A DNA stretch of 51,321 nt from Vermamoeba vermiformis. Taxonomy: Eukaryota. Below, piece after piece: positions 1 to 51,321 of this stretch. How positions within the stretch are numbered: the first letter of the stretch is position 1; each line of letters begins with the position of its first letter. Below the pieces are notes generated by a model. The model had not been told where the DNA came from, did no database searches, and saw only the letters and a list, made by a program, of their open reading frames with translations. The stretch covers positions 1 to 51,321 of the forward strand of contig JBEWZL010000054.1 in the NCBI GenBank assembly GCA_045837725.1. Reading direction: 5' to 3'. Made by a program: the position numbers and the translations under genes.

Positions 1-209
1 TTAAATACAGCCTCGGGCATAAAATCGTGCAAACTGACTGATCGAGTGTATTGTGATTGTATTCTATTGTCGAATAATAATGCCCAGCGTCTTTCACACT
101 CATCCGAAATTGCTGTATCAGCGTTTTCAGATTTAATGCGTAGATTAACGCTCCGCATTGTTTCCATCATTAGCTTATTCTTGACAATATTAAGTTGCGT
201 CTTATCCAT
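1..209 (-). CDS. 5' part of a hypothetical protein running off the window edge
   Basis: ATG at 209 opens a stop-free frame to position 1 (MDKTQLNIVKNKLMMETMRSVNLRIKSENADTAISDECERRWALLFDNRI...). No family recognised. Confidence 0.45.
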   Translation of the reverse strand, partial: MDKTQLNIVKNKLMMETMRSVNLRIKSENADTAISDECERRWALLFDNRIQSQYTRSVSLHDFMPEAVF

Positions 210-422
210 TGTTTCGTTTGATTAATTGTGGTCGTCATTACGAGCTTATTTATGTAACTCGTGACGACTGTCAGATGTGTAAAATTCCAAAACACTATTT
301 CTCCGCACTTGACTTGAATTAAAAAGATATTTTTCGTTTTTACCCGAAATTAGCGATAAAAAGCATTCGATTGAACCACTTTTTAATCGCATTATTTCGA
401 TTATTATACAACACGATCCAAC

Positions 423-837
423 ATGGACCCACTCGTTCGACGATTTGGCACACCCGCCGGCATTCGAATTCTGAATCTGATCGTTGCCGTTGCTTTCTTG
501 GTTTTAGCAGTTGGCATTATTTTGCTTTCGCTCGCTCTCAATGGTCTTATGGATGCCTGTAAGTACCTACTTAAACAGATAAACGTGCAATTTACGGTAG
601 ATCAGGCTTATAAATTTATGGAATTCCAACGGTTACTTGACACATTTGCTTAAAGCTACTAAATCGATATTAACTAATATCAATTACTAATAATATTGCA
701 GTTTCTGGCTTTATTGCTGGCATCGTGCTCATTTGCCTAGGTGGATTGGTATGGCTCGTGTTTTTGATTTTGGTATTCATCGTGCGAGCAAAGAGATTCT
801 AAAAGACGCAACCTTATTTATGACACTTGTAATTTAA
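423..837 (+). CDS. Small two-TM membrane protein (2 exons)
   Basis: GATGCCT|GTAAGT ... TTGCAG|TTTCT joins in phase. Two hydrophobic spans (ILNLIVAVAFLVLAVGIILLSLAL; FIAGIVLICLGGLVWLVFLILVFIV). TAA at 835-837. Confidence 0.7.
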
Positions 838-1146
838 TAGAATATATAAAATACCTATTTTATTTGTATTTTTGGATGTGACTGTGTGTAACCATCGTGC
901 ACAAGCTTTTCGATTGCTGGTTTATTTTACCGCGATATAATCAAGCTTGCGATCGCGATTGATTCGATTTTTGATTGATTCCGTCTCTTTCATTCGCTGG
1001 ATGTGGTGCACCGATTATGATTCTGGTTCGCTCGATTATTCTCTTCTTAGTAACCGCCATGCACCCACACGCACGAGAACTTTAGGACCATCGATAGTCT
1101 CGAGCCGGTTATATTAGCCGTTGCGCAGTAAATCTCTTCTTTTCAA

Positions 1147-3240
1147 TCATTTTTTGCCCGTCTTCGGCGTGTAACTGACGCTCACTGAATTTTTGCTAAA
1201 TTTAACGTTCACTACGACCTCTTCGGAGTCAGAGCTATCACTAGAATCGTAGAACTTGACGGGCACTTTGTAGGCTTTCTTCTTTTTAGGACTTTTAGGC
1301 GCTACTACGTTGACTCTAATCGGCGAAGCAGATCGCTTAGGTGTCGATGGGCTGCTCACCGGCGATTTACTGCTATAAATACAAAAATATCACAATTAGC
1401 AATTATAAACTTGGCAGATCCTCGGTGTACGAGCAAGTTATAAAAAATACTTACGTCTTTGCATTGGCTATTGCTTTCTTCTCCAATTCTTCTCGCTTTT
1501 TCTTCTCTTCGAGCTCTTTTTTGCGCTTCTCTTCTTCACTTCGCTTTTTTTCTTCCTCGATCCGTCGTTGTTCTTCAGCTTTTTTCTTCTCCTCTTCGAT
1601 TCTACGTTGCTCTTCCTCGATGCGCTTCTTTTCCTCGAGTTCTTTTTGCTTCTTTTCTTCCTCATCTTGCTTTCGCTTCTCTTCTTCGTAACGTTTCTTC
1701 TCCTCAATCCGCTTGGACTCTTCATCTTTCTGAAGCTGTTTCATGTTCTTATACTTATCAATAGCGGGAAGAACCGTCGCTACATAAGTCATGACGCTTT
1801 TTTCGTCAATTTGCTTAACGTTGGTAAAGTCCTCTGCTTCGAGGATCTTGAACGCGCCCATTTTATGCTCAAGAATATCAAATGCGGTAGACAATCGCTC
1901 TTCATTCGATTTCTATGTATAAGCATTAGTATTGTACTAATTAATTAGTATTCTAGCTTTTTCGTACCGATTGTAATGCATTATAATCAATCAAGCTCGG
2001 ATCAGCTTGATGAACTAGAGCACAAAAGACGCGGCCATCAGCGAAACTATATGACTTGGTTAATATAAACCTTAACTTAACCGTATTGAGCCATTAGACC
2101 TTACCTGGTAGAAAAGTCATTGACGACAAGATCAGTGTGATCCGGTACCAACCGTCGTTGCACTTCTCGCAATAGTACAGCACGTGTACTATTATCACCT
2201 GTCTTATCGTTCTTGTTTTTCGCAGTTGATTCGCTTGTGGGTTTTTTTGTGTTGGTGATTTCGATCGGTGCAGGTGTCACTATTGGCTCCTCTGTGACTA
2301 CTTCAACTTCTTCGAAAATAACATATGGTGGCAATGGCGGGGGTGGCGGTGGTGGGGGTGGATTATTTTCATCATTGTTAGTGAGGTAGAAGTTCACTGG
2401 TGGAGGTGGCGGTGGTACTGGGGGAGGGGGTGGCGGATCGACTTTGACACGTGTCCACTTTTTGACAGGAGGTTTAACGGGTTGCGGTTGTGCTGAAGGC
2501 GCTGCTAGCATCGATTCTAGCACTGGATCTTCATTGGATTGAAGGCCTTTGAGTCCTTTGTTGATCTGGTACTGCCGGATCAGACTCCACACGAGACCCA
2601 AAATGATCTTTTGATTTTCCTTCAAAAGGTCTGTTTATGCGATAACAATTAGTATGCTCGCATACGCTTTAAACAATCGTCGTACCATCTGGGCCAATAT
2701 TTTCAATATGAATTTTCTCATCCTTGATGAACTGAAAGCATTGACTAAGACAATCAATTTGTTCGAATTTCGACTTTGGGGTTGTTGATGCAATAGCAGA
2801 CTAGTAAATTAAGTATTAACAGCTGAGTTTGAATGAGATAACGTTAAAAAACAGATCGCGGCTTATCTTGCAATTGAAAAAAGCCCATTTATCTAAGAAT
2901 ATTACTTTGCGGTTATTGCGATAAGTTATAATGTATTTTCAACCGAAGACACAGAGATCAAGCGGGTAAATTATTAGCTTAACAAAATCTTATGTCACGG
3001 GATTTCTATTACCTTTTTAATCTTCGAGTCCGGAAACTTTCCTTCAGCTAATATATTTAATAATTTTAATAAGGCGAAACCTTTGCCCAGATCTTCCAGA
3101 GCCGAGATGGGTTCAAATCCTCCACTGCGCAGATGAGCGTTAACCCACCGCAGGAAGCTCTTTAAATAAGTTAATATAATATGATGTTAACCTGATCTTA
3201 CCTTGTATTGCATAGCAGCCCATGGCTCGGGGGTCTGCAT
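1147..3240 (-). CDS. Actin-binding protein: tandem calponin-homology domains (alpha-actinin/filamin-type ABD), polyproline insert, E/K/R-rich helix
   Basis: Spliced exons give WAAMQYKSFLRWVNAHL, ENIGPDDLLKENQKIILGLVWSLIRQYQI (CH1) and DFST..DGRVFCALVH..DPSLIDY, IDEKSVMTYV (CH2). EEEKKR repeats follow, then a Ser/Lys-rich tail. Confidence 0.85.
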
Positions 3241-3626
3241 CTTCAAGTTACTTTCAGAACTATTTGCTCATTACAGCTTCTTATTTGCTCATATAAGAGT
3301 TCGTGTTTATTAAACTTAATGACGATAAAGCGAGCTAATTGTGGTAGTCGAGATTAAGTGACATTAATTAATGTCGCACGAGCAAAGAATGTTTTTTTGT
3401 AGGTTTGTTTTTTTTTTAGGGCATCGTCGTAGAACTACAGGTTGGGCATAATTCCTCAACCGCCTTCAACACGTCACAATGATGTTAATAAATTAACTAA
3501 TTTACATTTTTTCTTCGCTAAATTTTCATGCGACGGAAAAAACATAAAAATCTTCGTCCTTGACGGTTTATTTTATCTAACAACATTTAACTATCGCACA
3601 CGCGTCGTTAATTCATATATAATATC

Positions 3627-4487
3627 ATGGCTGAAGTCGAGAAGGAAAGAATCGAAGGCAAGAACAAGTCCAGATCTTCAAGCGTTTCAAGCAGTGATGA
3701 AGAGAAGAAGCCCAAGCATGCTGAAGGCAAAGAAAAGGCCGCTGAGGGCAAGTTCTTGTACGACTTGTACATCAAGGGCAAGTACTTGATCGCTGCTGTG
3801 GATATGCCGGGCATGAGACGCGAAGACTTCAACATTGCTTTTGATGGCGATGTCTTGAACATTTCTGGCGAGAAGTAAGTGAGCTTAACGCCCGTGTGGC
3901 TTATTATACGAGCGCAGTTTGCTGATTTGGCCGTTTTCAGGAAAGTAAAGGAAAACAAGGACTTCAAGTACTTGGTTCAACAACGAACTGCTGGTCCCTT
4001 CGAGCTTGCCATCGAAATCAGCAAGCACAACATCGAAGTTCGCAAGAAGGGTAATTTTTATTTCAGATTCACTGTTGTCAAAATATCTAAATTTGTTGTA
4101 ATTGCTTTCAGACATCGAAGCCCGATATAAGAATGGTGTTTTGAAGGTTGCCTTGAGACTCAAGAAGGTCGAGGATATCTCCACTGTTATCCAAGTCTCT
4201 TTCAAGTAAGTAACGATCAGATGTGAACCGGTATTTAAATTCGTGAATCATAACGTTACATGGTGCTTTTAATATTGGCACTCGGTGTCTTTTATAAGGG
4301 CACTATAAATTTGGTAATTAATTAATTGCTTAACTGCACGCGAATCCGCTTTAAGATAATATCTCCCACAAACACCGAATGCTTAATTAACTAATTGCCT
4401 ATTATTAGGAGCACTGTCAAGAAGGCCGACAACAAGGAAGGCGGCGAGGCTAAGCCCAAGGATGCTGCTGAGGGTGGCGACGAATAA
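3627..4487 (+). CDS. Small heat-shock protein (Hsp20/alpha-crystallin domain), 4 exons
   Basis: VDMPGMRREDFNIAFDGDVLNISGEK ... DIEARYKNGVLKV motifs. Three in-phase GT-AG introns; TAA at 4485-4487. Confidence 0.88.
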
Positions 4488-4827
4488 GTCCGTAACACAA
4501 AAAATCATTCGCTTAAATAACCGTGAAGGACTTGTAGCGATGTTAAATGTAAGCATATGACGAAATCCTTATTTAATTTATTGTAAACCTCCTCGAATAT
4601 AAAATTTTGTAGATTTAGACCAACTAAATCCAGATCATTCTTTGCGTCAAGCCATTCTATGATCAGAAAGGTATAATATGTCGTACGATCTTACGATATA
4701 GAAATAGCATTGTGATTTCCACAATCTCATAAAGAATGCAGCGCGTGTTGCAATTTAACCGTTGCAAATATTCAGCGTGACAACGGAAGAACCCAACACC
4801 AACCCTAGGCTAATATTAAGTTACTAA

Positions 4828-5754
4828 ATGTCTACCATCAATTACGCACCCAATGATTTTCAATACACAATACGTAGAGCAACTGCACAGGACATTGACG
4901 CAATCTATGATCTAATCCAAGGTACGAATTTCAGGCCAGCAGTTTGCTTCAGGTCTCAGTTCTTTATAATCCTTTTTAATTATTTTAAAATGCTTGTATT
5001 TATCGGTCGATCATTGGAAATCTATTGAAGAACGAAAATCAATCTGACTGATTTCCATCCCACTTATCCTTCGACTTTTTGCGACTTTGCATATGATCAT
5101 TTAAATAACACAGGGAATTATTTTCAGTTTTAATAATTTATTTGCGCAGGACTGGCCGAGTACGAGAAAGGTCACGTTTCATTAACGAAAGAAGAGTTAC
5201 TTGCAGACGGATTTGGACCTCATCCATTTTATTATGTATTTATTGCAGAGACTAAGACCAGTAAGTATTTTAAATTATGCAACTAGAATTTCTGTACAAA
5301 TTACTAATGCGATCCACCTAGATCCAGTACAAGCCATCGGCTTCGCATTATATTTCTATCAATACTCTACCTGGGAAGGCCGTACATTATATTTAGAGGA
5401 TTTATTCATCAAAATCGAGCATAGAAAGAACGGACTGGGTTACCAACTTCTGCAAGTCCTCGCCAAAGAAGCAAAAGACAATAATTGCCGAAGGTACGTA
5501 CATTAAAGCACTACATTTATCATATAACTATCGTATGACATTTTGGTGATGTGCGTGAGTTGCTTAGTTCCATTCTATTTTCTAAATCCAAAACTTTGAT
5601 TAGGTTTCAATGGACGTGCTTGGACTGGAACACGCCCAGCATCGAATTTTACAAGAAAATAGGCGCAAAAGAACTCAGCGAATGGCTCATATTCAGAATG
5701 GACAGTGCTGCGATCGACAAGTTTTTAAGCGAGAAGAAACTCGACGACAAATAA
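4828..5754 (+). CDS. GNAT diamine/polyamine N-acetyltransferase (SSAT-like)
   Basis: IRRATAQDIDAIYDLIQGLAEYEK, YSTWEGRTLYLEDLF, RKNGLG, WTCLDWNTPSIEFYKKIGA across 4 exons. Confidence 0.92.
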
Positions 5755-6282
5755 ACGAGTAAATTAGCTATCCTTTAATATAAGCATACTTATGTAGCGT
5801 TTAGATTGGCGAGGCAAGTCCAGCCACTGAGCGGTCTGCTAAACTGAAATGTGTTCGAGATCCTACAACCTTGGTATTTTGGATCGCACTTGCTCTTGCA
5901 CGCGAGTGTGGATCGGCCACACTAATAAGTGCACCTGGCACAAGATTTTTACCTCGGTCCTGACTTTGACACGTGCGTGCCAAGAAGTGTCGTTCAACTC
6001 TTCGTTCATTTTTTCTATTTCACTTTTGCACATAAAGGTAAGGAGACAAGGCGGAGCTCATTAAATTAATTATTTAAAGTTATTTTTAACACTATTTGGA
6101 TAACAATTGGTTGCAATAATTGGCGGCAAAGATTTTCTTGACAGCGCCAGAGTTGAATTAACAAGTTGCTTATAATTATGACGATTTTGTTTATAATTAA
6201 ATTGACTTATAAATTTATCGTTATTTTACTTAGTATCAGCATTGGCTAGTTTTATAAGGGTATTAATTATTTTTTTTGGAAG

Positions 6283-8663
6283 ATGTGGAAGAAACTTACT
6301 ACCATCGCCATCATCTTGGCGTTGGCCTCCCTTGCCATGAGCAAGATGGTCATAAAGGGATCTCCTACTGCCACTAGCAGATTTTGGGTCCCATCCACTG
6401 CACCTCACGCATCTACTCCTATGAAGCTCTTCGTTGCTTTGAAGGAGCGAAACCTTAATGTTTTGGAAGAAAGACTCGCCAAGACTTCTGACCCTAACTC
6501 TCCTGAATACGGCAAGCACTTGTCCTTCGAGGAGGTCGTCCAGATTAGCGGTGCTACGGACGAGCAGATCGAAACTGTAAGTCTTTTATTACGATTCAGT
6601 GCATTGTAGAAATTAATGTATTTATAATGTTGCACTAGGTCACTGCTTGGTTGAAGGCTCACGGCATTGAACACGAAGTCACTCCTTCTCGCAGCTTCAT
6701 TCGCATTAACAGCAATGCTGCCCGTATGGAGAACTTGTTGAACTGCAACTTGAGGTAAGTCCGGTAATAAGATGCAATATCTAGTCTATCAAGAGCGTAT
6801 CTAGGCCGTTCTTGAAATTACACGCTTTTTTAAGTGACCTGCATTTAATTTTCGTGGTACTAATTGGGCTCTTAGATACTACCAAGCTACCCACTCCAAC
6901 AAGAAGATCATTCGTTGCGCTGGTTCTTACTCTGTCCCCGAGGAGATCCACCCTCTTATCGACTTCGTTGGTCCCGTCCACGGTTTCCCTCGTCCTCGCC
7001 GTGCTCGTGCTCCCAAGGTACGGGTCAAACTTTTCTGTCATTTGCAAAACCAAAATCTATTTATTAATCTTTAAATAATAATTTACGGCCAATAATACTT
7101 ACTTCGCACGACTATGATAGGGCCCAATGTTCTTCGACGAAGCCGTCACTCCGGATTTGATCCACAAGATCTACAACGTTACTCTCGGATATCCCAACTT
7201 GAAGGTCAACAACACTCAAGCTGTCTTCGAGGCCGGTGACAACTACATGCCTTCTGACGTTCAACAATTCTTCCAGGTAAGTAATGAAGACTAACTTGTT
7301 GCCGCTGATCAGATCGAGAAAAATTTTATGCTGATTGTCGAAGCTGAAGTTAATGTCGTATTAATTTTGTTTATACAGACCTACGCTCCTGCTTTGCAAG
7401 GTCAAAAGATTGTTAAGCACTTGGGTAACGAGAAGAACGATCCGACCAACCCTGGTGAAGGTGAAGCCATTTTGGACGTTGAATACATCATGTCCATGGG
7501 CAGCTTTGCTCCTACTTATTACTACGCTTATGACGATAGCGATGACGTCATCAAGCTCTTCCTCGAATACGCCCTGGACTTGGCCAATGATCCCAAGCCT
7601 CCATTGATCCACTCCATCTCATACGGTGAATACGGTGGTAACTACCCTATCGAACACGTGCTTCGTGTCAGCAATGAATGGATGAAATTGGGCAGTACGT
7701 TTAACTCTATATATCGTTATGAATGCAGGTGCTAACTTAGCGTCGTGTAGCCCGTGGTGTTTCCATCTTTGTTGCTAGCGGTGACGATGGTGTTGGTTGC
7801 GATGATAACTGCGACTCCTTCGAGGTAAGCTTAGCTCTATTATTAATATGGCAAGGTTAACTAATGCTCGGTAAACTAGTTCCCTTACCCCAGCAGCCCT
7901 TATATCACTCTCGTCGGTGGTACTGATGTCTACAAAGGTAAGTCTCAGTTCATCTCTCATGCAATATCATGGTACTAAGACTCGCTCTATTGTTAGACAG
8001 CAACGGTCGCTACTACGAAACTGCTTGGGACGGTAGCAGCGGTGGTTTCTCTGGCGACTTCCCCGTACCTTCGTGGCAAGCCGCTCAAGTTGCAGCATAC
8101 TTGCAACAACCTGGTCTCCCTACTTCGTACTTCAATGGCTCTGGTCGTGGTCTCCCCGATATTAGCGCCCCTGGTAGGCCACAAAATTCATACCGATCTA
8201 ACGCGATCCGTTGACTTAGTTAAACTTTTGTAGCTGACAACGTCATGATTATTATGGGTGGCTCTCAAACTCCTATTGGCGGTACCTCCTGCGCTGCTCC
8301 TGTCATTGCCGGTTTGTTTTCTTTGATCAACGGAGTCCGCTTAAAGGCCGGCAAGACCCCTGTTGGCTTCATCAACCCCGCCATCTACACTTTGAGCTCT
8401 CAAAACCCTACTGCCTTCTATGACGTTACTCAAGGCTCTAATCCTGATGGTTGCTGCCCTGGTTTCCGTATGTATTTGATTTTAAGCACCCCTCACTAGC
8501 GATCTGAACGTAGCGGATTCAGTTTTTCGTTTGGTTAAAACGTTTGAAATATTCTCTGACCTGTCTATTTTTAACAGCTGCCACCAAGGGTTGGGACGCA
8601 GTTACTGGTCTCGGCACTCCCAACTTCCGTGAGTTGTTGAAATATTTCTCTCAACTCCCTTAA
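6283..8663 (+). CDS. Secreted S53 serine-carboxyl peptidase (sedolisin/tripeptidyl-peptidase I-like), paralog A
   Basis: Signal peptide; prodomain SDPNSPEYGKHLS; catalytic EAILDVEY, SGDDG, GGTSCAAP; C-terminal GWDAVTGLGTPNF. Multiple introns. Confidence 0.95.
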
Positions 8664-9111
8664 ACAGTGCACTTCCTTTACGTCTCAACTCCCTTAAAGA
8701 GTGCATTCCGCAACTTAGGACCGAAGGACGTTCAGTCTTGTATGGTCCTTTGAGTAATAAATACTCAGGAGTTTATACAGACTATTTGCTTGAATCTATC
8801 CACTCACTTTTGAAAAGGCACGTGATTTCAAATACGCAGCGGAAAATTCGTCAACAGCCAACGGAGGCGAAAATCATTAGTTATTTCTCTTTACGATAAC
8901 TATCACAAGGTAAGCGAAGGAAAACTTTGCCTTAGCTGAACATAAATTAATTTATTTGCGAAGAAAATATTGTACCGGTACAAAGTTCTCTTGCCATGGA
9001 TCCTTAACTTTTCAATTAATTATAATATATTAAGATCTTAATTCAGCTATAATTATTTGTAGGATTACGCGATAATATGTATTCTCTTGCTGATCGATTT
9101 TTTTTTTTCAG

Positions 9112-11509
9112 ATGTGGAAGAGAATCGCGTCTATCGCCATTATATTGGCACTATTCGGTGTTGTGTTCAGCACTAAGCTCGTATTGAAAGGTTCTCCGGT
9201 TGGGAGAAGCAAATTCTGGCGCCAAGCTGAAGAGTTGCATCCATCGACCCCGATGCGTCTCGTTGTTGCTTTGAAAGAAAGAAACATGAACATTGTTGAA
9301 GAAAGACTTGCTATGACGTCAGATCCTACTTCTCCCGAATACGGCAAGCACATGAGCTGGGAAGAGCTCACCGCCTTGACTGGAGCAACAGATGAGCAGA
9401 TTCGTACCGTAAGTTACCATAACAAGCTTTAAATTTTTAAATTATTGCTTTATTTTAATATTTTCTTTCAACTGTTCTAAGATCTGATCCGGATTCGTTT
9501 GTTTAGGTCTCTGCTTGGTTGAAGTCTCACGGCATTGAACACGAAGTTACTCCTTCTCGCAGCTTCATGCGCATCAACACTACCGTTGCCCGCGCCGAGA
9601 AAATGCTGAGCTGCAACTTGAGGTAAGTCCAAGTGTACATTCTCTGATTGGTTGCCAGCGATTTCCTAAAATGGCAAAAACACGTACTGACAAACACAAT
9701 CCAGAGCGTTCGAGACTGTTACATCTCCTCGAAAGAATATTATTCGCTGCTTGGGCGCGTACTACGTCCCTGAAGAGATCGACCAGTTGATCGACTTTGT
9801 TGGTCCTGTTCACGGTTTCCCTCGTCCTCGCGCCACTGGTCGACGTGTATGAGCGATAAGGACTGACGATTTATATAGATATATCTAACTTTATGTCAAT
9901 AGGGCCTCTCTGCTGTCTCGGGAAACGAAGTTGCCGTTACTCCCGCTTTGCTCCGCAAGCTCTACAACGTTACTCTCGGACAACCCAACTTGAGGGTCAA
10001 CAATACTCAAGCCGTTTTCGAATCTGGTGACAACTACTTGCCTGAGGACTTGCAACAGTTCTTCCAGGTAAGTCACGAAGACGAAAAGTTCTAATCGGCT
10101 TTCGGTCCTGATCCGCACAATTAACATTTGACATCGTATTAATATTTTATTGCAATAGACTTACGCTCCTGCTTTGCACGGCCAGACGGTCCTCAAGTAC
10201 TTGGGCAATGAGCCTAACGACCCCAACGGTCCTATTTTAGGGGAGGCTACATTGGACGTTGAATACATCATGGCCATGGGCAGCTACGCACCTACTTATA
10301 TGTACGGCTATAACGACACCAATGACGTTATCCACTTGTTCCTCGAATACGCCATGGACTTGGCCAATGATCCCAAGCCCCCATTGATCCACTCCATCTC
10401 ATACGGTGAATATGGTGGCGACTACCCGATTGACCAGGTTCTTCGTGTCAGCAATGAATGGATGAAATTGGGCGGTAAGCAGTTCGAGGAAATGGAACGT
10501 ATCGTGACCCTGATCTAATATTCGTGTAGCTCGTGGTATTACTATCTTCGTTGCTAGTGGTGACGACGGTGTCGGTTGCAACGACGCTTGCAATCAATTC
10601 GAAGTAAGTCCGTTACAATTGAATGTACGGTCTAACCACTCATATAATATTTTAGTTCCCTTACCCCAGCAGCCCTTACATCACCCTCGTTGGCGGTACA
10701 ATGGTCTATCAAGGTGAGCACATGGCTCTAGTTCATCATGACTCTAAACCATTGCGTGCAGACTCCAACAGTCAGTTCATGTACGAAGTTGGTTGGGGCG
10801 GTGGCAACGGTGGTAGCAGCGGTGGTTTCTCTGGTGACTTCCCCATTCCTTCATGGCAAGCCTCTCAAGTTTCAGCGTACTTGCGCCAGCCTGGTCTTCC
10901 AACAACTTTTTTCAACGGAACTGGCCGTGGTCTTCCCGATCTCAGTGCTCCTGGTAAGTCAGCTCAATACTAATAATTATAATAATCATTCTCGAGCATG
11001 CAATTCGCATTTTAGAAATTTTTCGTTGGGTCAAACCCGAGTTTGTGATGATACTATTGACACTTAATTTTCAGCTGACAACGTCATGATTATTGTTGAA
11101 GGCAATGCAATGCCTATCGGCGGTACCTCCTGCTCTGCGCCAATCGTTGCCGGTATGTTCTCATTGATCAACGGAGTCCGCTTGAAGGCCGGCAAGGCCC
11201 CTGTTGGCTACATTAACCCCGCCATCTACAAGTTGAGCACTTTGAATTCTCAAGCATTCTATGATGTTACTCAAGGCTCTAATCCTGATGGTTGCTGCCC
11301 TGGCTTCCGTATGTATTTGAGTTTAAGCTCACGAGCGATCTGAACGTAACGGATCGGATCGGATTAAGTTTTTCGTTTGGTTGGAACGTTTGATGAAAAT
11401 TCTGACCTGTCTATTTTTAACAGCTGCCACCAAGGGTTGGGACGCAGTTACTGGTCTCGGCACTCCCAACTTCCGTGAGTTGTTGAAGTATTTCTCTCAA
11501 CTCCCTTAA
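9112..11509 (+). CDS. Secreted S53 peptidase, paralog B (tandem duplicate)
   Basis: Same exon layout and motifs as paralog A: EATLDVEY, SGDDG, GGTSCSAP, GWDAVTGLGTPNF. Confidence 0.95.
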
Positions 11510-11752
11510 ACAATTCACTTTCGTTATGTCTCAGCTGCGGTCTTGCTATTATGCGTGATTAGTAACGCATTGATTCCGCATGTAATAAACGAGCCATTTG
11601 AGTGCTAAGAACTTGTTGATCCGGTACAAATGTTAGAGCAGAGCAGGAGATCACTCGAGATTATGGTTTTTACATCCAGCGGAAGGAGTCGTATGCATTT
11701 GAATTCGCCAACAATATTACTTAATGCTCGTGGACGATAACATTGATATGTT

Positions 11753-12748
11753 TTATTTTGGCATCATACAAATTTGTGTTGAAGATTGGATTTTGGATAA
11801 TAGTAACTGTTGTACATCTGGTGAGTAGTCTACCAATTCACGCTGTATGTCGTCGTCGGGATTAACGTGCAGTTGCAATAGTAACTCTTCAACAATGGCA
11901 GGTCTATTGTTTAAACAAGCACACCTTAAAATTACTTGCAATTGAATTGGCGTGAAACTTTTGTAATGAACAAGGACCTTGGTAGCTTCATCAAAGCCAT
12001 GCACTATTGCATGCCTCACATGTTCGGTAGTTAGTACAACTCGTCCATCGTTTAACAAAACTTTCAAGACCTTTGTTCTTTGGTAAGATAAGGCTGTTGC
12101 AAGCTCATATTCCGTTGGCTGCATTCTCGGGTCTGATATGACTAGTTCTACCATTTCATGATAGTCCTTCATAATTGCATCGTTGAGTGGTTGTCTAAAA
12201 TAAACGTAATCTCTTGTGTCATATAGTTGGGCTGTAGATGGATCCACGCGATTGTCCTGTAGTAGCAGCTTGACTTTGTCCAATTTGTTACGACACATTG
12301 CTAATCCTATAGCAAAATTCGTATCGTCGGCAGGATCAAATAACGGACAAGATAATAGGCAAGTGAAGGTTGCGGTTGTAGCTTTAAGAACGCCATAGGA
12401 AAGCACTGACAGCTTTCCATCTTTATATATTATCTTTACGCTGGGATCGAACTTTGGATGTTGAATTAACAGTTGTATGGCTTCTATAAAATCACAGTAA
12501 ATTGCCGCTTCCAGTGCACAATTATTGTTTGTCGAAGGCATTATATAAGGGCTTTTTAATAGCATTTCTACTGCCATAATATTTTCGTGTTCGATGTAAT
12601 TAATTATTAACTTATTCTGATCGTCGGTAGGATTATTTATTATATTTTGTAATGACCATTGATTGTATTGTTTATTTATTGTCAAAAATTCTTTTGGGCA
12701 GCTAGGTAAAATATGGTGCCGAATTATCTCGTCAGGTATTGTGTTCAT
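11753..12748 (-). CDS. Intronless ankyrin-repeat protein with F-box-like N-terminus
   Basis: First ATG at 12748 (the track start is TTG). IPDEIIRHHIL F-box-like start; repeats such as NFAIGLAMCRNKLDKVKLLLQDNRVDPS. Confidence 0.8.
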   Translation of the reverse strand: MNTIPDEIIRHHILPSCPKEFLTINKQYNQWSLQNIINNPTDDQNKLIINYIEHENIMAVEMLLKSPYIMPSTNNNCALEAAIYCDFIEAIQLLIQHPKFDPSVKIIYKDGKLSVLSYGVLKATTATFTCLLSCPLFDPADDTNFAIGLAMCRNKLDKVKLLLQDNRVDPSTAQLYDTRDYVYFRQPLNDAIMKDYHEMVELVISDPRMQPTEYELATALSYQRTKVLKVLLNDGRVVLTTEHVRHAIVHGFDEATKVLVHYKSFTPIQLQVILRCACLNNRPAIVEELLLQLHVNPDDDIQRELVDYSPDVQQLLLSKIQSSTQICMMPK

Positions 12749-12903
12749 TTCGGATTTCAACCTGTAAAATCTTGAAAAATTATCCTCGCATCTTGTGGGC
12801 TGTTTGCCTGGGTGGCGGCTATCCAATGTTAAATATCCAACGCAATTTTATGTAGCATGATGACACGCGTTGAAATTCGGCATTCACTTCAAACTTGCGG
12901 ATC

Positions 12904-15080
12904 ATGCAACACAAGAGCTTAGTTTTATTATTTAGTGCACTACTTTGCATTGAAGTAGCAATCTCTGGCACTACACATGTCGCTAGTGCGAAGAAGAGCA
13001 GACAACCGATTTGGATCAAGGAATCTGTTGCAGTTCTGTCAGACACAACCAATATAATTATTGCGCTCAAGCAGAGAAATTTAGATGTATTGGAAAAGAC
13101 GTTTTGGAGCGTGTCAGATCCGTTTTCAAAAGAGTATCAAAATTATTTATCGTTAGAAAAAATTACAGAATTAATTGCTCCTACTGAGGAGACTATTCGT
13201 CGAGTAATTAATTGGATTTCGATGCATATTGATCAAGTAAGTATTGTAGATTATTTATTTAATTATTTTTATTTTTGACGCTCGATCTCGTTTGACACGA
13301 TATTTTTTTGATAGGAAACGTCAATCAAAGTAACTAAGAGCAAAGATTTCATTGAAATTAAGAATGTTTCAGTGAAAGTAATCAATCGGATCTTGAACAC
13401 TCAACTGCACTATTACAGTCACGCTGAAATTAAGAGTGCTCGTGTTATAAGAGCCGAACAATATACAATTCCAGCGCCTATTGATCGACATGTTGATTTT
13501 ATTAGCGGCCTTATTGATTTCCCCTTAAAGAAATCTCAGTTCAAAGCTTTCGCGGATCAAGGTACGATCTGCGCTCAAATTTCCTTATATAGTAACATTA
13601 CTGTCTAGGTATTACTGTTACGCCCTCAACGATTTGGAATAGATATTCTTACAGTGGAATGTATGGCGGAAAGTCTTCATCAAACGCACAAGCTGTCACT
13701 GAATTTGGCGGTGGATCTTTCGGCCAATACTACAGTCCATCAGATCTGACCATTTTTCAGCAAAAATTCAACGTAATGGTCAATAACGTATCCAAATTAT
13801 ACGGAAAGAATGATCCTACTCAGCCAGCTGGCGAAGTACGAAAATGACATTTTGACACTTTGACACTTTACTCATTCTTTTGTTTGACAGGCCACGCTTG
13901 ACATCCAGTACATCATGTCATCAGCTCAAAATGTCTCCACGTGGTTCTGGGAAGAGTTCGGAACTGAAGTCGAGTGGATGACTCACAGTAAGTTCAGCAT
14001 CCGGAAGCTAATCACGTGTTAACATGGTACTATTTTTAGTCTCGGATACTCCCGATGCGCCTTGGGTTCATTCGGTCAGCTACAGTTTTGGCAATGAGAT
14101 CGACACGCCTGAGTCCTATTGGAATCGATTGAACGCTGAGTTTATTAAAGCTGGTGTTCGTGGAATTTCGCTCTTATTTGGCAGTGGCGACAGTGGAACA
14201 GGTAATGACCGGTAGATTGAATGAGAGGGCTCAACCGCATTCATGTAACAATCATTATAGGATTCCTTCAGACATATGTAGTGCTCTCTAAAGTGCTCCG
14301 TTAGTGCTTATTGTTAATATTGTTTATTAATAGGCAGTACCGGTTGGATTTTCTGCGATTCGTTCAACCCAGGATTTCCTGCGACAAGTCCGTACACGAC
14401 CGCTGTTGGCGCGACTTACTTAGAAGGTACAAACAATGTAGTATTAATTGTTTAATGACATTTTGTTAGCTGATTTAAAGACGGAGAACGCTGCAAGTTT
14501 CAGCGGCGGTGGATTTAGCACTTTCTTGCCGAGACCAAGTTATCAACAGAAAGCCGTCAATAGATACTTGACGTCGTTCAAGAGCCAGTTACCGTCATCT
14601 TCATATTATAACTCGTCGAATAGAGCATTTCCCGATGTAGCGTAAGTGGATTCGATTCCTAAATTTTAGATCCTGACATTTAGTTCAGTGTTTTGGGCAC
14701 AAACTATCAAATCGTCGTTACTGGTGGTGTATTCGGTGCTAGTGGCACTAGCGCATCAACTCCTACATTCGCTGGCATGATTGCTCTCATTAATGACGTA
14801 CTGTTGTCAAAGCCGAACGGCAAGCCACTTGGATTTTTGAATCCTTTATTATACAAGATTGCGGAGCTACACCCCGATGCATTCTTTGATATTACTAAAG
14901 GAAGTAACCCCGCCTCACCGTGCAGCGGTAAGTCCTAAAATAGAATTTTTCTGGATTCGTTTTGACATAAAATTTTTAGCTGGTTTTCCTGCAACTCCTG
15001 GCTGGGATGCAATCTCGGGTCTTGGTGCTCCTATAGTACCTAAGCTATTGCAATATATTCAAGAGATTGTCGATAAATAG
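12904..15080 (+). CDS. Secreted S53 peptidase, divergent paralog C (TPP1-like)
   Basis: Signal peptide; [49 protein letters not shown]. Confidence 0.93.
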
Positions 15081-15139
15081 ATAGATAGGTTTCGATCGCT
15101 AAATTTGGATCTCTTTTGAATTTACATTTATTGTCGATT

Positions 15140-17644
15140 TTATTCGCTGTACAACCGAAAATTATTTAATATAGTTTCAAAAGTTTCTATTAGTCGCTTT
15201 TCATGTTCTAATAAGCAAGCTAATGTTATTGTAAACGCGGATGTGTCGCTTACTAGTTGCACGTGCTTATATTTCATTGGCTTTGCTTGCTACGGAAAAA
15301 CAATTATTAATTAATTGCATTCATGAATGATTTAACTAACAACGCATCAATAGAGTAAAAATTATTCAGTAGCGACCACATCCAGCCGATAAACCAAATA
15401 TGACTTACCATATTTATATTCTCCATGACGTTATACGATATTGATTTAGTCTTGTGCCCGTTCAAACTTGAATTGTTAACAGCTAGGTCTTCTAATGTTG
15501 GTATTTCTTTTTGTAACTGGCCTAGCAGCTCATTCATGTAAAGATCGGGATCCAGTTTTCGGTCGTTCTGCTTATACCTGACGTTTAGTAGCACGACTGA
15601 ACCTACCATAATGTAGTGATTAATATCATGTATTATGATTTTAAAGCTGATTATAACGTCCGGATCCAGCTCGGACAATTTTCTTACGAAAAGATGAACC
15701 GAGCGCGTGACTTTCTAAATCAAAAAAATTTAATGCGTGCAAGCGTAAACAACTAACCAAAGCGCAATTTATCGCTGCGGATCATTATTTATGATTACAC
15801 AAGAGATGCGCATCATCCGCGGATCACGGTTAGTCTTACCTGAATAATCACCAATGCTATGAAGCGAGCCTAGCACCTCTTTTGGCTCAGACCAATCGGC
15901 AGGGATCGACACGCCAAAATTGGAGAATTTAGAATTGTATCGACGCCACTGCGAGGGACTCACTTAAATTTTAAAAATATTAGAGATCCAGTTTACGGTA
16001 AGTTCGCGATAAAATATAAATTTAGGAAGCGTAATGGGATTAAATATGATTTTTGGATGGATTTTGGATGTAATTGGTGGATACTGCCGTCCATCCAAAG
16101 GATGCATATTCGAAGCATGCCATAATTTAAAAATAACCGTTATGAAATTAATACCTAGTGTTTGAATAGAACCTATCCGGAATGGCGCCCCGGATGCAAT
16201 GCTCGGCAATGTGGATGGTTTGCTGGATGTATCGTCGGCTTTTGGGCTGGACCTAAACAGGTAATACTTATAAATTCTATTGTTACGTCGACTTTCAGAA
16301 ACATGAAAATATAGTTTAATCGCTAATTTAATCGTTTGCCTCGTTCTGAGATACAGATAGGCTATAAAAGGCAATATTCAGTTGTACTGCAAGATTAACC
16401 AAAATTAGATCCGAAAATTTCTAAACTTGCCTGAAACTCCGAAAGATATTGCTGTATGATTAACTAATTTCAAGACTTACTTGATCATTGGCGAGTTTAA
16501 GCTCTCGATCGACATAACGTCTTTCTTGCTTTCAGATGAGCTTTTGCTATCAAAATTTAACAGCGTAGATGCGGCTGAATTGACGTCGGATGTAGAGGTA
16601 AGATTATGAATGTTGGATTTATGCTGCCTCGTGCCATTCTTTTCGTCTTCCAAATCGCCAGGTGATTTACCATTTGTTGAATTGCCGTTCGGATTTGTGG
16701 ATGGCTGTTTTGGCGCCGGAAAAGTTTGGTGGAAATGCATATGTTGGCTATAGTCTACATCGTGGCTTATCGGGTGAGGAGGGAAATGAGGTTGATTCTG
16801 ACCATAAAAGGGCATTTGAGGAGCTGATCCGAATTGAGGGAGGATATAAATAGGTTGGTGGGGTCCGCTGACGGTTGGGAAGGTTGGTAAGACGTGGTCT
16901 GGCTTGGAGATATTGCTATTATTTACAAATACGGTGTTTGGGGTGTTCGGAGAAATATATTGGCTCGGAATTGAAACTTGTGATGTGAGGTTCGATCCGC
17001 TGAAAAAAGTATTGTGTACATTTGGCGCCATCGGCGGTTGGTTTAATGACATATTATAAGCTCTAGGGACTTCAGTAGACCTATAATTGAGAAAAACGGC
17101 TCGTTAATATGATTTGTGTTTTTCTAAATTTAGACAATAGGGGCACTTTCGATGCTTGCAATGAAAAATAAGATGATGTATCGTTTCTTTAAGAATCAAA
17201 ATATTAATTATCATCGGACAAAATCAGATCGGATCCTGGCGTCAAGGTTTTGATTCGAATTTCATAAATTTACGTGCCAATATTGCCAAATGCTTTTTTC
17301 ATCCGATTTTTTGAAATAATTCCTCTAACTATGAGCAAATTGATTTCAAATTGCGTCAATTTATCAATACGAGCAACTTACTGCTGAACGTTTTTCCAAA
17401 CCTCGCCGTCTGTGTTGTAACGAAATCCAGCGTCGTGCAAAACCATCAATATAACATTTTTAATTGCGCTCTTATTGTCCAGACCATAGTAATTGCGTAA
17501 ATTAGTGAGGATCTTGTGCAGATGCCGATCGATTCTAATTCTAACATCGTTATTCGGATCTACGTTCTTCTTTTGCTTTTTCAGATCGTGTCCTATATCT
17601 CCATCAGGGTCATCAGGTTCTTTCCTCTTTTGTGTTACTGACAT
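15140..17644 (-). CDS. ~484 aa protein: NLS + ribbon-helix-helix-like N-terminus, P/Q/N-rich middle, PsbP/Mog1/DcrB-like C-terminal domain
   Basis: Exons 17644-17382, 17080-16481, 16252-16155, 15962-15840, 15714-15688, 15602-15409 and 15289-15140 join in phase with GT-AG sites (1455 nt). Domain calls are by pattern only. Confidence 0.72.
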
Positions 17645-18107
17645 TGGTGTTCCTAAAGCATGTAATTGGATCCGTCGGAGGTGTGCTGATTCATTCAGTG
17701 ACACAAATATTCGATAACTGCACAGAAAAACTTAAAAAAAATCGTGTTTTCTCCCGCGGGACCAGTTTTTGGCCATTCCTTTTGTGTCGGCAACGCTTTC
17801 AAGTATTGTTCATAAAACGATTCAAATACCCGCCAGAAGTGGTCATAACTCTTCCTCTGACAATATGTTACGATAAATGTATTCACATTATTATATTAAT
17901 AGATGGAAATGCCAACGAAGCACGCGCCCAAAACAAATCATGATTTTTCATTGGATGAAATTCGGAAATTTTGCCTCGTGCGTGCCGCGTGCCCAATCTC
18001 ACTAAAATATCAAATCCACGAGCACGAGCATCACTTTATTCCGCAAAATAGATATTAAGCATCAACATCCATAGTTTCCTTTATTGTAACGAGCATCAGA
18101 TCTAGCG

Positions 18108-20185
18108 ATGATGGAACGCGTTATGAGCATGACGAGAAAATTTGTCTTAAGGCTTGAAGGTACGAATAAAATTTATACTTGCCACGGATTATACCAAATT
18201 AATTAGTTAACAAGAGGGTCGATTAAAAAATAACAATAACTTTAATTAATTAAATTGCTAATGCCCGAAAGATTCAAATTCAAAAGAAATAAATTGTACA
18301 TCCATCTTCAAATCATTTTACATATTTGGCATTTTTCGTTTCGTTTTTTGTCGACTTCACATCTGACACTCCGATCGCAGGTGCGTGGCGCAGCTCGGGC
18401 CGAACGAATGACGATTTGATATATCAGCTTAAGCGTAAGTCGATACTAATTATGAAACTGCAATAGAATAGAGAGATTTCTATAATCTTACCGAAAAAGT
18501 ATCGATTCGGGCTAATTATTTTTGTGGTGATATGTGGCGTCTCAAAACACAGACGGAAATGTTTATGTTTGGCGCCACCGCTGCAGTTTATCGAGAAGGA
18601 TGATCTTCAATCTCCGTTTGATCCTCCTATTAAATTATTAAGCGGAGTTTTCAGATCTAGCGCGTGTTCGATTTGCGTGTGATTGGTGACGTGGATGCAC
18701 AGTACATAATATACAATTGTTTCTATATTTATTGATTCGATGCTTGAATAGGCTTCAAGATCATTCAGAGCCCTGAAGTCGAACGGGCCATGCGCTCAGT
18801 AAAACGAGAGCATTTTTGTAGATCTCCTCAATTTGCTTACCGCGATGCTCCGCAAGCGATCGGTATGATATTCCGATACTATTATTAAGCTTATCCGAAT
18901 AGATGAAATTGGTACGAGTTATTAATAGTACTTGGGACCAGGCATGGGACAAACTATTAGTGCACCTCATATCCATGCTACGGCGTTAGAAGAGCTCAAA
19001 GACTGGCTCAGGTGCGTTATTTCTCTTAATATTCTTCATTACATAAAGCTAAAAAAAGACTCCGAGTCGTATGTGCTCGTAGTTTCCATTTCGAACGTTA
19101 ATAAGTCAAATCGTTCCGCAATATATCGTCCTTTATATAATATTACTACGGGTACGCTATATAACTTTTCTAGGCTTCGAAAAGCATCCATCAACTTCGT
19201 ATTTACTAAAAAAGGAATACCTTCGGCTAATCTATTAATCTTAGGCCTGGAAATAAAGCTCTAGACGTCGGTTCAGGTTCTGGATACCTATCAGCCTGCA
19301 TGGCAGTCATGGTAAGCAATTTTGAAGCAAGTAAATCATTCGCTCTAAATTTAGAAATTTCAACCGGTTAAGTCGCCGTTCTTTGAAGTAATATTGACGC
19401 CTTTCTCAGTAACATGAACCTATCATTCAATTTAAAGTCTTAACCTTCCTGCGGTTAAATTATCCTGAAGGGCAATTCATGAACGAAATGGATCCAATCT
19501 TTTGTGTGTCGAGATCAAAACCGTTCGTGAGGCATTTTAGCTCATTTTTGCCCGAGTTCGTTTAGCCTAGTATTAAGCCTTAGAGTAATAAGCGTCGTCA
19601 GTTCATAAGGTTCTGGTTGCAATACTCTTAACGGCTTTTCCATATTTGGCCCACCTATTGCCGATGATAGGCTAAAATTCATTAACTAGGTCTCACCTAA
19701 TGGTCGAGTCTACGGAATAGAACGCGTTGAGCCTCTGCTGCAGTGGTCACTCGAAAACGTTAAAAAGAGCATACCGAACTTGGTTGAGGATGGCGTTATT
19801 ACATTACAAAGTACGTCGTATTATAATCTAACGCGCAGTCTGAGTGCTATTTAGAATAGCTATTAATTTAATTATTTTCAAGCTGGTGACGGATGGAAAG
19901 GTCTGCCGGATAAAGGACCCTTCGACGCCATACACGTGGGTGCTGCTGCAGAAGGTACATGACATACTATAGATAATGCCTGTAATATATCGGTTCTAAT
20001 ATTATACGTATATTGTTTCAGAATTGCCTCAAGCGTTAGTCGATCAGTTGAAGAAAGGTGGCTGTATGATAATCCCTATCGGCAGAGAGTTTCAAGAGTT
20101 GTATAAGATCCGAAAAGATGATAAAGGACATGTAAGTAAACACAAATTGACCGATGTGGTCTTCGTACCGTTGGTCAAAGAATAA
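18108..20185 (+). CDS. PCMT1: Protein-L-isoaspartate O-methyltransferase
   Basis: AWRSSGRTN, GQTISAPHIHA, ALDVGSGSGYL, GDGWKG..GPFDAIHVGAAA, LVDQLKKGG, VVFVPL. The exact start exon is uncertain. Confidence 0.93.
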
Positions 20186-20281
20186 ATTTTTGGATTCGAA
20201 ACGAGTAGCTGTCATCTTGTCAAGAAAATTGTGCTTTGATTGCATGACGGTTATGCCAATATTTTTTAAACTCTGTCGAAA

Positions 20282-22875
20282 ATGATATCCACGGCAGCCG
20301 TGCCAAACTGGAATAGTGCGTTATATATCTCAACGAATGGAAATTTAAATCTGCGAGCTTCATCTGATAAAAAGATAACGCCACCCAAGCCACCCAAAGA
20401 AGCACCAAAGGAACTTAGAGTTAATGTAAATACTACCCGTTTATCAAATTTATTTAGTTAAACAACGTAATCTGCCGACGAGAGATAACGTTAATTTGTA
20501 AATCTCAACGCAGTCGATCACTGTTGCTAATTACGTGTTTTAAAGGCCAAATATGATTCCAAGGACCTTGGAGAATTGTTATTTCCTGTTGAAGTGACTG
20601 TAGAGAATGTCAAGGTATGTCGAAGTAATAATTTTTAATTATTCAATCGAATGAAATTTATTTATTTGCCAGTTTATTTAATAATGCATTTAAAAGAACA
20701 ATGCAATATTACCAGCGGCATTCTTAATTAATATATTGTAATTACTCGTAAATCCAATTTTACTAACGGATTGGTATTTCAGAGGGCAATTTTCCGCCAA
20801 TCAGATGTCCTAGATAACAAAAGTGTAGATGAATATTTTTTAGTAATAGAGGTACGTCGATTTTCGCTTTAATTGGCTCAGGCATCTAGCCGTTGTTGCC
20901 AATACGTAATGCTGACTATGGTTTCGTAGTACAAATCAAAGCTCACGCCTCTGACGGTAGAATTTATTCCAATTAGAGATAGGTACGGTTTAAAAGATGC
21001 TAACGCTCGGCAAGATCGAGATTGAACCTCGAAATTTAGATTCACGACGAAACACTTTCAATATGATTCCAATACTAATTTAACTGAATAATATAGCATT
21101 TAATTTACCATAGTACTATTACTTTCGTTAAATTCTCGTTTGGTTTAAGACGCCTTAGATCGTGTTTACTCGACCAATTCTCATTTTATTTCCGATAGCC
21201 ATGAAGTTGTTAGGAAGTGTATCAAGAAGAATGAGGTGCTAAACATCAATGTTGTCTCAAAGAACCCTGAAAAATCGACCAAAAAAGAATTTAAACGATT
21301 TGCAAGGTAAGCCAAACTGTCACCTTGATCTGATTTTGAAACTCCCGGAAAAATATTGCTGTGCTTCCAATTAGATAATATGTGTCTTTAACACGCACAC
21401 GTGATCACGATTAGCACCCAGTTAAATATTTGGGCAATTGCTTGCGATCGCTTCGTCCGATCGCGTAACCCGATCTTTTCTTAATTGAATGACGATAAGC
21501 CCTAGAAATCTTCAATATAATAGCGTTTTAAACGCTGATACATTAAGCGCATTTCATATGAAATTGCATCGGCGTGGTACCGGAAATAGCTTCGTTTTTA
21601 GGTCAAACATGGCAGACCTCTACCAGATCCGTGTACCTTGTCTACACGGCAATAGGGCAAAGATATTTATGAAAATGTTCCGAATATATTGCAAATTTAG
21701 CTTCTGCGTACGCACGGACACGTGGAACATTTGACACACGGGCCCGATTTAGCTCCTATTGAATTGAGAGACCTGACATTTGCCTCAATTCTCACTTACC
21801 CTCACTTGTAACGCTATATTAATCGCTTTGCATGTTATAGTATGCCTAGTATTCAACGACCCAAGCAAGGCAATTCGAATCCGAACATGTTGCAGAAGAA
21901 GTCCTCGTTTTTAAACAAAACTTCAGTCATTAGCGTAAGTGTGCATTTCATACATTGCAGTCATATACTTAATAATCCTAAATTATCAAAACTTTTCGTT
22001 AATTACGCACGCGTAAAAATAGTTCAGTTTCATCAAAGTGACGTATTCCCTGATTTGTTAGCTTTGCGCGAAATTGATTCGCCTATCAACTGTACCGCAG
22101 TATTAGGCAATATGGGTGCTTATTTAGGGCTTTTAAGCGTGCTTTAGTGCGCGGACCATTAATTGGAATCAGATCTGACTGTTAGTTTTAGCGCACGAGG
22201 ACGACGTGGACTTTAGATGCTCATAATGGACCAAATGCAGCTGCATCTAATGAAAACGCTGCAGAGAACAAGGATCTCGATGCCGAGCTCAAGCCGAAGA
22301 AGATCAGTTCCAAGTCCAAAAGTTCGCGGGGATTTTCCGGTATCAAATCAAAGAGCAAACTAAAGATGAGCGATGGCAATATTAAGAGGCACTCGGAGCA
22401 GATTCAGAATCCGTTTTATTTGGAAGAAACCGTTACAGAGCACGAAGAAGCATCACCGCAGACGGAGCCGCTAAAGAAGCGTGCTACAAGTAACCCCGCT
22501 CTTCCGGACAAAAGAGCCTCCGTCAAGTTACCTACAGAGACGTCTCCTCGCAAGGTTGATATCTCCGTGACTGTTGTTACACCGCCAAAGGACACGAAAG
22601 TGACGCAGATCACCGAACCATCCAGCAAACCCAATGAAGAGTTTGACAAGCTAGGCTCGAAGGAAAAGCTCATCGAAGACGATGTACCGAAGAAGAAGGA
22701 CAAGGAGAAGAAGAAGTCGTTTAGACGGAGCAAAAAGGAAGGTAACGAATAGTTTCAGATCCCAAACTTTTTTCGTTTGCAACTTCAAATCCGATCTTGA
22801 CCTCACATATTTCCTCAAGAAATATGGAGCTTATTACTGTACATAACTCTATTTATTGAATCGCGTGGTTTATAG
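20282..22875 (+). CDS. Hypothetical multi-exon protein with possible ubiquitin-like/RA-type domain and low-complexity K/S/E-rich tail
   Basis: Joined exons read ELRVNAKYDSKDLGELLFPVEVTVENVKRAIFRQSDVLDNKSVDEYFLVIE (beta-grasp-like pattern), then a long charged exon at ~22190-22741. The 3' end is uncertain (22752 or 22875). Confidence 0.5.
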
Positions 22876-23485
22876 AATAAATCACAATTTTGCAACCTGG
22901 GACGGAGATCATGTCACCGAAGTTGCTTGTGAAATATAACTCATACATAACTGTCCTGTTTGAGGCGACACCAACTGAGACAACAAAGTTAAAATGAGGT
23001 CAAAGTAATCAAAAACGGCTTTCGGTTCGTTGTGATTTTGGTTTAATTAATTAAATTTGTGCCCAGATCAAGCAAAAATTTACCGACATTAAAGTTGTAC
23101 TTTTACCGACAGTAACACTAGGCCTTAAAGATTTCGTAACACATGATTCGTTGCCAAGCTACGCTTGTGTATTTTGTTCCAAACGTATAATGAAATTGCG
23201 GCACAGCGCAACGCAAAACCCACAAATTTACCTGCCACGTGACAAATTTCGAAATCTCCGCTTTTTCTCTAACATTACAATGCGGTGCTGTATCTGGAGT
23301 TTAATCCCGCCCGTCAAAAGTTGTCAACAATTTTTGTGATTCACGACAGAATAAAATTCTGCGTCGCTTTCTCGCAATTAAATAACTGAAACAGATTAAA
23401 TTAAGCCACAAGAGGTTTTGTTTTGACCCGCAAAACTCTCGCCTTGTATTTTTAGCTAAGAACTAGGCTTAAAACAAAAGAACAG

Positions 23486-26400
23486 ATGCGCACCCTCCTA
23501 TTTACAGTGCTGGTTGCCGCAACTATTGCAGCCGTTTTAGCGAGTTGCACAAGCTCAAGTAAGTAATTACCTCCGCACGTAGTGTTTGCTAACACTTTGC
23601 TCGCTAGACAAGCCCACGGGTTCACCCAATCCGATCTTGAAAGATGTGACCGTGTCAAGCGGCGTGATTAGTGACGCCAAAACTTTATTCCCTGAAGGTA
23701 GCACTCCTCACCCTAGCGTTGCTTCTTCAGACGACATTTTATTCAGATTTAATACAGTAAGTTAACTAATCCGTTGCGTTCGGAAAAAGTTGTCCGGTTC
23801 AGAAATTTTTGTTCTTATCAAACTAACTTTCCTATTCTAATAGAGCACAAACTTGACCTTCACTTTTGTATGGGAAGGAGCTGGCTACAGAAATCAATTC
23901 GGATACTTTTTGCATAATCCCGCGAGCACTTCTGCGCCCAGTTTAGTCACTATTTTCCCCGACTGCACATGGACTAGCGAAGGTGGTTGCATGTACACTG
24001 GATCTAGTGTCCAGATTGGTCCGATTCCTTCCGGCTCTACTGTCGGTTTTTGGATTCGCGCTGACGGTTACGGCAACCCCAATAATCCCGTCTACTACTC
24101 TATCCACAATACTAGCTCGCCAGTGAAGAATCCTGACGGCTATCGTCACGCTGCTTGGGTCAAAACTAACAATGTGACATTGATCGGATTTGAAGATCTT
24201 AACAACCTTGGAGACAAGGACTACAACGACGGTAAGTACTTGTAAAACTCAATTTTGCAATCACGACGAATTTACTATGAAATTGAAGTTTGAAATCAAG
24301 GTTATTGCCTTTTTTAGTCCGAATTTACGTTGCAACTATTTTTTATTTGATTCGTCACGTTCATCTCCGATCGAGATACTGATTTGATTTCTTTCTAGTT
24401 ATGTTCTTCGTTACTGCTACTGCTCAATTGAGCAACGATGGTGATATTCCTACCTTCGAAAACGGAACTTTGCAAGTTTGCACGGACGCCGAAATTACAA
24501 CTTACACTGAGTATCAATGCACTCAATATGCTTCATTGACTGCTCGCAACCCCTCCAGTTGCATCGGTTACCTTCGTGTGCCTGCTGGCTGGACCTTGGC
24601 TCCCAACACTCAAGACACTAAGGACGCCATCGTCGCCGCATCTGCTGCCGGTGTCAACTTTGGATCTCAATGCGTAGTCTTGGCTGGTGGTGTTGGTATT
24701 GATGTTACTACTGGTGGTAGCTGCGGCTCTGGTCTCCTTAAGACCTTCAAGTCCGACAGCAGCTGCTACAATGTCGACTGCCAATATACTATGATCATCA
24801 AGGGTCAAACCTTGAGCCGTAAGTCTTTCATGAACATGAGTTAGGTCACGTGCAGTAACTAACAGCCTCTTGCTATAGAATGCTCTTCTTCTCAAGACTT
24901 GACTTGCAACCCTGCTACCAACGCTAAGTTGTTGTCTCGTTTCCCGACCCTTCAAGTCGATATCCCTGTTTTCCCTACTCAATACACCATCTACTTGAGC
25001 AACTTGGTCGGCACTGCCGCTACTATTGACTTGCCCGTCACTCTCAAGGTTGCTAGCTCACCTAAGGTCGACGTGATGGTTTTGGTTGACCTCAACGGTT
25101 TGTCCTCTGCCACCCTTTCGACTTTGCGCACCCAAGTTTCGACTTTGTTCAGCAGCTTGAACACTAAGAACTACAACCCCTTGATGGGTATTGCCACTGT
25201 CGATGCCAACGGTGCCGTCAACGTGCTTACTACTTTGACTTCCTCGACTGACAGTGTCACCAACGCTCTTAACAACATCGCTACTAGCAGCGCTACTGCC
25301 ACGAACACTCCCATCACCACTGCGCTGTTGACCAAGTTCTACAACAACACTGCTCTCGGCTGGAGAAGAACTGGTACCTACAACTCTGTCTTGGTCATCA
25401 CTGCGAAGGCTTCGACCACCTCTGTCACTAACAGCGTGTTGGCTGCCTCATCCAAGATCAACAGAGTCTTCCCTGTCTTCTTGTCTACTTCGACTCCTGC
25501 TAGCTCTTACACCACTTTGGTGGGCTCTCAGCCTTTCGCTTACTCTGATACCATTGCTGATGCTTATGGTAACATCGCTACCAAGGCTGGCACTATCATC
25601 GACACTTTCGTCAAGACTGTTGAGTTCGACACTGCCGCTGACTTGTCTCCCAACGGCTTCGTCTCTGCTCTCCCTGCTACTGCCACTGGCGTTGCTTTCA
25701 ACCAAACTTTGAGCAGAACCGTCACCTTGACTTACCCTGCCGGTACTGTCAGTGTTTCTCCCGTGCCTTTCGAAGTCGACGTCACTGTCTGGGGTTTCGG
25801 AACTTTGGCTGTCATGGTCAACGTCAACAGAGCTCCTACCGTTGTCAGCAAGCCCAACATCGTGTTGAACGAAGACACTTCTGCTAGCTTTGAAGTCGCT
25901 GGACAAGACGCTGATGGCAACATCTTGAACGTTGTTTACTTGAGCGTTTCTCCTGCCTCCGAGCAATCTGGTTTCAAGACCTCCTCTGGCAACGCTCTCG
26001 TCTTCAATAGTGCTTCGTACACTGACTTCACTGGTCAATACGTGCCTTCATCTAACTATGTTGGTACCACGACTTTGAACTTCCTCGTTCGTGACGGTTG
26101 CGTCAACAGCACTATGGGTTCTTTGGTCTTCCAAGTCAACAACGTCAATGACGCCCCTGTTGCTCGCCCGATCACTCGTACCATCAACGAAGACACTGAA
26201 GCTATCATCTTCTTCAACAGCACCTTCGTTTCTGACATTGATAATGACTGGAGCACTTTGACCGTCTTCGTGTCAAGCTTCCCTTCAAGCGATCCTACTC
26301 GCCTTGCTGTGGCTAGCAATGCCGCTGGTACTGCTTGGAACGCTTTGACTTCGAGCGCTACCGCCCCTGTCACTGTTACCAACAAGTACTTGCGTTACAC

Positions 26401-29400
26401 TCCTGTTGCCAACTGGAACGGCGTTGTCACTTTCAACTACTACGTGCAAGATCCTAGCTCTGCTACTTCATCCAGCACTATCACCATTACTGTCCTTCCT
26501 GTGAACGATGCTCCTACTTCTCAAGACATCACTCTTCGCACCAACGAAGACACTCCCATCACCTTCACGCCTACCGCTACTGATATTGATGGTGATACTA
26601 TCACATTCGAGATCGTCTCTTTGCCCAACACTGGCACTGTTGTTCGTACCACTGACAACAGCAACATCGTTGTTGGCAAGTTCACTTCCAACCCCAGCAC
26701 TTGGACCATGAAGTACACTCCTCCTCTTAACCAGTACAACGCCACTTCTCCCTTGACTACCTTCCAGTTCAGAGTGAGCGATCCCAACGGCGGAGTCTCT
26801 GCGAACTACACTGTCTCAATCTACGTTGATCCTGTCAATGACGCTCCTACCGCTGACAACTTCGGCGTAACCACCAACGAAGACACCAATGTGGTCATTG
26901 ACTTCTCCAACTACATTCGTGACGTTGATGATACTCTTGCCAACCTCAAGGTCTACATCAAGAGCCCTCCTTTGACGTCTTTGGGCCGTCTTGTTGACTC
27001 TTCTGCCATCACTTCCAGCAACGTTTTGTTGACTGGCAAGACCGCGACCTTCCAACCCTCGAAGGATCAAAACGGCTACGTCACTTTCACTTACTACGTC
27101 AAGGACCCCTCTGGTTTGATCTCTAACGATGCCACAGTCAACGTTACTGTCAACCCCGTCAACGATCCTCCTGTCTTGACCGCTCCCACTACCTCCTTCG
27201 TCTCCAAGGTCTACGGCAGTGTCTCTGTCACTTTGTCCATGACTGACCCTGATCTTGGCTCAAGCGAGACTCTTACTTTGAAAGTCCTCGCCAACAACTT
27301 GGGTTCTTTGATCCCTAACTTGAACGTCAGCACTGGTTACAGCGCTAACATCGGTACTTTTGTTGCTCCAAGCACTACTCCCAATCTTGCTACCGCATGG
27401 CCCAACAGCAACGACGGTTCTGCCCTTGTAACCGTTCTTACTTGGAACCCTTCAAATGTTGTTTCTCCTGGTACCACCGGAAATTTCACAGTTCAAGCTG
27501 TTGATGCTACTGGAGCCACTTCCAACAGCATCGTTATCACTTTGTCGATTGCTGACAACACCCCTCCCACCGTCGCTACTCCAACCACTCGAGTTATTGC
27601 TGAAGATAGCAGCGCCACTGGTATTCTCTTGTTCGGCACTGATGTCGACGCTGCTGATGTTGCCAATTTGACTTTGACCATCTCTTCCTTGCCTACCAAC
27701 GGTCAATTGAAGCACAACGGTGTTGCCATTACCGCCACTGGTTTTAAGCTCACTGTTTCTGGTAACTCCACTGGTACTTCTGCTTGGGTTGACTACGTGC
27801 CCAACGCCAACTACAACGGTCAAGACAGCTACAAGTTCTTCGCCACTGATAGGGCCGGCGCTTCCTCCCTTGAAGCCACTGGCTTGATCACCATTACCGC
27901 TGTCAACGACGCTCCTGTTGGTGGCAACGTTACTGTTCGTGGCCCTGAAGACACCGTTATTTCCATCACTACCATTGACGCCAGTGACGTCGACGGTGAC
28001 GCTTTGACTTTGGAAATCCTTTCTTTGCCCAATTCATTGACCTTCCAAACCAATGCCGGTGCTACAGTCACTACTTCAACCAAGCTCACTCAAGCCGACA
28101 CTTGGGTCTTGAAGTACCAAGCCCCCGCTAACGCTCACAGCGTTCCTACTGGTTCAGTCTACACCTCGTTCACTTACAGATTCAACGACGGCAACGGTGG
28201 TCTTTCTTCGACGTACTACGCGTTCATCATTGTCGATCCTGTCAATGATCCTCCTGTCGCTCAAGACTTCACCATCACCACTCTTGAAGACACTTCGATC
28301 GTGTTCAACTTCACTTCTTTCATTTCTGACGTTGACGGCGACACTCCTCTGACCATCACCGTTCAATCTTTGCCCGGTCTTGGTTTGCTCTACTCTGGCA
28401 CTGACGGCGTTACTTTCACTACCGCTGTCACGACCACTCCCGCCTCAGCTCCTACTCAGAAGCTCAAGTTCACTCCTTCGTTGAACGCCAACGGTCAAAC
28501 TACTTTCACTTACGTCGTGTCTGATCCTTCTGGCGCCACTGACTCCGGTGTAGTGACCATCAATGTGACACCTGTCAACGATCCTCCTGTCTCTCAAAGC
28601 GTTGTTCTTCGCACTCTTGAAGACACCACGTTGAACTTCACTTTGTCTGGTTCTGACGTTGAAGGCGACTCCGTCTCCATTATTCTCTTGTCTCTTCCTT
28701 CCACTGGTTCATTGCTCAGTGCTTCTGACAGCTCGTACATTTCTGAACTTCCCTTCTCCTTGGGCAACCCTGCTTCGTACAGCTACATTCCTCCTCAGAA
28801 CTACTACACTGCACCCAATGCTCCCTTGGTCTTCTCTTTCTACGCTTATGACGGCCAAGCCCGCAGTGTTGTCAACTACACTGTCAGCATCTACGTCGAC
28901 TCTGTGAATGACGCTCCTACCTCACAAGACGTGTTTGCTCGCACTAAGGAAGACACTCCTATAAGCTTCAACTTGCCCGCTGTTGACGCTGAAGACGACG
29001 CCACTTTGCTCATCGCAATCGTTACCTCTGTCAACGACGGTGCTAACACTGGTACCTTCTGGACCTCTTCTGCCAAGACCCAACAAATCTCTACTGGTAC
29101 TAAGTTGACTAACCCCAGAACTGTCTACTTCGTTCCCGCTCCGAACGCTTTCAGCAACCCCACCACTGCTCCTCTTGCCTCCTTGAAGTTCCAAGTTCAA
29201 GATACTGAAGGTTTGGTCAGTGTTGCTGAATACAACGCCTTTGTCTACGTGACACCTGTCAACGATCCTCCTGTCTACAACGGCGCTAGCGTTCTTACCA
29301 TCGACGAAGACACTACCATTGAAGTCGCCCTCATGAACCAAGTCACTGATGTTGATAACACCGTCAGCAGCGAGATGCCCGTCACGGTCACTGCCATCAC

Positions 29401-30673
29401 TGGTCACGGTGTGTTCTCTGAATGCGCTGAAGACGGCTCCTCTTGCGAGCGAACTACCATTTTGGTTGGATCCACTTTGAAGAACGCTGAATGGCGCTTC
29501 ACTTTTGCTCCTTTGAAGGACGAGAACGGTGACAACTACGCCTCGATCACCTTCGTGATTAACGATGGCACTGATAACTCTTTGCCTTACACCATCACCA
29601 TCAACGTCAGACCTGTCAACGATCCTCCTGTCATCAACCCGTTCTTCAATGTGCTCCCTGGTCGTGTTGACATGGACGAAGACACCGAGTTGGAACTCTC
29701 TTGGAACGTCACTGATATTGACAGTCCTGCCACTACTCTCCGCACCTTCGTCACTTCCAAGTTGCCCGTTAACGGCAGAATGTTCGCTTGCAATGTTCAA
29801 GAAGACGGTTCTTGCGCTCGTGGCGCTGAACTCAGTTTCCCTGCTGAAGTTACTGCCACTAACTCCGCCACTGCCACTTGGAGACTCATCTTCGTTCCTG
29901 ACGCCAACGCCTTCGACGCCAAGAACTTCGCTACTTTCAATCTTGTCGCTGAAGACGACTACGAAGCTCGCTCCGTCTCTGTCAAGTCCATCATTCGTGT
30001 CTTGCCCATCAACGACGCTCCTACTATCACCGCCCAAGACACTTACCAAGTCACTCGCGATGCTGATGGCACTCGATTCCTCCTTGCTGACGTCTCTGTG
30101 AACGACATTGACGCCTTCAGAAAGAAGATTGTCTTCGGTGTCAGATTAGTCGACGAGAACTCTGGCAGATTGGAAGCTGAAGGAAGCAATGCCGATTTGG
30201 CTTTCACTGGCGCTAAGGCTCCTTGCAAACTCAACGCTGCCAAGACTGAAGTTGTCTGCACTGATCCTCAAGCTGACATCAACGTCTGGATCTCGTCTGC
30301 TATTGTCTTCTATCCTGCCAACACTACTGGTACTTTCAACTTGTTCTTGTACGTGGATGACTTGGGCAACACCGACAAGCTTCAACGACCTTTGACTGCC
30401 AACAAGACCATCTCCGTGCTCGTCAACGAAGACACCGGTCTCTTGCCCTACACTCCTACCGATAACACTGGTATTGCCGTTGGTTTGAGCGTTGGTGGTG
30501 CCGCTGCCATTGCCGGCATTGCAGTTTTGATTGCCAAGTTGCGCAAGAAGAACGAGATTATCGACAACTATTTCGATAACTTGACTGACACCATTCAAAC
30601 TGGTGCTAACAACCCGATGTACCAAGCTGCCTTCTCTGATGCTGCTAACCCGCTCTACAGAGCCAGAAACTAA
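23486..30673 (+). CDS. Sib-like (similar to integrin beta) type I membrane adhesin: signal peptide, DUF4114-like, vWA-like, ~12 bacterial-type Ig/cadherin-like repeats, TM, two NPxY
   Basis: MRTLLFTVLVAATIAAVLA signal; EGAGYRNQFGYF and IGFEDL..GDKDYND; DVMVLVDL; repeated VND[AP]P..EDT; TM GIAVGLSVGGAAAIAGIAVLI; tail NPMY and NPLY. The last exon is 24879-30673. Confidence 0.9.
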
Positions 30674-30801
30674 ACACACAACATTTTTCCAAGAATAACC
30701 TAATGTATTTTAACAAGTAATTAAAGCGAAAACAAACAATTACAATTCATCCTTGTGTTGCTTGTTTGACCAGATTCTTACTCGTGACGAGATCCGGTAC
30801 T

Positions 30802-31863
30802 TTATTGAGTATCCTTATTCGTATTATTCAGTTGCTGACTCGCATTTTCCTCTCGTTTGTAGTGTCTGAAAGTCAAGTTCAGTCTCTGCGCAGTTTTGCA
30901 GGTGCACTGGCCGTAGTTGTCTTTCTGGTTGTGGATCGAGCACAAGCCCTGCTTCTTTGGCACCGAGTGCAAGTAATACTTTTGGACATTCTCTATGGTG
31001 ATATTGTTACGTTAGTATCTAGTCTTAAATACTCTTAGTGAACATACGCTTCATTAATAAGAGACTGCCGTGCTTCAACGGCAAAACTAGATGCTGAAGT
31101 TTTTTATCTTTGTGTCGCAGCACAAAATCCCGTACGCATCCTGTAAACATAATATTAGTGATAGGAGTGTATATACGGTTCATTGAACTGACCGAGCGAG
31201 ACGGATGCGATCGTGCTGCCTTCGACGAGAGTTGGATCTTCATCGCTGTGCCAATTAACGGAATCTTTGCCGTTGCGATAATTGTTTAACAATACGCCAT
31301 CGTATATATTACCAGGATCAAGTGCGTCAATGCGTTTTTTCAGATCTTCAAGGGCAGGTGTCATTGGATGCGGAGTCAATGTGAGTCCACTGTAAGTATA
31401 GTCGTATGCTTTATCCGAAGCAATCCATGCCGTGAGGCGAGGCTGATCGACCTTCCATTAAGAGATACAATAAGATACTTCAATCGGAAAATTACTCGAT
31501 CGGATCTGACACGTACCCAAGTTTGTGACGCTTTACGATAAATCTTATGTTCGCCCCACGGAATCGTTTCCAAGAGTTCGGTTAATGCTGTATTTGCTTC
31601 TGTTTCGTTTAAGAAGTCCGGGTAATATTCAAGCACCGCTTCATCTTTTCAAATAAAATTAGTATTTTATCAATAATAATTATAAACTCTTCATACAAAT
31701 TGCGTCATCGAGTTTTCCTCGAAAGGGATATTTTAGATCATCCCGTTATTTTTAAAAGTATTTTTATACCTTCGAGCAGAATTATCCTTTTTCCATCCTG
31801 CGTCGTGTCACTAATGATCGGTGATGGTAATGCTGCCTCTTTTGTTTTGGATAAGCGGAGCAT
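30802..31863 (-). CDS. AlkB-family 2OG-Fe(II) dioxygenase (ALKBH2/3-like)
   Basis: LLNNYRNGKDSVNWHSDED, IASVSLG, LKHGSLLLM, YLHSVPK, RLNLTFR. Confidence 0.92.
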
Positions 31864-32300
31864 TTTTCCTTTTATTATCTTGCCTAGTGCTGTGTTCTTT
31901 CGCGATAAATAAAATTTTTCTTCAGTGACTATGTCATTTCCCTTCGTGGTGAGTTGGCCAAGTGTTCATTCTGTGAAATTTCTCAGGTTCCATGATACGG
32001 TTGTTTAGTGCTTTCTGTGAATCAAACATAATAAAGTACAAACGAAATTATGTAGTGCCACGGGTGTTGGTTACGAATTTTTTTCATGAAACGATTTCTG
32101 CATTTTGAAAGCTCCTCTTGATACACATCAGTGTAACAGCATACAACAGTCAATAAGGTTATGTCTCTCGATACGCACGACCAATCGCCTGAGACCCATC
32201 GATCTCGATCTCTTGTGTTGCCGAGTGGCTCTGGCGAGTGGCCAAAAAAATATCAATTTCAGTCCACTCGTTGCTATTTATTGGTCTATTGTGTGCAAGT

Positions 32301-35201
32301 TCACTTCTTTATTTGCAACGAAGGACTTAATAACTCGCATTTCTTGATCTGTTCGCTTGAAAGTTTGTTGCATCCGCGGATCTCCATCGAGGTCAAGTGC
32401 TTACAATACATCCAAACATCGTCTAATAGGTCGTCATCTATTTCAGTAGCGCTAAAATTGACTAATTTAAGCATTTCGCATCCGTGCAGCACCGCTCTAA
32501 TACTTAAATTGGAAAGTTGCGTGCACGAGGCTGTTTCAAAGTTGGTCAATGGAGCACAAATTGACACGTATGATACACCTATATCGGATATATAAGGACA
32601 GTACGATACTGTTAGTGCCTGTAGCGAGTGACAGCAATCGATAATAGCCTAGTGATAATAAGTGTAAGCGTGAAATTGTGCCGGTTTTGAGCGGATCCAC
32701 AACGAAAAGAATTACCTTCAGACCAAGATCCGTTATTGACGACTCGGCTAAATTTAGCGACAAAATATAGTTTAAATTCCGCACTAAAGTAGTTATTCCG
32801 TCGTCGGTGATTAATTTGCAACCATTGGCGCTGTCAAAATAAGATCAGTAAAATGACACGATCCGGTGACACGTGTCAAACTTACGCGAGGGCTTTGAGC
32901 GAAGTAGCATATTTAGAAAGTGCTAATAAAGTCTTATCGCCTATATTAGAGCATCCTGATACTACTAGACTTCTCAGTGATGGCAAGAAGGGCGCTAGAT
33001 CTGCAAATTTTTCGTCGTTCAGATCCACATCTGGAACACATAATGTTTGAATCATCGTGCTTTCCTAATAAGGAAATTTTCAGATTGATTTACATTAGAA
33101 TTCGGTGAAGTGTTTGTACCCTGATGAATTCAAACGCATCTGTAGTGAGCTGATTATTACGCGACAATACTAATCGTTTCAAATTCTTCGCATGTTTCAA
33201 GTGCATTATGCCAGTGTTACTAATGTGAGAGCATAACGATGCGTCAAAACTGCAAAAATCAAATATTAATATTAATCCGGATCAGATCAAGATATTTTTC
33301 ACAACCGGATCGTTCGATATGCTCTTATTTTGATGTTCTATAATATATTATAAAGCACTTGATAGTTGACGATTAGTATTACCTGGTTAAATTAGGACAG
33401 CCCAAGACAATTTTTTCAATGGCTTCGTCGGATAAATTTTTGCACCAAGCGAGACTTAACGATTGTAACTTCTTCGGAATAAGATTGCCGTGAATATCAA
33501 TGTCTTGAACGGATCCTAATGTCTCGAATGCTTTTTCGGAAATTTCGTTGCACCCTGACAGATCTAGCACCAATAAATTTTTGCAATGTTTTGTTATTTC
33601 CTAATAGAGGAGTTAAATGATTCATTCAAATATAGTAACATATTATATACGCACATGTATTATTGCATCAGTCGGTGTTTTCCAGCTAACGTCAAGCTCA
33701 GTCAAGTTGCTCAAATATTTGATTGAATCTTGGATCGCGTCATTTTTTATCCTCGAACACCATCCTATTCTAAAAATAAACATATTAATACAATCAAACA
33801 TACATAATCGATTGAATTGGCATTTTAAATACTTACTTGAGCGTTTCTAAAGTAGATCCGCTCAACTCCGCTATTCGTCTTAAACCTTCACTATCTACAC
33901 CACACCTATTTCATATAATAAGTACATATCGATCATTAAAATGTAATATTATTGTTATTCTATCGTAGTGCTGACGTACCAGGAAATATCTACATAATTT
34001 AATTTACATGTTTTGGCCATTTCAATTAGCGGTTCTTTTTGCAGCATATTTACTTGACTAACATAGTTATATAATTAGTATGGGTTGAACAATAGTGCAT
34101 TGTTATTATAAATTGTTTACCTTAGAGTTATCGTTTGAATATTTGTACAGCTTTTAGCGAGTTTGACGAGTGAATTGTCAGTGACCAAATAATCATTGGC
34201 CAGAAATAATTCACACAGATTTGTACAGTGTTCTGCTAGTGCCTAAAAACAGAACATAAATTAGCTATAACCCTCGTCACATAATAAAAAATTATTGATT
34301 GTTATCTGGGTCCGATATTCGATCGTTAAAACGATCCTTTCAAGTCCAAAAAAATAATTCCAAATAAGGAAATTTCCTTATTGAGGGGGTGTGCAAAACG
34401 ACAAAGTGATGTACCTCGATCGAAGCACCAGTGATGGATTTACATTCGTCCAAGTGCAGCCGCGTCAATTGCGTGCAATTAGGTGCTATATAATTGACAA
34501 TACTATCATCGGTGATTTGAGTCTTGGAACAACCCAATGACGTCAAGTTCGTGGCTTGTTCGCCGAGACAGAACAACGTGTCATCACCCATCAAATGACA
34601 CATTGAAAAGTCAAAGTCGGCGAGGCCTATTAACGCTGATTGGTGGTCTTGACGAATCGTTTTGAATGCCTTGTCGGTCAGTCCAAAACAGTCGGTCACG
34701 TGCAGCTTTTGCAAAAATTTACAATGGATCAAGATCTGCAATAATGCTTCGTCGTCGAGAAAAAAGCATCGGGAGACTATGAAAGGTATTATAACATTAT
34801 AATAACACTATTATACATACAATTGAGGGTTTTGAACTCGTTAGCCAAGATCGGAATGGATAGGAATGTTTTTTTGGTTAGCCGGACGCACCCTATTTTT
34901 CAAATATTATAATGGCATATTACAGCAGCTAATTAAATAGAATTTCAACGTTTTGTAATTTTCAAAGCGCATGCGAATGTTATTTTTATTTTGTAAATTA
35001 ATTACCTCCAATTATCAACGATGAATAGCCATTGAATAAGAATTGTTGCATAACTTCATCTACTAAATTGCCTTTACTACATATATATCCTAGTAATCCC
35101 GATAGAACTGGCGTTGGAACTCTGCCTCGGACGTCAATCTGCCCTGAACACATTAGATCTCCAACAAGTTTCGTGCATAATTGTGATAATGAAAATGCCA
35201 T
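32301..35201 (-). CDS. Cysteine-containing LRR protein (FBXL/AMN1-like) with N-terminal SLxxLC (BC-box-like) motif
   Basis: Many exons with LxxLxLxxCxxITDxx repeats; N-terminus MAFSLSQLCTKLV. Confidence 0.82.
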
Positions 35202-35330
35202 GTTAGTACATGTCTTGGATCGATAATTAAAATATTAAAACGTTAGGCACTGAAGTTTAAATTTTTTTTTTTTTCAAAGTCAAACCCGCTTTATTTCTAC
35301 AAAAAGACTATTTCTTGCTCGAATTCGATT

Positions 35331-36524
35331 CTATTTTGATATTATAATACTTGACGGCATTAGCTGCCTTGTAACTTCGATAATGTTGTCGTCGACAGCA
35401 TTCCCTGCTAGTTTCAAACACGACAAGCGCGTGAGTATCGTCCAATATGCGCAGTTCATGTTGGGTTTGTCAAACGACTTAAAAAACAACAAACTCAACT
35501 TGGTCAGTCGCGACAGTTCGCTGAGCTTGATGTACGCATCGGCACTCGTTGGGGCGTTGATATTGAGGTGTTGCAGCGCTGAAAGACGAAACACGGGACT
35601 CGGATCTGGAGCTATGTAGGCAGCGAGGTACGTCAGAGTCGAGCTCCATTGAAGAGGAAAGCTATCCAATTCGAGTCTGGCAATGTGAATATGTTGCAGT
35701 GCTGTCATTGTGACCAGTTTCTTGTCGCAGGGCAATGGATAATCTTCGCTGATCAGCGCGGTCAAGTTGTGCAGATTCGTAATCGAATTCGTACACGTAT
35801 CGCTTTCGTAGATATTGAAGGACATATACTTCAACTGAGTATGCCGGCACAGTTCTTCAAAATCTGCGTCACTCATTTTGGAAACACGGAAAGTGAGGGA
35901 CGTCAAACTAGTTAGATGCGTCATCGAATCTGCGTGGGTGAAGGTCTCGATACACGGAAGCTCCAATACCTGCAATTTGACAAACTGTGTAATGCATCTC
36001 GCGTCGAAATCTTCCGTGCGGAACACTAGCGCTGTTAGAAAGACCCCTTGGTAATTGGAAAGAACCGCCGGATTTACCCTTGCTGTCAGTTCTCGGAGCA
36101 ACGGAAAGTTTGATAGCAGGTTCGTACGAGCTGATTTATAATAATATCCGCCTTCTGTCGTCAGTGACAGGAGATTTGTCAAGCGAAGCAGGCTGGTGAG
36201 ATAGCTTCTTTCTCTGGCGTGTTCGACATCGAAGTAATCCAGCTTCGTTACTTTGTTGACGTCCAAATTCACGATTCCTCGAGCCATTCCTGGTGGCAAT
36301 CCTCCATGCAGCCTGGTCATCAAGCTCCAAAGATCTCTCTCTTTGAAATAATGACATGTATTTGTCAAGCTGTATATACTGTCGATCTCTAAATAATCCA
36401 ATATGTCGCCTAATATATCTCGGGGAATATTGTGAAGCAGACAAACAGCGTGGATCGAAAAAGGTTGATGATCTGTTTTGAGTTTCTTTCGAGGCGGCTC
36501 CAATAAATACGATTCCTCATCCAT
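35331..36524 (-). CDS. Intronless F-box/LRR protein
   Basis: 397 aa ORF: PPRKKLK NLS, LHNIPRDILGDILDYLEIDSIYSLTNTCHYF F-box, LxxLxxL repeats. Confidence 0.85.
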   Translation of the reverse strand: MDEESYLLEPPRKKLKTDHQPFSIHAVCLLHNIPRDILGDILDYLEIDSIYSLTNTCHYFKERDLWSLMTRLHGGLPPGMARGIVNLDVNKVTKLDYFDVEHARERSYLTSLLRLTNLLSLTTEGGYYYKSARTNLLSNFPLLRELTARVNPAVLSNYQGVFLTALVFRTEDFDARCITQFVKLQVLELPCIETFTHADSMTHLTSLTSLTFRVSKMSDADFEELCRHTQLKYMSFNIYESDTCTNSITNLHNLTALISEDYPLPCDKKLVTMTALQHIHIARLELDSFPLQWSSTLTYLAAYIAPDPSPVFRLSALQHLNINAPTSADAYIKLSELSRLTKLSLLFFKSFDKPNMNCAYWTILTRLSCLKLAGNAVDDNIIEVTRQLMPSSIIISK

Positions 36525-37196
36525 ATCTTCATAAATAATTGATTTGTTATTTTTGTGTTTATTTTATGATTATTGATTTGTGGTTTCGGATTGTTAATGT
36601 TGGAACAATCACTGAAGTTTAAATTTGGCGGGGGAAATCTCTCGTTACCCAGTTTTCATTTTTTAATTCACATGCATCACCATATCTCTATAATATTAAA
36701 CGATCTGTAATTTGAGCGTATGAATCAAAATAATTGGAGCAGAAGTACTTCGTTGCCAGATTTGATCTGGTATTATCTTTGGCAAAGAAACCAACTTCTT
36801 GGCGCCAAAATAAGAACATAATTATTACAGAGAAATCCTGAAGTTTGGAGGATAAATACATTAGTCTCGGAAATGCGGCTGGATTGGAAAATCGGCCGAT
36901 TATTTTATTGTCCTACCGCGTTTCGGTATGACACCATTTAGGAAATTAATTACGTTTTTATAGTAACGATTATGCGGCAGCAGTGAATGACTTGCAGTTG
37001 AGACGATAGACAGGTAAGCAAACTACACTGCGATTGATTCTAGATTATGAACTGACGCAATGTTTAGACTATGGACGATATCGTTACTTTATTAGAAATG
37101 TCGTCGTAAAGCAAATAAAATCTCACAAGGTTTACGTTTTTTCCTCAACCCAAAACCTAACCCTAAATATTTGAAAATCGAACGAATCTAGTTTTA

Positions 37197-39360
37197 TTAA
37201 GAAAGGAGATCCCTAGTGATCTTAATATAATTTAAGTGCTTGACTTGCATCGATGAATTCAATGCTTGTTCGAAATATGTAGCACCAGGACCGCCAAGTA
37301 ATAGTCGTTTTAACGATTTGAACTCCTCTTTAACATGCCGCGGAAAAACTTCCCAGTAGGAATATGGAACTTCGCTGAAAACAGTTGCAAGTACGTTCAA
37401 TTTGAGCACTTCCAAATTAGGAATGTGCTTTATTCCGCTGAACCACAGTACTTCTTTGTTGTGGATGGGTTGAAACGGCTATGAGATTGCAAAATTTAGC
37501 GTCGAAAGTCTTACACAATAATACTTACTGCTATGGTCAATTCTTTTAATGCACTCAATTTGCCCCAAGTCGTAGATCCAATCGTGACCGAATCCGGTTT
37601 GAAAACGACAAGTTTTTTCAAATGCTTGAGCTTAGTCAATGCACCTAATACCCCATTGGTCACTAACAAACCGGGCAATCGCAAGTCCGTCAAGTTTGGA
37701 TTGGCTTGAATGACCTCAATAATGTGTACGCTTGGCGGTATTTCTGACTCAAATTTCTTCAAAATTTTGTGTTCGATAAGCTCTTGCGCATCGATTCTAA
37801 ATTAATTCTAAAGATTAATAAGAAGTTTAAGGGACGATGGCGATTTACTAATTGCAATGCGGAAAATTGGTACGTAATTTCTACAAAAATGTTCGTCGCT
37901 TAAGTTCGATAAACATTTTCTCAATAGTGAAATATAAGTTAAATATAATAATATAAGTTATATTATTATAGTAATTCATATTACCTGTTGATGCTGAGCT
38001 CTTCAAGCTTCGGAAAGAGTTTCAAAGAAAATACAATGTCTGGTGAGCCAAGGAAAATCTTCAGCGACTTCAAATTCTTAATATCCGCTGTAATTACATA
38101 GTTAATGCAAATTACACGTAAAATGTCTGGTTCGATTGAAAATTAACTTACGCCAAAGGGTGGATCCGACAAAACCAGGTTCGGCCGAGAATGACAGGTG
38201 CGTCAAACTGATAATCGGATAATATTAGTGCCATACCTAATTTAATTAAGTTGCTTACTTTGGTCTATTTCCGAGTATTAAGCTGTCAAGAGGACCACCA
38301 ACGCTTAGTCTTTCCAAATAAGGCAAGCAGCCGGACAGATCCAGGTTCCTCACCTTGTCTATATAATGGCATTCAAAGCGTCTGAGATTAACGAATCTAA
38401 ATATTAATTTGTCAATATTATTAATTAACTTAATTATTAAAACGTGGGCGAACGAATCCGTTGTAAAATTAATGTTGAACTCACTCAGTTTAAAATGGCC
38501 TTACCTTTTGATTTCATTGAGAGCGATGCTATTTGTATAAACTAATGTCGTAATATTATCTGCAATTAAGCACCCTCGTTCCATTAAAGCCTGGAACACC
38601 GCCTCACCTCCTCTGTATTCGCGTAAAGGCAATGCTTCACCGGTTATTTGGTCCAAATGATTGCCTAATCGGAAATTATTGATCTCTCCTTGATCAAATC
38701 CTCGGATATCAAGTGCGAGCAGCGACGGTAATTTACGAACTGAAAAGAATAAGTTAAGTTGCGGATGGAGATCGTCAACTCGATTAAAAGCTTACCAAAC
38801 TCCTTAAATGAAACTCGCGTCAATCGCTTGCAATTTTTCATGCGCAAAACTTGAAGATTCGGAGTCTTAGCAAGGATCTGTTGGAACAGTGCGTTTGTCA
38901 TCTTGTCGCAGTTTGAAATGTCTGGGCAAAATTAAATCAGCTCATCATAAGATAGTTCTTATGAGTCGTTAAAATAAGTTTTACAGTGTCTATGCAATTA
39001 GTATAGCTACATACCGAGTTCTAAGAGGTACTGTAATCGATCTGCAGGTAACGCCAAGAAAGAGTGATAATTTAGTTTGTTATCGTATTTCAGCGTTAAT
39101 TTTGACCAAGAATAATATACCAGCTCTTGAAACAATTTGTTGGCAAATAATAACCCTCGAATATCATTTTTCGTTTCTAATCCGGCAATTATTTGACACA
39201 AAACTTCATTTGGCAAATTTTGGAGCCTAATAATAATTATTATTATTATTATACTGATTTAAAGCCATTTATATTATTAATAAATAATGCCTGCAAGAAA
39301 TAAAGACTCAAAATTTAGATTATTTCCTTACCTGATATCGTGCTCCCTATCGTGCTCCAT
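37197..39360 (-). CDS. F-box/LRR protein (multi-exon)
   Basis: MEHDREHDIR|LQNLPNEVLCQIIAGL..LLFANKLF F-box after an in-phase first intron. LRR exons such as PNLQVLRMKNCKRLT. Confidence 0.8.
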
Positions 39361-39698
39361 AAGCAGGCTTGACCAAGCAATACTAATAGTAATATAGTGT
39401 GCTGTGACGAGTTTTTTTACAAACCGAGCAGATTTCTGACTTGAACGTCGGCCGAGAATTCACAAATCAGATAAAATTCAGAAAAGCCACGACGAGTTCA
39501 TCTTAAGATGAATATTCATTCATTTTTCATACATTGTGGTAAGCTTGTAATCACAACCGCTTTACTTCGACTTTTTTTGTGAAACTAAATTATCCGATTA
39601 TGACGGGGTACACTTTCTCAATACGCAGCTGGAGTAGAATCAAACAGAGATAGATAATTTTCTCTCCGTGGAACAACCCAATTGCACAGGGTAAAAAG

Positions 39699-39839
39699 AT
39701 GTCGAATATTGACGGCCTCAACCACTGCTGCCCCAGGAGGTCCAAAGGAGACCCGCAAGGCCCACCAACAGCGGGCAAGGCAGACAAGGCGGATAAAACT
39801 ACCTCTCCAAAGAGCAGTAGCACTAAACCCCAGAAGTGA
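39699..39839 (+). CDS. Possible 46 aa small ORF in a GC-rich intergenic island
   Basis: AAAAAG-ATG context; MSNIDGLNHCCPRRSKGDPQGPPTAGKADKADKTTSPKSSSTKPQK*. Other frames are also open. Confidence 0.25.
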   Translation: MSNIDGLNHCCPRRSKGDPQGPPTAGKADKADKTTSPKSSSTKPQK

Positions 39840-39933
39840 TTGGCGACAAGCGACAGCCCAAGCCCACGACTCTGGCAATAATCAGTGTTAAATGGTAAAT
39901 TCGATTTTATACAAATAGATACATACAGAACAA

Positions 39934-42050
39934 TTATACTACAATAGGTGTGCTTGCTGGGAAGGGTACTGAAGCCAGCTCTAATGACGAAGAAGACTCC
40001 GAGGCTTCAACGGGAGCCTCTTGTCTGTGCGGATGCCACGTGGCAGGAGAATCAGGAATAGTTTTCTTAGCGGCAGTAGGTGTCATAGGAACAGCGCTCT
40101 TACGCAGGATAGGTGTCGGCATGGCAATAGTCGTCTTAACTTCTTCAATTTCTTCGATCGGTTCTTTGTCAAGACTTTTGTAACGGAGATCCGCGATCAT
40201 AATTGAAATGAAGGAGCAAACAGTAGCACCGGCCATAATATAGCTTTGAACGAAATAAGAAGTATGCGGGCCTATGAAGAACATCATAGCAACGCTGAGC
40301 GCCTGGCAAAATCTGAAGGCGCCAAAAGCTGCTTCGACTTTGCTGGGGAAGTAGTTGCTAATACTAACAAATAATATGGTAGTATAGCCTGCGTCTACTA
40401 AGCCCAAAACTGCGGCTATAATGAAGAACGAAGCGACGAATCCGTGCAAGGTATCTAACGGAATTGTTACTAGAGTGATGATGACCCCGGCCAATGCAGA
40501 AGTTGATAGTATCATCATATTTCTGCAGCCCATTTTCTTGATGATTTTGCCAAAGACCAAAGACATGATCGCATCCGCTGCACCAAAGGCAGCCATAACC
40601 CAACCGATCCATGATTTGCCGAGAACAGATGTAAACGTCGAAAACGCGAACGCTTGCCTATGGAGGGGCATTAGCTATGGCATTAGGTTGATTAAGCGAT
40701 ACTTACAAAATTCCGTTTTGGATCCAGAATACCATCAAAAATAAGGCGCCTTTGTTGCTCATAAGAATAAAGCTCGTAAATACTCTCTTGACTATCTTCC
40801 TTCTCCTTTCTTTCTTAGCGAGTTCGCTGTCAATATCGATCTTATCGGCGTTCATTCGAGCCTTTTCTTTTTTTGCTTGCTCGATCTCCTCTTGAGTTGA
40901 CAAAGGAGGTGTTCTATAAGCATGATTAATAAGGTACTAATATAATACACGCAAAATATACGTACACCACAAATAGGATCGTTGTTAGGCCCAAGAAAGA
41001 GATTCCAGTAAATACAACGAAGAGCATCTGCGTGCTCAAAGTTCCAAGCATGATGATAGTCGCGGCAATAATATTACCAACTACTGAACTTGCTTGATGG
41101 AACAAGAAGAACTATTAAGAGAATTAAATTAGTACTCACAAATCGAAATTTCTTGTCAGATCGGGATCTTACCAAACCGCTATTTCTGCCAACTTGACCA
41201 GGAGATGAAATATGTACAACAAATGACTTGATATAAACCGTTAATCAATAAGGAACCATCGAATAAGTCTAATTTGATATACGTACCGACTGGGAGTTCC
41301 ATAATAATCCTCCGCCAATTCCGCAAAAAGCAGCGGCAGTCATCAACAGCGCGGGAATAGGATTGATATTAGATGCCAAATAAAATATATACAGCGAGCA
41401 TCCAATCACTAAGCACCATCTAATAAGGAAATATACGTCAGTCACTGCCACATCCAAAACCAATTCTACTTCAAATATTATTAATGAGCTTGTAAATTAT
41501 GATACTTACTTTTCTCTAATAAATTTTACAAAAATTGGAGCAAATGCGTTCGAGAAAGCATTTGTAATGTACAAAACTGCTAGACTCCAAGATCCAGCTT
41601 CGCCGCCAATCGTGCCTTGAAGATTCTGCAACAATCAGGTTAGCCAATGGTATGTACTGTCACTATAGTATATTGTCCGAATATGTAAGGGTTCAAAAAT
41701 GAAATCAATAGACTTCTCTATTTGTTGCGAAAAACATTAACCGTCAGAACTGTAAAGGGAAGTAGATTCGCTCAAAATAATTCATTCGCGCTAAAACTAT
41801 TGATGTTATAGCGTTGAAAACGAATTTGTAGTGGATCTGTCAGACTTACTTGAGCAGCGTTGAATGCGCAGAACAGGAAAAAGAAACCAATACCTAGGAG
41901 AGCTGTGTAACCTTTTTCATAGGACATGCAAGATAAGAATCTTTTGGGCGTATGAGCACGCTTGGGCGGTTTGATAGCGACGGCCTGCTTGAAGTACGAT
42001 CGAGGCTTGATCGGCTCTTGAGAAATCGCCAAAAGATCCACCGTGCTCAT
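39934..42050 (-). CDS. UNC-93-like MFS membrane protein
   Basis: LGIGFFFLFCAFNAAQNLQ, GSWSLAVLY, GIGGGLLWNSQ, EAAFGAFRFCQAL; many TM segments. Confidence 0.88.
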
Positions 42051-42652
42051 CGTATGTGGTTTCTAGTCCGCTAAAATTATATAACTGATTTGTTCAGTCG
42101 ACAAATTATCCTTTTATATTTTTGAAATTGAAGCAAATTTCTAGATCGGAAAAAAAGTTTTGTATTCATTAACCAGAACGGTTTTCTGTGTTTTTTAGAA
42201 AGCGAATCTTGTTAATATATCGAGTATACCTTGATGATTACGCATACTAAACAAATTTAAGTACTTGATTGGAGTTTGTAAGACGATCGGAATTAAAAGC
42301 GGAAATTGTGCTTCTTATTGTCGCAAGAAAACCACTCTAATTTGCGCGAAATGAATATCAATTCCATAAAAAGCCGTTTTTGATTGATCTATGCTTATGT
42401 GATTGAATGGCAGCGGTATTATTTAATTTGAAGGCTACGTAGAGAAATTGAGACCTTTGCCACATAACCAAAAAACACAAAACATCATCTTCTCATTTAA
42501 AATAGATTAATTTGGTACATAAATCACATCTAGGTAATAATTTGCGTTCAATTAAACGACGTTTTTGGATGCGTGTACCGAAACAATACTAACAAAAATT
42601 ACGCTCGTATTAAAATTAATTATACTAAATTGCTTATGTTATTGAATAGTAA

Positions 42653-44416
42653 TTACATGGGTAACTCAACGCGCTTACGTTGCTTGTCTCTAGGTATGTT
42701 GGCTTGGTGGTTGTGTATCACGCGGCTGACATCGTTGTACGTCTTAGTATCAGATAACTTCTCCAAATAACCGTTGTTTTTAGCTACGTGCTTCAACTTG
42801 AAGCACCAGTATTGCGACATCAAAGCGTTGATGAACAGCTTGGATCCGCGGGTTCTGAAAGCAACACAAAAAAGTGGTTAAAATTCGCATCAAATGAATT
42901 CACAAATCATATTAGGTAATTTGATGGGTTATATACGGGCGTAATAATGGAACGCGGAGCAATTAGCCACAACATAATATAAGAAAATAACCAAATTTGG
43001 CAAAAGGTTATTCCGTCGCTAGTTACGCCGGTTTGTGTTTTAGCCAATATAATCTCAAATCAATTGGTACCTGTCAGTAACGTGATAATTGCCAAACTTT
43101 CCGTCGACAGCAGACAAAATACTTGAATTCACAATTGACGGGTAATCCATCTTCCTGAAGCAAAACTCGCTGATCTCCTTGTACTTCTCAGCTTCTGGTG
43201 ACTCTCGCATCACTTGCATAGTGCCGAGGAAGCCGCCCTTAAGTAACATATACTATATTAGTATCGTTATGATTAGACCATATGAGGCCAGACTTACGTC
43301 AGAAATGATTTTCGCAACATTTTCCAAAAATAACGCGTGACTAACACCATGGAAGCTGCAAGCGGAATTAATATTTAAAATGGCTGTATATAATACTGGA
43401 ATGCTTACGTATCAATACCAAAGCCAATTGCAACCAAATATTTGTTCTTGACTGATTTAACTTTATGAACAGCCGCGATCGAGGCACCATCTTCAATAGG
43501 TGTTCCCAGCCTACCACAACGTACTGTTAGTAATATATTCTATGTTGTTCTCGAAAAGGGCAATGCGGTAACTTACTGGGCCTCGTCACCGAACATCAAC
43601 GAATCTGTTCCTCCATCCGCCTAAAAAATATCAGCACGGATTAGATGACATCTATTAGCGTAATATATAATCTCACGCGTCTTGTTTTAGTCATTTACGA
43701 CTCATAGGACCCTTACCAAGATGATAGTATCGATGTTCAGCATGTCGATGAGGGTCTCATACGCCGTGGTCAATGGCTTGACACCAGCATTGTTTCGCTC
43801 AAATGTGTACACGCACACGTCATCGCCTTCGTTCTTTTTGATCCACTCGCACAGATAACGTTCGGGGAAATAAGCCAACGGCGCACAAGGCGTGTCTCCC
43901 TTGACCTTGTAGCAGATCGTGTCTCCAATCTGCTCTGCCTTCATCAATGAGGTGACTGTATATAAAGTCGTAAGAAATTATGTAAATAATCATAGCGGTA
44001 ACCGTAGGCGAACGGATCAGGTGCTACGAGCGAGCCTGGACCCGCTGCTATTTGCGAGGCGTCATACTTTCGGTGAACGAGTAATTTGCCAGAGTAACAT
44101 TGTATTTATCTTTTAGTGCATAATAGAGAGGCAAACCAGCGTAAATGTCGTAACCACCGCCGCTAAGAACAATTATCAATTATTTCTTAAAATATCAAAT
44201 AGGCGTAATAAAATCGCAGTTTAGCGTCAAATAATTGTCAATATTATTGGAGAATTTATTGTATATTAAAACGCACGATTTACAATAATAAATAAAGACT
44301 TACCAGCCAGCGAGCAAAATGTTTTTGGCTTGCTTGCGTTCAAGTTCAGCAAAGAAAGGTACTTCATACAATCTGAACTGACCAGCAGCTTGTTTATCGC
44401 TCTTCTTGCCTTCCAT
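42653..44416 (-). CDS. DUF1152 family protein (8 exons)
   Basis: ILLAGCGGGYDIYAGLPLY, DGGTDSLMFGDEAQLGTPIED, GFGID.FHGVSH, PSIVNSSILSAVDGKFGNYH, LFINALMSQYWCF. Confidence 0.85.
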
Positions 44417-44572
44417 AGTGTTCACGGAGTTAAAATAGACGATCTGAACAGTTCAAAAGAAAACTCATTTTCTTCAGCAATAATAGCTACCAGCGATTGT
44501 AATACAGGTTGTAACGATTGTTATTCTTCATATCTTACGAAGGTGCATCCCTGTTGGTGTTCTCAGACTTAG

Positions 44573-44650
44573 AAATATCAGCGAACTTTAGCCAAACTTT
44601 CGCTGATATTTTACTGAACGATCCGGAGTTTTGCTGGCAAGTATAAAAGG
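44573..44650. promoter_or_regulatory. Divergent promoter element: 13-bp inverted repeat plus TATA box
   Basis: AAATATCAGCGAA (44573-44585) and TTCGCTGATATTT (44599-44611); TATAAAAG at 44642-44649, upstream of the UBX gene. Confidence 0.5.
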
Positions 44651-44771
44651 GTTCCTAATCTGCTCCAATTCTTTCAACGAGTTGCAATAACAGCGCAACA
44701 ATACCACGCGACAAGAACAAAACTTTTTTTGAAACGGTCAAAAACATTTTCCCGCTCAATACGCCATTGCA

Positions 44772-45812
44772 ATGCAGAACTTCTTTGGAGGACAACACAT
44801 TAACAACGACCCATTTTTTACATCAACACCATTCACAATGAGCACAGATTCAATATTCGAGCGGATGAGGAGGCAGATCCTAAGCAATCTTCCACCAGAA
44901 TTTGCTAGCGTCGTAAACAATACTGGTGCTACTCCGCCAAGACGCAGAAATAATTCTGGCCTCGCAAATACCATGAACAGACGTGGTCCTCCCTTCGTTG
45001 AGCATCTGGACGAACCAATCCAAAACGAGGACGACGAAGTACAAGAAGCCATTCGACGCAGCTTAATGGAAAATCAAAGAACCTCACCGCGCAACAATCA
45101 AGGAAATTTAAGAGTCAGCGACTTCGAGGATTTGATGCCCCCTCAGCAAGATCTCGAATTCCCAATCAGCGATGCAGATCTCCCCTACGAGCACTTTGAA
45201 GAGCCGCAGGACCCTATGGAACTCGAGAGACAAGAACAGGAAGAGCTCGAACGGGCCATCAAAGCTAGTGCTGAAGAAGAAGAGCGTCGAGAACGACAGA
45301 GACTGCGCGATGAGCAAGATCGTGCTTACCAAGAGTCTCTTCGTGCAGATGCAGAGCGAGTTCGACGAGCAAAAGAAGAAGAACTTAAGAAGATCGAGGA
45401 AGAGCAACGACGTCAAGAGGAGCTCGACAGACAGCACCTCGAAGAAGCGATGCGCTTGTCAGTCCAACTTACCAAAGAACAACGCGAGAAGGAAGAACTC
45501 CGTCGTAAATCTGAACAATTCAAGGTCGAGCCCACGTGGCAAGCAAACAGCGACGCCGTCACTCAATTAGGAATTCGTTTACCGAACGGCCAGCGTTTGA
45601 TGCGAAACTTCTTGAAAAGTGACAAATTAATGAAAGTGAAGGAGTTTATCGAAACAAGAAAAGTAGAAGACGAAGCTTTGAAGGAAGTCATTCCTGCTCA
45701 ATTCGATTTGGTCCAGGACTTCCCACGAAAAGTGTACGACAACCTCGATCTAACGCTGGAACAAGTCGGTCTCCTCAAGCGCGCCTTGATTAGCGTGCAA
45801 GAGAAGTACTAA
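44772..45812 (+). CDS. UIM + coiled-coil + UBX domain protein (p97/Cdc48 cofactor), intronless
   Basis: Three UIM-like motifs (EVQEAIRRSL, ELERAIKASA, LEEAMRLSV); LRDEQDRAYQESLRAD; IRLPNGQRLMRNF ... FPRK ... TLEQVGL. Confidence 0.92.
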   Translation: MQNFFGGQHINNDPFFTSTPFTMSTDSIFERMRRQILSNLPPEFASVVNNTGATPPRRRNNSGLANTMNRRGPPFVEHLDEPIQNEDDEVQEAIRRSLMENQRTSPRNNQGNLRVSDFEDLMPPQQDLEFPISDADLPYEHFEEPQDPMELERQEQEELERAIKASAEEEERRERQRLRDEQDRAYQESLRADAERVRRAKEEELKKIEEEQRRQEELDRQHLEEAMRLSVQLTKEQREKEELRRKSEQFKVEPTWQANSDAVTQLGIRLPNGQRLMRNFLKSDKLMKVKEFIETRKVEDEALKEVIPAQFDLVQDFPRKVYDNLDLTLEQVGLLKRALISVQEKY

Positions 45813-45996
45813 ATGAGCAACGTTGCAGCTTAATTGTAAATAGTGTAAAATAAACCGCGAATTACAACAATCAGAGCTTCGAAGTTTCAAGCTGATTTTT
45901 TGCAAGTGGTGATCTGACGTCGATGTTTTTTTTTGCATTATGGTATTTTTGTATATCGCAGCATATTTATACCACAACTATTCTAATTAAATCAAA

Positions 45997-48629
45997 ATGG
46001 TGATTATTGCTGCATCCGTTGTTACAAAGAGTGGCAAGGGTAAGACATCTGCTCAGCTCAGTTAAATACACGCACTATTCAGTGTAATTAATTAAAATAT
46101 AATCAACAGCCCTTGTATCAAGACAATTTGTTGATATCAGCCGTGCCAGAATTGAAGGTAAGCTCAGATGAAAATGGAAAAATCATTCAATTTTAATTAT
46201 CGCTTATTTCGCTTATTATAATACAATTTCTTCGTACCTTATTTTCGGCTATTTATTTTAAAAATATTGCGCGTATTATTTGTAATTACTGTTAACAAGA
46301 AGGAAAAATTTCGTTTTTGAAGCAAATCCGATATTTTTCAATTAAAATCGATGTAGACATAGATCATTGTATGAATATACATGATATATTAATTAACAAC
46401 CATTTAAGGTCTTTTGGCTGCCTTTCCAAAGCTCGTTGGCAGTCCCGGTGGACGTCAGCACACGATGGTTGAAACAGAAGCAGTACGTTATCTATATCAC
46501 CCATTAGAGTCCCTTTACTTGGTCATTGTTACGACCAAGTCCAGCAACATTGTGGAGGACTTGGATACCTTGCACGTGCTCGCCAAGTTGGTAAGTAGCC
46601 CTTTCAAGATCGACGTTGACACGCACTAGAGATCGCTTAATACTTGGATTATTTGAAGCGATTAAATACCTTAAATCAAATTAATATATTAACTATGGGC
46701 ATATTATAATTGCAATATTGGGTTTAATTTATGAGAGCGGGCTTAACGAGCATGACATCCGATCTAACGTTGCTTTGATGTGCAGGTTCCCGATTACTGC
46801 CGCTCATTGGACGAACAAACTGTCTGCAAACAAGCTTTTGACTTGATTTTCGCTTTTGACGAAGTCGTGGCTATGGGCTACAAAGAAAAAGTCACCGTGC
46901 AACAGGTGAAACAGTTCGTTGAAATGGACAGTCAAGAAGAGAAGATCTTTGAAATGATTCAACGCGTAAGTGTACTTGGGACCTATTATACGGCACATAT
47001 ATTGACAAGTGTGTGCTACTCAATAGAACAAGGAGCGTGCTGCCAAGAAAGCCGCTACTGAGAAGCGCAAGGAACTCGAGCGCGAGCGCCGTGAACGAGA
47101 GAAGATGGGCTTGAAGGGTTACCCAGGCATGTATTAATGACGTTTCTAGTGTTTTTATAGCTGTGCTAATGTGTGTTAGGTATCGGCCGCAACTCGATGA
47201 GCAGTGATGGAATGGGCAGCGGCGGTGATTACTCACAACCGTTCTTGAGCGGTGGTGACAGCCCTGGTTACAAGGGTCGCACCTCTGGTTCGAGCAACAG
47301 CTATTCATCTTCATCCACCTCTTCAGACAGGTAAGACCGACCCTCGATCTAACCACTCAGCGGATCTACAGGTCAACTAATTTTAACTTATTTTTAGCTA
47401 CCGTTCTGGCTCGTATGGTACTCCTAAGGCCGCTCCTGCCAAAGAGCGCAAGGGCTTGCAATTGAAGAAGACTCAAAAGCCCAACGAAGCTATTGAGGCT
47501 ATGGTTGCCAAGGGTGAGATCGTGGACGAAGAAACCTCTGCTGCTACTGGAGGCAGCGAGACTACTCCCAGAACTATGCGCGAGGAGTAAGTGTTATTGT
47601 TAATACGAGTTTCATTACTGACGTAATACAGCGTGCACATCCAAGCCACCGAGAAGTTGCTCGCTCAATTGGACAAAGACGGAGGTCTTCAACGCTTGCA
47701 AGTGCTCGGAGAGTTCCTTATCACCACTGCCAGCGATAAGTTGGATCGTGTCATTGTCAAGTTAAAGTCGAAGAACAGCAATGACTTCCAATTCAGAGTA
47801 CGTGTTTTGGCACATCCGAATCTTCCAGCTTGATCCCGAAAACTAACATGACTACTATGATAGGCACATCCCTTCATCGACCGTGATACTTTCAACAACA
47901 AGCAAGAGCTCGTCTTGTTGCCTGGTCGTTCATACCCTGTCAACACACCCACCGCTGTTGTCAAGTGGAGATACATTTCTAACGACGTCAATGTCCTGCC
48001 TTTGATCAGTAAGTATATCATTATAGTGTCAGTATCGGGCACTAGTAGCTAATGATATCTCTTATTAGTTAACTGCTGGCCAACGCCTAGCAAGGACGTC
48101 ACAATGGTCACGGTCGAGTACGAATTGACCAATGATTTTGAAGTCAGCAATGTTGTGGTTAAAGTGCCCATCGTGTAAGTACCGTAGTATTGACAAGTAT
48201 ATTACTATAATTGGCAATATTATGCATGGCTCATTATTGTATTAGTGCCAAGTCACCTCCATCTGTCTCTCAAGCTGAAGGCACATACCACTTTGACAGC
48301 AAGAACTCAGTGCTCGAATGGGAGATCCCTCTCATCAACAACTCAAACAAGAAGGGCAATCTCGAATTCGAGATTGTGCCTTGGGAGTCTTCAAAGAACG
48401 ACACTACCTCATTGTTCCCCATCACAGTCTCCTTCAACTGCGACAAGACTTTGTGCAACATGGACGTAAGTCTTCGTGCACCTAGGCGCACTATTCGTTA
48501 TCGCAATAGAGATGCATATTTATTAATCTAATCTTACTTCAGATCGCGGAAGTCGTCACCGAAGATGGATCTGCTGTTAAGTTCTCGAACGAAAAATCCC
48601 TCGGTATTGAGAGGTACACTATCGAATAA
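45997..48629 (+). CDS. ARCN1: Coatomer (COPI) subunit delta
   Basis: [69 protein letters not shown]-terminal mu-homology domain (NCWP, VEYEL). Confidence 0.96.
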
Positions 48630-48782
48630 GACCATATTACATCCTGTTAGTCAATTAGTGTGTAGCTAAGTAGATTAAACTTGTTTCTATTTTTAACTCG
48701 TCGCTTTTTGTTTCCAACGCGTTCTCGGTCTTGATTTAGTTTCTTTGTACATAATACAAGACCACGGGTCAGATAATCACAA

Positions 48783-49403
48783 ATGGGCAATTCAGTAGAC
48801 AGAAAGAGTGCCGCAACCCTAGTAAAGCAAAACGTAAGTTGAGCACCTTGGTATTTTAAATTTCAATTTTACGATCGGTTCAAAAATAAATTCTAAATAA
48901 TTATTTAACCACACTATAAATCATCATAAATCAGTACGTTACTAATTTTCCGTTTTTTAATGCAGCCAGCTAGCGAACATATTTTAAAGCATTGTGTTCT
49001 GCCTTACTGCTCGTTCGAATTCCTTGGCGTATCTAAAAATTGGAGGAGGCTTGCAAAAGGACTAGTAATATATGATAAGAGAATGACAGCAATAGCGGTG
49101 CAAAATGCGATTGTTTCGGCTGCTCGATCTGGTGATCTCGAGTTTTTAAAGCTTTTATTAACCCACAAACGAGCCAAGCCAGACGGTCAAAGTAACGAAG
49201 CACTAGTCCAAGCAGTTCGAAACAATCGCAATGAAGTAGCAAAATATTTATTGACCTTACCGGGAGTTAATCCGAGCGAAACACGCAGAACAAAAGTTCC
49301 TCTTGTAGCTGCCATTAGGACCAGAGAAAGTGCAGTTGAAGCTGCTGTAAAAAACGATAATAAGGAGATGATAAAGTACTTCAAAGAACGAGGAGATCTG
49401 TAG
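48783..49403 (+). CDS. Small F-box-like/ankyrin protein with MGNS N-terminus (2 exons)
   Basis: Exon MGNSVDRKSAATLVKQN|GTAAGT joins in phase at TGCAG|CCAGCT. Ankyrin motifs AARSGDLEFLKLLL and AVRNNRNEVAKYLL. Confidence 0.78.
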
Positions 49404-49514
49404 AGGCATCGAGTTGCCGTGGAATAAAATGTACTTTAATACTGAGTGCGTACCATATACATTATTAACTGGTTTGCATTAGAGTCAACATTCTTCAATC
49501 CTGAGTGGATCGGA

Positions 49515-49646
49515 TCTGTTGTTGATCTTCTAAAACTGTAGCTACTTCTTTATTATGGACGAGTAGCAATGCGATCTATTACGGACAAGACAATATGGCA
49601 TGCCATTGTGAGGATAGCGGAATATCTCCTATGGTGTCACACATTT
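49515..49646 (+). ncRNA. Candidate box H/ACA snoRNA
   Basis: ~132 nt: hairpin, ACAAGA (ANANNA, 49585-49590), hairpin, ACA (49641-49643), TTT. Folded by eye only. Confidence 0.35.
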
Positions 49647-49731
49647 GTGCTGACGTTGTCAACCAAGTGACGAAAATCGAAATCTATTTTGACATTTTGT
49701 ATTGTGATTGAATAGTAATAGATCCACAACA

Positions 49732-50958
49732 ATGCCAGGAGAATCGTTACAAAGACGGAATAGAAGTCAAGCTATTTTATTGATAGCAGGCGTAATTGTC
49801 TTCGTCATAATGTGGGCTGCATTTTCTGCTGAAAACGACTTTGGTAGGCATAGAATTTGATGATATTAAAATAACTGAATTAATATTTATTTTCAGACCG
49901 CAATCTCCCGACTTTAGAGGTAAACATTGGAACAGAATAATAGCGTAACAAGGCTAATGAAATAAACAGACAGGCCAAAAAACGTTATATTCTCCTCAGA
50001 AATTAAACCCCGATGGAAGCTTTAAAGCTTTAGAAGGAAACACGATTATTACTTTCTTCGATCCGAAGAAAAATCCGGTTTGGCAAGATGCGCTCGTCAA
50101 AAGTCAGCAGATCGTGAAAGAAAGCAGAATCAGCGATTGCTTTTCTATACTACCGCCCTCAAGCTTCCATATTACTGCATTCGATTTGTTTACTGAAGTA
50201 CAGAAAAGACCGGATTACGTAGTAAGTTCAAGTCATCGTTTTTGACACTTATCGCGAAGAATATTCATAAACTTCTAATTCAGGCAAATGTGCCGTTTTC
50301 GAAAGTTGAAGAGGAAATGATCAACAGGTTAAGGTAAGTTCCACGCTGTTTGAATTGCATGTTAATTTGTCTTAAACTGGAATGTGATCTAGGCCTGTGT
50401 TCAAGCGCGAAAATGAAAATCCATCAATGTACGAGTTCACGTTCAAAAATGTCACGTTTGGACCGCCGAGAAAGACCTTCGTCATTGAAGTTGAATGTAC
50501 TGAACGAGAAAAGTTGCTCCGCTGGCGTGAAGGTGAGACGAACTACTAAATATTAGCACATATCCGAACTAATAATTAAGCTTCATTTAACTAGAGATTA
50601 CTGCGCTGACAGATTTGCACCTCCAACCTGCGAAATTTCATTTGACACTTGCGTACCAGCGGTACAAAGTACCTGACGAGCTCGAGGCTGAACGCGTACG
50701 AATTTGGCATCGATTGATGGAGTAAGGACTTGCATGTATTGTTAGACCTATCATTAATATCGATGCTTAAGGTTGTGGCAAGATGTCATTAAGAAGGAAC
50801 CAATCGTTCGTCCCAGCAGACCAAGGCTGACATTTTTTAGGTGAGAACTTAGCCATTTGCGATTGTGTAGAACTAATGCTCTTTGGATGCACAGGGATAT
50901 GACTCACTTTGGTTTAACTCCGCTGTATGAAGAGAACAAGGAGCTACTCGACTACTGA
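49732..50958 (+). CDS. DUF1868-type 2H phosphoesterase with N-terminal signal anchor (8 exons)
   Basis: KLNPDGSFKALEGNTII, LPPSSFHITAFDL, FHLTLAY (two HxT motifs), F.DMTHF; TM AILLIAGVIVFVIMWAAF. Confidence 0.85.
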
Positions 50959-51321
50959 TCTTATCAAACAGCCTTTGATATATGATAATAAAGCAAATGA
51001 TTGTCAATATTATTAGATTAACTTATTGATTATTTGATAAATGGTCATATCACACTGATTGGCACTTGTTTGGTTTTAATGCGATATCGGTAATGAAAAC
51101 TACTGCAAATATGACATGTCAAATTTGATATTATACAAATGATATGAACAACGGGTTGCACTTCAAATGAGAGCTGTATTGGCAAGTAAATGTCGAATAC
51201 GATAGGTTTCAATGTGAAAGATAGTATTATAAACAGTCTAACCTGAAGTAAAGTGATTAGAGTTGAGTGTGTTTTGCCAGTTTATTTAGCGACGCTGTAA
51301 TTGTCCTCCAAATCGCCATTA

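Follow-up and report, generated by a model that had tools for sequence, protein, structure and literature searches.

Ribbon-helix-helix (RHH) regulators are known from work on bacteria, on archaea and on the viruses of both. Those of the NikR type consist of an N-terminal strand-helix-helix domain, with an alternating hydrophobic/polar strand and a Gly-containing loop, and a separate C-terminal ACT-like domain that binds metal. The RHH domain forms an intertwined ribbon dimer, and in its classical form it has no C-terminal hairpin. The PsbP_2 family (Pfam PF18933) is bacterial and belongs to the same clan as Mog1, a eukaryotic Ran-binding protein. What is known of the Mog1/PsbP clan concerns mostly the binding of proteins, and several of its members are of the chaperone or adaptor type.

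Positions 15140-17644 of the window, the whole stretch of 51,321 nucleotides that was analysed, hold one real, expressed and spliced gene (Table 1). In the reading we favour, to which we give slightly less than an even chance, this six-exon gene encodes a lineage-restricted protein of 475 aa with an NLS-like leader, a DNA-binding dimer of RHH geometry, a linker and a PsbP_2-like domain. This reading builds on the observed gene structure, spliced expression, conservation pattern and PsbP_2 homology. Set against NikR-type regulators, as known from earlier work and from fetched RHH_1 sequences, the protein is alike in its N-terminal strand-helix-helix order, its alternating strand and its Gly-containing loop, in an intertwined ribbon dimer that is here predicted, and in a separate C-terminal domain, alpha/beta by homology, which might serve as a sensor of ligands or partners. 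In contrast to those regulators, it has no detectable sequence relationship to them, carries an extra conserved hairpin at the end of the small domain, has an NLS-like leader and a 230-residue disordered linker, is encoded by a eukaryotic intron-bearing gene, and ends in a PsbP_2-like domain instead of an ACT-like one.

Table 1. Features of the gene and its product in the window
Feature	Position	Strand	Content	Basis
Whole CDS	15140..17644	-	six exons, product 475 aa	
Exon 1, 263 nt	17382..17644	-	ATG at 17644; residues 1-88, NLS-like stretch and conserved small domain	
Exon 2, 600 nt	16481..17080	-	S/P/N/Q/H-rich linker; fast-evolving, few conserved islands	
Exon 3, 98 nt	16155..16252	-	end of the linker	
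Exon 4, 123 nt	15840..15962	-	start of the PsbP_2-like domain (WRRYNSKFSNFGVSIPADW...)	
Exon 5, 194 nt	15409..15602	-	PsbP_2-like domain, middle part	
Exon 6, 150 nt including stop	15140..15289	-	PsbP_2-like domain, last strands and C-terminal helix (...IETFETILNNFRL)	
Bipartite NLS-like basic stretch	17567..17629	-	residues 6-26 (KRK, 13 residues, KKQKK)	sequence reading
Small N-terminal domain	17387..17548	-	residues 33-86	AF2 and ESMFold2 models, conservation

Predicted fold of the small N-terminal domain

The AF2 monomer model contains a strand (residues 33-37), a helix (39-53), a Gly-containing loop, a second helix (58-71) and a hairpin (74-76/81-85), with a pLDDT of 74-85 over residues 30-87 and below 50 over residues 1-28. 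The strand-helix-helix order with a short inter-helix loop is that of an RHH domain, and the extra hairpin at residues 74-85 comes after it. The strand residues alternate between hydrophobic and arginine (V-R-I-R-I), and helix 2 has six hydrophobic residues in a row (V64-L69).

The obligate intertwined homodimer that characterizes RHH proteins, with an antiparallel ribbon and a helix2-helix2' core, is seen here as an ESMFold2 prediction. Three ESMFold2 runs give the homodimer ipSAE values of 0.55, 0.56 and 0.55, the best of 3 controls reaching 0.01, with a pLDDT of 77-78 and contacts that agree by at least 98% between runs. In the benchmark of this dimer mark, 21/30 microbial homodimers and 0/23 single chains pass (17/29 and 0/30 for eukaryotes), and by the tool's own caveat a pass may reflect memory of solved dimers. 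The lowest-error pairs lie in the ribbon (35-35, 36-36, 35-37 and 38-34), between the two second helices (65-65, 68-68 and 72-72) and between helix 1 and helix 2' (42-65 and 45-69). On these grounds the small domain is predicted to dimerise, the two chains being intertwined through a beta1-beta1' ribbon and a core made of helix 2 and helix 2'.

Comparisons at the sequence and profile level give no match to an RHH family, and Pfam returns no family for the domain at E<=10. An hhalign comparison with 25 RHH_1 domains yields a probability of 2.3% and a score of 13.06, which is equalled by 11/300 shuffles, and the RHH_1 HMM does not place the small domain above 2000 shuffles; this profile comparison, made with an alignment and HMM of our own, covered RHH_1 only among the RHH families. 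The sole PHROGs family that the N-terminal domain meets is a 'transcriptional repressor' (E 0.08). A tblastn search of phages and plasmids gives no match at E<=10, and the PDB holds nothing beyond chance for the N-terminus (SMC3 head only, E about 1). An atlas search with the N-terminal part reaches 0.92 to phage and bacterial clusters of 59-66 aa without a Pfam family, which serves as a lead only. The RHH claim made earlier for this segment finds support in the order of elements in the AF2 model and in the intertwined dimer predicted by ESMFold2, and the missing profile match, the extra hairpin and a weak winged-helix resemblance speak against it. The RHH assignment of the domain is not established by these models.

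In structure comparisons the monomer model most often matches winged-helix domains, and does so weakly. Foldseek ranks ROQ, Z-alpha and WHB domains highest, and a Foldseek search of BFVD gives nothing at E<=0.001. As modelled, the small domain resembles the winged-helix domains of cullin WHB, MCM/ORC WH, BlaI, Fur and E2F/DP in having a short strand ahead of a helix-turn-helix and, behind it, a beta-hairpin that may be a wing. An hhalign comparison with 29 BlaI-family domains covers the end of helix 2 and the hairpin over 16 columns (score 13.3, P 0.063, not significant). Together with the strand-helix-helix-hairpin order of the AF2 monomer, these matches would fit a winged-helix derivative without its first helix, which would bind DNA, RNA or protein through helix 2 and the hairpin wing in a protein otherwise built as in the favoured reading. 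However, AF2 predicts two helices only, so that the tri-helical core (H1-H2-H3) that defines the winged helix-turn-helix is absent, the residues ahead of the strand being those of low pLDDT. Furthermore, helix 2 is buried in the predicted dimer, and its hydrophobic run would be more at home inside a dimer core than in a recognition helix that lies exposed. A winged-helix derivative is in our judgement unlikely, though it deserves serious attention. As modelled, the N-terminal fold is not settled between the AF2 strand-helix-helix-hairpin monomer and an RHH-like dimer.

Conservation and distribution

Conservation of the protein is highest over its N-terminal 88 residues. Residues identical to those of the homologue P0001 number 86/88 in the N-terminus, 181/230 in the linker and 138/157 in the C-terminus. 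A metagenome scan found a single locus, L001, in which 84/88 residues of exon 1 and 103/205 of exon 2 (~50%) are identical, and the codon differences in exon 1 comprise 25 synonymous and 4 non-synonymous ones. Residues 22-78 are invariant across three lineages. Judged from these alignments, purifying selection on the small domain is very strong. The contrast between 95-98% identity in the N-terminus and 50% in the linker speaks for an interface that is rigid and has many contacts, as one with DNA would, but a conserved protein partner would also explain it.

The basic KRK..KKQKK stretch pointed out in the preliminary description is present and conserved, being unchanged in the three lineages save at residues 17 and 21. 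It is probably disordered, because its AF2 pLDDT is below 50, and its resemblance to a bipartite motif suggests a role as a nuclear localization signal. The middle of the protein, described earlier as P/Q/N/H-rich, is by composition count an S/P/N/T/Q/H-rich linker (S 17%, P 13%, N 9%).

A phmmer search of 1.84 billion protein representatives gives 3 matches, each an exon fragment of close kin, and no relatives beyond close kin. Fragments P0009 and P0008, which correspond to the regions of exon 4 and exon 5, are 79% and 73% identical to P0001, respectively. All 4 matches to the C-terminal region in a word-index search of shorter proteins are fragments of kin. P0001 has no family in NCBIfam and only a chance match in the PDB (phmmer, E 0.5), and Pfam searches with single exons, exons 4 and 5 having incorrect limits there, give nothing useful. 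Within the window, tblastn recovers only the gene itself and no second copy. By these searches, the protein is restricted to a narrow eukaryotic lineage with few close relatives. The genes next to it suggest that this lineage is amoebozoan.

Relationship of the C-terminal domain to PsbP_2

Residues 326-469 align with positions 46-183 of the 184-position Pfam profile PF18933 (19.6 bits, E 9.7e-4, for P0001 and P0002), which is below the gathering cut-off of 27 bits. In profile comparison, hhalign against 20 bacterial PsbP_2 domains reaches a probability of 93.7%, an E of 2e-7 and a score of 46.9 over 135 columns, far above the maximum of 25.8 among 200 shuffles and the 11.3 of the reversed sequence. 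The comparison set consists of 20 matches in open frames of 162-490 aa from 19/301 Bacteroidota genomes, and no PsbP_2 was found in the 5 assorted and 14 control genomes searched. An HMM of our own built from these 20 Bacteroidota domains scores the window protein at 20.8 bits and P0001 at 25.6, while none of 2000 shuffles exceeds 9.8. Exon 6 is the top-scoring stretch against this HMM, and exon 4 is part of the hhalign alignment.

The alignment with PsbP_2 is colinear over the whole domain and includes the start motif aromatic-x-h-x-h-P-x-x-W and a C-terminal helix ending in F-x-x-I-h-x-S/N-F. Unlike bacterial PsbP_2 proteins, the domain ends a eukaryotic protein of putatively nuclear type, has two introns inside and stays under the Pfam cut-off. 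These comparisons support the assignment of the C-terminal 150 residues to the bacterial PsbP_2 family as a divergent member, that is, a Mog1/PsbP-type domain, in agreement with the PsbP-type C-terminus proposed earlier. AF2 without an alignment gives the C-terminal 179 residues of P0001 a mean pLDDT of 35.2, so the fold of the domain is taken from homology alone. Neighbours by protein language model are DcrB, DUF4946 and DUF3805 clusters at 0.75-0.76, as leads only. By homology, the domain would share with Mog1 the broad fold class of PsbP_2. However, the connection to Mog1 and Ran drawn in the preliminary description finds no specific support: Pfam at E<=10 gives PsbP_2 only and no Mog1 family, and nothing points to Ran.

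Candidate function and novelty

In the favoured reading, the strands V34-I38 of two N-terminal domains would pair as an antiparallel ribbon from which R35 and R37 face outwards, and the very hydrophobic second helices would pack together, which is the DNA-binding dimer geometry of RHH proteins. The S/P/N-rich, disordered linker of about 230 residues would join this small domain, 55 residues in size, to the PsbP-like domain. The protein may enter the nucleus, where the N-terminal dimer may bind DNA and the PsbP-like domain may modulate the protein or supply its partners. Such a logic would resemble that of bacterial RHH regulators with a C-terminal sensor domain. A new nuclear regulator architecture is a plausible and partly supported candidate function, and it is by inference that the protein would be called a transcription factor.

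The protein might instead bind no nucleic acid and act as a nuclear scaffold, with the N-terminus as a dimerisation or docking module and the PsbP-like domain as a module of the chaperone or adaptor type. The predicted ESMFold2 homodimer, the lack of a match to any DNA-binding family profile tried, the mostly protein-binding character of the Mog1/PsbP clan and the conserved islands in the long disordered linker are all consistent with this possibility. However, the small domain alternates hydrophobic residues and arginine in its strand, and its helix-Gly-loop-helix pattern, like each of the two candidate folds, is typical of DNA binders. The steep fall in identity from the N-terminus to the linker also suggests a multi-contact interface such as DNA, though it would fit a protein partner too. 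A scaffold of this kind seems to us rather improbable.

The literature searched on such architecture contains no eukaryotic nuclear protein of RHH-like plus PsbP_2-like build, in keeping with the earlier statement that no such protein had been described; the representatives searched with phmmer likewise hold only fragments from close kin. A bolder proposal, doubtful at present but not far-fetched, is that a eukaryotic nuclear regulator was built from two prokaryote-type modules, an RHH-like ribbon dimer with an added wing and a PsbP_2-type sensor or partner-binding domain, connected by a disordered linker. It would have been assembled and given introns in one amoebozoan-like lineage, and would found an undescribed eukaryotic DNA-binding class that is a structural intermediate between RHH and winged-helix domains. 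If a nuclear protein does bind DNA through a ribbon of strands or through a winged domain with two helices, more folds would be known to bind DNA in eukaryotes, and the finding would be relevant to the kinship that has been proposed between RHH and HTH domains. The confinement of the family to a few close relatives limits this significance. With its fusion to a bacterial-type PsbP_2 domain, the gene is a tangible example from a protist of how a domain is acquired and a protein is assembled at the level of exons.

Gene structure and transcript evidence

The five introns measure 301, 228, 192, 237 and 119 nt, are all of the GT..AG type and keep the frame. The donor of exon 1 is GTAAGT at 17381, and the stop codon is TAA (15142-15140, minus strand). 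The peptide strings quoted in the preliminary description are all found on the minus strand, and the interval given there is exactly that of the CDS. Its in-phase splicing into one protein also holds, as one ORF with all joints bridged in X1/X4 contigs, but the product has 475 aa and not ~484, and the spliced contigs contain five GT-AG junctions between six exons where six junctions had been counted.

X1 and X4 are public sequencing runs whose label 'RNA?' is only a guess. Joints 17080|17382, 16252|16481, 15962|16155 and 15602|15840 are present in contigs of both runs, the two that flank exon 2 among them, and joint 15289|15409 is found in X4 contigs. The transcript check suggested earlier is accordingly borne out at five of five joints by X1 and/or X4 contigs, and the depth over introns in these runs is zero. 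The spliced product is colinear with the proteins P0001, P0002 and P0006 (473 aa), which are encoded on transcript-sized contigs (1.5-3.5 kb). It is extremely improbable that the fragments are two or more genes or chance ORFs whose fusion is an artefact of in-phase reading: the 286-aa protein P0005 of a relative does stop after exon 2, but every junction is spanned by individual contigs of X1 and X4, the 473-aa proteins span both domains, and the introns are regular and in frame.

A gene model of 526 aa, in which the stretch KVTRSV...HYIM is read as coding, is ruled out by the 473-aa homologue and the X1/X4 joints; this stretch (15714-15603) is intronic. The termination of P0005 indicates that a transcript retaining intron 2 exists in that relative. 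Reads of runs X21 and X23 derive from a relative, with 40/58 at 90-95% likeness and 18/58 at 95-99%; they cover one joint with a single read and show a divergent start of exon 2.

Gene structure and expression

The gene studied lies on the minus strand (15140-17644) of eukaryotic DNA with a G+C content of about 37-40% in the region, and all peptide strings quoted in the preliminary description are found on that strand. The gene model was built from frame-keeping GT..AG sites and then corrected with P0001, a colinear homologue of 473 aa, encoded on a transcript-sized contig of 1525 nt. The final model consists of six exons separated by five introns of 301, 228, 192, 237 and 119 nt and yields a spliced product of 475 aa, so that the length of ~484 aa and the six junctions first proposed were near but wrong. 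The segment 15714-15603 has an open frame and is readable as coding; it was rejected as an exon and is intron.

Coordinates of the exons in the final model and of two neighbouring genes
Feature	Position	Strand	Description
Exon 1	17644-17382	-	
Exon 2	17080-16481	-	
Exon 3	16252-16155	-	
Exon 4	15962-15840	-	
Exon 5	15602-15409	-	
Exon 6	15289-15140	-	
Peptidase gene	12874-15080	+	Sedolisin (S53) type, with pro-kumamolisin activation domain
Intronless open frame	24863-30673	+	1936 aa; VWA, nine bacterial cadherin-like, eight Big_9 and SibA-like Ig domains

Parts of the stretch are present in 20 public sequencing runs from 10 studies, four of which (X1, X4, X21 and X23) were mapped for joints and depth. 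The joints 17080/17382, 16252/16481, 15962/16155 and 15602/15840 are present in contigs of X1 and X4, and X4 additionally has 15289/15409. On the plus strand the skipped segments all end in CT..AC, the equivalent of GT..AG on the gene strand, and the depth in intron bins is zero. Because the joints occur in these contigs and the introns are without depth, a reading as two separate genes is rejected; the fragments belong to one spliced gene, as originally proposed, with every junction carried by contigs of X1 and/or X4. Contigs without five introns are what RNA yields, the RNA label of X1 and X4 being itself a guess. X21 and X23 are raw RNA-seq of a relative (40 of 58 mapped reads 90-95% alike) and contribute a single read over 15962/16155 and a divergent exon 2 start.

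In X23 (32 of 49 mapped reads 90-95% alike, the remaining 17 at 95-99%), reads over the joint of exon 1 to exon 2 show eight differing letters, and the cut is shifted inwards by 8 nt (16990-17080). In that species the start of exon 2 may have diverged, or another acceptor may be used. P0005, a homologue of 286 aa on a transcript-sized contig of 1694 nt from a close relative, comprises exon 1 and exon 2 followed by a stop. It looks like the product of a transcript retaining intron 2, which would encode the N-terminus and linker only, and could be an isoform without the PsbP-like domain.

A PsbP_2-like C-terminal domain

PsbP_2 (PF18933) is the sole Pfam family for P0001, whose residues 326-469 match profile positions 46-183 of 184 with E 9.7e-4; the score of 19.6 bits falls short of the 27-bit cut-off. 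A survey of 301 Bacteroidota genomes supplied an independent set of 20 PsbP_2 matches, located in 19 of them; an HMM built on this set gives 20.8 bits for the spliced window protein and 25.6 bits for P0001, and the best of 2000 composition-matched shuffles reaches 9.8. Alignment by hhalign of the C-terminal domain (window protein, P0001 and homologue P0002) with these 20 sequences covers 135 columns (7-153 of 157 versus 32-172 of 173), with 93.7% probability, E 2e-7 and a score of 46.9. This is far above the controls (200 column shuffles: mean 11.4, sd 2.4, maximum 25.8; reversed sequence 11.3) and bears out the earlier guess of a PsbP-type domain. The bacterial members have a start motif and a terminal helix motif in common with the window protein. 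Language-model neighbours (DcrB, DUF4946 and DUF3805, at 0.75-0.76) point in the same direction as leads only. The AF2 single-sequence model has a pLDDT of 35, and the putative fold is therefore assigned by homology. No Mog1 family is among the Pfam matches of P0001, and hence nothing specific points to Ran.

Fold of the N-terminal domain

Given a three-row alignment, AF2 models residues 30-87 at pLDDT 74-85 as a strand (33-37), two helices (39-53 and 58-71) and a hairpin (74-76/81-85); residues 1-28, with the basic stretch, are below 50. ESMFold2 predicts a dimer from two copies of residues 26-87, with ipSAE values of 0.55, 0.56 and 0.55 (best of three controls, 0.01), pLDDT of 77-78 and contact agreement between runs of at least 98%. 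Among microbial proteins, 21 of 30 homodimers and 0 of 23 single chains attain this ipSAE mark; the eukaryotic figures are 17 of 29 and 0 of 30. The pass may stem from solved dimers that the model has memorised. The lowest-error contacts (35-35, 36-36, 35-37, 35-38 and 38-34) form an antiparallel strand ribbon around residue 36. Others join helix 2 to helix 2' (65-65, 68-68 and 72-72) and helix 1 to helix 2' (42-65, 46-65 and 45-69). The predicted geometry is that which defines ribbon-helix-helix (RHH) dimers. R35 and R37 of both chains would lie on the exposed ribbon face, and the wholly hydrophobic run V64-L69 of helix 2 would suit a buried dimer core.

For the RHH assignment of the preliminary description, the predicted dimer speaks in favour, and the sequence searches speak against. 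Against 25 RHH_1 domains from 24 of 61 genomes, hhalign finds the expected register, but with 2.3% probability and a score of 13.06, equalled or beaten by 11 of 300 shuffles. For the N-terminal domain there is no Pfam family at E<=10, PDB sequence matches are at chance level only, tblastn against phages and plasmids gives no match at E<=10, and PHROGs yields only a 'transcriptional repressor' family (E 0.08). Structure matches are weak and mostly to winged-helix domains over residues 34-86; in an hhalign comparison with 29 winged helices of the BlaI family, the aligned part is limited to the hairpin and the last portion of helix 2, at 0.9% probability. A true winged helix requires three helices. 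Because only two are present here, the domain is described as strand-helix-helix-hairpin. Judging from the models, it is probably of a DNA-binding type and RHH-like in the predicted dimer, with RHH and winged helix both candidates.

Distribution and conservation

Homologues of the protein are limited to a narrow lineage. Among 1.84 billion representative proteins, searched in full with phmmer, there are three matches, each a fragment about as long as one exon and from a more distant relative (identity 61% for exon 2, 73% for exon 5 and 79% for exon 4), and word-index searches give one full-length cluster and four further fragments. The metagenome contig L001 spans exons 1 and 2 of the more distant relative, with intron 1 between them; 84 of 88 residues are identical in exon 1 and only 103 of 205 in exon 2. 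Codon differences in exon 1 are 25 synonymous and 4 non-synonymous. Identity to P0001 is 97.7% at the N-terminus, 78.7% in the linker and 87.9% at the C-terminus. These comparisons place the strongest constraint within the protein on the N-terminal module.

A few islands of the fast-evolving linker (GNSTNGKSP..L.DE, AAST.L..D and KKDVMSIE.L; residues ~215-288, 16481-16700 (-)) are kept even in the distant relative and may be short linear motifs. The 5' leader directly upstream of the ATG (17645-17715 (-) versus L001:1-74) is also well conserved to the distant relative, with a block of 18 identical bases in the ATGAATCAGCACACCTC region, despite the exon 2 protein identity of only 50%.

Proposed mode of action

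The protein would enter the nucleus through its NLS-like leader, to judge from the motif, and is predicted to dimerise through the N-terminal domain, where DNA would be bound. DNA binding is suggested by the type of fold, by the arginines that the strand bears and by the very high conservation. The disordered linker would space the domains or recruit partners, and a ligand or partner bound by the PsbP_2-like domain may modulate activity, as family knowledge suggests. We put forward this four-step chain tentatively as the reading with the most support, its chance of holding as a whole being slightly less than even.

In agreement with the preliminary claim of an undescribed architecture, no eukaryotic protein of such build was found in the literature searched, including the available portions of PMC5415576 and PMC13534411. 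A search for RHH/CopG in eukaryotes brought up prokaryotic and viral work only, and the RHH papers among those listed deal with bacteria, archaea and viruses. An InterPro 'Ribbon-helix-helix' entry stands among fungal transcription-factor families in the available portion of PMC5415576, and eukaryotic RHH annotations are therefore not without precedent.

Neighbouring genes

The genes around it are of eukaryotic type, in keeping with an amoebozoan; their products include UBX, UNC-93/MFS and ankyrin proteins. The sedolisin gene and the gene studied run towards each other, and their stops are about 60 nt apart. The open reading frame 7295-7735 (+), taken from its translation as a second peptidase-like piece, matched no Pfam family. 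The intronless frame has a G+C content of about 50% versus about 38-40% around it. Its product ends with a hydrophobic segment plus two NPxY-like motifs and looks like a Sib/integrin-beta-like adhesion protein.
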